64,000 nucleotides of DNA from a virus. The position numbers and the translations under genes are program-made. How positions within the stretch are numbered: position 1 is the stretch's first letter; each line of letters opens with the position of its first letter. A model generated the notes under the pieces. The model ran no database searches, was not told the origin of the DNA, and was given only the letters and a program-made list of their open reading frames with translations. This document shows positions 1-64,000 of this stretch, piece after piece. Location of the stretch: the IMG/VR virus record IMGVR_UViG_3300025425_000009, positions 11,658 through 75,657 of that record. The stretch is one strand, 5' to 3'.

Positions 1-2
1 AA

Positions 3-383
3 GACACACTGATAGCCAACACAGACCTCATGCTTAAGGAGTATATGGCACAAGGAAAACATATTATGTTTGTGTCTGCCCGACCAGAGCACTGCAGGCA
101 AGACACAGAAAGTTGGCTGTCAGACAACGGCTGGCTAAACAAGTTTTCTAAGTCTGCAGAACTTGCCAATGAATCAAAGGTGCAGCATCACTGCTACTTT
201 GGACTGCTCATGAGAAGTGACGGCGACAGCAGGGACGACACTGTTGTTAAACAGCAAATTCTTGACAGGATGCTTAAAAAAGAGTGGATCCACACTGTGA
301 TAGATGATAGACCAAAGATAGTAAGGATGTGGCAGGACAATGGGGTGCCTGTCATAGATGTAGGAAATGGTATAGAATTCTAA
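3..383 (+). CDS. Polynucleotide kinase/3'-phosphatase (T4 PseT-like), C-terminal HAD domain, truncated by the window start
   Basis: FVSARPE, LLMRSDGDSRDDTVVK and IDDRPKIVRMW motifs; frame is open to the window edge. Confidence 0.85.
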   Translation, partial: DTLIANTDLMLKEYMAQGKHIMFVSARPEHCRQDTESWLSDNGWLNKFSKSAELANESKVQHHCYFGLLMRSDGDSRDDTVVKQQILDRMLKKEWIHTVIDDRPKIVRMWQDNGVPVIDVGNGIEF

Positions 384-385
384 TT

Positions 386-2077
386 ATGAAAGTTGAATTA
401 GCAAGAACAAGACTAAAGGTGTCACTGCCATATAATGAGCACCTCGTTGCCATGATTGCCCAGGTGCCTGGTAGAACTTTTAACAAGAAGTCCAAGACAT
501 GGTCTGTACCAGTGGTACATGTTAAAGATGTTGTAGAAGCGCTTGGCCCATTCGGTTGCGAGTTTAGCGACAAGGTTGTGGAACTTTATAGAGATCAAGT
601 CAAGTTCTTTCAAAAAATAACAAGACTAAAGGAAGGTAGATTCACAGAAGTGGAGACCCAGCTTCTTGACAAAACAGACATTCCTATGTATGCATACCAA
701 CGAAGAGGTGCTGGGTTCATGTGTGCAGTAAATGGCCTGCTAGGTGACCAGCCTGGGTTAGGTAAAACAATACAAGTGATTGCAGGAACTCAACTTAAGC
801 AATCAAAGAAGGTCCTTATTTTCTGCCCTAGCGTCATAAGATCAACATGGGAGGAGGAACTTCAAAAGTGGTCCCCTGACTCAACGTTTGTTGTGGTGAA
901 AGGAAACCCTAAGCAAAGGCTTGCCCTTTACAAAACAGATGTCACATACTATATATTGAACTATGAACTTGTTCTTAGGGATCTACCAATTCTCAAAAGC
1001 ATGGAGTGGGACGACATCGTATGTGACGAATCAACAGTGCTAGCCAACCATACAGCAAAAACAACCAAAGCCATTAAGAAGCTAAAGCCTCTCCGTAAAA
1101 CAGCAATGACAGGTACACCATTGAGTAATAAGCCAGACGATCTGTGGTCACCTATGGATTGGCTGCAGCCTGGCTTACTTGGGTCGTACCTTGAGTTTGT
1201 GGAGAAGTACTGTACCACAAACAGGTATGGATCAGTTGCTGGGTACAAGAATCTTGACAAGTTAAGCAAGATCATAGAACCATACATGCTCCGCAGACTT
1301 AAGTCCGAAGTGCTCAAGGATCTACCTCCTAAGATATACAAGAATATTAGGGTAGACTTCACCTCTGAGGAAAGAAGAATGTACGACAACTTTGAGAACG
1401 CTCTAACTGATGAACTTAAGTTGCAAGGGGTGGACAATACAAGAAATCTTAACTCAGCGTTGGTTAAAATGACAAGACTTTCGCAGTTGGCAGATTCAGG
1501 TGAGCTTGTGACAGGTGAAAAGCATGGGTCTAAGCTAGACGGTCTGAAGTCGTTGCTTGCTATATTGTTGGAAGACCCTGATACAAAAACAATAATATTC
1601 ACAGGGTATGCAGCGATGGCCAAAATACTGGAAAGGGAGCTAACCAAGTACAACCCACTCTGTATTGCAGGTTATGTAAATGACGATGACAGAACAAAAA
1701 ACAGGCACACATTTCAAGAAGACAACAAGCATCAGATCATGATAATGACCTCAGCAGGTAACATGGGACTTAACCTCCAGCGTGCTTCAAGTGTAATTCA
1801 CTATGATCTGCCATGGTCGATCTCAGGTGCCGAACAGAGGGAAGACAGGGCACATAGGAATGGGCAAACTGGATCTGTGGTTGTGTACAGGATGCTTGTA
1901 AAGGACACAATAGATGAGTACAAGCTGTTCAAACTGCAAGGCAAGAAAAACTACTCTGACACAGTCCTAGGTGACAAGGCAGTTGACACCTCAGGAAGTG
2001 AGGTTGACGTTGACTCACTGAACGCGGAGTCCTACATGGAGTGGTGTACAAAGGTAACCAAGCGTGATAATATATAA
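386..2077 (+). CDS. SNF2-family helicase
   Basis: DQPGLGKT, DEST, TGTP and QREDRAHRNGQ motifs; start moved to ATG 386 just after the upstream stop. Confidence 0.9.
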   Translation: MKVELARTRLKVSLPYNEHLVAMIAQVPGRTFNKKSKTWSVPVVHVKDVVEALGPFGCEFSDKVVELYRDQVKFFQKITRLKEGRFTEVETQLLDKTDIPMYAYQRRGAGFMCAVNGLLGDQPGLGKTIQVIAGTQLKQSKKVLIFCPSVIRSTWEEELQKWSPDSTFVVVKGNPKQRLALYKTDVTYYILNYELVLRDLPILKSMEWDDIVCDESTVLANHTAKTTKAIKKLKPLRKTAMTGTPLSNKPDDLWSPMDWLQPGLLGSYLEFVEKYCTTNRYGSVAGYKNLDKLSKIIEPYMLRRLKSEVLKDLPPKIYKNIRVDFTSEERRMYDNFENALTDELKLQGVDNTRNLNSALVKMTRLSQLADSGELVTGEKHGSKLDGLKSLLAILLEDPDTKTIIFTGYAAMAKILERELTKYNPLCIAGYVNDDDRTKNRHTFQEDNKHQIMIMTSAGNMGLNLQRASSVIHYDLPWSISGAEQREDRAHRNGQTGSVVVYRMLVKDTIDEYKLFKLQGKKNYSDTVLGDKAVDTSGSEVDVDSLNAESYMEWCTKVTKRDNI

Positions 2078-2088
2078 CTACTTAAATC

Positions 2089-2508
2089 ATGATTAACTAC
2101 ACAACAATGACTGACTCATTAAGCGACAAGATGTTAGTTGAGGAGCTACAACTTGCCACAGTGCAAGGACGCAGAACACAGCGGTGGAAAGACATTCTAC
2201 TAGAGATTAACGAATGTTTTGCTGCAGCGAAGGACAACAGAAGAAGCACACCTTTGGTTAGATCCAAGAATACAAAAAAAGATGCAGACCTAACTGTATC
2301 AGCCAGAGTGTTTTGGCTCCATGGTGTAGGGGAGGACGGCATCATAACGCTGTTCAGATCTTACAAGACATGGCGAACATACATATCTAAAGAGTATGCA
2401 CACATCTTCAAACCTACTGCGGTGGGGACAGGCCCAGGCAGACGGTATTATCTAAAAACGTACAGCATTGCAGACTTCGTGTATCTATTCGAAACTAATC
2501 AACTTTAA
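2089..2508 (+). CDS. hypothetical protein
   Basis: tightly packed ORF within the operon. Confidence 0.6.
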   Translation: MINYTTMTDSLSDKMLVEELQLATVQGRRTQRWKDILLEINECFAAAKDNRRSTPLVRSKNTKKDADLTVSARVFWLHGVGEDGIITLFRSYKTWRTYISKEYAHIFKPTAVGTGPGRRYYLKTYSIADFVYLFETNQL

Positions 2509-2511
2509 ACA

Positions 2512-3222
2512 ATGACTAAAGTCAAGGCATCACAACATCAAATACTGGCACTATCGGTTGACAAGGCAGAGTCAATAGAAATTGGTCTGGATCATGCAGT
2601 TGTTCTGCATTGGCTTAGGCAGGAGACAACTCTGTCTAAGTTAGTGAGTGAAGGCTCTAGTGTGCAGAACAGTCAGTGTATAGCAATAACACCTGAGATG
2701 GTTACACTCTTCTTTCCTATGTTTACTCCAGGCAGAACTCATGGGATATTACACAACCTTGCTCTCAAATTCAAAAAAATACATTTGGTTAAGTCTCACT
2801 CAAGGTTGTACGTATCCATGGCCAAGGACAAGCCTGCAGACTTTAAACCTGCAAAAAAGAAAACAGAGATAGTAGTAAAGGAGGATGTGACCTACACTAC
2901 AGAAACCGGAGACAAGGTGACAGTGCCTGAAACCAAGTTTATAGCTACTATAATAGATGCGTTTAGCACCGTCAACCCTCGGTATGCAGACTTCTTCTCT
3001 AGGAAAGGTGAGCGTGAGTCAATATCAGTAATGTTAACTCAGTACACAGCGGATAAGATACTACAAATGGTGTCTGTGCTGCCTACTACTAACAATATGC
3101 AGTGGGCACCTATTATTACAACCCCTAGGGAGTTGTATAACAAAGGCAACAAGCTTATAATATTCATGAATAGACTTAAGGCCGAGGAAGATGGAAAGGA
3201 CACCATAGAGGTACTCCTATAA
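2512..3222 (+). CDS. hypothetical protein, possibly replication initiator-like
   Basis: position before the primase-helicase; function is a guess. Confidence 0.45.
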   Translation: MTKVKASQHQILALSVDKAESIEIGLDHAVVLHWLRQETTLSKLVSEGSSVQNSQCIAITPEMVTLFFPMFTPGRTHGILHNLALKFKKIHLVKSHSRLYVSMAKDKPADFKPAKKKTEIVVKEDVTYTTETGDKVTVPETKFIATIIDAFSTVNPRYADFFSRKGERESISVMLTQYTADKILQMVSVLPTTNNMQWAPIITTPRELYNKGNKLIIFMNRLKAEEDGKDTIEVLL

Positions 3223-3223
3223 T

Positions 3224-3505
3224 ATGACATACTTACTTAAATCAACAATAGGCGTATCATTTCTGATTGACGAAGATGAGATAGCTTTGATCAGGTCAGC
3301 AAAAGATGATCACTTCATCTTCTTTAGAAACGGCGCTGTCAAGAAGAAGTTAGTAGGTACAATCACAGAGTATACATCACCTCAGGACCCAGTCCTTAGA
3401 TTATCAACTGAAACAAAAGAACAATACGAAGTTCGGAAACGAGAAGCCAAACTGCCAGACATTTTCGAAAACAGTAGGAGTTCCAAAGTTCGTAACATCA
3501 ACTAG
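3224..3505 (+). CDS. hypothetical protein
   Basis: packed ORF. Confidence 0.6.
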   Translation: MTYLLKSTIGVSFLIDEDEIALIRSAKDDHFIFFRNGAVKKKLVGTITEYTSPQDPVLRLSTETKEQYEVRKREAKLPDIFENSRSSKVRNIN

Positions 3506-3506
3506 T

Positions 3507-5222
3507 ATGTCAAAGGTCAAAGAGTTCTTAGACAGTCAGGACGTAGATTACAAAACAGTACCAGGTGGGGAGTTGATTTTAGAAGTGTGTCCAGTGTGTG
3601 GCAAGGAAAACAAATTTTATGTAAACGCTGAAACAGGGCTACATGATTGCAAGATATGCGGTCATAAAGGAAACCTGTTTAAGCTCAAATCTCTATATGG
3701 TGTGATAGAAGGTGTTAGTTCTGCTAGAGACCTGATAGGGTCGTCCTTTAAACCCATGGACATTGCAGTACTTGAATCCCTGGAAACAGCACTATGGGAA
3801 GACACACAGGCACTCAACTATCTAAGAGGCCGTGGGTTAACTGATGCAACCATCAAGCATTTCAGGATTGGGTACGAACAAACTCTAGGCGGGCATTGGA
3901 TTGCCATACCTCATATACAGGACGGTAAGCTGTGGAACGTTAAGTACAGGGAGTTTGTTGGCAAGAAGGCGTTTAGGCGTGTGCAAGGGCAGCCTACTGT
4001 CTTGTACAACATTGATGGTGTAGATTATAGTAAAGGCGGTCTTGTCGCTGCTGAAGGTGAATTTGATGTGATGGCTGCTTGGCAGATGGGCGTGACAAAC
4101 ACCGTAGGACTAACAGGAGGAGCTAAAACATTTAAACCAGAGTGGCTTAGTGTGTTTGCACAGTTTAACAAGGTGTACACATGTCTTGACTCTGATCAAA
4201 CCGGGCAGGAAGGAGCAAAGAAGGTTGCTGAAATAATAGGGTTAAAGAAAACAAGGAATGTTGAGCTACCAACTAACGATATAAATGACTATCTCAATGA
4301 TGCAACTACATCTCCTGCTGACTTTAAAAACCTGCTTGGGCAGGCTAAGCAATTTGAAATAGATTACATCGGTACATCTGCTGATATTGTAGGCCAACTA
4401 GATGATTGGTTCTCAGGGGAGGACACTGCACTTCGTGGTCTTGAGACAGGGCTTCCTCAATTTGATGCGTTAACAAAAGGACTCAAGGATCAAGACCTTA
4501 TCATTCTGTCAGGGGATTCAGGTGTAGGTAAGACAACGCTGTGTCTTAACATCATTCATGAGATAATGGACAGAGGTAACGCTGCGTTTGGCTTCTTTCT
4601 TGAAGGGCAAATACCATATTACTTCACCCGTATGATTGGTGCACCTCTTGGTCTAGAATACAATGAGTTAAACAACGACCCTGAAGTGTATGAAGACATA
4701 AAGAGTGCTGCAGCGGAACTACCACTGTACTACTACAGCGGGTCCCAAGGCGGGCTGACCCTGGACATAATAAAAGACATCATTCCGATGGTTGTAAGGC
4801 TTTACGATATCAAGGTCATCTTCATTGATAACCTCCAGAAACTTGTTCGTGGGTCAGACACAATGTATTACCAGCGGTTAGGAGATACTGTGTCAGCACT
4901 TAAAGATTTAAGTGTAGACAACAACATACCTATCGTTCTTATCTCTCACATCACTAAAATAGATGAGACCAAGAAGGTCATTACTATGCATGATGTGAAA
5001 GGGTCATCTACGATATATCAGGATGCTGACATATTCGCTATCTTCCAGGCAATCAAAGATGAGTTCTACTTGTCTATTGATAAAAACAGAATGGGGGAAG
5101 GAGGCATACACATACCAATGAACGCAGATAAGCGACTTGGCTTGTTTAAAGAGCTTGACGGGGAGGCAGTCAAAACAGAAGACATGGGCTCACAGGTGCC
5201 TAGGTCTAGGGCAGCCGATTAA
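3507..5222 (+). CDS. Primase-helicase (Zn ribbon + TOPRIM + DnaB-like; T7 gp4/Twinkle-type architecture)
   Basis: CPVC...CKIC, EGEFD, DSDQTG, SGDSGVGKT, IFIDNLQ, KNRMG. Confidence 0.92.
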   Translation: MSKVKEFLDSQDVDYKTVPGGELILEVCPVCGKENKFYVNAETGLHDCKICGHKGNLFKLKSLYGVIEGVSSARDLIGSSFKPMDIAVLESLETALWEDTQALNYLRGRGLTDATIKHFRIGYEQTLGGHWIAIPHIQDGKLWNVKYREFVGKKAFRRVQGQPTVLYNIDGVDYSKGGLVAAEGEFDVMAAWQMGVTNTVGLTGGAKTFKPEWLSVFAQFNKVYTCLDSDQTGQEGAKKVAEIIGLKKTRNVELPTNDINDYLNDATTSPADFKNLLGQAKQFEIDYIGTSADIVGQLDDWFSGEDTALRGLETGLPQFDALTKGLKDQDLIILSGDSGVGKTTLCLNIIHEIMDRGNAAFGFFLEGQIPYYFTRMIGAPLGLEYNELNNDPEVYEDIKSAAAELPLYYYSGSQGGLTLDIIKDIIPMVVRLYDIKVIFIDNLQKLVRGSDTMYYQRLGDTVSALKDLSVDNNIPIVLISHITKIDETKKVITMHDVKGSSTIYQDADIFAIFQAIKDEFYLSIDKNRMGEGGIHIPMNADKRLGLFKELDGEAVKTEDMGSQVPRSRAAD

Positions 5223-5228
5223 AAAAAA

Positions 5229-5275
5229 GTTGTTAACAGGCAGGCGTTGTACATTTGCACACAGGGTGATACTAT
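5229..5275 (+). promoter_or_regulatory. Boxed promoter: GTTGTTAACAGG, TGTACA, TGnTACTAT
   Basis: same architecture recurs at 8909, 13505, 19261, 24653, 27206, 27858, 30983 and 60243(-). Confidence 0.75.
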
Positions 5276-5302
5276 TATAGGATAATACTAACGAAAACGC
5301 GC

Positions 5303-6043
5303 ATGGCAAAAGACCCAACAACAACAACAACGCACACAGACTCAGTGTTCCTGACTCACAGTGGTAGCACAATGGCTGTTAAGGACGCGGTTAGTCAGAA
5401 TGATTGCTGGTTTATACAAAAGGAGCGAAGGTGGGTGCTTACTCACAAAGCCATTCAGAAGATTGCGACGTTGGCAGGAATCAGTAAGAATTACGATGTG
5501 GAAGAGTCAGCTACAGTGCAACCGTCTTACAGAAATGAACTTGAGCACATTGTCAGGGTGACAATTAAGTGTAATTCTAAAAGAAAAGGCAAAGGTGCTG
5601 CAAAGGGGTGTGTTCATGATCAGTTTGAAAACACTCTTACAAAAACAGGAGAAGCAAACAAGGTTAACACTGCTGTCAAAGGTAGAGGGTACCTTAGGAC
5701 TATGGCTGAGAAACGTGCTTACGACGTTGCTGTACTAGAGCATGTTGGACTGTACGACACTACATTCTCAGAGGAAGAGTCAGAGTCAATGATGGGAGGC
5801 TCACCTGAAGAGCATAGATCTATTGTGCTAACCAACGTTCAGTTGGAGGCAGTCAAAACAGAGGTCAACGCGATTGTATCCTGTACCACAGATGATCAGT
5901 TAGCCAAGGCCGCAGCAGAGGTCAAGATTAAAAAGGAGTCCAAGATGTATTCTGACAGCCAGGTTAAGTTCCTGGACAAGCTGATAAACGACACCCAGCT
6001 TGGATTTATAAATGAGGCACCTCCTCAAGTAAAACCTTTTTAG
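5303..6043 (+). CDS. hypothetical protein, possibly ssDNA-annealing/recombination
   Basis: MAEKRAYD motif; precedes an exonuclease and an SSB-like gene. Confidence 0.45.
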   Translation: MAKDPTTTTTHTDSVFLTHSGSTMAVKDAVSQNDCWFIQKERRWVLTHKAIQKIATLAGISKNYDVEESATVQPSYRNELEHIVRVTIKCNSKRKGKGAAKGCVHDQFENTLTKTGEANKVNTAVKGRGYLRTMAEKRAYDVAVLEHVGLYDTTFSEEESESMMGGSPEEHRSIVLTNVQLEAVKTEVNAIVSCTTDDQLAKAAAEVKIKKESKMYSDSQVKFLDKLINDTQLGFINEAPPQVKPF

Positions 6044-6044
6044 C

Positions 6045-6878
6045 ATGGAACGACCATTTAACTTAAAATTTGATGACACACTCACAGGACATGCGGAGTC
6101 ATCATTTAAACTAGAAAGAATATCACCATCTATGATGGGTACCTACACATCATGTCCTCTTGCATTCTACTACGGGTACATAGCAAAGATAGAGATACCA
6201 CAGTCCAGACTGCATTTGCTGTTTGGTAGTGCAATTCACTTAGCGTTAGAATACATGTACAACGATGGCAAGGACCCGCATGAAACATTTGCAGAGCACT
6301 TTAAAAGGGAGGATCTGGACCCTGAAGGGCAGTTATCCTTTTCGGAGTACTACATGCTAGGTGTAGAGATGGTAAAGAACTATGTAGATGCAAAGCCAGC
6401 CATAGATGCTGCTTACGGTTTAGACAAGGCAGACACTGAACTTAAGGTGAAGGAATTCATCACCCACCCAATCACAGGCAAGCAGTCTAGTGTCAAGTTC
6501 TCAGGAATCCTCGATGTGCTTACACACGGTCATAAGATTGTGGATTACAAGACATCGAAGACTAAGTGGAAGACAAGTGAAGCCCGGTTTAAGCTCCAAA
6601 GCCGCATGTACAATCTTTGGTATTTGTCAAGGTTCGGCAAAATTGCTGATGAGACAGTGTGGATCATTTTACTAAAGAAGTTTAAGAAAACATCAAGAGA
6701 TGAGGTAATTCAGTTTCTGTCTTACAAGCCATCTATAGATGACCTTGCCGCAACATTTGAGGAGATGGAAGCAATTGTTGAAAAGATTGAAACTGGCAAC
6801 TTCGAAAGACCAACCAAAGGTCACCCACCGTATTGTGATTGTTACAAATACGAAAGGTATCTAGGGATTACTAGTTAG
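6045..6878 (+). CDS. PD-(D/E)XK exonuclease (RecB/Cas4-like)
   Basis: SPS..CP, FGSAIH, GILD..IVDYKT, QSRMY, C-terminal CDC. Confidence 0.85.
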   Translation: MERPFNLKFDDTLTGHAESSFKLERISPSMMGTYTSCPLAFYYGYIAKIEIPQSRLHLLFGSAIHLALEYMYNDGKDPHETFAEHFKREDLDPEGQLSFSEYYMLGVEMVKNYVDAKPAIDAAYGLDKADTELKVKEFITHPITGKQSSVKFSGILDVLTHGHKIVDYKTSKTKWKTSEARFKLQSRMYNLWYLSRFGKIADETVWIILLKKFKKTSRDEVIQFLSYKPSIDDLAATFEEMEAIVEKIETGNFERPTKGHPPYCDCYKYERYLGITS

Positions 6879-6887
6879 CACACACAC

Positions 6888-7103
6888 ATGGATAACATTC
6901 AAGCATTAACTGCACTGCTTTTAAAGCATGCACAAGAAGCACAAGATCTAGCAAATGAAGCAGAACGTAAAGGCAAAATGCCATACAGGATTGCTAAAGA
7001 GATTAGACGTAACGCAGGTGACTGTGGTAAAGTAGGTAAGGAACTTAGACTAGTGACCCAGGCATATTTCAAAGCACAGAAGGAGGTACAGACAGAAGTG
7101 TAA
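6888..7103 (+). CDS. small basic helical protein, Hc1-like
   Basis: KGK...AKEIRR...KELR pattern. Confidence 0.4.
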   Translation: MDNIQALTALLLKHAQEAQDLANEAERKGKMPYRIAKEIRRNAGDCGKVGKELRLVTQAYFKAQKEVQTEV

Positions 7104-7128
7104 TACTACCCACTAACTTATAATTATT

Positions 7129-7737
7129 ATGGCAGACGAAAACAACCCATCACCGAACACAACTACTATTGAAGTTGCTTCAGTTGAGCACAAGGAAGGA
7201 GTTAGTCAAAAAAATGGACGGCCTTATGTTATTCACAGGATAACAGATGCAAAGTCAGGACGGGACATGTCAACATTTGACGAGTTTGCGGCAAACCTTA
7301 AAATAGGAGACAAGCTTGATGTTATAGTAAGCCAGAACGGGCAGTACTGGAACTTCAACGATCCAAACAAGCCGGCATCGAAGTCTTACGGAGGTGGAGC
7401 AGCAGGAAGAACAGCAGGTGTTCTTAGCACAGCTCAGTCAGCCACTGTTCATGCATTCCAGATAGCAGCAACACTGCTTGCACCAAAGTTTGCAGAGAAA
7501 GGAGCAAAGATATCAACAGACTTTCTAAAAGAACTAGCAGACCAGATCAAACCTATGATTGAAACAGTCACACCTCCTGCTGCACCTGTTGCACCTGCAG
7601 TACGACCTGTTGCAATTGTAGCACCTGCTGCAGCACCTGTTGCAACACAGCCTGCAGTTGCAGTTCCTACATCAACTGAAGACACAACCCCTGCAGTTGA
7701 TTCATCATTTGCACAAGACGAAGACAAACCATTTTAG
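7129..7737 (+). CDS. putative single-stranded DNA-binding protein
   Basis: OB-like N-terminus, Ala/Pro-rich linker, acidic tail ending DEDKPF. Confidence 0.65.
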   Translation: MADENNPSPNTTTIEVASVEHKEGVSQKNGRPYVIHRITDAKSGRDMSTFDEFAANLKIGDKLDVIVSQNGQYWNFNDPNKPASKSYGGGAAGRTAGVLSTAQSATVHAFQIAATLLAPKFAEKGAKISTDFLKELADQIKPMIETVTPPAAPVAPAVRPVAIVAPAAAPVATQPAVAVPTSTEDTTPAVDSSFAQDEDKPF

Positions 7738-7760
7738 CAAATAAGTAAAACGACTCCTCT

Positions 7761-8204
7761 ATGATGCACGTATTCCCAGCTACATTCATTACGCCTACAA
7801 ACAGGGCGGGTGGTGTAAGAGTAATATTTGAAATTGATGATTCCAATAGGGAAAGCGCAGGTGAACTGATCAAGCTCCCTATGGGAAAAGAGATGTTGTT
7901 GGTTGCTTATGAAATCGGAGAAGACAGTGAGGACATCAGAAAGGCACATGTTAAGCCTGACTACGGCAAAAACCAATTCATGAAACAAGTTCATGCTATC
8001 ATTGGTGATTACGCAGCCCAAACAGGTGTGGGAAAGGATAAAATCAAGAACATTCTAAGATTAAAGTTGATAGCAAAAAACTATATCAAAGAATCAATGT
8101 CAGAAGCCAACGAACAAACAATGGCTACTGCTGTATATATCCTTAGAACACAGATGAACCCTTCCAGATTAGATTACACTGACTATCAGGATAACGAAAC
8201 ATAA
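7761..8204 (+). CDS. hypothetical protein
   Basis: packed ORF. Confidence 0.6.
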   Translation: MMHVFPATFITPTNRAGGVRVIFEIDDSNRESAGELIKLPMGKEMLLVAYEIGEDSEDIRKAHVKPDYGKNQFMKQVHAIIGDYAAQTGVGKDKIKNILRLKLIAKNYIKESMSEANEQTMATAVYILRTQMNPSRLDYTDYQDNET

Positions 8205-8210
8205 CACTCA

Positions 8211-8516
8211 ATGGTCACATTAAAAGACAGAACAACAGGAGAAGAGTATCCTCTTGAAGATGATAATATCCACAAGTACTGGAATGAGCAAACTGCCTAC
8301 AAAGGTTCTGTGTTTGTCATTGAGCCTCACTTCGAGGTTGAAAAATACGACAAGTTTGCTATGCTAGTAAAAGATAACACAGAAGAGCCAGTATGGATTT
8401 GCTTCAATAGGGCAACAATCGAGAAGGAAAGTACAAGAGAGCACATTACAGGATTGTTCAAGGACAACCCATTTTATCGGATTCATATATCAGATCATGA
8501 CTCAAGACAAACTTAG
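8211..8516 (+). CDS. hypothetical protein
   Basis: packed ORF. Confidence 0.6.
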   Translation: MVTLKDRTTGEEYPLEDDNIHKYWNEQTAYKGSVFVIEPHFEVEKYDKFAMLVKDNTEEPVWICFNRATIEKESTREHITGLFKDNPFYRIHISDHDSRQT

Positions 8517-8907
8517 CCACATGCTCCAGTTACAGTCGGAGTTTCAAAAGAACTTCTACGACATTGCAACACTTGCTGATGCAGATAGAGTAAGACAAAC
8601 AAAAGAGAACATGCTAGCACTACATAGGGAATTAGGTGAGGCACTAAACGAGATGCCGTGGAAACACCACAGGGCAAACTCACAGTCCTATGATATTACA
8701 AAGGTGCAGGAAGAACTCATAGATTGTATTAAGTTCATGATGAACATTTGTTTGCTGTGGGGACTTGATGCAGATACAATGTACTCCAAATTCGTTGAGA
8801 AAACACGTGTTGTGCAAACTCGGTATGACAAGGAGAAGGACAGGATACCGACTGCATTAGACAGTAACAGCACCAAGATGGGGTACAACACAGACCTCAA
8901 GAACTAA
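8497..8907 (+). CDS. All-alpha NTP pyrophosphatase (dimeric dUTPase/dCTPase family)
   Basis: ELGEALNEMPWKHH...EELIDCIKF. Confidence 0.8.
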   Translation: MTQDKLSHMLQLQSEFQKNFYDIATLADADRVRQTKENMLALHRELGEALNEMPWKHHRANSQSYDITKVQEELIDCIKFMMNICLLWGLDADTMYSKFVEKTRVVQTRYDKEKDRIPTALDSNSTKMGYNTDLKN

Positions 8908-8908
8908 A

Positions 8909-8956
8909 GTTATTAACAGGCATACGGTGTACACTGTTGCACTTAGTGATTATAAT
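8909..8956 (+). promoter_or_regulatory. Boxed promoter, probably producing a leaderless mRNA
   Basis: GTTATTAACAGG, TGTACA-17-TATAAT; ATG 6 nt after the -10. Confidence 0.75.
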
Positions 8957-8962
8957 AGACAT

Positions 8963-9877
8963 ATGACAAATCGACAAACTGATCAGCAGGAACTTCACAA
9001 TAAAGAATCAGCCGTGGCGGAATCTGCGTTTAGAGAAATCTACACCAGGCTAAGCCACCTTGGTGTTGAAGTTGCCCCTCGCGGTTATAAGGTTCTGGAA
9101 TGTGAGGACTTCTCATTCCTGCTACCTAAGTATGTCAGGTTTGCCAATTTCCAAGTACGAAAACTCAACCTAGATTACATCAAGGCTGAGTTTCTTTGGT
9201 ATTTGAACGGCGACCCTGGTAACACCCGGATAGGCAAGTATGCATCAACATGGAACCCACTCATCAATCCTGACGGAACAATCAACTCTAACTACGGGCA
9301 GTACATCTTCGGACAACAGGACCAGTTCGCAATAACAAGACAAACCCTAAGGGATGACAAAGACTCAAGACGTGCTTCAATTGTTATTCTGTCTCAGGCC
9401 CACCTGGCTTCTGACACAAAGGATGTGCCTTGCACTTACTCTATCAACTTTAGGATCAGGGATAACAAGCTAAACATGAGTATACGCATGAGATCCCAAG
9501 ATGCAATATTCGGGTTTGGTAACGACACACCTTGTTTTAGTCTAGTACATGAGATGATGTACATGAGCCTTAAGGCGGATTATCCTGATCTTGAGCATGG
9601 ATCATACCATCATACTGCTGATTCCTTCCATGTGTATGAACGTCATTTTGCCATGTTCCACGCCATCACTGCAGGTGGCCTAAGCAAGGCAAAGTATGAG
9701 CACATCGCAATTCCTAAGATATCCTCCCATGCGGAAGTTGAATTCCTAAGAACAGGGGATTTCTCTCATATACCAGATGAGTATGAGTTTTCAAAGTGGC
9801 TAACATTTTTCGAGAACGAGAAGTACAAAGATGCGTTAGCTGATCTAGGCAAGCCTACTAATATGACATTGTTCTAA
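8963..9877 (+). CDS. dCMP hydroxymethylase (T4 gp42-like, thymidylate synthase fold)
   Basis: INSNYG, catalytic PCT, MRSQDAIFGFGND with Asp at the base-specificity position. Confidence 0.82.
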   Translation: MTNRQTDQQELHNKESAVAESAFREIYTRLSHLGVEVAPRGYKVLECEDFSFLLPKYVRFANFQVRKLNLDYIKAEFLWYLNGDPGNTRIGKYASTWNPLINPDGTINSNYGQYIFGQQDQFAITRQTLRDDKDSRRASIVILSQAHLASDTKDVPCTYSINFRIRDNKLNMSIRMRSQDAIFGFGNDTPCFSLVHEMMYMSLKADYPDLEHGSYHHTADSFHVYERHFAMFHAITAGGLSKAKYEHIAIPKISSHAEVEFLRTGDFSHIPDEYEFSKWLTFFENEKYKDALADLGKPTNMTLF

Positions 9878-9878
9878 T

Positions 9879-10103
9879 ATGAAGTACGTGATAACAGAGC
9901 ACAAAGACTTCGCAATATTCAGTGAGGTAACAACACATAGTGAGATAGGACACACTCTTTTTGGAGCACCCACAAGTGCAGGATTCTGCCATTTTGATGA
10001 CCTGTCAAAGACAATGCAATGCTACGGACAAAGTGTAAGCATAGGCATTGGCAGTAGACCTGACGACAGTGACTTCCTTACCAGCAAACTAACGGACAAC
10101 TAA
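9879..10103 (+). CDS. hypothetical phage protein
   Basis: SAGFC and YGQSVSIGIGSR motifs. Confidence 0.65.
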   Translation: MKYVITEHKDFAIFSEVTTHSEIGHTLFGAPTSAGFCHFDDLSKTMQCYGQSVSIGIGSRPDDSDFLTSKLTDN

Positions 10104-10104
10104 C

Positions 10105-10866
10105 ATGATATACAAACTAGTGTTCATAGATACAGAGACGACTGGCCTTACTGACGATGTCAATGCCAGGCTACTGCAGGTAGCTTACACAGTAGGAACA
10201 AAACAGGTTGACGAAATGTACCTGCCTCCTGTGGAGATAGGTGCTGGAGCTATGGCAGTTCACAAGATCACTCCTCAGATGGTGGAGTCAAAGCCAGAGT
10301 TCAGAGGTTCACCAGAACACAAGGAGTTGGTTCGACTGTTTAAACAAAAGAAGAACGTGTTTGTTGCACACAACGCTGCATTTGATGTTGAAATGATAGA
10401 GCGTGAAGGTGTGGATATTGTTTCAGTGTTGTGCACCAAGCGGTTGGCCCAGACGCTAATGCCGCTTGCTGAGCATGCCGCACTAGCAAATCACAAACTA
10501 CAAACGTTAAGAGAGTATTTTGGTATTGAGCTTAAAGATGCACGTGCCCATGATGCGTTAGGCGATGTGCTGGTCATGGTCGAGGTTTTCAAAGAACTAT
10601 ACAAGATAGCAAAGGGGAAAGCAAATGCCAAAGCAGTCACACTTGGCAGAGTAAAATACACAAAAGATGAAATCTTAGAAAGAATGATCGAATTGTCAAG
10701 TGGACCTGTCCCACCAGACAGCCCAATGCCTTTCGGTAAACATGCAGGAACCTCCCTTAGAGATCTTGTAACAAACGAGCGCAGCTACTGTGAGTGGCTA
10801 CTTAGAAACACAGATGACAGTGGAGGAGTTAACCCAACACTAAGGGCATTACTAAATCGAAACTAA
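10105..10866 (+). CDS. DEDDh 3'-5' exonuclease with a C-terminal MPFGKH domain
   Basis: FIDTETTG, AHNAAFD, AHDALGD. Confidence 0.9.
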   Translation: MIYKLVFIDTETTGLTDDVNARLLQVAYTVGTKQVDEMYLPPVEIGAGAMAVHKITPQMVESKPEFRGSPEHKELVRLFKQKKNVFVAHNAAFDVEMIEREGVDIVSVLCTKRLAQTLMPLAEHAALANHKLQTLREYFGIELKDARAHDALGDVLVMVEVFKELYKIAKGKANAKAVTLGRVKYTKDEILERMIELSSGPVPPDSPMPFGKHAGTSLRDLVTNERSYCEWLLRNTDDSGGVNPTLRALLNRN

Positions 10867-10870
10867 TATT

Positions 10871-13504
10871 ATGTCAAAACCAGATTACTCAAACATTAAC
10901 GCACTGACCGCATGGGATGAAGGCAAGGACATTAAGATTGCTTGCAAAATCAAGGATGATAAAACAGGGAACTGGTCGCGTGGTGTCAAGACTATATCTG
11001 GGTTTGAATGGTACTTCGCCCTTAGCGCCAAGGATGTGGAAAAGAAGGTAGTCAAACTACTCATAAACAACTACTACGATAAAGGTGTGGTTGTGCGTAT
11101 TGAGGATTACAAGGACGACTGGGTCAAGGTGTACTGCAACAAAGAATCAACTGATGTAAGGTACGGCACAGGTACAAGTTCCAACGTTAAGTATCTGATC
11201 CAGGACTTGAAAAGGGAAGGAGTTGTATTGTATGAGTCTGACCTTTCTATGTGGAAGCGATTCTGCATTGATAACAAAATTGATGTTGCAGGTAATCTTG
11301 ATATACTTTACTTCGATATTGAGACAGATGACACCCATGACGGTATAGAGATTGGTGCACACACTATTCTTTCTTGGGCAGCTATGAACTCCAACGGTGA
11401 TGAGTTCTTCTGGCTTAACGAGGAATCTACCGGAGGAGAACCTGGGCTGCTGAAAGGGTTCCTGAACCTAATGACAGATCATGACCTTATATCAGGTTGG
11501 AATTCAGGAGGGTTTGACCTACCTTATATACAAGGAAGGCTAGAGTTTCACAACATAGACCCAGGCGATATGTTCAAAAAGAAACTGCACATAGATCTTA
11601 TGCAAAGATGTGCAAAGGTGTACAGCTATGAAATGTTTAACATTGGCTTGAAAGGTTTCTCCTTGAATGAAGTGTCCAGGGTGTTCCTTGGCGCACAAAA
11701 GGTTGAGCATGAGGAAGGCATTATGGAGATGTATCTCAACAACCCAGAACTCCTTGAAGAGTATAACAGACAAGATGTTAAGCTACTGTTTGACTTGGAC
11801 AACAAACTCCTAATCACTGATTTGATGATCAAGGAGTGTCAGTGGACAGGTGCGTTCCTGGATAGGTTCTACATTGGCGAGTTGCTTGATAACTATATAT
11901 TGAGACGTACTCATGAAATGGGGTTCTTCCAACACGCTAGGCCTGATTGGAATGAGAAACAGTCCTTAGACAACATCTCTATTCGTGGAGGGTTTGTTAT
12001 GGCACCTGTACCAGGTGTTTATGATGGTGTTAGAGTATTCGATTTCAAATCACTGTACCCGTCAATCATGGTGGGGTTCAATATAGGACGTGATTCACTC
12101 AACAAGGAACTGTCAGATCATGGGTTTGTAGCTATGTCACAGTTTCTTAGAACAGGCACTAAGGACGAGATCAAGGTTGAACTAGTTGATTTTGGCCAGT
12201 GGAAAGCATTCCTAGAATCAGAGAAAGCAAGGTTGGATCCTAAAGATGAGCACATACAAACAGCCAACAACGCATTCTTTTCCAAAAGTAAGATATCATT
12301 CGTCGGTGACCTTGTTCAGCACCTATTGAATCTTAGGGCAGACTGGAAAGCACAGGCAAAAGGGATGGACAAAGATGATCCTGAGTATGTTAACATCCAG
12401 CAGTCACAAGGTATTGTGAAGGAGATGGCTAACTCTATGTATGGTATCACAGGTGACAAGGGTAGTCGCTACTTTGATCAGAGTGTTGCAGAGGCTATCA
12501 CCTTGACAGGTCAGTTCCTCAACCGTTTGTCATCTCACTTTGCACAGAGGCACGGGTACTCAACAATCTACGGAGATACTGACTCCATCTTTGTGCCTAT
12601 CGCTAGTGATGAAGGTACAACCTCCTTAGTTGCGAAGGTAGAGGCTGATCTTAAGGAGTACTTGGAAAGTCATGTCGGTGTTACCAACAACATCATAGAA
12701 CTTGAGTATGAAAAGAAGTTTAGCAGAATGATCATGCTAGATAAGAAGCGGTATGCTGGTAAGATGGTGCTGTACGATGGGTATGCTACTGATAAAATAT
12801 TTTCACGCGGTACAGAGAACATCAAAAAGAACACAATTAGAATCACCCGTGAAGCGTTGGTTGAGCTAATCCACTGGGTGGTTGATGATGATACTGACAT
12901 TTCAGTAGCTAAGGCAAAGACGTGGGTTGAATCACTTATGAGTAAGATGCTTAACGATGATATAGATCCAGATGATCTTAACATGATTATCAAGGTGTCG
13001 AAACCACCATCTAAGTACAAATCAAAGCCACTCCACGTCAGGCTAGCAGAACGGCTGATCAATGCTGGTATGTTACCACCTATCATAGAAGGAAAGAGGT
13101 CGTGGGGTACAAGACTAGATTACATAGTGGTCAAAGATCCTGAGACAGGTAAACAAGAAGGTATACTTCGTGAAGAGTGGGCAGGTGTTTGGGACAGGCA
13201 ATACTACTGGGAGGTGCAAGTGTACGCACCTATCAGGCGGTTCCTAGAGGTTGTGTTTCCTAGTGAGGACTGGGGGATCTACTCCATTGAGGAGCAGGAC
13301 AAAATCAAGAGAAAGAAGGACAGGGAGGAATCGAAGATACTCAAGTTTATAGATCTAGAAGAAAAGAGAAAGACAAGGCATATCAAAAAAGCAGAGATGA
13401 CTGCAAAGAAACAGAAGGCCCTTGAGGATAAGGAAAAGGCAAAGAATGAAAAGCGCCGTAACGCGATATTGGCCAAGATCAATAAGACCAAAGAGGCAAG
13501 CTAA
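10871..13504 (+). CDS. polB: Family B DNA polymerase
   Basis: FDIET, FDLPY, DFKSLYPS, KEMANSMYG, YGDTDS, KKRY. Confidence 0.95.
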   Translation: MSKPDYSNINALTAWDEGKDIKIACKIKDDKTGNWSRGVKTISGFEWYFALSAKDVEKKVVKLLINNYYDKGVVVRIEDYKDDWVKVYCNKESTDVRYGTGTSSNVKYLIQDLKREGVVLYESDLSMWKRFCIDNKIDVAGNLDILYFDIETDDTHDGIEIGAHTILSWAAMNSNGDEFFWLNEESTGGEPGLLKGFLNLMTDHDLISGWNSGGFDLPYIQGRLEFHNIDPGDMFKKKLHIDLMQRCAKVYSYEMFNIGLKGFSLNEVSRVFLGAQKVEHEEGIMEMYLNNPELLEEYNRQDVKLLFDLDNKLLITDLMIKECQWTGAFLDRFYIGELLDNYILRRTHEMGFFQHARPDWNEKQSLDNISIRGGFVMAPVPGVYDGVRVFDFKSLYPSIMVGFNIGRDSLNKELSDHGFVAMSQFLRTGTKDEIKVELVDFGQWKAFLESEKARLDPKDEHIQTANNAFFSKSKISFVGDLVQHLLNLRADWKAQAKGMDKDDPEYVNIQQSQGIVKEMANSMYGITGDKGSRYFDQSVAEAITLTGQFLNRLSSHFAQRHGYSTIYGDTDSIFVPIASDEGTTSLVAKVEADLKEYLESHVGVTNNIIELEYEKKFSRMIMLDKKRYAGKMVLYDGYATDKIFSRGTENIKKNTIRITREALVELIHWVVDDDTDISVAKAKTWVESLMSKMLNDDIDPDDLNMIIKVSKPPSKYKSKPLHVRLAERLINAGMLPPIIEGKRSWGTRLDYIVVKDPETGKQEGILREEWAGVWDRQYYWEVQVYAPIRRFLEVVFPSEDWGIYSIEEQDKIKRKKDREESKILKFIDLEEKRKTRHIKKAEMTAKKQKALEDKEKAKNEKRRNAILAKINKTKEAS

Positions 13505-13549
13505 CTGTTAACAACTTCAGTGTACACATCGTAACTTAAGTAATATAAT
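13505..13549 (+). promoter_or_regulatory. Boxed promoter (box inverted), probably leaderless
   Basis: CTGTTAACAAC, TGTACA-17-TATAAT, ATG at 13556. Confidence 0.72.
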
Positions 13550-13555
13550 CAACAT

Positions 13556-14092
13556 ATGAAAGCAAACAAAACACAAACAATCATAATTATGGAAGGTGCA
13601 GACATGATGGGAAAGACAAGTATAGGTGCAGCACTGTCAAACAAGCTTGATGTTCCTATTGTCAAGATGACTCGTAGTGAGAAGTGGTTTGACCCTATGA
13701 TAGACCTGATGTATGCAGGTGAAACCCACTGCCAGCTGGCTCAGCAAACAGGGTATGACTTTATCTACGATAGACTGTTTCCTAGTGAGTATGCATACAG
13801 TAGAGCGTACCAACGATCCACATCACATGAAAAGATAATTTCCATTGATGCTCGTTATGCAAAGATGGGGGCACTTGTAGTTGTGTGTTTCAAGGATCCT
13901 AAAGCGTATCAAGAAGATGACAAAGGCATCATCGACGTTGCAAAATACAGTCAGCTTACAGAGTGGTACAAGGAATTCAAGAAACTGTCTAAGTGTGAAG
14001 TACTCATGCTTGACACAACAGAGGAAAACCTAGAGGACCAGTTAAAACAAATACAGGAGGCATTAGAAACAGCACAAGCTAAAGTAAAATAA
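13556..14092 (+). CDS. dNMP (thymidylate-like) kinase
   Basis: MEGADMMGKTS P-loop, YDRLFPSEYAY. Confidence 0.85.
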   Translation: MKANKTQTIIIMEGADMMGKTSIGAALSNKLDVPIVKMTRSEKWFDPMIDLMYAGETHCQLAQQTGYDFIYDRLFPSEYAYSRAYQRSTSHEKIISIDARYAKMGALVVVCFKDPKAYQEDDKGIIDVAKYSQLTEWYKEFKKLSKCEVLMLDTTEENLEDQLKQIQEALETAQAKVK

Positions 14093-14094
14093 AT

Positions 14095-14817
14095 ATGAAG
14101 TCACTTCTCAACGATGATACAGCGCAGTATCTTAAAAAAATAGATTATACAAGCACATGGAGTGTTGGCCATCATTACAGGTTCCTACTATTTGCTAATT
14201 ACGTAGTTAAATCTGGTGCCAAGAAGGTGCTTGATGTAGGATTCGGAAAAAACATGCTGATTCATTATCTAATAGATGCTGGGTTTGATGGCGAGTATAT
14301 TGCAGTGGACATCAATCAGGACTACATTGATGCAGGACAGCAGGAATGGGATTCTGAGATCAGTAAGAGGGATGGTTGTGAGTGCAGTGCACAATACGTG
14401 TTCGGGGAAACAGTAAACATGGAGGTCGACGTTGTTGTGCTTGGTGAGTTTGTGGAACACATCCCAAAGGACACAGTCAAAGACGTTCTTGCAGGGTACA
14501 GGAAGCAACTAACTGATGGTGGATCAGTTATTATTTCCACACCTAACAAGCATAACGGTGAACTAAACTGGCCGGACGATCATGAGGATGAGTTTGAGTT
14601 AGACGAACTCCTTGAGGTAGTAGCTGGGAGTGGCCTTGTATCTCACCAAGTTGTAGGGTATTGGAACAACACAGCAGGTGTCAAATCACACCTAACTAAG
14701 GAGCAGTTGGCTACGTACGAAAATGATGCTGCGTATCTACCAGCATCTTTACTAAACGTACAGCACTGTTTGTCATACCCACGGGATTCAAGGGCAGTAA
14801 TTGTAATTGCAAAATAA
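14095..14817 (+). CDS. Class I SAM-dependent methyltransferase
   Basis: VLDVGFG, AVDIN, EFVEHI, IISTPN. Confidence 0.85.
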   Translation: MKSLLNDDTAQYLKKIDYTSTWSVGHHYRFLLFANYVVKSGAKKVLDVGFGKNMLIHYLIDAGFDGEYIAVDINQDYIDAGQQEWDSEISKRDGCECSAQYVFGETVNMEVDVVVLGEFVEHIPKDTVKDVLAGYRKQLTDGGSVIISTPNKHNGELNWPDDHEDEFELDELLEVVAGSGLVSHQVVGYWNNTAGVKSHLTKEQLATYENDAAYLPASLLNVQHCLSYPRDSRAVIVIAK

Positions 14818-14818
14818 C

Positions 14819-15196
14819 ATGGGAATGCATTTTGATGTAGCAGTATACAGCAAGACAAAGTTTCGTGAATCACTCAAGGAAACACACAGTGATGACAATG
14901 CCAAGGTCGTCATGGCAGCTGTAGAAGCTGCGTCAGCAGGGGATGACAGTGTGTTTGCACTTCTTGCATGTGAATACTGGGATGACTATAACCCAAGGTG
15001 GGAACTACCAAGACTCATACAGGCGTTGGCGATTGATGTGACAACCTACGATGGTGTGGAGGAACTTGACAAATACAGCATAGGCACCAACCACCAAGCG
15101 TTCAACGCTGAGGAGTGGTACAGCGATAACACTGGTAAGTCGTTACCTGCTCATCCATACGACGATGACTATGATGATGATAAAGATATTAACTAA
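14819..15196 (+). CDS. hypothetical acidic protein
   Basis: packed ORF; ATG follows the upstream stop. Confidence 0.55.
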   Translation: MGMHFDVAVYSKTKFRESLKETHSDDNAKVVMAAVEAASAGDDSVFALLACEYWDDYNPRWELPRLIQALAIDVTTYDGVEELDKYSIGTNHQAFNAEEWYSDNTGKSLPAHPYDDDYDDDKDIN

Positions 15197-15205
15197 CTTA
15201 TACTT

Positions 15206-16150
15206 ATGAAAATTGGAATCTACAAACCGTTCAAGAAAGTGTACTTTCATGATGACAAAGAAGACAACGCAGCATGGAGTTTTGAGGTAACAACAGTTGC
15301 CAAGATATTAGCAAGGCAAGGGCACAAGGTCAGTATGTTGAGTGACACTGATCTTAGGGATGGCGCGTTTATTAACATAGACACATCTGGGCTGAATGAG
15401 ATATATGACAGGATCATACTGTTCAGCGGTACATTTTCACTTGATAAAGAAGGTGAAGGAATCATAGACATTCTAAAAGGACTTACTCCTCGCCTAGACT
15501 TCATGCTCACCGATCTTCGTCTTGTACCAGAGGATAAGTCAAAATATGAGATGTTTGACACTATCTACACCCAGGCTACCAAGCCTATAGAGTCAATAGG
15601 CCACTTAGCAAAACAAAAGTATGGTGCTATCTCAGAGTTTATACTTTACAAGCATGAATGGGACCTGTCGACTGAAGAAATGAATGCAAACAAGAGCACT
15701 ACATTTTATTTCGGAGGCACTGAACGCGGTAGACTGGACGACTTCATTGAGTATGTGTGGAGACCGAACCATGTTATCACAACTAAAAGTGCGTTCTTTC
15801 AAACTGAAAACAGGGTTAACCGTCACGAATACATGAAACTGTTAGATGACACAAAGTACAGTATTGTTATTGCTGATGTTGATTACAACGAAAACAGCTT
15901 CATCACACCCAGACCTTACGAGTACTACATTCATGATATAGTAGCGTTTGTGGATTCCAAGTTTGATCCTGATGGTCACATCGTACCAGTCAACGACTGG
16001 TGTAGAGTGTCCAGCTTTAAAGAGATGCAGGTAAAAATAAATTACCTTGAAGAGAATGAGGAAGAACGAATGCAGTTGCTAATGAAGCAGCGACTTGTAA
16101 TAACCGATGAACACATCACTGGGTCTTATGTCTATGAAACCATCAAATAA
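15206..16150 (+). CDS. DNA beta-glucosyltransferase homologue (T4 BGT family)
   Basis: motifs colinear with T4 BGT: MKIGI, YDRII, LTDLRL, YFGGTER, IVIADVDYNENSFITPRPYE, FVDSKFD. Confidence 0.82.
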   Translation: MKIGIYKPFKKVYFHDDKEDNAAWSFEVTTVAKILARQGHKVSMLSDTDLRDGAFINIDTSGLNEIYDRIILFSGTFSLDKEGEGIIDILKGLTPRLDFMLTDLRLVPEDKSKYEMFDTIYTQATKPIESIGHLAKQKYGAISEFILYKHEWDLSTEEMNANKSTTFYFGGTERGRLDDFIEYVWRPNHVITTKSAFFQTENRVNRHEYMKLLDDTKYSIVIADVDYNENSFITPRPYEYYIHDIVAFVDSKFDPDGHIVPVNDWCRVSSFKEMQVKINYLEENEEERMQLLMKQRLVITDEHITGSYVYETIK

Positions 16151-16727
16151 GCAAGTATCACTTGACAGAGTACACTTGGCATATCACAAAAGATATGCTG
16201 TCACCTACCCTGACTTTGATCTTGGTTTTTTTAACGGGAACAGTATTCTGTTTGTGTCAGATGCACCTCTTAAGCAGAGTGTTACTAGGATAGTTAGTGT
16301 TCCTAACGAAGACACACTCAAGGCTGCTGACATTGATTCGAGCACTCGTGTGCTTAACTCTAGTGTAGGTCACGTTATAAAAGGTGTGGCACCTGGGCAA
16401 TGGGATACGATATCTTGCACAAGTGTTCACAAGACACAGGGCCATGAAGACAGACCTGCCTTGAACTCAGAAAGAGGTGAGGAGTTTGAGATCCTTCTCA
16501 ATCAGATCAAGTACCTACAGCCTAACCTGATTATTCTGCTAGGAGAGATAACAGGTCTTCGTTTCCACGTAGAAGAGTATTATGAACTTAGACTGTACGA
16601 CGGAAAAAGTATAGTAATGATGATACCGGACGATCTGGAATCAGAAAAATCTATCCTTAGGGCTAAGCTAGCGGTCATGGACGCAAGCGAATACTATGCA
16701 TTATCAGGTCTTAACAAAATTGTATGA
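16107..16727 (+). CDS. degenerate uracil-DNA glycosylase-fold protein
   Basis: ILFVSDAP and QIKYLQPNLIILLG resemble family-4 UDG; no terminal HP motif. Confidence 0.55.
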   Translation: MNTSLGLMSMKPSNKQVSLDRVHLAYHKRYAVTYPDFDLGFFNGNSILFVSDAPLKQSVTRIVSVPNEDTLKAADIDSSTRVLNSSVGHVIKGVAPGQWDTISCTSVHKTQGHEDRPALNSERGEEFEILLNQIKYLQPNLIILLGEITGLRFHVEEYYELRLYDGKSIVMMIPDDLESEKSILRAKLAVMDASEYYALSGLNKIV

Positions 16728-17029
16728 AATTAAGAAACCCATTCACTGCTGAAAATAGAGAGCTGTTCAGATATAAGTACGATTGTGATGTATGCGGAAT
16801 GAGTGGAGTGGATGCACTCCATCATATTCTTGGAAGAGTGTCAAGCTCTCCACTTAACGCGTCAACTGTGCATAACCATAAATGCCATATCGGTAACTAT
16901 GCACTGGACTCGTTTGACACACAGGCAAGGCTACTTAAAAACACACTGCAGTATCTGTTACAGGAAGGGTATGTGCTGACACCAGCAGACGTTCAATTTC
17001 AGGCTGATTATGCACTGTACTATGCCTAA
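16724..17029 (+). CDS. HNH-like nuclease
   Basis: CDVCG..DALHHILGR..N..HNHKCH. Confidence 0.65.
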   Translation: MKLRNPFTAENRELFRYKYDCDVCGMSGVDALHHILGRVSSSPLNASTVHNHKCHIGNYALDSFDTQARLLKNTLQYLLQEGYVLTPADVQFQADYALYYA

Positions 17030-17564
17030 CAATAAACACAGCAGTAAACTAAAGTTTGGGCTTCTTGCTGAGGACTACTTCCTTCAAGCTGCTGCAGCTC
17101 AACTCAAGGATCACTTTCCATGGGTTAGTGTTTTAGAGAGACGGTCTACAGCTGAGCGTTGTAGAGTTACAAAAGACACTTTCTCAGAAGTAGATGCCAA
17201 GATCACAGTGGACAGGTGCGGCAAGGCTCCGTACTCCACACTCATGGATTTCAAGACAACGTCTGATCCAAAACATAAATACTCAAAACATAAAGCAGGC
17301 TGGTATGGAGGAACACTCCTTATGAGCCACGCTTGCCACAATGCAATGATACGTCGTGACAACTCAATGCTGTTTGTTCTATTCATGGGAGATGGCCACC
17401 CTGTGATAGAGGTGTTTGACTATTGCAAGTTGGAACAGTTTGGGCCAGAGATGATACAAGGTAATTCAAAACACAGGGTAGGGTTTTCAGATAATGCAAG
17501 AGTGGACCGCATGTATGTAAACACCACAGCAGAGTTTTTATCAATATCTAAGATACTATTATGA
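17010..17564 (+). CDS. putative PD-(D/E)XK endonuclease
   Basis: GLLAE...VDA...MDFKT. Confidence 0.45.
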   Translation: MHCTMPNNKHSSKLKFGLLAEDYFLQAAAAQLKDHFPWVSVLERRSTAERCRVTKDTFSEVDAKITVDRCGKAPYSTLMDFKTTSDPKHKYSKHKAGWYGGTLLMSHACHNAMIRRDNSMLFVLFMGDGHPVIEVFDYCKLEQFGPEMIQGNSKHRVGFSDNARVDRMYVNTTAEFLSISKILL

Positions 17565-17794
17565 TTACAGTAAACGACCTGATAACAGTTCTAAAGACAC
17601 TGCCTAAGACAGCAGTAGTTCTAGTAGACTCAGATCAAGAAGGTAACAACACCATGACCATGTACGGAGTTAGCACAGGGTTTGCAGATACAAGTGAGCA
17701 TGGGAGTATAGATGTTTATTCAAAGGAAGACCTTGCTGACAACGACATGAAGTCAGACGACCTCAGTGAGTGTGTTGTAATACTGCCAGGTTAG
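17561..17794 (+). CDS. hypothetical phage protein
   Basis: MITVNDLI..L..LP..DQEGN pattern. Confidence 0.65.
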   Translation: MITVNDLITVLKTLPKTAVVLVDSDQEGNNTMTMYGVSTGFADTSEHGSIDVYSKEDLADNDMKSDDLSECVVILPG

Positions 17795-17795
17795 T

Positions 17796-18233
17796 ATGAC
17801 ATATTCAGATAACAACACGGAGCAAAAGGTGGTGATGGTGTCAGGTGGGTTTGACCCTGTACATGTGGGGCATTTACGAATGTTTGAAGAAGCCAGCAGG
17901 CTAGGTACCTCATTGATTGTTGTGCTAAATTGTGATGACTGGTTGACAAGAAAGAAAGGGAAAGCATTCATGTCACAGACAGAAAGGAAGGAGCTAATAG
18001 AAGGGTTTCGGTGTGTTGACAGAGTAGAGATCCTGCAGTCAGATCATGACCATGTGTGTGAGGCCCTTCGTAAATACAGACCAGATGTGTTTGCAAACGG
18101 AGGTGACAGAAAAAGTGATAACACTCCGGAGTACAGAGTGTGTGCCAGTCTCAAGATAGAGATGGCATTTGATGTAGGGCATGGAGGCAAGGTGCAGTCA
18201 AGTTCAGAGATGTTAAAGAATTACAATGGCTAA
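17796..18233 (+). CDS. Cytidylyltransferase-family (HxGH) nucleotidyltransferase
   Basis: SGGFDPVHVGH, FANGGDR, KVQSSS. Confidence 0.9.
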   Translation: MTYSDNNTEQKVVMVSGGFDPVHVGHLRMFEEASRLGTSLIVVLNCDDWLTRKKGKAFMSQTERKELIEGFRCVDRVEILQSDHDHVCEALRKYRPDVFANGGDRKSDNTPEYRVCASLKIEMAFDVGHGGKVQSSSEMLKNYNG

Positions 18234-18714
18234 GCAATATCTAGGCATTGACGGAGGTCATGCTGGAGCACTAACTGTAATAGAAGGTGACTCTGTAGTT
18301 GAAAAGATTGTCATGCCTATTCAAAAAACATCTGCTAGCAGGAATGAGTACAACTGCTTTGATATAATAACTTTTCTGAACAAGTACCCTGATGCCACAG
18401 TAGTGTTTGAAAAGGCACACGCTATGCCACAGCTTGGGTCTGTTCAGGCATTTAACTTCGGCAAGGGGTTTGGCATGATGATAGGTATCCTCACTGCCTT
18501 AAAAATGAAGTTTCATATTGTGCATGCAAAGACATGGCAATCTGAAATGTTCAAAGATCTACCTAAGCAAGACACAAAAGCTATGAGTTGCATGGTGGCA
18601 CAGCGACTGTTTCCTAGCGAAGACTTTACTCCTACAGAGCGTAGCAACAAACTACATGACGGGTTTACTGACTCTGTGTTACTAGCTGAGTTTGGTAGAC
18701 GCAGAAACTTATAA
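18226..18714 (+). CDS. RuvC-like Holliday junction resolvase
   Basis: LGIDGG, VFEK, FNFGKGFG, HDGFTDSVL. Confidence 0.8.
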   Translation: MAKQYLGIDGGHAGALTVIEGDSVVEKIVMPIQKTSASRNEYNCFDIITFLNKYPDATVVFEKAHAMPQLGSVQAFNFGKGFGMMIGILTALKMKFHIVHAKTWQSEMFKDLPKQDTKAMSCMVAQRLFPSEDFTPTERSNKLHDGFTDSVLLAEFGRRRNL

Positions 18715-18729
18715 GTAATACCACACTAT

Positions 18730-18978
18730 ATGAGAACAGAACATGACATAATCGTCTGCAAGACCTGCATGCACGGTAGGTTCAAAGGAACATATTGTAA
18801 GAATTGCAAGAGCACCAAGTCGTATTACGTAGCAGTAGCACTGATGCGGTCGCATAGAATAGCAAACCCCAAAGATGCAGTAGGATCAGTAGCAGTAGGC
18901 ATGGGAAAGGACTATGTGAAACGTGTGTACGGTGTGAAGCTATCACTGTTTCGGCGGGTTCGGTATTTGCTAGGATAG
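18730..18978 (+). CDS. small Zn-binding hypothetical protein
   Basis: CKTC...CKNC. Confidence 0.55.
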   Translation: MRTEHDIIVCKTCMHGRFKGTYCKNCKSTKSYYVAVALMRSHRIANPKDAVGSVAVGMGKDYVKRVYGVKLSLFRRVRYLLG

Positions 18979-19206
18979 TGTATAATTAACATAGGGCAAA
19001 TGACTGCTCATTTCCACGATGAAACAAAAAAAGAAAACATCAAATGAAACTAGAATACACAGACCAAGTGTCGCCTCTTCCTCAGGAAGAAAATATGTCA
19101 ACAGAGGACCGATGTGGTTCTTCCACAAACGAGGAACTCACCCGAGATCCTTTGCAAACCATACTCCAGTTTGAGTACTGACTAACCTGCATACTGGTTC
19201 CACATG

Positions 19207-19243
19207 CTGCTAGCCTAACCCATAGGCTAGTGGCATTTTTTCT
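19207..19243 (+). terminator. intrinsic terminator
   Basis: CTAGCCTA/TAGGCTAG hairpin followed by a T-run. Confidence 0.75.
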
Positions 19244-19260
19244 TACACTGCCAAAAAAAA

Positions 19261-19308
19261 GTTGTTAACAGGTCCGGTATGTACAACTATTGGCAAGCGT
19301 GGTATTAT
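19261..19308 (+). promoter_or_regulatory. Boxed promoter of the Ro60 operon
   Basis: GTTGTTAACAGG, TGTACA-17-TATTAT with extended TG. Confidence 0.75.
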
Positions 19309-19338
19309 ATACTTAATTACAAAATAACGTTCTTACAT

Positions 19339-19623
19339 ATGCTTACACAAAAGAAAATCAAAGAAGTTGTACCTCAAGGCGAGTTAACTTCTGATCAAAT
19401 CAGATGGATTTCAAAAAATGAAGAAGCGTTGCGTGAAGCCTTCTCATTGAAGTACCCTTCAGCAAGAAACCAGTTCAACCTGGAAGTGCCATCAAACATA
19501 AAGCCTGTTGAGAGGAGCTTGGTCGTTAACTCAGAAGGCAGAGTTATATTTTCTACATCCATGGCATATGTTTGCAACATCACTTCACAATCCCTTACAG
19601 CAATGGGATACCCACTTAACTAA
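19339..19623 (+). CDS. hypothetical protein upstream of Ro60
   Basis: first ATG downstream of the promoter. Confidence 0.55.
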   Translation: MLTQKKIKEVVPQGELTSDQIRWISKNEEALREAFSLKYPSARNQFNLEVPSNIKPVERSLVVNSEGRVIFSTSMAYVCNITSQSLTAMGYPLN

Positions 19624-19625
19624 AC

Positions 19626-21095
19626 ATGACAAGATTTAACAAACCACAGCAGAATACTACGGAAAACCATGAAGGGTCCACAGCATTCATGCATTCACCT
19701 GAATTGCAGCTGTATTCGTTGGTTGTGACTTGCATGGTCAGTGATAAGTTTTACGAATCATCTGATGATCAACTGGTTCGACTAAGAGGTCTTCTACCTA
19801 CAGTAGACCCTAAGTTTGCTGTACAACTTGCAATTTATGCTAGAGAAGAGATGCATCTAAGAACAATACCTCTTGTTCTAATGATAGAGCTAGCCAGGAT
19901 CCACTCAGGTGACAACCTTGTTTCCCAAGGTGTTGGTAGAGTGATTCAGAGGGTTGATGAAATAACAGAAATGCTTGCGTATTACTGTGCTGCTAACAAC
20001 CGTAATGATGTTGCTCCGTTGTCTAAGCAAATTCAGAAGGGGTTACAGGTGGCGTTTAACAAGTTCAATCACTACCAGTTTGCCAAGTACAACAGGCCTG
20101 GTAAGGTGACACTTAAAGATGCACTGTTCATTGTTAGACCGAGCAGTGATACGTTCAAGCAGTCAGAAGTGTTTGCAATGATTGCATCAGGCACGCTTGG
20201 ATCAGCAGACACATGGGAAACCTCTCTGTCCTCAGGGCTAGATAAGAAAGAAGCATGGGAGGAGTTAATCATGAATGACAAGCTTGGTTACATGGCCATG
20301 ATGAGAAACCTAAGAAACTTCGTACAGGCAGGCATCTCTAAGGATGCACTAGTTAAGGTGTGCCAATTCATATCTGCTAAGGAACGGGTACTTGCGTCTA
20401 AGCAACTCCCATTTAGATTCTACTCAGCGTATAGAATGTTGAAAGAGGTGGAAGGTGACGGGGTGACGATGATCCTAGACTCTCTGAATAAGGCAGTCAA
20501 GCATTCAATAGCCAACATACCTTTTTTCAGTGAAACCGAAAGTGTCATGATTGCATGTGACGTATCTGCATCAATGATGGTGCCTCTGTCTGACAAGAGC
20601 GTAGTTGAGTATTACGATGTAGGTCTCCTTCTTGGGTCTTTACTTCAGGCCAACTCCAACTTCGTCCAGACAGGACTGTTCGGAGATACATTCAAGGTGT
20701 ACCCAATGGCATCCACCAACATACTGGAGAATGCTTGCCAGCTAAGAAGGTGTGAAGGCGATGTAGGTTACGCTACAAACGGTCACACTGTTATTGAGTA
20801 TCTGACCCAGACAGGTAAGAGTGTTGACAAAGTCGTTATGTTTACTGACTGTCAGATGACTGATTCATCATACGACGGACGTGCCCTTAGTGCAGCTTGG
20901 AACCAGTACAAAACACAACACCCTAACTCCAAATTATACATTTTCAACTTGTCAGGCTATGGCAAGGAAGTGTTCTCACAACATGCCAATGACATTTTTC
21001 AAGTGGCTGGTTGGAGTGAAAAAATATTTGATATGCTTCATTCGTTGGAATCAGGGGACTCAGTTATTTCAACAATTCAAAAAATTAGTATATAA
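19626..21095 (+). CDS. rsr: Ro60/Rsr (TROVE + vWA) RNA-binding protein
   Basis: YAREEMHLRT, QFAKYNR, TWET, LGYMAMMRNLRN, SKQLPFRFYSAY, vWA MIDAS DVSAS and FTD. Confidence 0.93.
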   Translation: MTRFNKPQQNTTENHEGSTAFMHSPELQLYSLVVTCMVSDKFYESSDDQLVRLRGLLPTVDPKFAVQLAIYAREEMHLRTIPLVLMIELARIHSGDNLVSQGVGRVIQRVDEITEMLAYYCAANNRNDVAPLSKQIQKGLQVAFNKFNHYQFAKYNRPGKVTLKDALFIVRPSSDTFKQSEVFAMIASGTLGSADTWETSLSSGLDKKEAWEELIMNDKLGYMAMMRNLRNFVQAGISKDALVKVCQFISAKERVLASKQLPFRFYSAYRMLKEVEGDGVTMILDSLNKAVKHSIANIPFFSETESVMIACDVSASMMVPLSDKSVVEYYDVGLLLGSLLQANSNFVQTGLFGDTFKVYPMASTNILENACQLRRCEGDVGYATNGHTVIEYLTQTGKSVDKVVMFTDCQMTDSSYDGRALSAAWNQYKTQHPNSKLYIFNLSGYGKEVFSQHANDIFQVAGWSEKIFDMLHSLESGDSVISTIQKISI

Positions 21096-21100
21096 TACTA

Positions 21101-21238
21101 GTACTAGGTGCTGTAGAAAACAGTTACTTCCACTTTAAGGACAAGGTCGGTGGTTCGATTCCACCTCAACACTTCGGTGTTGATAGCTCAATGGTAGAGC
21201 ATGTATAACACACCTGTTTTCGCTTGTTGCCCTAGTAC
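21101..21238 (+). ncRNA. Y RNA (YrlA-like) with a tRNA-mimic domain
   Basis: termini pair (GTACTAGG/CCTAGTAC, GAAAACAG/CTGTTTTC); internal T arm, TTCG-closed acceptor stem and D arm; directly follows Ro60. Confidence 0.88.
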
Positions 21239-21240
21239 AT

Positions 21241-21314
21241 ACCTTTATAGCTTAGTGGTAAAGCAGGCGGCTTTTAACCGTCCGACCTAAGTTCGATTCT
21301 TAGTGGGGGTACCA
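21241..21314 (+). tRNA. tRNA-Lys(TTT)
   Basis: cloverleaf, anticodon loop CTTTTAA, CCA encoded. Confidence 0.9.
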
Positions 21315-21330
21315 GTTCTAAACAAACTGA

Positions 21331-21543
21331 GAGGAAGATGGTAGAGTGTTCCAAGTTGGAGTGGCGGAATTCATTAAAGACGCTTATAATCCTTGTCCTG
21401 ATCCTCTAAGGTAAGTGGAGGACGCCCCCAAGCTGCATTGTAAGACTTGGAATTGGGAGACCGTGGAAGCAGTAGAATGCTCCGACGTGCAAAGGTGGAA
21501 GTCCTTTGCCTCCAACATAGAGCACAGTACTGCTGTTTCCTCT
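21331..21543 (+). ncRNA. tRNA-scaffolded ncRNA A (core 21355-21517)
   Basis: acceptor GTTGGAG/CTCCAAC, D-like arm, T-like arm, about 105-nt insert, paired flanks. Confidence 0.65.
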
Positions 21544-21619
21544 GGACGGTTAGCCTAGTGGTTAAGGCACACAGCTTATACCTGTGCATACGAAGGTTCG
21601 ATTCCTTCACCGTCTACCA
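21544..21619 (+). tRNA. tRNA-Ile(TAT)
   Basis: cloverleaf, CACAG-CTTATAC-CTGTG, CCA encoded. Confidence 0.9.
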
Positions 21620-21637
21620 GTGTTACAACACTGAAAA

Positions 21638-21768
21638 GAAGTGTTCTTCATAGTGAGGTGGCGGACAGTGAGCCGTAATGGACTCGGACATAGGAATATC
21701 AAACCTTAGATGTCCTAGTTGTGATGATCCTGCAAGTCAAACCTTGCCCTCACTGTGAAGAACATTTC
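21638..21768 (+). ncRNA. tRNA-scaffolded ncRNA B
   Basis: about 21-bp closing stem ending AGTGAGG/CCTCACT, D-like GCGG/CCGT, T-like GCAAG/CTTGC. Confidence 0.65.
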
Positions 21769-21771
21769 AAG

Positions 21772-21981
21772 CATGACTATCTTTCGCGCCACATTAGCAG
21801 GTGAATGACTGAAGATACCAAACCTTAGTGGAGGCCACGTACGGGCACCGCGCTTTAACAGGAAGAGGGAGGATAGGCCACCGATTCCTGCTGTGATCCA
21901 TCCACTGTCCTAGGTGGTGCATGGAAATAGACTTATGTCATGAGGGTGTAAACCCCTCGTGGTGCGCGAAAGGTAGTCATG
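21772..21981 (+). ncRNA. tRNA-scaffolded ncRNA C
   Basis: closing stem CATGACTATCTTTCGCGCCAC with GTGGTGCGCGAAAGGTAGTCATG; T-like GAGGG-TGTAAAC-CCCTC. Confidence 0.65.
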
Positions 21982-21989
21982 GCGAACAT

Positions 21990-22063
21990 AGGTCATTAAC
22001 TCAGTGGTAGAGTGCCTGTCTTACATACAGGAAGCCCTCAGTTCAAATCTGAGATGACCTACC
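21990..22063 (+). tRNA. tRNA-Val(TAC)
   Basis: cloverleaf, anticodon loop CTTACAT. Confidence 0.9.
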
Positions 22064-22084
22064 GGTTCACTAGCAACTGAAAAC

Positions 22085-22159
22085 AGGCCTTTAGCATAAT
22101 TGGAAGTGCAACACGGTTCTAACGTGTTAGATGTCAGTTCGAGTCTGGCAAGGCTTACC
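22085..22159 (+). tRNA. tRNA-Arg(TCT)
   Basis: ACACG-GTTCTAA-CGTGT; unusual G32. Confidence 0.82.
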
Positions 22160-22229
22160 GCGGGGTGGAGAAACGGCATCTCGGTGGTCTCATAAACCAC
22201 AGAACCCAGTTCAACTCTGGGCCCCGCGA
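22159..22229 (+). tRNA. tRNA-Met(CAT)
   Basis: CGCGGGG/CCCCGCG acceptor, anticodon loop CTCATAA. Confidence 0.85.
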
Positions 22230-22249
22230 CAACGATAACAAAACAAACA

Positions 22250-22822
22250 ATGATAATCTACACCAGGAAAAAAGAAATACAGTTTGCACAGACCTCAAGT
22301 GAAATAGAAGGAGAACTCTCTGAAAGTGCATGGCAGGACCATCTTGATGCGTGGGACTTCCTTAAGGAAACTGATACCGTGTCTTTGCATGATCTGTTAG
22401 AATGCCACTACGGGCTGCAAATACGGCTGAGACCTGACATTGCCGGTAAGTTTAGAACATGCAATGTTAGGGTCGGCTCCCACATAATGCCTCATTATGC
22501 CAGTGTTGTAGCAATGACACGCGCATGGCTGCGTAAGTGGACAGGCAGCAAGTTGCCTAAGACTGAGGAAGAGTGTAGGACTGCTCATATAGAGTTTGAG
22601 AATATACACCCCTTTGAAGATGGCAACGGTAGAGTAGGCCGGTGTATACTGAATTGGCACAGGCGTAAGCTAAACCTGCCGATTCTGATTATCCATGTAG
22701 GTGAAGAGCAGCAGGCATATTACGGCTGGTTCAAAGAGGCACAAAACAGTGATGCACTTTATAAAACACTAGGCAGTGACTGTGTCAGATCCTACACAAA
22801 GAAGTTTACCAAAAAGAGATAA
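22250..22822 (+). CDS. Fic-domain protein
   Basis: intact HPFEDGNGRVGR motif. Confidence 0.9.
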   Translation: MIIYTRKKEIQFAQTSSEIEGELSESAWQDHLDAWDFLKETDTVSLHDLLECHYGLQIRLRPDIAGKFRTCNVRVGSHIMPHYASVVAMTRAWLRKWTGSKLPKTEEECRTAHIEFENIHPFEDGNGRVGRCILNWHRRKLNLPILIIHVGEEQQAYYGWFKEAQNSDALYKTLGSDCVRSYTKKFTKKR

Positions 22823-23019
22823 CTCACACCACATGACCACAAAAGATAAATCTGTTGAACCAGAAGACAAGACAAACAGGGCAGGCCGAAGAGCAAGTGC
22901 AAAACAGCGTCGTGGAGTGGCTGAGCATAACCGCAAGTACAAATTAGCTGTACACTTGAATGACGGTAGCACAGCAAAGCGAAAGAGATTACAAGCACTA
23001 TGTAAAAACACGTAAGAAT

Positions 23020-24036
23020 ATGGCAAAGAAAGCAACAAGCAAAGGCACAATCTCAGATGCACTTGCAATACTGGAAAAGAAGCATGGTAAAGGTGCTGTT
23101 ATGAAGTTGGCAAAAGGGGAACAGATCACCAAGGTTGAGCTGCTTCCTACAGGTATTTATTCTATCGACAAGGCACTAGGTGGAGGGTTTGCAAGAGGAA
23201 GAGTGGTAGAGCTGTACGGAAATGAAGGGTCCGGTAAGACTACCCTTGCACTGCAGACCATCGCTAAAGCCCAGGCCGATGGACTTAAGGCTGCTTTCAT
23301 AGATGTGGAACACGCGTTCAGTCTGCAATATGCCAGATCTTTAGGAGTTGACCTAGAAGAGTTGTATTTTTCACAGCCTAAGTCAGCAGAGATGGCGATG
23401 GACATTGCCAAGACACTTGCCCAAACAGGCGAGTTTGCTGTGGTGGTAGTTGACTCAGTGGCAGCATTAACACCTGACACAGAGTTTGATGGAGAGATAG
23501 GTAAGGCACAGATAGGGCACCTTGCTAGATTCATGTCGGCTGCACTAAGGCAGATTGTTGGTGAGTTCCACAAGACAGGCACATCACTTATTTTTATCAA
23601 CCAGCTCAGAATGAAAATTGGTGTAATGTTCGGAAACCCTGAGACAACACCTGGTGGAAATGCACTAAAGTATTATGCATCACAGCGACTTGCTATACGT
23701 AAGTCTACAAAGATAGATAATAAGGAAGGTGTCACCATAGGGTACAACGCACTCATTAGAGTAGAGAAAAACAAGATAGCGCTACCTAACATTAAAGCAA
23801 CTGTGCCTGTGACAAATGGTAAAGGGTTTGACAAGGTTGCTGACATGTTCCAGGTTGCGGAATTACTTAATGTCATAACTAAGGAGAAGGCGTCCTACTT
23901 TTTCAATGGTGAGAAACTTGGAGTGTACGAGGTAAACGCAAAACAGGCACTGTACGACAGTCTAGACATATACACAGCAATAGAAGAAGCAGTCATAGCG
24001 TTAAACAACCCTGATGAAAGCGCTAACATAGTATAG
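23020..24036 (+). CDS. recA: RecA recombinase
   Basis: GNEGSGKTT, VVDSVAAL, FINQLRMKIGVMFGNPETTPGGNALK; start taken at MAKK. Confidence 0.95.
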   Translation: MAKKATSKGTISDALAILEKKHGKGAVMKLAKGEQITKVELLPTGIYSIDKALGGGFARGRVVELYGNEGSGKTTLALQTIAKAQADGLKAAFIDVEHAFSLQYARSLGVDLEELYFSQPKSAEMAMDIAKTLAQTGEFAVVVVDSVAALTPDTEFDGEIGKAQIGHLARFMSAALRQIVGEFHKTGTSLIFINQLRMKIGVMFGNPETTPGGNALKYYASQRLAIRKSTKIDNKEGVTIGYNALIRVEKNKIALPNIKATVPVTNGKGFDKVADMFQVAELLNVITKEKASYFFNGEKLGVYEVNAKQALYDSLDIYTAIEEAVIALNNPDESANIV

Positions 24037-24038
24037 CA

Positions 24039-24557
24039 ATGAAAACAACAGAAGAATTTAAAGATGAGTTTCCGAAGACTTACAAGGAGATTAGATCTGC
24101 AGAGTTAAGAAAACAGCAAAGCAACAAGGCAGACACTGAGTGTTCCCATCGATGCTGGATTAAGAAGTGTAGTTTTTGCTCAGTGATCATGGAGTCAGAC
24201 AGCCAGGTAAACTACAAATGCGGGGAGGATGTTAAAACGGAGTTTAGTGTACTGACAGGCATAGTGACAAACTTCAATGTATCTGAGAAACTACAAAACC
24301 GCAGGATCGGCCAGAGAACTAAGTTATATTGGGTCTACTCCCCTGTGAATGATGAGATTGGACTTAGATGTTATGAGAATGTGTCAATACAACACACTCA
24401 AATAATTGCTGCATACTCATCATCTGAGTTAGTGGCAAAACTACGTAGGTTACCTGTAGAAATCATGACAGATGAGGTCTACCTTTATATAGGACAGAAC
24501 GCGTTTGACCCTAACCGACTTGCTAGGCTATATCTTAAACTAACAGCAGTACAGTAA
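24039..24557 (+). CDS. hypothetical protein
   Basis: packed ORF. Confidence 0.55.
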   Translation: MKTTEEFKDEFPKTYKEIRSAELRKQQSNKADTECSHRCWIKKCSFCSVIMESDSQVNYKCGEDVKTEFSVLTGIVTNFNVSEKLQNRRIGQRTKLYWVYSPVNDEIGLRCYENVSIQHTQIIAAYSSSELVAKLRRLPVEIMTDEVYLYIGQNAFDPNRLARLYLKLTAVQ

Positions 24558-24652
24558 AGGTCACCTCAACAACATTCACGAGGCCCAGCCTGCACCTTAG
24601 GCGGGTGTGGCACAGGAAAGGGTTAGAATATACCTCTACTGCACATAACAAC

Positions 24653-24699
24653 GTTGTTAACATGTCACAATGTGCATCTCCAAGAGAACGTGGTATAAT
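24653..24699 (+). promoter_or_regulatory. Boxed promoter of the second tRNA/Y-RNA cluster
   Basis: GTTGTTAACA, TGTGCA-17-TATAAT. Confidence 0.72.
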
Positions 24700-24719
24700 A
24701 GTTATATCTTGGAGGAAAT

Positions 24720-24791
24720 TGACCTGTAGCCAAGTGGTAAGGCAAGGGATTGTTACTCCCTGTACCGCAGGTTCGAATCCTGCCGGGTCAG
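24720..24791 (+). tRNA. tRNA-Asn(GTT)
   Basis: cloverleaf, anticodon loop TTGTTAC. Confidence 0.9.
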
Positions 24792-24886
24792 CAAGGTTAA
24801 ATCTCATAGATTCGCTTATTGAAAGTAAGTGTATTGTAAATACACCGACCTATGAGTACCTATGCAACACACTAGTGTGTCTGCTA

Positions 24887-25062
24887 AGACGGTGCTGTAG
24901 ACAACAGTTACTTCTACATCTTCAGAAAAAACAATAATGCATAGCATGCTAAACTTCGGTTTACATGCATAATGAGTGTAGGTTAAGCCTGCGCCTTCTC
25001 TGGTAAAGCAGAGTCGTACTAGAGTATTCACTCTTATCACTGTTGTCGATTGTTGCCCGTTT
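24887..25062 (+). ncRNA. second Y RNA with a non-tRNA effector domain
   Basis: same GGTGCTGTAGAnAACAGTTACTTC...CTGTTnTCGnTTGTTGCCC stem as Y RNA 1, with a compensatory A-T to C-G change. Confidence 0.82.
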
Positions 25063-25066
25063 GATT

Positions 25067-25140
25067 GCTCTGTTAGTTCAATAGGAGAACGCTACCTTGT
25101 CACGGTAGTAACGTCGGAGCGTAACCGTCACAGAGCGCCA
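25067..25140 (+). tRNA. tRNA-Asp(GTC)
   Basis: anticodon loop TTGTCAC; atypical T loop AGCGTAA; CCA encoded. Confidence 0.85.
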
Positions 25141-25183
25141 AGGGAGTCAACACTCCTACAGCGCAGTTAACAAACAAACAAGC

Positions 25184-25414
25184 ATGATTAAACAATTAAA
25201 AAATGATGATGCTGCACTTATCAAAGAGATTGGGATTAAATCATTGTCCAGAGTTGTAGGGTACAATGAGAATGGGGAGCCCGTTGAGTTAGTGTACGTA
25301 AAACATTCAGATACAGGATACGAGTGGCATGTAGGAGGGGAATATCAGAGTGATGCATCACTAAGGTCAGTAGAGAAATATGCACACAGGCTGAATCATT
25401 GCCTATTGGTCTAG
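25184..25414 (+). CDS. hypothetical protein
   Basis: A-rich leader; stop codon lies inside tRNA-Gln. Confidence 0.55.
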   Translation: MIKQLKNDDAALIKEIGIKSLSRVVGYNENGEPVELVYVKHSDTGYEWHVGGEYQSDASLRSVEKYAHRLNHCLLV

Positions 25415-25470
25415 TGGTATGACACCTGCCTTTGAAGCAGGAGAGCGAGGATCGTTACCTTGATAGGCAG
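25400..25470 (+). tRNA. tRNA-Gln(TTG)
   Basis: anticodon loop CTTTGAA; T loop ATCGTTA. Confidence 0.85.
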
Positions 25471-25486
25471 CAGGCTATACATTTAT

Positions 25487-25561
25487 GGGCGATTGGTGAT
25501 AATAGTAGCACATCCGCCTTGCACGCGGAAGGCGACGGAGCGTAACCGTCATTGTCCACCA
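25487..25561 (+). tRNA. tRNA-Ala(TGC)
   Basis: G3:U70, anticodon loop CTTGCAC, T loop AGCGTAA, CCA encoded. Confidence 0.88.
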
Positions 25562-25562
25562 A

Positions 25563-25649
25563 GGAGAGATGGCAGAGTGGTTTATCGCACTGGTCTTGAA
25601 AACCAGCAAGTCTTCTTAGGCTTCAGAGGTTCGAATCCTCTTCTCTCCG
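25563..25649 (+). tRNA. tRNA-Ser(TGA)
   Basis: long variable arm, anticodon loop CTTGAAA. Confidence 0.92.
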
Positions 25650-25653
25650 CATT

Positions 25654-25728
25654 GCAGGTATCGTATAGGGGTTATTACGACTGATTTCCAATCAGTTCAC
25701 GCAGGTTCGAATCCTGCTACCTGCACCA
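25654..25728 (+). tRNA. tRNA-Gly(TCC)
   Basis: anticodon loop TTTCCAA, CCA encoded. Confidence 0.92.
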
Positions 25729-25779
25729 GACAACGCAAAGTGTGCCTACTCACTACAAGGCTCTTGCTTGTTTGACCAT

Positions 25780-25853
25780 ACTCATGTAGCCCAAATGGTA
25801 GAGGCAACGGTTTTAGGGACCGTTCAGTGAAAGTTCGAATCTTTTCATGAGTA
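25780..25853 (+). tRNA. tRNA-Leu(TAG), short variable arm
   Basis: anticodon loop TTTAGGG. Confidence 0.85.
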
Positions 25854-25881
25854 CTAGATAGCGATAAGCAATGCACGTATT

Positions 25882-26352
25882 ATGAAAATACAAGGTCCTG
25901 TCACACTGTCAGAAATGCAACATGCTATAGCACTAACAAATTCCATGCTTGCTGCGTCTCGGTTATTGGACATGAAATACTCTACCTTTGTACGTACGGC
26001 AACAGCGTTCGGCGTGTACAAGCCCAATCAAGGCAACAAAGGGCACCAGACCTACAACAAGGCTGAGAGGTATGAACTAGGCGCTGTTAAGAACTCCAAC
26101 ATGAGAACACAAGAGCTTAAATCGCTGTTACTCCTTCTGGGAATAAAGGAGTATTGCTGTGAAGGTTGCAGAAGTGCAGACTGGCTAGGCAGTAGACTGG
26201 TGATGGAACTGCACCATGTCAACGGAGACAACACTGATAACAGAATAGAAAACCTGCAAATGCTATGCCCTAACTGTCACAGCCAGACAGACACTTGGCG
26301 GGTGCCTAAGCAGGTGCTAAAGAAAAGAAGAGAACGCACAATGAATAAGTGA
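25882..26352 (+). CDS. free-standing HNH homing endonuclease
   Basis: CEGC, ELHHVNGDNTDNRIENLQMLCPNCH. Confidence 0.9.
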   Translation: MKIQGPVTLSEMQHAIALTNSMLAASRLLDMKYSTFVRTATAFGVYKPNQGNKGHQTYNKAERYELGAVKNSNMRTQELKSLLLLLGIKEYCCEGCRSADWLGSRLVMELHHVNGDNTDNRIENLQMLCPNCHSQTDTWRVPKQVLKKRRERTMNK

Positions 26353-26423
26353 TGGAACGGTATACATAGAGAGCTTAAACCTCTCGGACTTCGGTCATGT
26401 GGGTTCGACTCCCGCCTTATTCA
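26343..26423 (+). tRNA. tRNA-Leu(TAA)
   Basis: anticodon loop CTTAAAC, variable arm. Confidence 0.88.
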
Positions 26424-26451
26424 CACGGTTCCTCACCAGAACTAACCTTAT

Positions 26452-26522
26452 CAGGGCAAAATATAATGGTAGTATACTCGGTTTGGATCCGAGAAGATCA
26501 AGTTCGATTCTTGGTGCCCTGA
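26452..26522 (+). tRNA. tRNA-Pro(TGG)
   Basis: anticodon loop TTTGGAT. Confidence 0.82.
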
Positions 26523-26608
26523 CATGTATTTTGCATATGCAATGTTTAACTTAATTAAGCTGGCAGTAAAGTGGGCAATCCCTTCCTTGTAGAAGGTGCC
26601 TACACTCT

Positions 26609-26682
26609 CCGCTTGTGGTGCAAATGGTAGACACAAACCGTTCAAAATGGTTACAGTGCGAGTTCGAATCTCGTCAAGCGGA
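26609..26682 (+). tRNA. tRNA-Leu(CAA), short variable arm
   Basis: anticodon loop TTCAAAA. Confidence 0.82.
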
Positions 26683-26730
26683 CATGCGTATGATATAATT
26701 AAGATATTATTAACCAATCAAAATTCATAT

Positions 26731-27162
26731 ATGAAATATCTTTTTGAAGAAGCACAAGTTGTAGCATCAGTGCTACCAGTCGCACAAACATCAGCTGCTG
26801 TAAATGGCGCTGCTGTTAACGTATCTGAGTTCGGAGACGGACTATGCATCGTCACTGTAGGCGCTGCACTTGGAGGACCTACTGGTCAGTCTGTAGTTGG
26901 AAAACTACAGGAATCAGTAAACGGTTCAGATGGGTGGGCTGACATTTCTGGAGCTGTAACGGTTGCTATCACAGCAGACAACAAAACTGCAGAAATCAAG
27001 CTAACACGACAAACTCGTGTTGCAAGTAAGAGGTTTGTTCGGGCTGTCATTACACCTGCTCTTACAGCAGGGACAGCTCCTACTATTCCAGTTTCTGCTG
27101 TGTTTGTTCTTGGGTCAGCACCTACAAGTGCAGGATTCACGAACAGTACAACTGCTAACTAG
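26731..27162 (+). CDS. capsid decoration/cement-like beta-sandwich protein
   Basis: NGAAVN..CIVTVG..KLQES..GWADISGA..RFVRAV pattern typical of post-MCP genes; own TATAAT and terminator. Confidence 0.6.
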   Translation: MKYLFEEAQVVASVLPVAQTSAAVNGAAVNVSEFGDGLCIVTVGAALGGPTGQSVVGKLQESVNGSDGWADISGAVTVAITADNKTAEIKLTRQTRVASKRFVRAVITPALTAGTAPTIPVSAVFVLGSAPTSAGFTNSTTAN

Positions 27163-27277
27163 TTAGTACCAGATTAAGCACGGCACCATGTCGTGTTTTT
27201 TCCTGCCTGTTTATAAGTAGGTGTACACAGTGACACAGTAGTGGTATTATATACATATACAAATATAACGTAACAAT

Positions 27278-27847
27278 ATGCAAACATTCGTACACTCCCC
27301 AGATGTCCACACAATTGTAAAGCAACTAGATAAAAAGAGGTTGTTCAAACAGACAGTAGAAACATTTCAGCTTATGAAAGCCATAGCAGGTCTCTACGCC
27401 AAAAGAGATGATGCAGGCACTGTAATTAAAGATGGGTGGAGCTCACACCCTGCAGCCAATATGTGGCGAGGTCATACCTATGCACTTCTATGTTACCAGG
27501 AGTTGTGTGTTAATGAGTGTATTGCACGAGGCATCAACTATTCAAGCCCTAATGTGTACGAAAAAACCAAAGCTGTATATGACGAGTATTTAACAGGCGG
27601 TGACCTTAACCCTCCAGCTTGGTGGGGTGATGAAAGAGTGCATGGCACACACCGTGCTAACCTACTACGCAAAGACTTAGAAGACAGAGAAAAGCAGTTA
27701 GCAAAAGGCAAAGATCATGTGTTGCAATACCACAGCTTTGGCTGGTCTGAAAAACCGTATAACATTGATGGCACTCAAACTGAGTATATATGGCCAGTAG
27801 ACAAGACTGGGCAAATGTCATTCTACTCTGTTGAACGAAAAAAATAG
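27278..27847 (+). CDS. pyrimidine dimer DNA glycosylase-like protein (DenV/Pyr_excise family)
   Basis: MQTF, LDKKRLFKQ.VE, HPAANMWRGH, PAWWGD..H..HRANLLRKD. Confidence 0.8.
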   Translation: MQTFVHSPDVHTIVKQLDKKRLFKQTVETFQLMKAIAGLYAKRDDAGTVIKDGWSSHPAANMWRGHTYALLCYQELCVNECIARGINYSSPNVYEKTKAVYDEYLTGGDLNPPAWWGDERVHGTHRANLLRKDLEDREKQLAKGKDHVLQYHSFGWSEKPYNIDGTQTEYIWPVDKTGQMSFYSVERKK

Positions 27848-28077
27848 CACTTACAGAGTTGTTAACAGGCCATGTTGTACAATGCTCTAAAATAGGTTAT
27901 AGTTATATAGGTAGAGGGGTAGTTTATTCAAAGGGTCTGCTCCTTTACGTTCGAGTATTTTTTTCAAGCTGACTTTGTGAGCAGTCAGCAACTCTCTAGT
28001 CTTTTGATTTAGAGTTTCATCTTATGCAGTAGTGGGTCATCAATACCAACACGTAGTCCCACTCTCTAGTGGGAACC

Positions 28078-28148
28078 GCCGCTGTAGTTCAATGGTAGAA
28101 CAGCCTTCTTGTAAGGGGCATATGAAGGTTCGATTCCTTCCGGCGGCT
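28078..28148 (+). tRNA. tRNA-Thr(TGT)
   Basis: anticodon loop CTTGTAA. Confidence 0.9.
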
Positions 28149-28149
28149 C

Positions 28150-28620
28150 ATGGAAACAACAAACAACTTAAACGAAGTTATAAAAAAATTACAAGAGCCA
28201 ACCCACTGGTACACAGAGGTGTGGTACTTCGTTATATACACCATTCCTCGTATTAGCAGTGACACTTATCACAGTGTCCGGTATGCATGCCAAAGAGTAA
28301 CACAAGGGTATGACGACAGAATGATGTTTAGTCATTCCTACTTCCATGCTGAGATGATGGTGCGAGTACTAGACGATTTTATTAACAACTCAATAGGCTA
28401 CCCTGGGATGTCGGACGACATTAAATGCAACACTCCAGAGGAGTGGATAAAGACACTAAAGATAATGAGGGCAGGCTTTCAGTCTGTGCTGGACCTAGAA
28501 GATGATCCGTTTTCAACTATGTCATCTGAAGAGTGTTCGGCAAGCCAAGCAGAACTTAGGAAAAGATTCAAACAAGGAATGAAGTTGTATACAACATACT
28601 ATGAGCACCTTTGGGACTAG
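28150..28620 (+). CDS. hypothetical phage protein
   Basis: GYP..W...L..M..GF and C-terminal LWD pattern. Confidence 0.7.
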   Translation: METTNNLNEVIKKLQEPTHWYTEVWYFVIYTIPRISSDTYHSVRYACQRVTQGYDDRMMFSHSYFHAEMMVRVLDDFINNSIGYPGMSDDIKCNTPEEWIKTLKIMRAGFQSVLDLEDDPFSTMSSEECSASQAELRKRFKQGMKLYTTYYEHLWD

Positions 28621-28671
28621 TCAGTAGTGGGTTATGATATTATATCTATAAGCAGAGTAGGTTACCTACAT

Positions 28672-28747
28672 ATGCGCACATGTTCCAAGGATGGCGAGTT
28701 CGGCTCCAAACTGAACTGGGAGGGTTCGATTCCTTCTGCGTATGCCA
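28672..28747 (+). tRNA. tRNA-Trp(CCA)
   Basis: anticodon loop CTCCAAA, CCA encoded; atypical D arm. Confidence 0.82.
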
Positions 28748-28899
28748 TGACAGTCTGCCTGTCTTAGACGGATCTCCTCGCCGTTGAACAGAGTGACAAC
28801 AGCCGTGCCTTCTGTAGGTGCGTCTTCAAAACACTGAGTATAAATCGACAATGGTGTGTAACAGCATCGTTTTTATACACTAACGAATATGACCCACCT

Positions 28900-29874
28900 A
28901 TGCTAATTGGACACACAGATGAAACTTCATACAGCCTTTACCCAAGTCAACACCCATGGGCAAGAGAGCTATACGACCAAGCAGTAGCGAACACGTGGTT
29001 CCCCCACGAAATTCCTTTGAAAGAGGATCTTATTGATTTTGAAAATATGACAGTTGACGAGCGTCATGCAATAGAGTTCATAATGTCTTTCTTCAACCCA
29101 GCAGAACTCATTGTAAACAGAACACTTGCTCTAGGAGTATACCCATACCTTACAGCACCTGAGTGTCATCTGTACCTTGCAAAACAAATGTGGGAAGAAG
29201 CGAACCACTGCGTTTCATTCGAATATGTTCTTGAAACATTTCCGTTTGATCGTGAAAAGATCTATGGCCACCACAACAACGTACCAGAAATGATAGCTAA
29301 AGAAGCTTACCTGAAACGTTATCTAGACCCTGTGATTGGTGACGGAGTTGACATCACCACAGTTGAAGGAAAGCAGGCGTTCATACGTAACCTTGTTGCA
29401 ATCAACATAGTTACAGAAGGTATCTGGTTTTACTCAGGATTCATGGTAATGCTCTCATTCCGTCAGCGAAACAAGCTTCGAAACTTTGGATCAATGATTA
29501 ACTGGGTACTTCGAGATGAAAGTCTTCACCTCAAGTTTGGAATGACACTCATTCTTACAGTGCTTGATGAAAACAAGGACATTGTGACAGACGAGTTTGC
29601 AGAAGAAATTCAAGCAATGATTGTGGAAGGAGTGGAACTTGAAACTGCGTACAACAAGGTACTGTTTCCAAACGGTATTCTAGGACTCAATGCAGACTAT
29701 GTAAACCAGTACGTAAAGTATGTAGCGGATCGTAGATTCGAAGAACTCGGGTTTGAACCACACTACAACGTGACTAACCCTGCAAAGTGGATGACTACCT
29801 CTACAGATGTGTATGAACTAGTTAACTTCTTTGAACAGCAAAATACCTCGTATGAGGTAAACGCTAAGGCGTAA
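28900..29874 (+). CDS. nrdB: Ribonucleotide reductase class I beta subunit
   Basis: W.P.EIPL..D, EEANH, EGIWFYSGF, RDESLH, NFFE. Confidence 0.95.
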   Translation: MLIGHTDETSYSLYPSQHPWARELYDQAVANTWFPHEIPLKEDLIDFENMTVDERHAIEFIMSFFNPAELIVNRTLALGVYPYLTAPECHLYLAKQMWEEANHCVSFEYVLETFPFDREKIYGHHNNVPEMIAKEAYLKRYLDPVIGDGVDITTVEGKQAFIRNLVAINIVTEGIWFYSGFMVMLSFRQRNKLRNFGSMINWVLRDESLHLKFGMTLILTVLDENKDIVTDEFAEEIQAMIVEGVELETAYNKVLFPNGILGLNADYVNQYVKYVADRRFEELGFEPHYNVTNPAKWMTTSTDVYELVNFFEQQNTSYEVNAKA

Positions 29875-29906
29875 CGGTTCACTGGCAACTGACAGGTTGC
29901 CGACAT

Positions 29907-29980
29907 GGAGGCATAGTGTAACGGACAACATGTAGGTCTTCGAAACCTGAGATCCTGGTTCGAATCCAGGTGCCTCCACC
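29907..29980 (+). tRNA. tRNA-Arg(TCG)
   Basis: anticodon loop CTTCGAA. Confidence 0.9.
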
Positions 29981-30025
29981 TGACGTAATGTTATAATAAC
30001 TATCTTAGCAAGTAACTTATTCTAT

Positions 30026-30166
30026 ATGCCAGAAGAACTTACACAGGAACAAATTGAGCAGAACAAGGAGGAATCTCTTAGAAATAGAGCAGCCGCTGAC
30101 AAGCAGGCTGAGGAGTTCGGTCATAACGATCCCAGCACAGACTTTGTTTGTGACAGCTGCCAATAG
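30026..30166 (+). CDS. 46-aa acidic peptide ending CDSCQ (NrdA C-terminal tail-like); absent from the ORF track
   Basis: hand translation; TGTTATAAT promoter at 29989-29997. Confidence 0.75.
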   Translation: MPEELTQEQIEQNKEESLRNRAAADKQAEEFGHNDPSTDFVCDSCQ

Positions 30167-30176
30167 GCAGTTACCT

Positions 30177-30260
30177 GCTAGCATGGCATGAGTGGTCAAT
30201 GGCACTGGGCTGTAAACTCAGCGACTTCGGTCTACGCAGGTTCGAATCCTGCTGCTAGCA
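30177..30260 (+). tRNA. tRNA-Tyr(GTA)
   Basis: anticodon loop CTGTAAA, variable arm. Confidence 0.92.
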
Positions 30261-30266
30261 CAACAT

Positions 30267-30341
30267 GGTGGGTATAGTGTAATGGTCGCACTTCAGATTG
30301 TGATTCTGACAGTTCGGGATCATTCCCCGATTCCCACCCCA
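30267..30341 (+). tRNA. tRNA-His(GTG)
   Basis: G-1, C73, anticodon loop TTGTGAT, CCA encoded. Confidence 0.88.
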
Positions 30342-30342
30342 T

Positions 30343-30414
30343 GGCGCCGTGGTAAAATGGTTAATACGCAGGATTTTCATTCCTGAGTTCGCAGTTCAAT
30401 TCTGCGTGGCGTCA
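30343..30414 (+). tRNA. tRNA-Glu(TTC)
   Basis: anticodon loop TTTTCAT. Confidence 0.88.
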
Positions 30415-30588
30415 CAACATAAGAGCTGAACACATAGGTAATAAAAAAGGCCCAACTCGCTAAGAAGGGCTCTTTGTGTTATCAGAATGTTACCACTACA
30501 ACGCCTACACCAATTAGGAGCATGCATATAGCACCGTAATACATTTCTGAAAAGGTTAACAAGATGATAGAGCAAACACATAATATAA

Positions 30589-30762
30589 CTAATCCAAGTT
30601 CCATGGGTCTCTTCCCTTGGGGATGTTAGTTGTGGCGTCTGCACGGTCTACGTTGACAGTGTCATCTTCGGTGTTGACAAGCTCTGGATAGAGAGTGTCC
30701 TCTTTACTAGTGATGTCTTGTTCAAAACTAGACTTGCGGGGTGTCATATCTTTTATGTCCAT
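30589..30762 (-). CDS. 57-aa acidic hypothetical peptide (absent from the ORF track)
   Basis: MDIKDMTP...PWNLD; TATAAT just upstream on the - strand. Confidence 0.45.
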   Translation of the reverse strand: MDIKDMTPRKSSFEQDITSKEDTLYPELVNTEDDTVNVDRADATTNIPKGRDPWNLD

Positions 30763-31347
30763 ATCATTAGTTATTATATACTAGACACAATGGTATATAA
30801 TAAACATAGGAGAGTACGCTCTTCAGTGCCGACTCAGGTCCGCTACCGAATTGGCAAACAACGTGAGTCTTGAATTGACCCACATAACCTGTAGAAAGGA
30901 GACAATATCTGATTCTTAACTGAATCCCATAAAGAACCATTTGCCGCTGGGTATAGCATTGATGGTTCTTTTTTTTGAGAGAGTTGTTAACAGGTATCAG
31001 TTTACACAATGCCTATCTTTGTTATAATAGGAAAGGAAGCCATGGACATATATGCACTACCAGAGATACAAGACGAAGACGTCAAAGAGCTAATTGAGTC
31101 AGACGTTCACAAAGGTGACTACCACAGTCTAGCGTTACTATGATACCGCGACTAACCTATGCTGAAAGAAAGGCACTCCAACTTGCAAATTGTGCAAGAA
31201 ACAACCACAAAATACTCGGTGGAAAGTGCTTGGAGTGTGACCTTAGATTCATAAAGCCCAAGAAGCAAACAACGACCCTACCTAAGGGTAACTCCTCAGG
31301 AGTCCAGGAGTCTCGTTGAAATACACGAGGCTTCTTTTTTTCTGGTT

Positions 31348-31608
31348 ATGAAAACCAACAACTTATCAATCTATCGTACTATCATGACAAGACAGCAAAC
31401 AATGTGGGCATGGGTGGACAAATCAGACACCAACAGCAAAGGTATCATTTTCGTAGATGAAACAAAACTGGCGGTTAGCAAGATGCGTGCATCAGTAGTT
31501 GCAAAACTGAAAGCAGCTGACACACCAGGTGGAAAAGATACACAGGAGATGAGGACACTTTGTAAATCTTCAGTTATTCAAAAAGTCACAGTAACCTACA
31601 CAACATAA
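31348..31608 (+). CDS. hypothetical protein
   Basis: packed ORF. Confidence 0.55.
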   Translation: MKTNNLSIYRTIMTRQQTMWAWVDKSDTNSKGIIFVDETKLAVSKMRASVVAKLKAADTPGGKDTQEMRTLCKSSVIQKVTVTYTT

Positions 31609-31609
31609 T

Positions 31610-31804
31610 ATGTTCGGATCTATATTGCATGAGTTGTACAAAAGAAAGATATTGCTTGCTTCAGACACACAAACCACGGAAGACAAGGCTTTGCAGATAA
31701 TAGAAGAGCTAACATCGGACAAGCGAGTTGACACACTAGCTGCCATAACCATGGTAGAATCACTTGTTTCGTCCATGCGAGTGCCTCATGGCAGCAACAA
31801 ATAA
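31610..31804 (+). CDS. hypothetical protein
   Basis: packed ORF. Confidence 0.5.
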   Translation: MFGSILHELYKRKILLASDTQTTEDKALQIIEELTSDKRVDTLAAITMVESLVSSMRVPHGSNK

Positions 31805-31830
31805 CAGTTTATACAGTAACTAACCTTTAC

Positions 31831-32217
31831 ATGATTTTCAAAAGAAACAACGACCTAGTGCAGTCCTTAGAAGATACCAAATTGCATGTTATACAACTAC
31901 AGCGCGATATTGCTTCTCTTAGTCATGACCGTGCAATAGAGTTGAAGGACCTTCATGCATCTCATAAACGAGAAGTGGACAGACTAATGTTTGAAGCTGA
32001 GTTTGCAGATAACACTGAAATCAAAGAACTTAGGAAAACCTTTACTGAACTTGACAAGGCTTACGGAATCCTAACCAAGGAAAACGACATGCATAAACAA
32101 ATACTTGAATTAGACGCAGACATCATAGATGTTAAGACTTTGATTTCTGAGCTAATGGCTAAACTCCCTACAGTTAACATTTCAGGTCTGCTTGCTCAAC
32201 CAGCAGATAAGAAATAA
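31831..32217 (+). CDS. coiled-coil hypothetical protein
   Basis: heptad-rich sequence. Confidence 0.6.
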   Translation: MIFKRNNDLVQSLEDTKLHVIQLQRDIASLSHDRAIELKDLHASHKREVDRLMFEAEFADNTEIKELRKTFTELDKAYGILTKENDMHKQILELDADIIDVKTLISELMAKLPTVNISGLLAQPADKK

Positions 32218-32220
32218 CGC

Positions 32221-32640
32221 ATGTCTATGTATTCAGAGGATTGCACACAGTCTGCATGGAGAGCTGCAAGGTCACTTGCAGATCAATACCAAGACTGGGA
32301 AATACGCTCACTCGAAAATACTGGTCTCATGAACCGAGGTGTGGCTGTTGTTAGAGTAATGCTCATAAACAAGATGGCCGACACGCATACCTACTTGACC
32401 ATGTCTACAGGTGTTGCAAGGTGTCTTGAAGAAATGTTGGACCATGAACCTACTGCTTCTTATCAAACTCCTCCATACATGTGCATTGACACCACTGGCT
32501 TGCGTGGAAATGTAGGTATTACTTCCGATGACCACACCCGATTCCACATGACAAGGCAGCCAGTTGACGATACTGTGGATAGATACAAAGCAAGTCTTAG
32601 GAAAGTTACATCATATCGTAACAGCCAGAATAAGTTATAA
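32221..32640 (+). CDS. hypothetical protein
   Basis: packed ORF. Confidence 0.55.
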   Translation: MSMYSEDCTQSAWRAARSLADQYQDWEIRSLENTGLMNRGVAVVRVMLINKMADTHTYLTMSTGVARCLEEMLDHEPTASYQTPPYMCIDTTGLRGNVGITSDDHTRFHMTRQPVDDTVDRYKASLRKVTSYRNSQNKL

Positions 32641-32803
32641 TTATGAAAGACGTGCTAAACTTTTACCTCGATAAAGACGCCCATCTCATTCTGGAAACAG
32701 AGGATGACTTCTTTAGACAAGGTGGTTGCCAGTCTTCCAGAACCTGGGAGCCAGTCGACGAAGATCAAGTTGACAAGAAGGAACCTGAATAAGGTTCCAA
32801 CTT

Positions 32804-32874
32804 GCTCCTGTAGCTCAATGGTAGAGCGTCCGTTTGAAGCACGGAAGACAACAGTTCGATTCTGTTCAAGAGCG
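32804..32874 (+). tRNA. tRNA-Phe(GAA)
   Basis: anticodon loop TTGAAGC; one acceptor-stem mismatch. Confidence 0.8.
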
Positions 32875-32893
32875 CTAATGTTATAATCACACT

Positions 32894-33121
32894 ATGATAA
32901 CAATATACACAACGCCAACATGCAAGTACTCAGACAAAGTCAGAAGGCTGTTGGAGGATGCAGGCAAGGACTACAAGATATGTAACGTGCTCATGGATCC
33001 TGCAGCGAGGGACCACTTAATAGACAAAACAGGTGAGGTGTTTGCACCAACCATAGAAGTAGACGGACAGTTCTTAGTAGGCTTCATTAAGTCAGATGTA
33101 CAACGCATGCTAAATGTGTAA
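32894..33121 (+). CDS. Glutaredoxin/NrdH-like redoxin (CxxS)
   Basis: IYTTPTCKYS, APTIEVDG..LVGF. Confidence 0.88.
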   Translation: MITIYTTPTCKYSDKVRRLLEDAGKDYKICNVLMDPAARDHLIDKTGEVFAPTIEVDGQFLVGFIKSDVQRMLNV

Positions 33122-33176
33122 CCTCATTGTGAGGCAGAACTACATACACGAGTTACACAAGCAATAGTGGCGTAAT

Positions 33177-33220
33177 AAAAAAGGTCTAGACGGTAATAAT
33201 ACTATCTAGATCCTTTTTTT
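33177..33220. terminator. bidirectional terminator between the convergent arms
   Basis: A-run, TCTAGA...TCTAGA hairpin, T-run. Confidence 0.8.
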
Positions 33221-33231
33221 ATCTCTGAGGG

Positions 33232-33747
33232 TTATCCACAGAGTCCTTGTTCATACGGCTTGTGTGACCATCCTCCTCCAAGACCATGCAGTTTTGAAGC
33301 GTTCCAGTCAGCAGTTCCGTATTTGCTCAGAACCCACATTGTGAGTTCTATGTTATCGTTGGCATTGAGTTTCTGGCGTGAATGACCATGGCCCCAATAC
33401 ATACTCGAATAACTTGCCCATGTTGAATCGATATATTGATACACTCCTCCTGCGGAGGATGTGCTGTTTCTTGCATCTGCCTTGAAATTACTTTCTGCAC
33501 ATGCAATATTCAACGCTAGACTTTGATCGACATTATGCTCAATGGCATATAGTCTGACACGGTCGTGATTTGTAAGATCAACATCTAGTGCGTCAGCAAG
33601 TTCTACTATATCCAGCGGCTGCTCTAATAGAGCAAGCATAGATTCGACTTCAAACTTAACCTCAGGTTCATTAGATGCATGGGCTATCAGAGCGATACCC
33701 ATTAAAGTCCATACAATCACTATTGTGAATATTAGTTTGTTGGAAAT
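33232..33747 (-). CDS. secreted lytic transglycosylase (SLT-like); start probably ATT at 33747
   Basis: IACAESNF, SSAGGVYQY..STW, W..S; N-terminal signal peptide. Confidence 0.8.
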   Translation of the reverse strand: MSNKLIFTIVIVWTLMGIALIAHASNEPEVKFEVESMLALLEQPLDIVELADALDVDLTNHDRVRLYAIEHNVDQSLALNIACAESNFKADARNSTSSAGGVYQYIDSTWASYSSMYWGHGHSRQKLNANDNIELTMWVLSKYGTADWNASKLHGLGGGWSHKPYEQGLCG

Positions 33748-33768
33748 ACACTTTGGTAAATGATAATC

Positions 33769-34083
33769 TTATCCGTGTGTCTTGGCTGATATGCCGACGG
33801 AGTTAAACGCTTTAGCGACAGTAGGAATAACAAGTGGCTGTAGGATCATTTTGTATGATGCTACCGCTACTGTTGCAGCAGTCAAAAATGACTGTCCGAA
33901 ATCCTGCCATGAGACGAATTGAAACCCGTCTTGTATCAGAACTGCCACGACTACTGTAATAACTGCTGTACCTGCTCTTCGTGCAGAAGATGCACCAAGC
34001 GCTGGAATTAAAGCAAGAATACCTGACACCACTGCAGCTGCCATTCCGGCTACTTCAGGGGTCAATAGAGATGGTTCAATCAT
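33769..34083 (-). CDS. holin-like membrane protein
   Basis: three hydrophobic segments; located in the lysis cassette. Confidence 0.65.
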   Translation of the reverse strand: MIEPSLLTPEVAGMAAAVVSGILALIPALGASSARRAGTAVITVVVAVLIQDGFQFVSWQDFGQSFLTAATVAVASYKMILQPLVIPTVAKAFNSVGISAKTHG

Positions 34084-34231
34084 AACGTACTTTGTTTAAG
34101 TGAATAATAACACCCATGATTGATTATAACAAACATGAGTGAGATTGACAACAGATGCACAATAGAGGAGCGGTAAGAAAACAAACAAACAACCACTCCT
34201 CTGCTCTGCACCCGTTGCAGGTGCTCCTGTT

Positions 34232-36088
34232 TTACTTCTTGTGCTGTCTAACCTTTGCCCATATGAAGCCGTCGTTGCTTACAACATGGTCTGTTATTGT
34301 AACAGTGTCCCCTTGATACAGCACTGAAATAGGTGAGTTAGCTAACGAAGGGTCCTGCCTAAAGTTAACGTTGGTGTCAAGTACTGCTGTGTTACCTGGC
34401 TGGAAAGATGGGTTATCTATGGTCGCAAACTGTAGACCGTCGACTCTACCAAGTGCCATGTACCCTTCTGTTGGTTCAGACTGTGCAGGTGTGTCTTCAA
34501 ATGAAAATCCAAAGTGTTCCATAATAGGAGCGATAGGTGAGAATATAGCTATCCTATCAGATCCAGCAAATATCTGACCAACTGGTTGCCTTTTGGTGTT
34601 TACTACAAGTGAGGAAGAGTCTCCTCCTGCAGTGAAGTAACTTCCGTCATTTGCAACAAGCACCTGATTTACAAATTTTCCAGTTAGACGTTCTCCTGTA
34701 GTTTTGTCGATTCCGTAGCCGACTGAAATTGTCACACCTGTTGCAACCACCTTGGACGTTTGTGTTCCTGTGGTTCTACCTGATTTGATAACAGTGTCTC
34801 CTGTCTTTGCTACAGCAGGAGTAGGGATTATATCGCCAAGTTTGTTTTGTGTAAGTGCTTGGTACGGCACTGTAAGTTTTACAAGTGCAGTGTCAAACCT
34901 GTTTGCTGTTGCTCCATCTAAATGCAGCATCTCACCTTCGGTGCATTGGCCTATCACATCTTTTCTTTTGTCACCTCCATCTAATACGGAAGGCTGAATG
35001 ATGTTGTCACCTAGCTTTGCTCCTTTCCAGTGAGGAAACGCACAGTGTGTGTTTTGTAAAGCATAAGCATCTCCGTCTTTGAACACTATTGCTCCAAGTG
35101 TACATGCTGTTCCTTTGTGCCACACTGCAGAGGTGCCTCCTTTGACTGGTCTGTGTCTATCACCGTGCACAGCCATGCCCATTGAAGTAACGTCCCCTAC
35201 AACAATTACATCTGTTCTCACTCCACGTATCTTCCTTGGTATTACATCTTCTGCACTAAGGGCAGAGATGGTATCTTTTACGCTAACCAACACAACAATT
35301 CCGTCCTTGCCTTCACCATTTTTTGGGCCAACTCCTACACCAACCACATTCTGTTTTGTAAGTAGTTCATCTTCCACTTGCTCCTTAACTGCTGTAGGAT
35401 CTGCACCTCTGAATAAGTTGAACATAGATTTTAGTAAGTTTATAAACATAACGAATAAGTGAGTTGTCTCAGGCTCTTCAGGTGCCGGAGTCTCTATGTC
35501 CCATTCAGGTTGGGGTATACCAAGGAGATTACATATACCATTGGCAATTCCTATGGCAGCCTTCCTGTGCCCTCCTTCAGTCTGTAGAGTAAGCCAGTCT
35601 GACTTGTTTGTCATATAACAAGTCTCAACAAGAACAGATCGTACATTGACCTGGTTGATCCAAGCTAGACTTCCTACATATGAGAGTGATTGATCTTTCG
35701 GTCCTCTGTCTCTAATACCTAATGAACTTGCAATTTCAGATGACATCACCTTGGCAATGTTCTTTGATATTTGACTTGAGCCATGATAAGCTTCAACTCC
35801 ACTGACATCACTGTTTGAATTTGCGTTTAGATGTATGTCCACTGCAATACCGTCGTTTAAGTTCGGTGCTACTAAGTCAGCCCAAGCTATGGACTGTGAA
35901 AGTGTCAGATTGTCTGGTACAAAGTGAGGTGTCACACCTGCTAGTTCAAGCAAAGGAATGAGTTCATCTCTAATTAGCATTGCTTCGTCAGCTTCTTGGA
36001 ATGTAGCGTATGTCACTACTTTACCAGGGTCGTGGTCATGATGACCAGCATTTATAATTACAACTTTTTTTGTTTTCTTTAAATACAT
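34232..36088 (-). CDS. Endolysin: Amidase_3 + trypsin-like serine protease + SH3b
   Basis: AGH..E..IHLNA..LVE; NTHC/FDTAL/GDSSS triad; VNFRQDPS..WAKV. Confidence 0.85.
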   Translation of the reverse strand: MYLKKTKKVVIINAGHHDHDPGKVVTYATFQEADEAMLIRDELIPLLELAGVTPHFVPDNLTLSQSIAWADLVAPNLNDGIAVDIHLNANSNSDVSGVEAYHGSSQISKNIAKVMSSEIASSLGIRDRGPKDQSLSYVGSLAWINQVNVRSVLVETCYMTNKSDWLTLQTEGGHRKAAIGIANGICNLLGIPQPEWDIETPAPEEPETTHLFVMFINLLKSMFNLFRGADPTAVKEQVEDELLTKQNVVGVGVGPKNGEGKDGIVVLVSVKDTISALSAEDVIPRKIRGVRTDVIVVGDVTSMGMAVHGDRHRPVKGGTSAVWHKGTACTLGAIVFKDGDAYALQNTHCAFPHWKGAKLGDNIIQPSVLDGGDKRKDVIGQCTEGEMLHLDGATANRFDTALVKLTVPYQALTQNKLGDIIPTPAVAKTGDTVIKSGRTTGTQTSKVVATGVTISVGYGIDKTTGERLTGKFVNQVLVANDGSYFTAGGDSSSLVVNTKRQPVGQIFAGSDRIAIFSPIAPIMEHFGFSFEDTPAQSEPTEGYMALGRVDGLQFATIDNPSFQPGNTAVLDTNVNFRQDPSLANSPISVLYQGDTVTITDHVVSNDGFIWAKVRQHKK

Positions 36089-36097
36089 ATTGAAAAA

Positions 36098-36484
36098 TTA
36101 GTTATTAGACACTGTTCTAGGTGTTGGTGCATCGCACACTGATGTAAACCCTGTAAGACTGCCAGTAAACACTGCATGGGTCTCTATCTGTGGGTCGCTG
36201 TGGCTACGGAAATAAAAAAGAGGTATGCCTTGTACGTTAGGTGTACCTCTTGTTGCAGCGGTGTTGGAATACACAGAAGACCCGTGGTCAGTCGTATTTC
36301 CAGCAACTACTGCTTCAGCTGATCTGTACACACTGTAAATCTGGTTGAACCCGAATGACACAACTGTCAGTATTACAAACATTGCAACAGCTGCACCAAT
36401 TAGCTCAGGCAAATGAGTTGCCTTCTTAATAGATATGACAGCGTCACAGTGAAATGTTTTTATGGTGTGTTTAAGTTTCTTCAT
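36098..36484 (-). CDS. single-pass membrane protein
   Basis: one transmembrane segment. Confidence 0.55.
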   Translation of the reverse strand: MKKLKHTIKTFHCDAVISIKKATHLPELIGAAVAMFVILTVVSFGFNQIYSVYRSAEAVVAGNTTDHGSSVYSNTAATRGTPNVQGIPLFYFRSHSDPQIETHAVFTGSLTGFTSVCDAPTPRTVSNN

Positions 36485-36486
36485 TG

Positions 36487-36807
36487 CTATTTTCGTTTAT
36501 TAAGTCTGTTAGTAAGAAACTCCAACCCTGCAAGTGATAAGGTGTTGAGTCCAGTCATTCCTAGGAACGCTCCAATCGCTGAAAATAAAATGACAGCGTC
36601 AGGGTTTTGAAAAAACAACTTCGATGCCATTCCGAACACTCCGCCTGAAAAGGTAGCAATCACAAATCTTGCAAAGTAGTCTAGTTTTGTAAACTTTGCC
36701 CCTGTGTCTTTTGCCACCTGCCATTGACTTGTGGCATGGGCAATTGCGCCGAAGATGACTACAACTGTTACCATTATTGTGCTGTATATTTCTGGTGAGA
36801 TTTTCAT
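36487..36807 (-). CDS. holin-like membrane protein
   Basis: three transmembrane segments, basic C-terminus. Confidence 0.65.
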   Translation of the reverse strand: MKISPEIYSTIMVTVVVIFGAIAHATSQWQVAKDTGAKFTKLDYFARFVIATFSGGVFGMASKLFFQNPDAVILFSAIGAFLGMTGLNTLSLAGLEFLTNRLNKRK

Positions 36808-36933
36808 AATGTTGGGTTACCTGTACATACTTACTCCGTTCAATCTTCTGCTGTTAATACGTTTTAGTAAATTGCTTGTTATACAAGGGTCGCTCCATTT
36901 TCTTTTTTTGGAAACACGAGAAGTGTTTTTGGT

Positions 36934-38064
36934 TTATTCATCAGCAGGTGTTAGCGCAATAGTAAATGAAGTGCTAGATTCATTACTTCCTCCTGAGTTC
37001 TGGGTAAATTCTCCAGGGTTTCTTAGTTGACCCGCAGATTCTGGATCCCATCTTGCCGATGCAAAGGTAGCAACAACAACATTCCCACCAAGCGAGTTTC
37101 TAAATATGTTGTTAGTATACCCAGAAGGGGTTGTAGAAATCACAGCAGAATTTGTGTCATTTGAACCTGCACCAAGTGCAAAAATATACGAACCACTCAG
37201 TCCTGGTTCATCAATTTCGTTTGGGTTGATGTGATTACTATTTGTAAGTGCATTTCCAACAGTAGGCGAAGCGATAGGATTGCTCGGGTTTACCCCCCTC
37301 ATAACGTAAGCAATGATTGCATAACTTCCTGTTGAAGTGACCTCAACTGAAGTATCAGGAGTTCCCCCCATTACCTTATAAAACACAGCAGAACAAGAAT
37401 CACGAGTGTCGTTAGCTTCTCTCTGTTCATCTAGTTGTGTAAAGCCTGAAGTTACAAGTGAGATAGTCTGGGTTATGTCAGTCGATGATACTAATATCAT
37501 AACAACATCATTTTCAATAGCTGATGTCCCAATTCCACCTGTTAGTGAAGTTAGACTAATTGTGGCGCTAGTTCCTCCTGCCTGAGAAGCTGAGCCAACA
37601 AACTTAATTGATTTGTTTATATACATATATCTTTCCCAAGAAAGAGAATAACCTCCTGCTGTTAAACGAGTTATAGTAAACGTATATACATAGTCCTTAT
37701 CTAAAGTTGTAGGTTTTGCATTAACATACAGAAAGTTATCATTATCGGTGTATGTTTCATCATTTACCATCTTTAAAGAAATTGTGATTTCTGAACCTGC
37801 TGGCATATTTAAAGGCGTAGCAATAGACACTCCATCATCCTGTGCTGTAGCTTCGTATTTTCCAAAAAGAGCAAAGTTAGGTGCAATTTCCGAAGAATAA
37901 GAAACACTTGTGCTTATGTTATATATTTGCAAAAACGCGTTTGCTATCTGTCCATTATCTTCAAGTTTAGGCACTCTCCCTTCATCATTTGCAGGTGTTG
38001 CATCACGCTCTGACTCATCTATGAAGTCTGTGGCTACAATTTGTTCTCCGTTAGTGATAGGCAT
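36934..38064 (-). CDS. tail fibre/receptor-binding protein
   Basis: end of the tail module; S/T/G-rich beta domain. Confidence 0.65.
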   Translation of the reverse strand: MPITNGEQIVATDFIDESERDATPANDEGRVPKLEDNGQIANAFLQIYNISTSVSYSSEIAPNFALFGKYEATAQDDGVSIATPLNMPAGSEITISLKMVNDETYTDNDNFLYVNAKPTTLDKDYVYTFTITRLTAGGYSLSWERYMYINKSIKFVGSASQAGGTSATISLTSLTGGIGTSAIENDVVMILVSSTDITQTISLVTSGFTQLDEQREANDTRDSCSAVFYKVMGGTPDTSVEVTSTGSYAIIAYVMRGVNPSNPIASPTVGNALTNSNHINPNEIDEPGLSGSYIFALGAGSNDTNSAVISTTPSGYTNNIFRNSLGGNVVVATFASARWDPESAGQLRNPGEFTQNSGGSNESSTSFTIALTPADE

Positions 38065-38068
38065 AATA

Positions 38069-38563
38069 TTATTGTTTACTGATTACATACTCGATAGTGG
38101 TGTTCTCATTTGTTCCTTTGGTATAGACACTACCAAATAGTGCCCTGCTAAATATTTGGCCGGTTCCAAGGCCAGATCCTCCATTCATGAATGTTCCTAC
38201 CTCGTAGTAGTCATCATCTGCTAAGTCTCCTGTAGCAAAGAAAAATCTCAAGGTAAGTGCTGAGCCTGACACAACTCCTGTGACCTTTGCTGAACGTGCA
38301 ACTCCTGCGCCAAGATCTGTATCAGAAACAGCAGGTGCTGTGTCGTCAGTTCCGATATCCAAGTGTGAGATATTCAAAGGATACGTACTGACATTATTGA
38401 GATGATCTATAATTACGTTAAACCCGGTGTCTGTTCCATTCATTACCAGATTCTTCTGGTAAGGAGTAGTTGAAATGACCTCACCTGTTACAGAGCTGGT
38501 TTTGATAAGACGGAACTTACCTTTTAGTCCCAGTGTATCCTTTTGTTGAGTATTGCTTTTCAT
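38069..38563 (-). CDS. distal tail protein
   Basis: KNLVMN.G, IGTD.TAP...DT.L, EVGTF; start at MKSN. Confidence 0.65.
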   Translation of the reverse strand: MKSNTQQKDTLGLKGKFRLIKTSSVTGEVISTTPYQKNLVMNGTDTGFNVIIDHLNNVSTYPLNISHLDIGTDDTAPAVSDTDLGAGVARSAKVTGVVSGSALTLRFFFATGDLADDDYYEVGTFMNGGSGLGTGQIFSRALFGSVYTKGTNENTTIEYVISKQ

Positions 38564-38582
38564 ATTGTTTATTATATAACAC

Positions 38583-39995
38583 TTAAGCCCATGCAGTGAA
38601 GCCCCAGACTGCATCTGCGTCCCCATAGTCGTAAGGACCAGTGGTAAATGAGCCAGTCGGTGCCACGTCAACAAGAGCAAACTCATCTTTGAGTTGTCTG
38701 ATCCGTTCTATGAACTCATCTTGCTCAATTCTAATCTGATCACTTGGGTTTGTAACAAGAAGTCTTGCAAGAATATCACCTATGCCTATGTCCTGGGCAG
38801 TAACACAACTTACTGTGTTAGTAAGCTCATCTGTGTCAGGAGTTCTAAGAACACTTGCTATACGTTGGATCTTGTATGACTGGTTCATATTTCTGATGTC
38901 AGATTGTATGTTGATGGTGTCACCTGTCACAAGGCCACTCCTGTAAGTGACAAAGTCAGCAGTCTTCTCTGGGTCAGAGTACTGTGCCAACTCCACATCT
39001 GCACGAAGTCCTGCAGTTGACAAGTCCTTGATGTTTACGTCAACAACTACACTTTGAAATAATCCGTGGGTTCCTACACTCTCCTCATTTCGCTTTTGCA
39101 CAATCAACGGATACTGAGGGTACTCTGTCACTGTAATATTTGCAGTTCCACTCGCAGGAACGGAAGCAAAGTTTAGTGACTTCTCATTATAGTTCCAGTA
39201 ACAATCAGACCCTTCAGGATCAATATTTTCAATCCCTACAGTCTGTGTTACTCCTCCAAGAACAACCACAGGCTTATTTGCAAACTTAGTAGCAAGAGGA
39301 AAAACATCTTTTGTTGCATCCCCTGAAAGATACTCAATTCTTAGCACTGTACTGGTAAGCAGTCCTCCTCGAACAATTACCTCGTTTCTTAACTGATGGG
39401 TGTCTTCTCTTAACAGCAAGGAGTCAATCACATAGTTGTTTGACGTGTCACTGAGGTCAAACACACTACTGACAGTACCGACCCTAAGGAAGTGCACGTC
39501 TTTGTCGTAATCCACATACCAGTCATACCCTGACACAAGCTCTGTAAGCTTCTGTATACACCTTGACACAGTAAGATAGTTGAAAGACACTGAGTCAATA
39601 ACCTCTGGTGCACTAACGTTTGCAACTGTGAATCCTGATGTGAACGTTGATATCAAGTCAGCAATGATGTCCTCCACAGAAGTAACTGTGTATGTTTTTG
39701 ACACCAGCTGTCTATCAAGAGAATACGAGTAGTCCTTACATGTACATCTTACGTATTCAAGTTGCCCTTGCATCTCTTCTTCTATTTCAACTATGAATCC
39801 ACCGAACTCTTTAGTACTCCCTACAGTAAGAACAACTTCAGAACCTGCCACAGGTTTGTATGACTGACCTTCAAATACTTGTACAAGAAAGGAAAGTGTA
39901 TCCGTTGCCTTGGTAAGAACCTGTTCACGCCGCAAAGACCGCCAATCCACAAGACTGCTTTTGTTTGATCCTGCAATTGTAAGGGTAGTTGCCAT
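38583..39995 (-). CDS. tail tip/hub protein
   Basis: follows the tape measure gene; WYVDYDKDVHF, N.VIVRGG. Confidence 0.75.
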   Translation of the reverse strand: MATTLTIAGSNKSSLVDWRSLRREQVLTKATDTLSFLVQVFEGQSYKPVAGSEVVLTVGSTKEFGGFIVEIEEEMQGQLEYVRCTCKDYSYSLDRQLVSKTYTVTSVEDIIADLISTFTSGFTVANVSAPEVIDSVSFNYLTVSRCIQKLTELVSGYDWYVDYDKDVHFLRVGTVSSVFDLSDTSNNYVIDSLLLREDTHQLRNEVIVRGGLLTSTVLRIEYLSGDATKDVFPLATKFANKPVVVLGGVTQTVGIENIDPEGSDCYWNYNEKSLNFASVPASGTANITVTEYPQYPLIVQKRNEESVGTHGLFQSVVVDVNIKDLSTAGLRADVELAQYSDPEKTADFVTYRSGLVTGDTINIQSDIRNMNQSYKIQRIASVLRTPDTDELTNTVSCVTAQDIGIGDILARLLVTNPSDQIRIEQDEFIERIRQLKDEFALVDVAPTGSFTTGPYDYGDADAVWGFTAWA

Positions 39996-39996
39996 G

Positions 39997-42417
39997 CTAG
40001 ATTCTTGCGTTACGTTTAAAGTTTTGTATTATCTGATCTCCAATCTTTTCTGCCACATTGTTATCTAGGTATGTGCCTCCGTTCATGTTGATTATCACCT
40101 GCCTGGTTCCTCCGATCTGGTCGTTAGCAGTGATCTGCCCTGAAGAAGATGGACTGAACAGTTCAGGTCCTTGTTCTCCTACAAGGTATGTGCTACCTCT
40201 TGAAACAGGCCCTCCTGCTGCTCTTGCACCATCTATGCCAAATCGAGAGGATCTAGAAGACCCACCACTGCGTATATTAGAAAGAGTGGAGTTTATATCC
40301 CTAACGTAGTCTACATACATCTGACGTGACTCTTGTTGCCAGTTGTGAAGGCCAGACTTTTCAGCTGCTAGCCTATCCCTGAATGCTTCCCCTTTCTTGG
40401 CTTCAGCCTGCAACTTGGCAAGTGTTTCAGAGTCTGTTAGTGCTAGCACCTGGTTATGCTCTTCATGAAGGTTTTTCATCTTAGTAAGACGTTCCACTTG
40501 TTCAGTAAGATATTCAGTCTTGATCAAGTTTAACTTTGTCTTGTGATCTTGTGCCATCTGCTCAATCTCATTCAGTCTAAGGTACCTACGTCGCTCTGCC
40601 ACCTCGTCTTCAATGTTAAGTTCAAGATCCTTGTATGATTCGATTAGCTCTTTCTGTTCATCGAGTTGATTTTCCAGTTTCCGCACCTCAGCTCCGCTGT
40701 CATCATCCTTTCTGGCTTTTCTTATCTCACTCTCAAGTTCTTTCTGCTTGTTTAAAGCAGCAGCAACCTTGTTAACCACACCTCCTTCGAAGCTGGCTTG
40801 CTCTTCACCTACACTTTTCTGGAAATCAGCTGTTGCTTCAGAAATCTCGTTGTAAGCATCTTTGATTTCCCCTCTGATCTCTTTAACTGAGTCTACTAGA
40901 GTGTTAAAGTATTCATCCACTTCATCTGCGTTATCCTTAGCAGCTACAGCAGTGCCTGCCAGTGATGTGTTAATCTCGTCTGTTGCACTAGCCATTGCAC
41001 TTGCACTGTCCTCAGCAGATGTTCCTATTTTACTTGCCTCGTAAGCAATTTCACCGATCTCATCCTTTGCCTCGTTCTTCATTGTATCAAACGCCTCTAT
41101 CGTAGAGTCCGCTATTACATTAGCCATGCCTGGTATTTTTTCAAACAGTGCGTCAAGTCCTATCAGCACTCCTTGTATTGCAGAGAAAAACGCTATCTTA
41201 ATTTGTTTCCATACTACAACAAACGCTTTACCGAACCCTCCTACAACATCCTTGAGTTCTACAAACTTAACGATTAGGAATGTTGCAGCTACAATGAGTG
41301 CCCCTATTCCTGTTGCCATGATTGCTCCTCGCACAGTCCTAAGTGATACCACAAACGCCTTTGTTGCGGCTGACTGTCTGAGTGTTGCTGCAGTCATTGC
41401 ATTCTTAACTGTCGTGAAGCTTTTAGTAACAGACACGTTTAGGAGCATTATCTTCTTAAGGCCGGTTAAGGCTTTACTAAAGTACCCAACGGACAGTATG
41501 ATATTAGGAAGGATAAAACTCAATGGAAGCAGTACTGCCAGCATTGCTGTTAACGCAAGACTAGCAAGACCAATTACTGCAGTGAGTCTTGGGTTTTCCT
41601 TGATCCATTGACTAATGTTAAGGATGATTGGCACCATTATGTTAAGGACACTTTCAAGGATCGGTACAAACACAGTTCCTAGGTTTTCACCTAGCTCCTT
41701 CATTCGTGCAAGCAGCTCTCTTTGCTTGTTAGCTGCTCCTTCTGATGTCCTAGCATAATCGCCTATAGCATTCTTAGATTGTGAGAATGCAATTTCCAAC
41801 GTGGCAATGGCTTTCTTTTCTCGTTCTGTTTCATTTATGAATCTACCAGCAACTTCCAATGCCTTTACCTTTGCCTTAACATCTTCTTCAAGTATGGCAA
41901 TTCCCAGCATTTTAATCGAGTCTCGTTCACCAAGCAACGCCTTTGTCAACGCTATACTGGCTCGTTCAGCACCTCCTTCGATGTTGGTGAATGATGCAAG
42001 GTCAACCGCAAGCTTGTTGGTTTTTTCAGCAAGATCTAGTGCAGAGGCTCCACTAAGACCGAACCCAGTAAGCATATCACCAGTTGATGATAGCAAATCC
42101 TTAGCACTAGATTCTGCCATACCAAAGTTATTTCTAAGATCCTGTGCCACACTCTCAGCCTGGTCACTAACATCTCCGAATACAACATCAAACTTGTTAA
42201 AGGTTTCTTGGGCATCAACCGCAGATTGAGTGGCTTTATACAGACCAACACCTATGGCACCGAATGCCACAGCGCCAACAACACCGGCTGTTCGCATAGC
42301 CCGTGTGGTTGCTTCCATCTTCTTTTGTGTTGTTTCAATGTCACCGTAGATTGCCTTGAAACCTTTTTCTGTCTTGTTGACGAGATCAACAATTAGATTT
42401 AGTCTTTTGTCTGCCAT
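39997..42417 (-). CDS. tape measure protein
   Basis: helical with hydrophobic core; RAAGGPV..YLVGEQGPELF. Confidence 0.9.
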   Translation of the reverse strand: MADKRLNLIVDLVNKTEKGFKAIYGDIETTQKKMEATTRAMRTAGVVGAVAFGAIGVGLYKATQSAVDAQETFNKFDVVFGDVSDQAESVAQDLRNNFGMAESSAKDLLSSTGDMLTGFGLSGASALDLAEKTNKLAVDLASFTNIEGGAERASIALTKALLGERDSIKMLGIAILEEDVKAKVKALEVAGRFINETEREKKAIATLEIAFSQSKNAIGDYARTSEGAANKQRELLARMKELGENLGTVFVPILESVLNIMVPIILNISQWIKENPRLTAVIGLASLALTAMLAVLLPLSFILPNIILSVGYFSKALTGLKKIMLLNVSVTKSFTTVKNAMTAATLRQSAATKAFVVSLRTVRGAIMATGIGALIVAATFLIVKFVELKDVVGGFGKAFVVVWKQIKIAFFSAIQGVLIGLDALFEKIPGMANVIADSTIEAFDTMKNEAKDEIGEIAYEASKIGTSAEDSASAMASATDEINTSLAGTAVAAKDNADEVDEYFNTLVDSVKEIRGEIKDAYNEISEATADFQKSVGEEQASFEGGVVNKVAAALNKQKELESEIRKARKDDDSGAEVRKLENQLDEQKELIESYKDLELNIEDEVAERRRYLRLNEIEQMAQDHKTKLNLIKTEYLTEQVERLTKMKNLHEEHNQVLALTDSETLAKLQAEAKKGEAFRDRLAAEKSGLHNWQQESRQMYVDYVRDINSTLSNIRSGGSSRSSRFGIDGARAAGGPVSRGSTYLVGEQGPELFSPSSSGQITANDQIGGTRQVIINMNGGTYLDNNVAEKIGDQIIQNFKRNARI

Positions 42418-42425
42418 ATGTTATG

Positions 42426-42907
42426 TTAGCTACGCTGTTGTTGCGATCTCTTCCAAGCCTTGACTTTTTCCTTTTGCTCCTGAACCAGATATGCATGCAC
42501 AGCTTCTGTAAAGAAAGTAGGCTGGCCTATATAATCATAATAAGTCCAACCCATTTCTCTACATATCACAATTACATCTGTGTTATCTAATTTTTTTTTG
42601 CTAGGTCCTGAAGTTGTTCAACTATCCATTGGTAGTCGTCGTTTCTCATGTCCAGCACAAGATCAACGATCCCTTCTGTGACATCACCTACAGACAGCAC
42701 CTGTTTTTCTATAAGTCTGTGTGTTGACGCCTGAATTGCTGTTACACTTAGTCCTCCTACCTTCGCATCCTTGCCTGTTCCTTCTAGTGACATTGCCTCA
42801 AGAAGAGGAGCTTGGCAGTATTCTGATTCCCGTCCTGTTAGGTATGTGTACACCTTTACTTTCTGCTTAGATGCAGGAGTGGTAAGTACTGTTGTTTCTC
42901 TTTCCAT
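42426..42907 (-). CDS. tail assembly chaperone G (42587-42907) with -1 frameshift G-T extension to 42426
   Basis: GCA AAA AAA AAT TAG slippery run; the -1 frame reads LDNTDVIVICREMGWT... Confidence 0.82.
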
Positions 42908-42927
42908 ATGTTTGTTTTGTTAGTTGG

Positions 42928-43929
42928 TTAAGCAGCGTTGTAATTGCCAGTATCATTGATGATAGTAACACTGATTGCTGATGCTTCTGTATCATCGTAG
43001 TGTGCGTTGAAGTCTATTGACTCAGTTACTATGTCATCTATAGGTCGATCTGGAGAGTATCCGTCAAACGACACTTTAGGTAGGTCAATCACGATTCTTG
43101 GCTTTAGTGCTGATGTACCAATTACTGATAGATCAGATCGAACCATGTCAATCCGCATTGCCTTGTATGTACCTGCCTTAAATAGGTCGTAGTAGTCAGC
43201 AGGATCATTGAAGTCTGCAGTAAACGAACCAGAGATTTCACTGATCAAAGTAAAGATGTCTGCAGGTGTTTTACTACCAATACATTGTTTATCTCTAGCT
43301 GAGTTTGACACTGTTAATGCCAGTTCGTTAATACATACTCCTGTTGCAGCGTCTAGATCTCCGACTTCTGCAGCAAACTTAACAGTTACGTCATGATTCC
43401 TGAACAGAAAATCTTCATCAGCGTCAAATGCTGGTGTGTAGTCTGACTCCTCTGTTTCCACAGTAGCCATGAATGATGCTGTAGCGTTAACCACATCATC
43501 AAGAGGTGTTCTGATTTCAAGTGAGTTAACTACGCCAAGTGCGTAAGAATAGTCTTGGTTACCTTTTTGTGATAGTCCAAGTGTAAGTGATGGATTTTGT
43601 GGTCCAGTAGTCTGCCTTGTAAATACGTGAGTAGTTGCAGCATCTGCAGTTGTTGATGAAACTGTACCTAGAAGACTCTTTAGGATGTAACCTATTGATG
43701 TGCTTCTAAGGTTGAACTCTAGATCACCTTCTGCAAATGTTTTTACAATTTCAGAGCCTTGGCTTGAAATACCTGATCCTCGAGTTTCACGGATTAGTGT
43801 TTTTTCTACCACCGTTGTAATACCTGTTGGTGTTCTTGCAGGAATCCACGATTGTGGAGCCACCTTCGTTCCTCGGGTTCCCTCAACACCGAGTCCTAAT
43901 TGTACTTGTTCTCCCATTACGTATGCCAT
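42928..43929 (-). CDS. major tail tube protein
   Basis: position and composition. Confidence 0.82.
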   Translation of the reverse strand: MAYVMGEQVQLGLGVEGTRGTKVAPQSWIPARTPTGITTVVEKTLIRETRGSGISSQGSEIVKTFAEGDLEFNLRSTSIGYILKSLLGTVSSTTADAATTHVFTRQTTGPQNPSLTLGLSQKGNQDYSYALGVVNSLEIRTPLDDVVNATASFMATVETEESDYTPAFDADEDFLFRNHDVTVKFAAEVGDLDAATGVCINELALTVSNSARDKQCIGSKTPADIFTLISEISGSFTADFNDPADYYDLFKAGTYKAMRIDMVRSDLSVIGTSALKPRIVIDLPKVSFDGYSPDRPIDDIVTESIDFNAHYDDTEASAISVTIINDTGNYNAA

Positions 43930-43931
43930 AA

Positions 43932-44144
43932 TTAAGATTTGTTAGATTTTGATTGATAATCCTTGAGTTTCTGTGTAGCTTCTTCAAGTGTGTCCGCAAC
44001 AAAATTAAGACCATCAGCAGGAAAGAAGAATCTTCGTCCGGTTGCCTTTGTTGGTGTAGTTGTTGGGACGTCTTTAGTTTTCAGTGAATCTGAACTTTTG
44101 AAGTCTGTGTTTCCGATTTGCTTATTGTTATATTTGTCTTGCAT
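43932..44144 (-). CDS. small hypothetical protein
   Basis: FFFP..VADTLEEA. Confidence 0.6.
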   Translation of the reverse strand: MQDKYNNKQIGNTDFKSSDSLKTKDVPTTTPTKATGRRFFFPADGLNFVADTLEEATQKLKDYQSKSNKS

Positions 44145-44159
44145 AATTGAGTTGTTATC

Positions 44160-44240
44160 AAAAAAAGGCGACCCCGCATTAGTGTTTGCGGAGAAGCCCT
44201 CATTTAAGCGGTCACCACTTTTAATATGTTAATTATAACA
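44160..44240 (-). promoter_or_regulatory. TGTTATAAT promoter, conserved 20-nt leader motif and terminator-like hairpin
   Basis: motif is 18/20 identical to 53150-53169. Confidence 0.65.
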
Positions 44241-44255
44241 TACTGGTGCACTCTG

Positions 44256-44705
44256 CTACGTATTTTGGTTAGAGACGAACACCACACACCGTAAGTTGAT
44301 TTCTGCTACCCTAAAGACACCAGCATCCCTTTCCTCGTATGCCCATATGGATGGTAGAGGTTCAACTATTATGTCAGTCATTCCAGACACACCATCCAGT
44401 GACCCCCTATTGCTGAACATATGCATGACTTCCCAATATGCCTTACCCATGTTCTTTTCTACGTCTTCTGCAGCGTCAGGATCATTCATCGGTATGTAAA
44501 GCATGACCTGAAATACAAAGGTCATCCTATCTACCTTACTTGAGTTATACAGAGCTTCGTTGGAGGATATGCTTACTACAGCGGATGGGCTACCTTGAAA
44601 TACAGACGGCTGGTGGAAGAATGCTTCCTGTATTGAGGTCTCGTCAGCCTCAATCTTGTCAAGTATTGCCTGTCGCAGGTTGTTGAATTGGTTGATGTCG
44701 TACAT
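44256..44705 (-). CDS. tail terminator-like protein
   Basis: synteny. Confidence 0.6.
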   Translation of the reverse strand: MYDINQFNNLRQAILDKIEADETSIQEAFFHQPSVFQGSPSAVVSISSNEALYNSSKVDRMTFVFQVMLYIPMNDPDAAEDVEKNMGKAYWEVMHMFSNRGSLDGVSGMTDIIVEPLPSIWAYEERDAGVFRVAEINLRCVVFVSNQNT

Positions 44706-44708
44706 GAT

Positions 44709-45167
44709 CTATAATTTATCAATAATGTTGTCCATTGCCTTTTTTAACTGGGTGTTAGCGTAGCTTTCACTACCTTCAACTGCATTAGTGAAGAACGGCT
44801 GTGCTTTGGTACCAGGGTGGTTGACCCGCTTAGCAAAGATCCAACGCCCGTCTTTTTGGAATGCGAGCATCTTCTTTCTACGAGGTACAATCACGTGAGG
44901 TCTCGTGCCTTGGTCCACAAACACACCGTAGGAGGAGTTTACCATAACCTTAAAACCGTTCCCACCGTGCGGCCTGTATTGAATGCTCTGTCTTAGACTT
45001 CCACCTCCTGCATATTTTCCTACCGGTGCAGCCTTGATGGCATCTGAAGTTACTTTAATTGCAACCTTCTCTAGTGCGTGCCCATACTCCTTTGCAGCAA
45101 TCGTAGGAGCCTTACGAAAGATCTTTTCGAGTAGGTCACCGTTCTCTATATGCAGGCTTACTTCCAT
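44709..45167 (-). CDS. HK97 gp10-like tail completion protein
   Basis: APV..G.LRQSI, YGVFVDQGT, HPGTKAQPF. Confidence 0.82.
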   Translation of the reverse strand: MEVSLHIENGDLLEKIFRKAPTIAAKEYGHALEKVAIKVTSDAIKAAPVGKYAGGGSLRQSIQYRPHGGNGFKVMVNSSYGVFVDQGTRPHVIVPRRKKMLAFQKDGRWIFAKRVNHPGTKAQPFFTNAVEGSESYANTQLKKAMDNIIDKL

Positions 45168-45478
45168 GCCCGTATACTTAGTTCCATGTGTGGGTTGCGG
45201 CTAAACGTGTATGACTCCACTCCACCGACTCTGTATTCGTCTGTGCCATCTACTGTGACTCTATCACCTTCCTTAATGTCTGCAACTGGGCAAACCATTA
45301 GCCAGCTTTTACCGAATCCGTCTTGTATGTCTTGAATAACTGATGCATCAACAGGCTGGACATGACAAGGAAACGATTCAAGTAATGCACCGAACGTTTT
45401 CTTGATAGTTGACCCTTCCACAAACCCTTCTCGGGCAGTAGTGGCTGTCTGGTTGTACATCTTGTTGATTCCACCCAT
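45158..45478 (-). CDS. head closure protein
   Basis: synteny; DIKEGDRV. Confidence 0.68.
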   Translation of the reverse strand: MGGINKMYNQTATTAREGFVEGSTIKKTFGALLESFPCHVQPVDASVIQDIQDGFGKSWLMVCPVADIKEGDRVTVDGTDEYRVGGVESYTFSRNPHMELSIRAWK

Positions 45479-45479
45479 G

Positions 45480-46043
45480 TTAACGTAGTCTTCGATAGCT
45501 TTTAATAGTTGCCATTGCTCCTACAAAGTCCCTTCGCTTGTCTTCCGATATAAATGTTACACTGTAACGACCTATGCTTTCACTCCTAACCTCACCGTCT
45601 GTAAAGTTAGTTGACGAGTTAACCACTCCAGCTACCAGTATGGATACAGCAACCGTTATGTTCGTAGGTAGTGTAACATAGGCCCCTTTGAGGCCGGTGA
45701 CTGAAATGTTTTGCATGTCCTTTGGAAATGGTACTACTCTTGTAAGTTTCCAGGTGTATGGCTTGTTAGTTGGGTAGAAAAAGATGTCAGTTAGATATGA
45801 CGTCTCACCTATCAGCACCTCAGTGATGGTGGCAAAATCATCAATCATTAGCGAATCCTGTCCTGACCCATCGTACTTAAGTGTGGTCTCAGCGTCATCT
45901 GCAAGTAGCTGACGGTCGGCTAGTCGGTCTACCTCATCTTCTACTGATGCAATCCAGATATCAAGCTGGTCATTGAAAGATGCATCGATATCTGTCTGCA
46001 TGTATGCTTCGACATCTGCTTTTGTTGTGTATCCTCGTGCCAT
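45480..46043 (-). CDS. head-tail adaptor
   Basis: YTTKADVEAY, SESIGRYSVTF. Confidence 0.78.
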   Translation of the reverse strand: MARGYTTKADVEAYMQTDIDASFNDQLDIWIASVEDEVDRLADRQLLADDAETTLKYDGSGQDSLMIDDFATITEVLIGETSYLTDIFFYPTNKPYTWKLTRVVPFPKDMQNISVTGLKGAYVTLPTNITVAVSILVAGVVNSSTNFTDGEVRSESIGRYSVTFISEDKRRDFVGAMATIKSYRRLR

Positions 46044-46055
46044 AGTAAGTTATTG

Positions 46056-46343
46056 TTATTTTACCTTTGCAAGTGCAACTAGGATCTGCCCAGTTACTAG
46101 GTTGCTCGCGTCAGGTGCTGCTTCACATGCTTCTTTAGCTAGTGCTAGGTCAGCCTCGTCAATGTCAACTTCATCCTGTGTAGCAAACTTCTGCCCAAGT
46201 GTAAAGCACTTGACTTTGTCATCGTGCCTGAAGTTAGATAGGAACGCTGCTACTAGTGAACCCAGTGTGATTACTGTTCCATCTTCTGAACGAACAGGTT
46301 GTCCTGAGTAAGTAAGGATTGGTGATGCTGTATTGATTTTCAT
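46056..46343 (-). CDS. hypothetical protein
   Basis: own TGTTATAAT upstream. Confidence 0.6.
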   Translation of the reverse strand: MKINTASPILTYSGQPVRSEDGTVITLGSLVAAFLSNFRHDDKVKCFTLGQKFATQDEVDIDEADLALAKEACEAAPDASNLVTGQILVALAKVK

Positions 46344-46393
46344 AATAGTGTGTTTGTTATTATTGTCCTTGTTAATGATTCTATTATAACATA

Positions 46394-46720
46394 CTAAGCC
46401 CAGACACTTGCCGATGAGAAGTCCACTATGATTTTATACTTCACAGTACCTGCAATGTTTGTTGCAATAAGTAAGTCACCGTCGTTGCCTAGTCCTGACC
46501 CGTCAGACACCCATAGCACAGAAGCACCTACTGCAGGTTTTGCAGGGTCACCACTGGTAGATAGGATAGGCAACACTTCTGCTACCCTAAGTAGATCTTC
46601 TCTTTTTTGTTTCCGCGTTACCAGCGATGAGTTTACACTGACACACACAAACTCGTCTTGACTAGACACGTCTGCGTCAGCGATGTACCCCAACTCTGAT
46701 ATTTTCTTTGATTCCGCCAT
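46394..46720 (-). CDS. putative virion accessory protein
   Basis: KKISEL N-terminal motif. Confidence 0.55.
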   Translation of the reverse strand: MAESKKISELGYIADADVSSQDEFVCVSVNSSLVTRKQKREDLLRVAEVLPILSTSGDPAKPAVGASVLWVSDGSGLGNDGDLLIATNIAGTVKYKIIVDFSSASVWA

Positions 46721-46721
46721 A

Positions 46722-47042
46722 TTATAGTGTTATATCACCTCCTGTTTCTAGTAATAGTGTTTCTCCTGTCTCTACAAGCAGTTCTGGACAATATACAGGC
46801 CTCTTAAGCAACGTCACCCTTCTAACAAGTGAAGAAGGTTGTGCTGTCAGAGGTGTGGTCTGTTTTTCAAGAAAGGATGATTGTGCTGTAACTACTGAGT
46901 CTTTTCTGTATAAGTAAGTGTTATCACAGTCAGACGTACCTATGTAGTATGACATACCTAGTATGCTAAAACCACTGTTACTAATACGTCTCAGGTTAGT
47001 TGTTGCGTATGCAGTTGTTCCGAATGATGCTGCTCCGAACAT
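46722..47042 (-). CDS. putative virion accessory protein
   Basis: MFGAASFG start; LLVETG repeats. Confidence 0.5.
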   Translation of the reverse strand: MFGAASFGTTAYATTNLRRISNSGFSILGMSYYIGTSDCDNTYLYRKDSVVTAQSSFLEKQTTPLTAQPSSLVRRVTLLKRPVYCPELLVETGETLLLETGGDITL

Positions 47043-47098
47043 GTGATAGTTGATTAGTTAATAGCCGCCCTCCTTGTTTGCTGCCTCTTAAGACAGAG

Positions 47099-47299
47099 TT
47101 ACTTCTTAAACCTCCAGAAGTGGACCATCAGTGTGGAAAAGAATCCAATCATGATGGTAAACCCTACAACAGGATCGTCAGTTAGGAACGTGTGGAACCA
47201 CTCTGATATTGTTGCGCCTTCCCCTAGCGACAGCACAGTGTCCACTCCAAAGATCAATGCAATTACACCAAGTATTGTTGTGCCTGTGTATTTTTTCAT
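47099..47299 (-). CDS. small two-TM protein
   Basis: two hydrophobic segments. Confidence 0.55.
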   Translation of the reverse strand: MKKYTGTTILGVIALIFGVDTVLSLGEGATISEWFHTFLTDDPVVGFTIMIGFFSTLMVHFWRFKK

Positions 47300-47301
47300 A
47301 C

Positions 47302-47592
47302 CTATTCCATAAGTGCGTCAAACGCTTCAGCCGTCTCCTTCACTGCTGAATTCTTTGCTTGCTTTAGGAAGGCCTCTTTTGCTCGTTGCTTGAACGCTCT
47401 TTTTTCTTCTGTTCGGATATGATCTTCTGGAAGAACTGGGTTGTCAATAAGTTCAATTGTCCCATCTTCTGCACTTACATCTTGCACCTTTGCACTATAC
47501 CCGTAAGCGTGTGTTGCAAGTATTGTCAATCCTCCTGCGTCAATAAATGCCTGCGGTACATCGAAGTCTATGCTCATTTTTACTGTTTCCAT
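47302..47592 (-). CDS. hypothetical protein, possibly a fibre chaperone
   Basis: follows the fibre gene. Confidence 0.5.
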   Translation of the reverse strand: METVKMSIDFDVPQAFIDAGGLTILATHAYGYSAKVQDVSAEDGTIELIDNPVLPEDHIRTEEKRAFKQRAKEAFLKQAKNSAVKETAEAFDALME

Positions 47593-47616
47593 AATTTTAT
47601 TAGTTAGTTAGTAGGA

Positions 47617-49767
47617 TTATACGAAAGCTATTTCGTGTTCTGATCCAGCACCATCTTGAAAGTAGAGTTTATTGTCAGTCTTGGTGTAGATTTTTCCATA
47701 GTTAGTGTCAGCGGTTGGTGTGGCTCTTTCTTTTAGGGTAAGAAGCCCTGATTCAATAGATAGACCATCCATATTCGCTGTGGGAGTAAGTCCGATTCCT
47801 ACATTTCCATCAGCGTTAATTCTCATTCTTTCTAACCTGTCTGTTACAAATCCTAGAGTATTAGAACCAATTCCTCCTGGTACGTATAAACCAACCTCAG
47901 AGCTACTTGTTTTGTCTAAAGTTAGTGAAGGAGAAACAGCCGTTCCTGCATTTGTCGTAATTAACCTATCCATTGATACTCCCGAGTTACTCGCACTTAG
48001 AACTTCGGTATCATTTGGAGATGCTAAGTGGAATCCTCCTGAGTTATCCACATACATCTTGTATGTGGAAGCTTCATTGTATCCATCGAGGAATAAAACT
48101 GGTCCTGCTCCATAAGTAGAATCTACCCCTATAGAGATTTGACCAGTGTAAGAAGCATTAGTTTGTGGATTTGCTGAAAAGGCGTACTTTGGACTGTCCG
48201 TCCCAATCCCTACTTTTCCACTATCCAAAACAGTAACTAAGTCAGAACCTGTAGAGTCGAGAAGAGAGAACACTTCACCAGTGGTTGTTCCATCGCCTTT
48301 GATTTGGAGTTTTGCGGATGGGGTGGTTGTGTTGATTCCGACGTTCCCCGTGTCACCCTCAACAACTAATTTATTTGTATCAATAGTAAAATCATTTCCA
48401 GCAGAGCCTCCTATTGAGATGTCTAATCCTGTGGCACTTGTTATATCGTTACCATTCACATCCAAGTCACCTCCAAGAAGTAACGCTCCTGTCATTGTTC
48501 CTCCTGCTAAATTAAGTTTTGCGTCCAAGAGAGTATCTAACCCAAGGTTTGATATAGCGGTAGTCGCATTAGATATATCAGAAAGATCATTACTTGCCAT
48601 CAACGCTCCTGCTGAGGTAACATTTGCGGTATCTGTTACGTCTGCATTGTCTTCAACTCCAGTGGCCTGTGATGAGCTATCTGCTAGATCCAGAGAAGTG
48701 TTTACACTTGCATCCAGTTTTGTTTCGTCTATTGAACCGGCAAGCATATCGTTAGTAACCTTCCCTGTGCCAATTGTAAGCGCGCCTGACCCTGTAACGT
48801 CCCCTGTGTGAGTTGCGTTTGTTACTTTTGCGGTGTTTGCAGCTACATCACTGTTGTTGCCTACCTCTGTATCAAAGTCTGATACCTGTGAGCTTGCAAT
48901 GGTGATAGCTCCTTCCTGGTTGGTAACATCAGATTCTGTAACAGTGTAGCCTGTGATATATCCAGCACCGTTTGTTATTGCGTTGTTGTTAAGAGATATG
49001 TTTGCTGTACCATCGAATGCTACTCCTGCAATCTCTCTAGGTGTGTTTAGCGCTGTAGCAGTGCCTGCATTTCCTGTAATGTTGGTCTGATCACCTGTGT
49101 TTGTTCCTGATGTGTTGCCTACAACTACCTTTTCAGCGTTAGTTACGTAGTTATCATCTGCACCAAGAGCAGGAGCGTAGTCGCTTGCATCAGTAGTAGC
49201 TGCAGTGCCTAATCCTAGAACAACTCTAGCAGATGATGCATCTGCTGCAGCAGCAAGTGACCTACCAGCAGCTGTGATTGTCCCTTTGACAGTATCATCT
49301 GAGGCGTTGCCATAGTAATACTGATCTTCAGCTAGTACGGACCCTCCTGCGGCATCCGAGATGGCTTGAAGGCCATCGTCATGTGCCTGGACAGTAACAT
49401 TTATGTCATCTGCTACCAAAGCAGTTGTTACAATTGTGTCAATCTCGTCGTACGTCTTCTTAGTGAAGGACAGAACAACCTTATATGCCTTGCCTGCAAC
49501 GTTCTTATCTGACGCAGTGGTGTCTTCTTGGCCACGTGTAACGGTAAGAGTGTCACCTGATATGGCTGTAACCCTGACAATCTCTTTGTTTGGGTCATCT
49601 ACTGCGTTCACGTAGTCAGTTGCGTTCCACCATGTAAGGTTAAACGCACCATCAGTTGATACATCAGGGAATACGGACGCTTCTCCAGTTACAAGTGTTA
49701 TCGATGTTGCACCACTTGTGTACACTGTAGATAGAGTCGCTATAGCAAAGTTTTTGATTGGGTCCAT
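47617..49767 (-). CDS. long virion fibre protein
   Basis: EIVRVT..LTVTRGQE anchor, T/A/G-rich shaft, three G(N/K)VGI repeats. Confidence 0.75.
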   Translation of the reverse strand: MDPIKNFAIATLSTVYTSGATSITLVTGEASVFPDVSTDGAFNLTWWNATDYVNAVDDPNKEIVRVTAISGDTLTVTRGQEDTTASDKNVAGKAYKVVLSFTKKTYDEIDTIVTTALVADDINVTVQAHDDGLQAISDAAGGSVLAEDQYYYGNASDDTVKGTITAAGRSLAAAADASSARVVLGLGTAATTDASDYAPALGADDNYVTNAEKVVVGNTSGTNTGDQTNITGNAGTATALNTPREIAGVAFDGTANISLNNNAITNGAGYITGYTVTESDVTNQEGAITIASSQVSDFDTEVGNNSDVAANTAKVTNATHTGDVTGSGALTIGTGKVTNDMLAGSIDETKLDASVNTSLDLADSSSQATGVEDNADVTDTANVTSAGALMASNDLSDISNATTAISNLGLDTLLDAKLNLAGGTMTGALLLGGDLDVNGNDITSATGLDISIGGSAGNDFTIDTNKLVVEGDTGNVGINTTTPSAKLQIKGDGTTTGEVFSLLDSTGSDLVTVLDSGKVGIGTDSPKYAFSANPQTNASYTGQISIGVDSTYGAGPVLFLDGYNEASTYKMYVDNSGGFHLASPNDTEVLSASNSGVSMDRLITTNAGTAVSPSLTLDKTSSSEVGLYVPGGIGSNTLGFVTDRLERMRINADGNVGIGLTPTANMDGLSIESGLLTLKERATPTADTNYGKIYTKTDNKLYFQDGAGSEHEIAFV

Positions 49768-49772
49768 ATTGA

Positions 49773-50198
49773 TTATGTGTTGATTAGCGGCAAATTACGG
49801 TCCTCTGTGGTTACTAGATTTCCGTCTGGTAGTATGAAGTTGTAGAGTGGTGTTCCATTCACTGTTTTACCAAAACAGTACACATTAAGTTTTTGTTCTG
49901 CAGGTGTACCTACAGACATTGCAATTCTTCGAGTAAAGACAATCGGTAGTGCATCCTCCCCCATGTGCATTACATATTGTCGAGTGGGGTCTGCATTACA
50001 AGACATAACTAATGTCTTAATAGATGCAGCGTCCACTTCCCGTATGCTATGAAACTTAGCCTTGCCTGGCTCATACTCAGTTGGTTCAAACTGATATGTC
50101 ACAGTGCCATCATGTAGCATTGCAGCCCATGACCAGGTTTCCAAGGCAACCTCAACTTCTTTGCCGTCCTTAGTAAATATGTATTTTGTTTCTTGCAT
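49773..50198 (-). CDS. hypothetical protein
   Basis: packed ORF. Confidence 0.6.
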   Translation of the reverse strand: MQETKYIFTKDGKEVEVALETWSWAAMLHDGTVTYQFEPTEYEPGKAKFHSIREVDAASIKTLVMSCNADPTRQYVMHMGEDALPIVFTRRIAMSVGTPAEQKLNVYCFGKTVNGTPLYNFILPDGNLVTTEDRNLPLINT

Positions 50199-50216
50199 AG
50201 TTGGTTAAGTAAACTG

Positions 50217-50720
50217 CTAAGTTAGTTCGTCGTATTGATAGTTCAACACTGAGACCGACCCAGCGGTGTCATCTTTGTTTGTTTGTAGCTGATGCACAAA
50301 ATAATCAGATGACCCTGGGCTCATGAATGCTCCTACTAGTGATCCTCCTATTCCTAGGTTAGGACCAGCAGGTTCTGTTGAAGCCATTGGCTGTGTTGCC
50401 ACGGAAGATTTACGATCAGTAGGTTGTGCATAAGATGCTGACCCTACATAAGATCTTTCACGTGCATTTGACAAATGAACTGCTGACCCTCCTAGTGTTC
50501 CTGTTCTCCACACCTTAAGGTTGTCAATCTTAAATACAGCGTGCATGGATACAACCCTTATCTTTTGCCACTTCTCAAAGGTGTTCGTCCCTGATGTTAC
50601 TGGATAAGCTACTGGGTCTAACCCAGATGCATCAATGCTTCCCATATTTGTGTTAACAATGTTAGTGGTTACCGTTTCACCTGCCCCGTTTGATTCGTCA
50701 ATTTCTATTGTTGCTGCCAT
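50217..50720 (-). CDS. putative virion structural protein
   Basis: follows MCP; beta-rich, ends YQYDE. Confidence 0.6.
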   Translation of the reverse strand: MAATIEIDESNGAGETVTTNIVNTNMGSIDASGLDPVAYPVTSGTNTFEKWQKIRVVSMHAVFKIDNLKVWRTGTLGGSAVHLSNARERSYVGSASYAQPTDRKSSVATQPMASTEPAGPNLGIGGSLVGAFMSPGSSDYFVHQLQTNKDDTAGSVSVLNYQYDELT

Positions 50721-50810
50721 ATTGAAACGATCTGTTACAAATAATCAGAGAGATTGTCTTAATCCTCACTCCAACCCTCCTACTAGAGAAGAGCTAGGTC
50801 AAGCTTAAAA

Positions 50811-52118
50811 TTAAGCTGCTACAGTTGATAGTACACATACTGCAGTTGGTAGTGCAAGTACGAATCCAACTCGTTCAACAATTCGAACTGCGACCATGTC
50901 TTGCTGTGCAAGGTTGATTGATCCACTGTTCGCAACGTTGTTTACAGTTGCCTGGTCAAGTAGTTTCACACGAAGTTGTTGTTTGTCTCCGAAGATAGCT
51001 GCTTTTTTCAGGTTACCGAACATGATGAACGGTTTAGAATTACCTGTTACCGTAACAAGTGGACATGCATCCGATAGGACGATGTCATATCCCCACATTG
51101 TTGGTAGTGTGTTTGGTCCTGTAGGTGGTGCGATGATGAACATTCCAGTTCCGTCTCCTTCTCGAAGAGCTCGAATCTTAGAATATACTCCTCGGTGCAT
51201 GTAGAATTTTGATCCTGCAAGTGCACCTGTTGGTTGTGCGTCTGTAAGTGACAGAAGGTTTTCTGCAGTTACAGCAGCTGGGTCAGTTCCAGCAATTCGA
51301 ACGTCGTTGACGTTACCATTGTTGAAGATACCAGTCCACACTGATCCGTCTCCATTGAAGAATTGTTCATCTTCTTCCTTAGCTACTGCTTCTGCGAATA
51401 GTTCCGCAACAAGTTCAGTAAGGTTAAGATTAGCATCTTCGATGATTTCCTCTGTCATTGGCACGATTGCCGCCAGTTTTTTCAGAGTTTGTGTTACCAC
51501 ACCGAACGTTGGAGCAGTTGATTGTTTCTCACCTGCTTCATCGGTCCATGACACAGCAACTGATGTTGCAAGTGATGGAATTTTTCGTTCGTTCCCTTCT
51601 CCTGAGAAAGGTAGGTATCGCATTTCTTGTCGAGCTAGACCGTATTGGTCTTCAGCAACTCGTAGGATTTCTGATCGAAGTTCCTCTGGAATAAGGTAAC
51701 CTCCAGCAGCATTTGAAAGACCTGATACAGCTTTAAGTGCAACGTGGTCATTTGAAAATAGTGCCTTCATGAATCCACGTGTTGAATCTTCAGCAGTTTT
51801 AGCAACCGGTACGGCTGTATCAATTGCTCGTTGTCGTTGCGCTTCAACTCCGTCAAGGAATTTGTTTGCAATTTGCTCAGATGCCGCATCAATTCGGTCT
51901 TGAATTGCTTTGGTTAGAAGTGCATCCACTCCTTTTTCATCTACAGCGTCTTCAGCAGGTACTTCAGCAGGTGCTTCTTCAGCAGCAACGTCAGCAGCTT
52001 CGACAGCAGTGTTTTGATCTTCAGAAAGGATGTCCTTGTTTGCAACAAGTACACTCTTTTCTGCTGCAGTGATAGTTTCACCAGCAGCAATTTTCTTAAG
52101 AATGTCAGTAATGTTCAT
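50811..52118 (-). CDS. HK97-fold major capsid protein
   Basis: GGYLIPEE, W.DE, F.NGDG, PTMWGY, FGNL. Confidence 0.93.
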   Translation of the reverse strand: MNITDILKKIAAGETITAAEKSVLVANKDILSEDQNTAVEAADVAAEEAPAEVPAEDAVDEKGVDALLTKAIQDRIDAASEQIANKFLDGVEAQRQRAIDTAVPVAKTAEDSTRGFMKALFSNDHVALKAVSGLSNAAGGYLIPEELRSEILRVAEDQYGLARQEMRYLPFSGEGNERKIPSLATSVAVSWTDEAGEKQSTAPTFGVVTQTLKKLAAIVPMTEEIIEDANLNLTELVAELFAEAVAKEEDEQFFNGDGSVWTGIFNNGNVNDVRIAGTDPAAVTAENLLSLTDAQPTGALAGSKFYMHRGVYSKIRALREGDGTGMFIIAPPTGPNTLPTMWGYDIVLSDACPLVTVTGNSKPFIMFGNLKKAAIFGDKQQLRVKLLDQATVNNVANSGSINLAQQDMVAVRIVERVGFVLALPTAVCVLSTVAA

Positions 52119-52140
52119 AGTAATGTTTGATTAGAATAAA

Positions 52141-53100
52141 TTAGTTCCGTTTTTCGGCAAGCAATGCTCTGATTGCTTTGTTGATAGCCTTGGCTTTAGA
52201 AGGTGATTCCGTAGGAATTGACATGGTTATAGCCGGTGTTTTCACCTGAATGAACTTAGCAGCGTCTTCCTTGTAATCCTCGTCCTCCTCTTCCTCGTCC
52301 TTGCCCTCTTCATCAGCTCCTGCCAGGATTCCTTCAAGTGTATTGATTGCTGACCGAATTGCTTCAGAGTCAGATTGACTTACGTCCACCATGCCTTTTA
52401 TTGAATCAAGATGGTCTTCTAATGAAAGGGTTACAACTTCAGGAGTTTCCGGAGTTTCCTCTGGTGTATCTTTGACTTCTTCCTGATCAACATCACCTTC
52501 AATAGGAGTCTCTGCCTTCACCTCTTCAGGTGTAGTGTCAGGTACTTCCTCCGGTGTGTCTGGTTGTACATCTTCAGTCTTAGCTTCCTCTTCTTCTGTA
52601 TTATCCAGTTCAATGTACTTGTCTTCAAGTGATGAAGTGTCAAGTCCTTTTGATTTTGCAAGTGCCATAGCATTTGCTGGAACAGATACAGTAGAGATTT
52701 CAAACAATGTGTTCTCTTTAAGCTTTGCAACTCCTTCTGCATCATATTCAACCTCACCTGGTGAGAATCCTACAGAAAAGGCTTTCATATAACCTTCTCG
52801 ATATAGGTTCCATATTACACTAGCAAATGGGTATTCATCTGCAGCGAACTTAACGGTACCTTCAAGGTTACCATCGTCGTTATAGTCTAGTTCTACGATC
52901 TTCCCTACAGGCGGTTGCCCGTGGTCATGTCCGAATAGGACTACCGGGTTAGTCATAAAGTCTTTTAGAAGCCAGGTGCCCTGGTCAACAACCTCGCCAT
53001 GTCGATCAACATCATCAGTTGAGAACACTGCTCGCAATGTTTTTTCTTCAACATTGATTTCTTTTGGCGTAAAGAGGAATTTTGAGTATTGTAGTTTCAT
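52141..53100 (-). CDS. HK97-family prohead protease with an acidic scaffold-like tail
   Basis: DRHGE, NPVVLFGHDH, FSVGF, EISTVSVPAN; start at MKLQ. Confidence 0.9.
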   Translation of the reverse strand: MKLQYSKFLFTPKEINVEEKTLRAVFSTDDVDRHGEVVDQGTWLLKDFMTNPVVLFGHDHGQPPVGKIVELDYNDDGNLEGTVKFAADEYPFASVIWNLYREGYMKAFSVGFSPGEVEYDAEGVAKLKENTLFEISTVSVPANAMALAKSKGLDTSSLEDKYIELDNTEEEEAKTEDVQPDTPEEVPDTTPEEVKAETPIEGDVDQEEVKDTPEETPETPEVVTLSLEDHLDSIKGMVDVSQSDSEAIRSAINTLEGILAGADEEGKDEEEEDEDYKEDAAKFIQVKTPAITMSIPTESPSKAKAINKAIRALLAEKRN

Positions 53101-53111
53101 ATATTGTCTAT

Positions 53112-53169
53112 TAAGAAAACAAGCGCCCTCAAGTATGTTACTTGAAGACGCCCGCATTTAAGTGGTCAC
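53112..53169 (-). promoter_or_regulatory. conserved 20-nt leader motif with terminator-like hairpin
   Basis: GTGACCACTTAAATGCGGGC followed by a long stem and T-rich tract. Confidence 0.65.
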
Positions 53170-53188
53170 GAATTGATAAGTCTTTCGT

Positions 53189-53344
53189 TTATAGTACTAT
53201 TTTGATTGAGATGTTTTCAGACGATCCAGAAAAGTTAACTTCAATGCTGCCTTTGTCTTGGCTGTTGATTAGAGCTTCATGTTTACTAAGCTTCTCGTGG
53301 ATCCTCTCCAATCGTGTTTTTGGTTTTGGTTGTCGTATATCCAT
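53189..53344 (-). CDS. 51-aa peptide upstream of the leader motif
   Basis: MDIRQ...GSIEVNF...ISIKIVL behind TGTTATAAT; start uncertain. Confidence 0.5.
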   Translation of the reverse strand: MDIRQPKPKTRLERIHEKLSKHEALINSQDKGSIEVNFSGSSENISIKIVL

Positions 53345-53402
53345 AATTATAACATAACTGTGCGATGTGCACCTTCTGTGAACTGGTGTGCAATAACGTG
53401 CC

Positions 53403-55553
53403 TTATTGTACACTACTAAGGATTGATGGAGCAAGTACACATCTGCAATTATATTCAGACGGTGCAAGGAGCCCGTTTGTAAATAGTGCATTGACACCTA
53501 CTATCTCTCCACCTACGCCTACCGGTGCATCCCTATGTGCCTGTCTTGTTCTGTCATCATCTGTGTTGATCCATTCCTTGCCTTGCACAATATCTGATTG
53601 CTGGAACTGTGATAGTGCACCTCTGTTGTTTGCATAGGTTGCTTCAGTCCTTGCAATAAGCTGTGCCCTCGACTTGGGTATATCTCCGTATACCTCTTGT
53701 ACCCTTTCCGTTAGTGCACCGATTCCGTCCCCTTGATTGATTCCTTGTGTAAGTGTGCTTGTCAACATTGAGAATGTCGTGTCTGTTACAGACTGTGCAA
53801 AGAATACTGATCTTGCTTCCATCAGTTCAGCCAGCTGAGGTGTCATGTCATATGCCTCACTTGTTAGTGCAGCTGCATCGTCAGCACCTAGTTCAGCGTA
53901 TTCACTAAGGAACGGCAATGCAATTGCTGACCACAGCTTAACCTCCGCTGTCTTGTTTAAGACAGAGTTAACATCACTGTGGTTCAGTTTGTTATGCACT
54001 CCTTTATTATTAGTAGAGTCCAGCTTAGTCAATGCCTTGATCACCCTCTGTTCTTGCAGCGCTGCTTCACGAACAACCTCCTTCTCAAAGATAGCTGCAC
54101 GTTTATCTACACGTTTGTTGACCATATTATAGTAGTCTGTCTTAGATTTACGATCTGGTAGCACAGACACAAGGGATTTATCTAGATTAGTCGGTGTGCT
54201 CTTTTTTTTTCCCTTGGCTGTTGCAATTGCCTTCATCGCCACAGCTACCTCAGATGATGCTGTCTCCAGCAATTCAAATTTGGTTCGTAGGAGTGGTCGG
54301 CCTTGTAGAAGTTTAAGTGCAGTGGACTTTACCCTAGGATCAGTCTTAAAGGTAAGTGATTTAGCAGGATCCACCTCTGTTGCGTCAGCACCTTCAGCTA
54401 TAACGTCGCCACCTTCAATTTCAGGTAGGTCATGTTCAGAACGTATCTCGTTGATAGTTGCCCATTTACCATGTGCTGCAATAGAGTCGGCTCTTAGTGA
54501 TTCACGGTCAGATGGAGTAGGATCATCGTATGTAATAAAGAATTGATCTCCGAAGTCTGGTCGTATTAGGAATTCGTTTAGTACTTCCACCAATTGACTC
54601 ATTTCAGGCACCACTGTTTCAGAAAGGAAGATCATCATACCGGTTTGTGCATTGGCAAAGTTAACGTCATCTGTTGTGATAACTGACTTAGGTACACCGA
54701 GTGCTACAAGAATGTCATCCCTTGTGAACTTCATTGATTCGATGTAATCCATTTCCCTTTGTGATATAGATACCTGTTGGTATTTCATACCTCCTTCCAG
54801 TATACCAATCTTTGATGACTCATCCTTTTTATGCTTCTCGTCCCATGCAGATGTCATCTGTGTACGTTGCTCTGTATCTAGTTGCTGCTCTGTTACTAGG
54901 AGTGCATCAGGTCTTGCGTTGTTATTGAAGAAGTTGCGCTGGAATTCAGATGCAAGTTTCTCTGTCTCTATACGTGTTTTGGATGCAACCAACGGTGACA
55001 TACCTCTGAATGGGTTAAGTGGGTCCGGATCTTTAAAGTGGATCACATCTTCAGGTGCAAATATCTCAACCTTACCGTTTGATTTAGCAAGTTCATAGTG
55101 ACTAACATATGTCACTGGGTCAGATACAACAGTCATAAGGTCAGGTCGGAGGTTCCATAGTTCAATGACTTGGCCTCGAGCGTTACGTGTTTTAAGCCAG
55201 AAAGCCTCTCCTGTTAGCTTCTTGTTGATCCATGCTGTTTTAAGGAACTCTGTCCTTGTCTGGAACGGGTTGATCTTAACAAGGAGGTCAAGAATCTCAT
55301 GATTCAGCACCTCTTCTGCGTCACCTGCTTTGTTCTTAATTTTGTATAGGCGTAAGTCAACAGCTGCAACCTTAGTTGCAACCTTGTTGACAGCTGCATA
55401 AATGTAGAGTGATTTACCGTACTGCTCCATTTGGTTGTTAACATTCCAACTCGAAGAAGTAATACCAGCAAAGATGTGAGACAGCTCATCAATAATCACT
55501 GATTTTTCTGAGGTGCCTCCGGAGTTAAATAGTTTTTTGTAGTTGAATTTCAT
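53403..55553 (-). CDS. Portal protein fused to a MuF (minor head) domain
   Basis: HK97 portal motifs (GEAF, IHFK, GMSPL, LGVP) followed by IARTE, KEW..DDRTR..H, NCRC. Confidence 0.88.
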   Translation of the reverse strand: MKFNYKKLFNSGGTSEKSVIIDELSHIFAGITSSSWNVNNQMEQYGKSLYIYAAVNKVATKVAAVDLRLYKIKNKAGDAEEVLNHEILDLLVKINPFQTRTEFLKTAWINKKLTGEAFWLKTRNARGQVIELWNLRPDLMTVVSDPVTYVSHYELAKSNGKVEIFAPEDVIHFKDPDPLNPFRGMSPLVASKTRIETEKLASEFQRNFFNNNARPDALLVTEQQLDTEQRTQMTSAWDEKHKKDESSKIGILEGGMKYQQVSISQREMDYIESMKFTRDDILVALGVPKSVITTDDVNFANAQTGMMIFLSETVVPEMSQLVEVLNEFLIRPDFGDQFFITYDDPTPSDRESLRADSIAAHGKWATINEIRSEHDLPEIEGGDVIAEGADATEVDPAKSLTFKTDPRVKSTALKLLQGRPLLRTKFELLETASSEVAVAMKAIATAKGKKKSTPTNLDKSLVSVLPDRKSKTDYYNMVNKRVDKRAAIFEKEVVREAALQEQRVIKALTKLDSTNNKGVHNKLNHSDVNSVLNKTAEVKLWSAIALPFLSEYAELGADDAAALTSEAYDMTPQLAELMEARSVFFAQSVTDTTFSMLTSTLTQGINQGDGIGALTERVQEVYGDIPKSRAQLIARTEATYANNRGALSQFQQSDIVQGKEWINTDDDRTRQAHRDAPVGVGGEIVGVNALFTNGLLAPSEYNCRCVLAPSILSSVQ

Positions 55554-55729
55554 TAGGCAATTGTTTTCCACAGAGTTAGTGATAATAGGCCGAGAATGAT
55601 CAGTTTGATTGAAATAATGATCGGGAGTAAGCAAACACCTATAATTACAAGGCCTGTGCCTCCTAAGTTCAGCATGTTTGCAAGTATCTCAACTGTATTT
55701 GTTTTAAGTGTATTGATGAGTGCTTTCAT
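55553..55729 (-). CDS. 58-aa two-TM protein (absent from the ORF track)
   Basis: TAATG coupling to the portal gene; TGTTATAAT upstream. Confidence 0.55.
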   Translation of the reverse strand: MKALINTLKTNTVEILANMLNLGGTGLVIIGVCLLPIIISIKLIILGLLSLTLWKTIA

Positions 55730-55762
55730 ATATTGATAATTATAACATCAAGTAGGTAACGA

Positions 55763-56040
55763 TGTATGAGTGTAGCATTCTTAGGACATTTGCCGACATT
55801 GACACATGCTGTAGATGTGGTCAGTTGGTGGAGTATAGCGTTCTCCATACATTATCCACCTATCCTATAATAGGTAAATGTATAGCATTATATGAGTATA
55901 GCGCTCTGCATACATATTCCACATACATCTCACATATAAATGTATTGCAATGTATGAGTATTGACTCTGCTGGACATGGAGTACATTCCGTCAGCATAGC
56001 AGTGGTGGCTCAATGTATGAGTGGTGCACTCCCTATACAA
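55763..56040. repeat. five degenerate ~27-bp dyad repeats with 62-63-bp period
   Basis: core GAGT at 55768, 55831, 55894, 55956 and 56019. Confidence 0.72.
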
Positions 56041-57394
56041 ATGTCAACTTAGCATGCGGTATATACGTGAACGCCATCCTCATGATTAGACAATCAAGAA
56101 TATCCGGTGATCTACCAAGTGCGGCTTTCATATTGTCCTTTGATACAATGGCATTCTTTCCGTCCTTGTCAATGTCCTTAGCCTTCAGCTGTTCAAGCTC
56201 CGCAATAAGTCCTGCCCTCATATCACCACTGTCTATTTCAACTCGCATTGCTTTGGTGTTGACCTGTTTAGCCAGAGCGTATGCACATTGTGATTTAAGG
56301 TTTGTATAGTTCTCTGATCCGTTGGCTCTAGTGTTTGCCACGAACCCCTTGATACCATAGAGTGAATCCTTCACACCTCCTCCAATTCCGTCCTCATCGA
56401 CAATCACCCTTGATGAAGGTATCGAATACTGTGTCATGAATTGACGGAGAAGACCAACTGTGGTAGGAATTGATGTCTTAGCATATGAATGCACTCCTAC
56501 ACACACCCATTCCTTCCATATTGTTATTACAGTCCTGTCGGCCCCGAATCGGGCTACATCGCATGATATATAGAACTTAGGGTCTGGTCTAGAAGGGTCT
56601 TCAATGTCCTGCTCAAGTTGATTAGTAAATAGATCTGTTAGCGAGTCGAAGTCCATGAGTGCTGAGGGGTCATCATCATATTCCCAGTTACCTTTCAACA
56701 GACGTTCTCGTGATACCTTGTCAAGGGTGTTCAGTGTCTTAATGTATTCCTTAGACAAGAATGGGTTGTCACTAACCTTTGCAATGATGAACTTCTTGAT
56801 GTCAGGCAGTGTGCCATCTCTGTCTGCCTTGTAGAACTCGCCATATAAAAAGTTCTTTGTAGGGTTACATGTCATTAGCATCTTGGGTATCAGTCCGAAT
56901 TGATCCAGCTTATACCGGAGTCTGGACTTGACAACGTTCTTACATTTTTCACGTATCTGACTTGCCTCATCAATAAATGCACCTGTATACTCCGTTGATC
57001 CTAGTGCATCATACTCTGGGTCAGAAGGGTAATGGGCGAGATCTTTTAGATATATGTCTGATCCAGTCTGCGGAAACGATATCACTCCTTCCTGTGCGTT
57101 ATATACATAGTCCTGTCCTTTTTCTAGTCCCCACATCTTGCAAACATCAAAGAAGGTGAGGAGTGTAGACTGCTTCAATTGCTTTAGAACAGCTCGTCCC
57201 ATAAGCCATCTTGACCCTGGAAACGTATGGCAATTGATAATGAGCCATGCACATCCAAGAAATGATTTTGCACCGCCAGCAGCACCTCCATAAAGAAGCT
57301 CAGTTGTTTCTTCGTCGTTGAGGTAGTAAAAAGCTAATTGCTGTTTGTCAGTAGCTTGCCATTTGATTGTTCTTTCGGTGTTAGTCTGATTCAT
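56033..57394 (-). CDS. terL: terminase large subunit
   Basis: YGGAAGGAKS, FIDEA, TCNP, CDVARFG.D, SPDILD. Confidence 0.93.
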   Translation of the reverse strand: MNQTNTERTIKWQATDKQQLAFYYLNDEETTELLYGGAAGGAKSFLGCAWLIINCHTFPGSRWLMGRAVLKQLKQSTLLTFFDVCKMWGLEKGQDYVYNAQEGVISFPQTGSDIYLKDLAHYPSDPEYDALGSTEYTGAFIDEASQIREKCKNVVKSRLRYKLDQFGLIPKMLMTCNPTKNFLYGEFYKADRDGTLPDIKKFIIAKVSDNPFLSKEYIKTLNTLDKVSRERLLKGNWEYDDDPSALMDFDSLTDLFTNQLEQDIEDPSRPDPKFYISCDVARFGADRTVITIWKEWVCVGVHSYAKTSIPTTVGLLRQFMTQYSIPSSRVIVDEDGIGGGVKDSLYGIKGFVANTRANGSENYTNLKSQCAYALAKQVNTKAMRVEIDSGDMRAGLIAELEQLKAKDIDKDGKNAIVSKDNMKAALGRSPDILDCLIMRMAFTYIPHAKLTFV

Positions 57395-57869
57395 CTGTTT
57401 CTATATCGGTTACATTAACAGGCATGATTTCAATACGTGCAACGGGATTTATAATCTCCACATTATGGTTTGTTGTTATACGGTCTTTTAGTTTATTGTA
57501 TTCACGGATGGCGCCAAGTTTTGCGTTGAAATCAGATGATTGGTCTATAAGGAATAGGAGCTGCTTGTCTACGTGGGTGTCATTTAAACCGGCAGACTGG
57601 AGTAATGCGTTCAGCCTGTTTGTTATTTCCTTTTTGTTAAGTAGTGTGCCTGTCCTACTCTTGGCTCGCCTATACTCGTGGGGGTCTGAGATGTCTATGT
57701 CAAAAGCAGCGGAGTAGGATTGTACGCCGTTTCCAAAAAACTCAGTGGGTGATGTGTAGTACTGGCAGAACATTTCTTCTTGCAGGTTGATGTCATACTT
57801 CTTTAGTATATCCATTGGTTGCATGGTCCGTTTGCCTGAAGGAGTCTTGTTGTTTAGCGGTATTTGCAT
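57381..57869 (-). CDS. terS: terminase small subunit
   Basis: FCQYY..GNGVQSY HTH-like region; upstream of terL. Confidence 0.75.
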   Translation of the reverse strand: MQIPLNNKTPSGKRTMQPMDILKKYDINLQEEMFCQYYTSPTEFFGNGVQSYSAAFDIDISDPHEYRRAKSRTGTLLNKKEITNRLNALLQSAGLNDTHVDKQLLFLIDQSSDFNAKLGAIREYNKLKDRITTNHNVEIINPVARIEIMPVNVTDIETDESD

Positions 57870-58220
57870 AAAATGTTTGTTTTGTTAGTCATACATCAAT
57901 TATAACAACAAACGAGCGTTACGCGTAAAGCTGACTTGTAGGGATGCGGATCGGTTGCACTTTGGTTATATAGGGTTTGTTTCTTGACCTATAGCCAGTA
58001 AAGGTCTAGAGTATATGAGGTGGACCAGGATGCGCCCATCTCAGAGTGTTTCTGCATAGGGGCGTCGTAAGGCAGATTTCACTAGATCAAGCTGTTCTAT
58101 GGCTGTGTGTGAGGCTGTGCTACTACTTTTGAGCACTATTTAGGTATACTAAGGCATAGAAAAACACACCCCTTCACTAGAGTGTGTTAATCCTGATATA
58201 AGCTTTACAGAAAGGAGATG

Positions 58221-58608
58221 CTATTTTTTAGCAGCCTCCCCTGTTTTCTTGTTCTTTTTACCAAACAGCCCTTGTAGTTTTGTGTTTGGCGCTTCTTCCT
58301 TAGGTGCAGGTTCTTCTTCAACTTCTTCTGTAACTTCTTCTTCTGCTTCTACTTGTTTTTCTGAGTCCTTTGACTGAGTGTCAGTAGCTTTAGGCGCTTC
58401 AACTGGTTCTTCAGTTTCAACAGCAGGTGGGTTTAGATCAGCAGTGGTAAGTCCTACTCGTTCCTCCTCTGCATCTACTGGTTCAGTGTAACCTTTTTCT
58501 TGTGCATACTTCTTACCTGCGTTAGTGTTTGCGTAAGCTTCAGGTACAACTTCACCTACGTTAAATGTTCGTCCGTTTGCTTCAAATGTTTTGTATGCGT
58601 ATTTCATA
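58221..58608 (-). CDS. acidic low-complexity hypothetical protein
   Basis: start taken at MKYAY. Confidence 0.6.
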
Positions 58609-58617
58609 TAATAATTG

Positions 58618-58974
58618 TTATTTTGACTTGTTGTCAATGTTGATTAGTAAGCTTGATATCTTGTTGTCTTTGCACAATGTGACAAGTGTTGAGTACAACG
58701 TTTCCACTAAGATCAGTTCCTTCACATTGTCTGCATCGTTGCCTTCAAATGAAACCTGAATTGTGTTCCCTGAGTCTGATGCGCCCACAGGAAGGTGGTG
58801 TGGTTCAGATTGGGATGAGGTGTCTGGTATCTGTGTACCAGCAGTTGAGGCATTCGGTGTAGAATGGAGCAACTTATCTATCTCGTCAATCCTTCCAGTT
58901 AGGTCTTTTCTGAGCTGCTTATTCTCCTTTGCCATCTTGACAATAAGTTCTCTGTCCTTTTTAGTAAGTGCCAT
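58618..58974 (-). CDS. hypothetical protein
   Basis: ORF. Confidence 0.55.
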   Translation of the reverse strand: MALTKKDRELIVKMAKENKQLRKDLTGRIDEIDKLLHSTPNASTAGTQIPDTSSQSEPHHLPVGASDSGNTIQVSFEGNDADNVKELILVETLYSTLVTLCKDNKISSLLINIDNKSK

Positions 58975-59154
58975 ACATCCATTATAACTTATGTCTTTTC
59001 AGAAATAAACACCTTAAGTGTTTTCCCTCCGTCCTGAATGTCCATGGCCACGTTGCCACACTTGTACTTGACAAATGCCCTCCCGAAAGAAGGGTCGTCA
59101 TCCTGATGGTTAATCACCTCCACCCTTGTCACTTTTGTTAAATCATGTGCCATG

Positions 59155-59781
59155 TTAGAAATCTTTACACTTAATTTTAGTAATCACTCTCTCACCGTGG
59201 CTGTTTGTCATGTGTACCTTAGGCCTTGCTATAACACCTTCAGACATGAAGTCGCCAAAGTAGGAGTTAAAGCCAGCTTTGCATAACTCTGTTGCTTCGT
59301 GTAGCGTCATATCTGGTAGTTGAGGGACTACTTCCAAGCCAAGGGCTGATGCTACCTCGTTTCGTTTGCTGCGTTCTAAGTAGTGCTGCCTAATTTTGAT
59401 GTCAAACACAATAAAGCTCTTATCTTTTCTGTAGTTTCCACCACCTTTCTGTATGCCAGGGCCATAGCCTTCTCCGTATATGCATACCTCAGCAGACTCC
59501 GTAGGTGCAAAAGTGGATTGGAATTTCTGCAAATCACATAGTGCAGATACGTTTGTTATTAGGTCTGGATGCAGTTGGGAGGTCGGACCTTTTCCTGCAA
59601 CTGTAACTGATGAGCCGTCCCACATTACCCTCATGTTAGTGCCATCTATTTTCTCGTCAATATGCCATTTAAGGTCTTGCATATACTCAAACTCTGGCTT
59701 TGACCAAGTACCAACAAACACCTTTCTCATGTTATGAGGGTCTCTTATGTATGCACTTTTGATTTTGTGATATTTTAGCAT
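59155..59781 (-). CDS. ATP-dependent RNA ligase (Rnl2-like adenylyltransferase domain)
   Basis: YHKI, EKIDGTN, YGEGYG..IQ, VFDI, EGVI, KIK. Confidence 0.88.
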   Translation of the reverse strand: MLKYHKIKSAYIRDPHNMRKVFVGTWSKPEFEYMQDLKWHIDEKIDGTNMRVMWDGSSVTVAGKGPTSQLHPDLITNVSALCDLQKFQSTFAPTESAEVCIYGEGYGPGIQKGGGNYRKDKSFIVFDIKIRQHYLERSKRNEVASALGLEVVPQLPDMTLHEATELCKAGFNSYFGDFMSEGVIARPKVHMTNSHGERVITKIKCKDF

Positions 59782-59794
59782 ATGCTATGTATTG

Positions 59795-60190
59795 TTATTG
59801 AGATCTCGGTGATACAAGATCAGTCAGTTTGGACTCTGTGGACAGGTCATTCACAAATATCAAATCGTTAGTTATGACCTGCACTGGCACCCAGGTGCCG
59901 TTGTAATTGACAAATGTGATTGCATAATCTATATTTGTGCTGTCTGGCACCTCAACGAGTCCTTCAACCTTGGAAAATTCGAATAGCTTGCTTACAGAAC
60001 CGTCCTTTACAATTGTTGCAAAATCTATATCTGAGTAATTCTCAATTTGCTTGACTGCCTGTTTGGTGAGGTCAGGTACCTGCAGAATGTCCACATATGT
60101 GGTTACTGGAGATAGTAGTGAACTTAGGAATATTGCTAATGCTATTGTTGCCAGCACTAGTGTGATGGACAAGGAAAGTTTGTTTTTCAT
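59795..60190 (-). CDS. membrane-anchored hypothetical protein
   Basis: N-terminal TM; apparently leaderless behind a boxed promoter (60197-60243). Confidence 0.6.
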   Translation of the reverse strand: MKNKLSLSITLVLATIALAIFLSSLLSPVTTYVDILQVPDLTKQAVKQIENYSDIDFATIVKDGSVSKLFEFSKVEGLVEVPDSTNIDYAITFVNYNGTWVPVQVITNDLIFVNDLSTESKLTDLVSPRSQ

Positions 60191-60310
60191 GTGTAGATAT
60201 TATCATGTACTCTGACTTTGTAAACAGCCAACATGTTAACAACTTCTGGTACATCTCTGAAGCAGTCTGGTACTAACACCGCAAAAGGCTATGAGATGCT
60301 CAACTTTCGT

Positions 60311-60402
60311 AAAATAATATTTATGTTTTTATGTATTTTTTTGAGTATTCTAGCTAGAGTAACTTGTTACTCTAGTTTATATAAAAATATAAATATTATT
60401 TT
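60311..60402. repeat. AT-rich inverted repeat with an inner palindrome
   Basis: 25-nt arms; CTAGAGTAAC-TT-GTTACTCTAG. Confidence 0.7.
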
Positions 60403-60882
60403 ATATATCCCGTACACGCTAGTACACGGGCTGGTAGAAATAGTTTGCACAAAAAACAAATTGGGTGTGTCTGCATATTAGTTGGCGCAACTGCCATGCC
60501 TATGTCCAGAAGTGCACTGTCATAAATGTAACAGATTGCAACTGTACGAGACCAGCGTTTGCAGTGTGTCTCTGTGATCAATCCTGTCATCTTTGACTGT
60601 TTTGATAGAACTAGGCCTGCTCATAGTTTAGCTTGGCATGAAGACAGCAAGAGCTGCTACACATGCAGTAGATGTCAATGCACCTAGACAGCAGTGTGTT
60701 GAAATTAGTCCAGACAGTGCCACTAACGCAAGGTGAGCAAACTGCATCAGGCGTACTTGACATGGTACTGCTTGACCTGTCGGATTGCGCACTCAGGCAT
60801 TGGCTAGGTTACCACTGTGAATGACAGCATGACTATCACCAGGGTGCCTTACTTAAGATGCGTGTGTAAAAAAAGATGAGCG

Positions 60883-60977
60883 GTTTACTTTCCCCAGAGT
60901 TGTTACATACTGCATGCAGGCCTTTACATAGTTGACCACTGTGATATTATATATATATCAAGGAAAGGAAAACTTGA
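60883..60977 (+). promoter_or_regulatory. early promoter repeat, copy 1
   Basis: TTTACA-TAGTTGACCACTGTGA-TATTAT, then TCAAG/CTTGA hairpin. Confidence 0.8.
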
Positions 60978-61009
60978 CACTACATACCAACTTAACATAA
61001 AACATTAAA

Positions 61010-61198
61010 ATGACTAATTCAAATCAAAGAGAGTACGCACAAGGCAACGATAACAGATGGTACTACAGGGATCAAGAGACACAGGCAAGTGGAACAACAT
61101 ATACAAACTATTTCATGCAGGCTGACGCAGGAAGAAGTTGGGACGCCGGATCGTACTATTCAACTACAGAAGAACAGTACAGCCAGGCAACAGCGTAG
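61010..61198 (+). CDS. early hypothetical protein
   Basis: behind repeat promoter copy 1. Confidence 0.6.
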   Translation: MTNSNQREYAQGNDNRWYYRDQETQASGTTYTNYFMQADAGRSWDAGSYYSTTEEQYSQATA

Positions 61199-61200
61199 CA

Positions 61201-61295
61201 GTTTACTTTCTCTAGAGTTGTATCATGCTGATAATATACCTGTACATAGTTGACCACTGTGATATTATATATATATCAAGGAAAGGAAAACTTGA
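61201..61295 (+). promoter_or_regulatory. early promoter repeat, copy 2
   Basis: near-identical core to copy 1. Confidence 0.8.
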
Positions 61296-61511
61296 TCAAC
61301 TTACATATAACTAATTAAAATATGACTATCGAAGAAAAAATACAAATTGCAAAAGAGTTAATCATTAAGATCAGGAAGCAGAGTAAAGATTTTCAATCGT
61401 TTGAAAAAAATGTAAAAAAAGATGCACACATCAAACTACTCGTACCAGCACGGATCACAAGAATGCTTATTCAGGCCCAGGCACATCTAATAGACTAATT
61501 CATAACACTAT

Positions 61512-61739
61512 ATGAAAACACTCACAGAAACCCTCAATACATTGAGGCGAAGCAATAAAAACAACTGGTACACATTTGTGGGAACTATAGACGGTAAAAC
61601 GATCAGGGCGAAAGGGTACGGAACTTGGCTACAAGTGCTTGACGTAGACGGTATCAAGCATGGAAGCACTATGGACTTGAACGTGACACAGTTTAAGAGC
61701 CACATAGATAAAGCTATGGAATATCATAATACTAACTAA
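61512..61739 (+). CDS. early hypothetical protein
   Basis: A-rich leader. Confidence 0.6.
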   Translation: MKTLTETLNTLRRSNKNNWYTFVGTIDGKTIRAKGYGTWLQVLDVDGIKHGSTMDLNVTQFKSHIDKAMEYHNTN

Positions 61740-61740
61740 T

Positions 61741-61926
61741 ATGCAAACACTAGGCCAAATAAACAAAGAGTACGAAGAATCAACAGACGAGGCTTGGGCA
61801 ACATACGTAAACGATTGTGCTGCTGCCTTAGCCAATTACAAGAAAGTTCAAATGCCTCAACTAGCGAAAAGAAACAGACGTATTAAAGCGCAGCAGGATG
61901 CTCAGTCTCGTAAGACCCTTGAATAA
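61741..61926 (+). CDS. early hypothetical protein
   Basis: packed ORF. Confidence 0.55.
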   Translation: MQTLGQINKEYEESTDEAWATYVNDCAAALANYKKVQMPQLAKRNRRIKAQQDAQSRKTLE

Positions 61927-61976
61927 AGGGTCATGCTGAATGCACAAGTACATATTATTATATAACGAAAACTACA

Positions 61977-62174
61977 ATGAAAACACTTCACCCAGCAGAT
62001 AAGACCATCGTGATTAAGTTTATAGATTATACACGGTTGAGACGAAAGGAAAACATCATGCTTGAAATTGATGCAAGAGCAGTAGCAGATCATCTCAAAA
62101 TAGAGACTGATGTGAAAAATTATAAAATTGCCAACCGGTTTGCAGAGCTACTGGAGCAAGGAGTTATTGCTTAA
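61977..62174 (+). CDS. early hypothetical protein
   Basis: A-rich leader. Confidence 0.55.
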   Translation: MKTLHPADKTIVIKFIDYTRLRRKENIMLEIDARAVADHLKIETDVKNYKIANRFAELLEQGVIA

Positions 62175-62337
62175 CCTGTTACACCATGTATACATCAACA
62201 AAGGACGCACAGGAGGCAATACTCAAGGTACAGCTTAAGAAAATGCATGGGGCAAAGTTGTGCAACCACATTTACAGGTGCTATAGCAACAGCCGAGCGA
62301 GACTGTGTTTACTATGCAGTCATAGAACAAAGGACTA

Positions 62338-62433
62338 GTTTACTTTCTCCAGATCTGTTACATGCAGCATGCAAGCCTTTACATAGTTGACCACTGTGAT
62401 ATTATATATATATCAAGGAAAGGAAAAACTTGA
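62338..62433 (+). promoter_or_regulatory. early promoter repeat, copy 3
   Basis: near-identical core to copy 1. Confidence 0.8.
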
Positions 62434-62615
62434 TCTTACATCTAACATACATATACTATGAAAACCTCACTGCACCTGTTTATTAAAAAGTTTGGACACA
62501 CGGATGGCTCTGCTTTTTATAAGACTGCAAGTCTAGAGTACAAGCGTTACATTGTAGAAACAGCATAACCGCTATCAAGCGCCAACCTATTACAACTAAG
62601 AAACACACATACAAT

Positions 62616-62870
62616 ATGAAAATCACAGAAACAGTTTACAGTGAAGCTTTACAAGCAGAGAATCATGATCAGCAGAGTTATTCAATAGCAGTCGACGGTG
62701 TTGAACAAATCACTGCCCAAGACGGTGGAGAGCCAGAAGACAATATGTTAGGACGAGATCTTAACTTTGTATATGACATTGTAGGTCTCATGAAGCGAGC
62801 TTATGATGCAGGTAAAAAAGGAGAAGAGTTTGAAGTAACGACCACAGAGCTTACTAATTTAGATTCATAA
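62616..62870 (+). CDS. acidic hypothetical phage protein
   Basis: EPEDN..GRD, AYDAGK. Confidence 0.65.
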   Translation: MKITETVYSEALQAENHDQQSYSIAVDGVEQITAQDGGEPEDNMLGRDLNFVYDIVGLMKRAYDAGKKGEEFEVTTTELTNLDS

Positions 62871-62872
62871 TT

Positions 62873-63097
62873 ATGTTAATGCAGCACATCGATGATGTAG
62901 AACTCAAGGAAGGGGATGTAGTTAAGGTTAGGCGACATGGAACTGACTCTCTTGGTAGGGTGAACAAGGCAATGCTCGGTAGAATTGTAGATCACAGAGG
63001 TGTACTTCACTGGGTTAAGCGAAACCGTTCTACCCAAGGGTTCAACCTTGCTCTTAACTCAGCAAGAGCTTATTCATACCAGATAATCAACGACTAA
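62873..63097 (+). CDS. hypothetical protein
   Basis: packed ORF. Confidence 0.5.
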   Translation: MLMQHIDDVELKEGDVVKVRRHGTDSLGRVNKAMLGRIVDHRGVLHWVKRNRSTQGFNLALNSARAYSYQIIND

Positions 63098-63291
63098 TGA
63101 GAAACAGCATAACGACGGACACCTCAGAAATGTTTCGTAAGTACCTGGCCAAGGAAGGTATCACTGTGGCACAACTGTCTTTTAACGAAGACTATAACAG
63201 GCATGTATTCAAGGTAGAGTTGCATGGTAGGCAGTACTACAGGTTTATTTCTATCTGCCATGAGAAAGAAGCTTATAAGTTGTCACACTAG
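63097..63291 (+). CDS. hypothetical protein
   Basis: TAATG coupling. Confidence 0.5.
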   Translation: MRNSITTDTSEMFRKYLAKEGITVAQLSFNEDYNRHVFKVELHGRQYYRFISICHEKEAYKLSH

Positions 63292-63314
63292 TTGACACAT
63301 AAACAGTAATCAAC

Positions 63315-63623
63315 ATGAACCACGTAAGACAAACACAAAACAGAGGAGAAGCAACAGAGCGCATTAAGAAGGCAGGCCAGCGCCTGCTTGACATGGACAT
63401 CACAACAAAGGAGCTTAGGCTGATGGTGTACCTTGACTATCTTTGGGTTAACAGTGCAACACTGGATCCAGTAAAAATCAGCAAAGAAGAAAAAATGCTG
63501 TTCTCCACATGGAAAGCTGCCGGCTATGTGACTGGAGGTGCATCAGACAACGTAAAACCAAGCAAGCTATTTTATAATGCTTGCAAAGAACTCATTTATC
63601 TAGGGTATGTAGATCTTTGCTAA
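63315..63623 (+). CDS. hypothetical phage protein
   Basis: QNRG..ELRLMVY..YLGYVD. Confidence 0.65.
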   Translation: MNHVRQTQNRGEATERIKKAGQRLLDMDITTKELRLMVYLDYLWVNSATLDPVKISKEEKMLFSTWKAAGYVTGGASDNVKPSKLFYNACKELIYLGYVDLC

Positions 63624-64000
63624 CTTATACATGAATAATCTACAAGAGCTTAAAAACGAAATCCAGAAGGCAGTACCAGAGATACCAGAGATACTGGAGT
63701 TAAAGGAGGGTTGTCTTCTCTGGAATACTTACCAGACCCCAGATATAGGATGTGGATATAATTTTGTTAGGCAACAAGGAGAAAGTATGTTAGTTCGTAC
63801 CCCACAGCATTGGAAAAAGAGAGGTGGACAGATGGTATCGGTTGACGCTAAAAAATCAAACGGAGATTATGTGTTTATAACTCTCGGAAGACCTATAACC
63901 CTCGAAGATGTGATGGTGATGATGGATAAGGTCTTAAAAGAATACGCTTGGGAATATCTAATAAGTCCAGAGGGGGTATTTTGGAGGGACTGGGGAGAGG

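What the first reader, a model, noticed from the sequence alone, without database searches (positions are those of the whole stretch)
55763..56040. Cryptic 63-bp-period array between terL and the portal promoter
Seen: five copies of a ~27-nt self-complementary unit (consensus about TGTATGAGTATAGCGCTCTGCATACAT) at offsets of 63, 63, 62 and 63 bp. They are separated by ~36-nt different spacers, several of which have their own dyads. The geometry is CRISPR-like, but the repeats are degenerate and no cas or Nop-domain gene is in the window. 63 bp equals six helical turns. Inference: either phased protein-binding sites (pac/TerS or a late activator) or a processed small-RNA/guide array.
Basis: partly seen in the sequence, partly recalled or inferred. 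Interest (0 to 1): 0.7.

Follow-up and report, generated by a model that had tools for sequence, protein, structure and literature searches.

The report
Phased 63-bp repeats beside phage promoter
Five decayed 63-bp repeats fill a 283-bp gap between the DNA-packaging gene and the portal-operon promoter of one uncultured salt-lake phage; the repeats are real and private to this phage, are neither a CRISPR array nor a gene, and are most likely a row of docking sites for a DNA-binding protein, which is unproven.

Summary
Five units start at 55762, 55825, 55888, 55950 and 56013 (offsets 63, 63, 62, 63). Each opens with a 28-bp core, consensus ATGTATGAGTATAGCGCTCTGCATACAT, found nowhere else in the 75.7-kb genome.

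Three details need correction:
- The self-complementarity is limited to the outer 4-7 bp.
- The "spacers" are decayed parts of a whole-unit tandem duplication; the U2 and U3 spacers are still alike.
- Spacer dyads are no more frequent than chance.

The array is a lineage-specific insertion. In four relatives (59-69% TerL identity) the terL stop is followed within 0-25 nt by the same TGnTATAAT promoter-like box, the small membrane ORF and portal.

Most alternatives tested negative. The cores are 54-75% alike. Hairpins are weak. There was no Rfam hit, no Cas6, ParB or ToxN gene, and no matching repeat in three public collections. The 96-aa plus-strand ORF has poor codon usage and no homologue.

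Best reading (about 0.4): phased, same-face protein-binding sites upstream of the promoter at 55747, with U1 centred near -43. Rivals are a neutral decaying minisatellite, a transcribed RNA array and a pac site.

No close relative carries the array, so function rests on inference. Interest is modest.

The parts
55762..56040 (.). Whole array: four full 62-63-bp units plus a fifth core, filling the gap between the terL stop and the promoter box.
55762..55789 (.). U1 core (ATGTATGAGTGTAGCATTCTTAGGACAT). Its centre lies about 43 bp upstream of the inferred start point of the 55747 promoter.
   Evidence: position read
55825..55852 (.). U2 core (TTGGTGGAGTATAGCGTTCTCCATACAT).
55888..55915 (.). U3 core, closest to the consensus (TTATATGAGTATAGCGCTCTGCATACAT).
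55950..55977 (.). U4 core (ATGTATGAGTATTGACTCTGCTGGACAT), reached after the one 62-bp step.
56013..56040 (.). U5 core only (ATGTATGAGTGGTGCACTCCCTATACAA). Its right arm is formed by the last terL codons and the stop.
55739..55747 (-). TGTTATAAT promoter-like box, one of ten in the genome, all on the coding strand. It lies 9 nt before the ATG of the small ORF.
   Evidence: the same box sits at the same junction in relatives
55553..55729 (-). 58-aa hydrophobic ORF, conserved in relatives (39-42% identity). Its stop overlaps the portal ATG (TAATG).
53403..55553 (-). Portal-MuF fusion gene. The likely start is the ATG at 55553, not the TTG at 55634.
   Evidence: Phage_portal 4e-66, Phage_Mu_F 1e-15; start inferred by comparison with L002 and L083
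56033..57394 (-). Large terminase subunit (terL). It ends KLTFV*, as its homologues do.

Best explanation
The array is a row of five binding sites on double-stranded DNA for one sequence-specific protein, probably a dimer or higher oligomer, phage- or host-encoded.

Each site has ATGTAT-type arms two helical turns apart, with an asymmetric conserved GAGT next to the left arm. The sites repeat every six helical turns, so all lie on the same face of the helix. The promoter-proximal site is centred about 43 bp upstream of the start point of the TGTTATAAT promoter that drives the small membrane ORF and portal.

A bound protein array would activate, repress or insulate this late promoter. For example, it could block read-through from terS-terL, or wrap the upstream DNA.

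Shown: the repeat geometry, the phasing, the better conservation of the cores, the position next to the promoter box, and the fact that the array is an insertion.
Inferred: that a protein binds, which protein it is, and the effect on transcription.
For: 1. Sequence is kept, not pairing. The invariant columns are T2, G7-A8-G9-T10, G14 and A25-C26-A27. Where the right arm changes (GGACAT in U1 and U4) the left arm does not compensate. Hairpins are not better than shuffles.
2. Cores are better kept than spacers. Mean column conservation is 3.89 of 5 for cores and 2.66 for spacers, against a null of 2.52. Pairwise z is 2-7.4 for cores and -0.3 to 2.7 for spacers, apart from U2-U3.
3. Spacing stayed at 63, 63, 62, 63 bp although most spacers are near saturation.
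4. Eight ATGTAT/ATACAT hexamers occur against 0.24 expected. They are phased with a best period of 10.4-10.5 bp, R = 0.72. Extra hexamers sit 10 bp upstream of the U3 and U4 cores.
5. The array lies directly upstream of a TGTTATAAT box, a 9-mer present ten times in the genome and always on the coding strand. The box is conserved at this junction in relatives.
6. Non-DNA readings tested negative.

Comparable architectures are known. Each phi29 p4 site is an inverted repeat split by 15 bp (PMC1904284, PMC3100819). F sopC is 12 direct 43-bp repeats, each with a 16-bp inverted repeat (PMC3177203).
Against: - No binding protein was identified. Pfam and PHROG scans of 39 ORFs, mostly small ones, found no HTH, RHH or zinc-finger regulator.
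- The other nine TGTTATAAT boxes have no such array, and the core occurs nowhere else.
- Four relatives run the same promoter and operon without any array, so it is dispensable for the basic late programme.
- For the youngest pair (U2/U3) core and spacer have diverged about equally, as neutral decay would give.
- The phasing statistic is not independent of the 63-bp period.
- No relative carries the array, so purifying selection cannot be measured across genomes.
Confidence: 0.4

Rival explanations
1. A functionless, decaying minisatellite. A 63-bp segment was duplicated in tandem by slippage or unequal recombination after this lineage split from its relatives. It is now drifting apart, and the apparent core is the slower-decaying or partly homogenised part.
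For: The array is absent from all four relatives with the same gene order. Spacers share ancestry, and core and spacer of U2-U3 are about equally diverged. No partner gene, RNA family or homologous array was found anywhere.
Against: In 9 of 10 unit pairs the core is clearly better kept than the spacer. Only one 1-bp length change occurred despite near-saturated spacers. 283 non-coding bp have persisted in a compact genome, and were identical in contigs of four further runs (two possibly the assembly's own source samples) from studies of 2010, 2017 and 2019. The array abuts the terL stop and the promoter box without disturbing either.
Confidence: 0.2
2. A transcribed repeat-RNA array. It would be read through from terS-terL (minus strand) or transcribed antisense, then act as a decoy, sponge or processed small RNAs. 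Models are CRISPR mini-arrays or RNA anti-CRISPRs, or a phage mimic of a type III antitoxin.
For: No terminator is predicted between terL and the array, so it is probably transcribed as a 3' extension of the terL message. A small GAG...CUC hairpin can be drawn in every unit on the plus strand. The 28 + 35 geometry resembles a CRISPR array. Phages do carry repeat RNAs against defence systems (PMC10651486, PMC3475682).
Against: Cores are only 54-75% identical. Hairpins are weak and not better than shuffles, both for the whole region (z -0.3 to -0.5) and per core. There was no Rfam hit at E <= 5. The genome has no Cas6 and no ToxN, although the ToxN control genomes were also silent. The best-kept 22-mer is absent from viral, metagenome and 185,579-species genome collections. 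The U2 and U3 spacers are homologous.
Confidence: 0.12
3. A packaging recognition (pac) site. The small terminase subunit would bind the phased repeats, and the first headful cut would be made nearby.
For: The record closes on itself (143-bp end overlap with one mismatch), as expected for a circularly permuted, headful-packaged genome. TerL is of the Terminase_3/PBSX type. The array is adjacent to the terminase genes. From my own knowledge, known pac regions (SPP1, P1) are 100-300 bp with repeated short boxes.
Against: Relatives with the same terS-terL-portal order have no sequence at all at this position, and an essential site is not expected to be a private insertion. From my own knowledge, pac sites usually lie within or before terS. 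No read-start data were available, because all runs are held as contigs.
Confidence: 0.1
4. A small plus-strand gene (55762-56052, 96 aa) with three 21-aa repeats (YE[CY]SxL[RH]T motif), divergent from the portal operon.
For: The frame is open over the whole array. Units U1-U3 are in one frame, since 63 bp equals 21 codons. The Leu codon in the motif varies synonymously (CTT, CTC, CTG). A weak promoter-like site lies upstream.
Against: The codon-usage score is -0.12, below every 96-codon in-frame window of the phage's own genes (mean 0.39, sd 0.12). The 62-bp step changes the frame, so U4 and U5 would encode unrelated sequence. There was no Pfam or PHROG hit. No homologue was found among 5.8 billion clustered or 1.84 billion representative proteins, and the ORF itself is not in the collection, so it was presumably not called as a gene. 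An open frame across a repeat that lacks stops is not surprising.
Confidence: 0.05
5. Iterons of a replication origin, or a partition centromere of the sopC type.
For: The layout is tandem direct repeats each with inverted arms, as in sopC (PMC3177203). Sequences close to a DnaA box follow the U2 and U3 cores (TTATCCACC and TATTCCACA; read). An AT-rich stretch lies beside U1.
Against: The genome has no ParB_N domain, and that search worked in the control genomes. No initiator gene is adjacent. An 8-of-9 DnaA-box match in 300 bp is expected by chance about 6-10% of the time (my estimate). The element is absent from relatives.
Confidence: 0.05

Closest known systems
phi29 p4 sites in the A2c/A2b-A3 early/late switch region
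   Same: Each site is an inverted repeat whose arms are about two helical turns apart (5'-AACTTTTT-15 bp-AAAATGTT-3', about 31 bp; PMC1904284). Several sites upstream of a late promoter build a multi-protein DNA complex (PMC3100819). Here the arms are ATGTAT-N16-ATACAT (28 bp), there are five sites, and the nearest is centred near -43.
   Different: No p4-like protein was identified. The period is a regular 63 bp. The left arm carries an extra asymmetric GAGT. The host is probably a member of Bacteroidota. No function has been tested.
F-plasmid centromere sopC
   Same: Tandem direct repeats (12 x 43 bp), each carrying an inverted-repeat binding motif for one protein (PMC3177203).
   Different: The sopC units are nearly identical and are bound by the ParB-family protein SopB. 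This phage has no ParB_N domain, its units are 54-75% alike, and the period is 63 bp.
CRISPR arrays, phage mini-arrays and RNA anti-CRISPRs (Racr)
   Same: A repeat of about 28 nt plus a spacer of about 35 nt, with partial dyad symmetry in the repeat, carried in a phage genome (PMC10651486).
   Different: The repeats are degenerate and the spacers are related by descent. The hairpins are weak. There is no cas gene, and no host or viral array with this repeat was found. Genuine phage-borne arrays picked up by my pattern scan (L225, L226) have near-identical repeats.
Type III antitoxin arrays (ToxI) and the phage pseudo-ToxI mimic
   Same: A non-coding tandem direct repeat in a phage that could act as RNA (PMC3475682).
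   Different: From my own knowledge, ToxI-type units are about 36 nt and nearly identical. No ToxN-like gene is present, and no processing-site pattern is shared by all units.
Iterons of phage and plasmid origins (for example lambda ori; from my own knowledge)
   Same: Four to five directly repeated sites with internal dyad symmetry next to an AT-rich stretch.
   Different: Iterons are usually 17-22 bp at a period of about 22 bp, within or beside the initiator gene. Here the period is 63 bp, the array sits between late genes, and there is no initiator nearby.

Membership tests
CRISPR array | Near-identical direct repeats (typically >90% identity apart from the terminal repeat) | tested here: not met
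   Pairwise core identity is 54-75%. Tandem Repeats Finder reports only 2.1 copies at 78%.
CRISPR array | Spacers unrelated to one another (acquired separately) | tested here: not met
   The U2 and U3 spacers are homologous (z = 5.0), and several other pairs have z of 2-2.7.
CRISPR array | cas genes nearby, or a host array with the same repeat | tested here: not met
   No Cas6 in the whole 75.7-kb genome. No cas domain among the 39 ORFs scanned. The 22-mer of the best cores is absent from viral, metagenome and genome collections. Only exact matches were searched.
RNA anti-CRISPR (Racr) | The repeat mimics the CRISPR repeat of the host in sequence and hairpin | tested here: inconclusive
   The host is unknown. 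No exact 22-mer match was found in 185,579 species genomes. Hairpins are weak. A diverged mimic cannot be excluded.
sopC-type partition centromere | Tandem direct repeats each holding an inverted-repeat protein site | tested here: met
   Five units with ATGTAT(G)/(C)ATACAT arms, although the units are degenerate.
sopC-type partition centromere | A cognate ParB/SopB and ParA encoded by the same replicon | tested here: not met
   No ParB_N domain in the genome, and the controls responded. No ParA was seen in the ORFs scanned.
Type III antitoxin array (ToxI-like) | Near-identical tandem repeats next to a ToxN/AbiQ-type endoribonuclease gene, or mimicry of such a host array | tested here: not met
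   The units are degenerate. No ToxN match was found, but the control genomes were also silent, so the gene test alone is weak.
Protein-coding 21-aa repeat gene | An open frame with the genome's codon usage, and homologues | tested here: not met
   The frame is open, but the codon score is -0.12 against 0.39 +/- 0.12 for real genes. The 62-bp unit shifts the frame. No homologue was found and no family.
Phased activator/repressor site array at a promoter | Repeated sequence-conserved sites at integral helical turns, adjacent to a promoter | tested here: met
   Period 63 bp, equal to 6.0 turns. Hexamer phasing is best at 10.4-10.5 bp. U1 lies about 43 bp upstream of the inferred start of the TGTTATAAT box at 55747.
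Phased activator/repressor site array at a promoter | A protein that binds the sites and changes transcription | not testable with these tools
   No regulator domain was found in the ORFs scanned. Testing needs EMSA or footprinting and reporter assays.
pac site | TerS binding and the first packaging cut at or near the site | not testable with these tools
   All public runs are held as contigs, so no read starts are available. Absence from relatives argues against it.

The most novel reading that the evidence does not exclude
The array is a cas-independent repeat-RNA locus evolved by the phage. It would be transcribed as the tail of the terS-terL message and cut into units of about 63 nt. The conserved ACUCAUACAU/GAG...CUC element of each unit would then titrate a host RNA-binding defence nuclease or a regulatory RNA. 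That would be a new kind of RNA decoy in a Bacteroidota-type phage already rich in RNA-repair and RNA-mimic genes.
Probability: 0.06. Interest if true: 0.7.

Novelty: new member of a known kind. Interest (0 to 1): 0.3.

Why it matters
If the array is a phased protein-docking platform, it shows how a phage lineage can add a new regulatory layer to an otherwise conserved late operon (terL, promoter, small membrane ORF, portal) by amplifying a 63-bp segment. It would also give a handle on the unknown late-transcription machinery that reads the TGTTATAAT boxes of this hydroxymethylcytosine-type phage, whose host is probably a member of Bacteroidota. The practical value is small. The element is private to one uncultured phage, has no homologues, and has no identifiable partner protein.

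Tried and rejected
**Searches for a homologous array**
- blastn of the region against 50,697 phage records: no match.
- Exact and degenerate core patterns in viral, genome and metagenome collections: no match.
- A three-unit TATGAGT pattern in viral contigs: 67 loci, all unrelated tandem repeats or genuine CRISPR arrays.
- DNA search in the records of relatives G001-G003: nothing.
- Hexamer clusters in 1.17 Mb of related loci: at most 4, against 8 here.
- Earlier scan notes by sequence and by relatives: nothing relevant.

**Relatives**
- TerL or portal relatives in viral, metagenome and genome collections reach at most 69% identity in fetchable DNA. None has the array.
- Closer relatives exist only as proteins: P0002 at 73%, and P0001 identical on 7 contigs.

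**Sequencing runs**
- No RNA holder is listed.
- Contigs of four runs were identical to the window, so they gave no polymorphism and no read starts.

**Other readings tested**
- Rfam at E <= 5: nothing.
- Terminator scan: none.
- Duplication of the promoter, the ORF start or the terL 3' end as the source of the unit: no significant similarity.
- DnaA-box reading: only one 8-of-9 and one 7-of-9 match, within chance.
- Bacteroidota -7 box (TAnnTTTG) reading of TACATTTA in the spacers: not consistent across units.
- Invertible-promoter reading: no alternative junctions in the contigs.

Full report
**Setting**

The window is bases 11658-75657 of a 75,657-bp IMG/VR virus record. The same sequence occurs in salt-lake metagenome runs of several studies.

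All genes around the finding lie on the minus strand:
- a weak terS candidate, 57381-57869
- terL, 56033-57394 (Terminase_3)
- a 303-bp gap
- a 58-aa hydrophobic ORF, 55553-55729
- a portal-MuF fusion, then the prohead protease and major capsid genes

The phage genes have no Shine-Dalgarno sequences. The nearest cultured and prophage TerL relatives are from Bacteroidota, so the host is probably a member of that phylum.

**The observation**

Five units start at 55762, 55825, 55888, 55950 and 56013, with offsets 63, 63, 62 and 63. Each opens with a 28-bp core whose consensus is ATGTATGAGTATAGCGCTCTGCATACAT.

No other place in the genome matches the core at 8 or fewer substitutions. ATGTATG occurs 23 times in the genome, 6 of them here. 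The hexamer ATGTAT/ATACAT occurs 8 times in 296 bp against 0.24 expected. A profile built from U1-U4 finds U5 as the best remaining hit in the 64-kb window, exactly one period further on. Only its core matches; the terL coding end behind it is not part of the unit. The array is therefore real and far from chance.

- Self-complementarity is confined to the outer arms, with 4-9 of 14 position pairs complementary. As RNA the cores fold at -2.8 to -7.1 kcal/mol on the plus strand and 0 to -6.7 on the minus strand, no better than shuffles. The whole region has z of -0.3 to -0.5.
- The spacers are not independent. The U2 and U3 spacers align with z = 5.0 and other pairs keep traces. Tandem Repeats Finder reads 55831-55961 as a plain 62-bp tandem repeat. 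The array arose by duplication of whole units.
- Short dyads inside the spacers are no more frequent than in shuffles.

**It is an insertion private to this lineage**

Only four relatives that share the terL, small ORF, portal order could be fetched: L002, L003, L004 and L083, at 59-69% TerL identity.

- In three of them the terL stop is followed within 0-25 nt by a TGnTATAAT box, 7-9 nt later by the ATG of the homologous small membrane ORF, and then by portal.
- L003 has a different 117-aa ORF there and no gap.

In the window the same box (TGTTATAAT, 55747-55739, minus strand) sits 9 nt before the small ORF. That leaves about 283 bp of array between it and the terL stop.

TGTTATAAT occurs ten times in the genome, always on the coding strand of its neighbourhood. 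This remains a consensus argument, not a mapped start.

Closer relatives exist only as protein records (73% identity, and identical copies on seven contigs). Contigs of four further runs (two of them possibly the assembly's own source samples; studies of 2010, 2017 and 2019) are identical to the window wherever they cover the array.

**What it is not**

*CRISPR-like array.* Core identity is 54-75%, the spacers share ancestry and the hairpins are weak. No Cas6 is present in the genome. The best-kept 22-mer is absent from IMG/VR, JGI metagenomes and 185,579 species genomes. Genuine phage-borne arrays that my looser pattern picked up by accident (L225, L226) show what real ones look like: near-identical repeats.

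*Known RNA family.* None at E <= 5.

*Type III antitoxin mimic.* The units are far too unlike each other. No ToxN was found, although that search had no positive control.

*Partition centromere.* The layout resembles sopC (PMC3177203), but there is no ParB_N domain.

*Coding repeat.* A 96-aa plus-strand ORF (55762-56052) does span the array, and 63 bp equals 21 codons. Against it:
- Its codon score (-0.12) lies below every in-frame 96-codon window of the phage's genes (0.39 +/- 0.12).
- The 62-bp step shifts the frame.
- It has no Pfam or PHROG family.
- It has no homologue among 5.8 billion clustered or 1.84 billion representative proteins, and the collection does not hold the ORF itself.

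*Duplicated flank.* The unit is not a copy of the promoter, the ORF start or the terL end.

**What it most likely is**

The pattern is one of conserved sequence at fixed spacing. The invariant positions are T2, GAGT at 7-10, G14 and ACA at 25-27. Where the right arm has changed, in U1 and U4, the left arm has not compensated. Cores are better kept than spacers in nine of ten unit pairs. Unit length changed by only one base while most spacers drifted to near-random.

The two arms of a core are 21-22 bp apart. Extra ATGTAT hexamers lie 10 bp upstream of the U3 and U4 cores. Units repeat every 63 bp. All these distances are whole numbers of helical turns, and the hexamer positions fit a period of 10.4-10.5 bp best (R = 0.72, n = 8). 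That statistic is partly a restatement of the 63-bp period.

Taking the start point as 7 nt after the TATAAT, U1 is centred near -43, and the others follow at six-turn steps on the same face.

This is the architecture of a multi-site docking platform for a dimeric or oligomeric DNA-binding protein upstream of a promoter. The closest described case I can name is the set of p4 sites of phi29, whose arms are split by 15 bp and which, together with p6, fold the early/late switch region (PMC1904284, PMC3100819).

I put this reading at about 0.4. The weaknesses are plain:
- No regulator was found among the 39 ORFs scanned.
- No other TGTTATAAT box has such sites.
- Relatives manage without the array.
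- The youngest unit pair shows no excess conservation of the core.

**Rivals**

- *Neutral decaying minisatellite (0.2).* This explains the absence from relatives and the shared ancestry of the spacers. It does not explain the kept cores and spacing.
- *Transcribed RNA array (0.12).* No terminator separates it from terL, so it is probably transcribed. Nothing else supports an RNA function.
- *pac site (0.1).* The record's ends overlap by 143 bp with one mismatch. The assembly is therefore circular, which fits headful packaging. An essential site should not be a private insertion, however, and read starts were not available.
- *Plus-strand gene (0.05), and origin or centromere (0.05).* See the tests above.

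**Novelty and interest**

The element is a new, orphan example of a familiar kind of feature: a phased repeat array in a phage control region. Its 28-bp core at a 63-bp period is an uncommon geometry. It has no homologues, no partner and no conservation that would allow a stronger claim, so interest is modest (0.3).

The most novel reading still open is a cas-independent repeat-RNA decoy. I put it at about 0.06.

I used an earlier scan note on this genome for the TGTTATAAT lead and checked it myself.

Noticed in passing
G000 record ends (window 63858-64000 and L163:1-143): The first 143 bases of the record repeat its last 143 with one mismatch. The 'linear' record is therefore a closed (circular or permuted) assembly of about 75,514 bp. 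The ORF that is open at the window's 3' end is simply cut by the arbitrary record end.
   Followed up: partly
window 55739-55747, 57899-57907, 53346-53354, 46383-46391, 44232-44240, 34123-34131 (minus); 29989, 31020, 32879 (plus): TGTTATAAT occurs ten times in the genome, always on the local coding strand and with no -35-like element. It looks like a phage-specific promoter class. It differs from the Bacteroidota sigma-A consensus, although the host is probably a member of Bacteroidota. In several cases the ATG follows within 5-9 nt, which implies leaderless messages.
   Followed up: partly
window 55553-55729 (minus); L002:4074-4250, L004:4346-4540, L083:2850-3028: A conserved hydrophobic ORF of 58-64 aa sits between terL and portal in this phage group. 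It is probably translated from a (near-)leaderless message, and its stop overlaps the portal ATG (TAATG). No family is assigned.
   Followed up: partly
window 53403-55634 (minus): The mechanical ORF for the portal-MuF fusion starts at a TTG at 55634, inside the small ORF. Comparison with L002 and L083 places the real start at the ATG at 55553 (MKFNYKKLF...).
   Followed up: partly
window-wide gene starts: No Shine-Dalgarno motifs lie upstream of 34 genes; A-rich ACTAA-like sequences are common instead. Together with TerL relatives in Flavobacterium, Cellulophaga and Bacteroides phages and Bacteroidota prophages, this points to a Bacteroidota host in the salt lake.
   Followed up: partly
window 57890-57896 (minus): A single ATGTATG half-site lies just downstream of the TATAAT of the terS promoter box (TGTTATAATTGATGTATGACT). 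It may be chance, since the genome holds 17 copies outside the array.
   Followed up: no
L225:39-2900 (206-kb IMG/VR contig) and L226:3940-4129: My TATGAGT pattern scan picked up, by accident, genuine CRISPR-type arrays with near-identical repeats at a period of 65-67 bp in a huge-phage contig and in a 59.6-kb viral contig.
   Followed up: no
L163:249-1343: Two adjacent early ORFs (174 and 188 aa) carry sub-threshold matches to the DnaJ CXXCXGXG zinc-finger motif. One also has a faint match to Gabija anti-defence Gad1.
   Followed up: no
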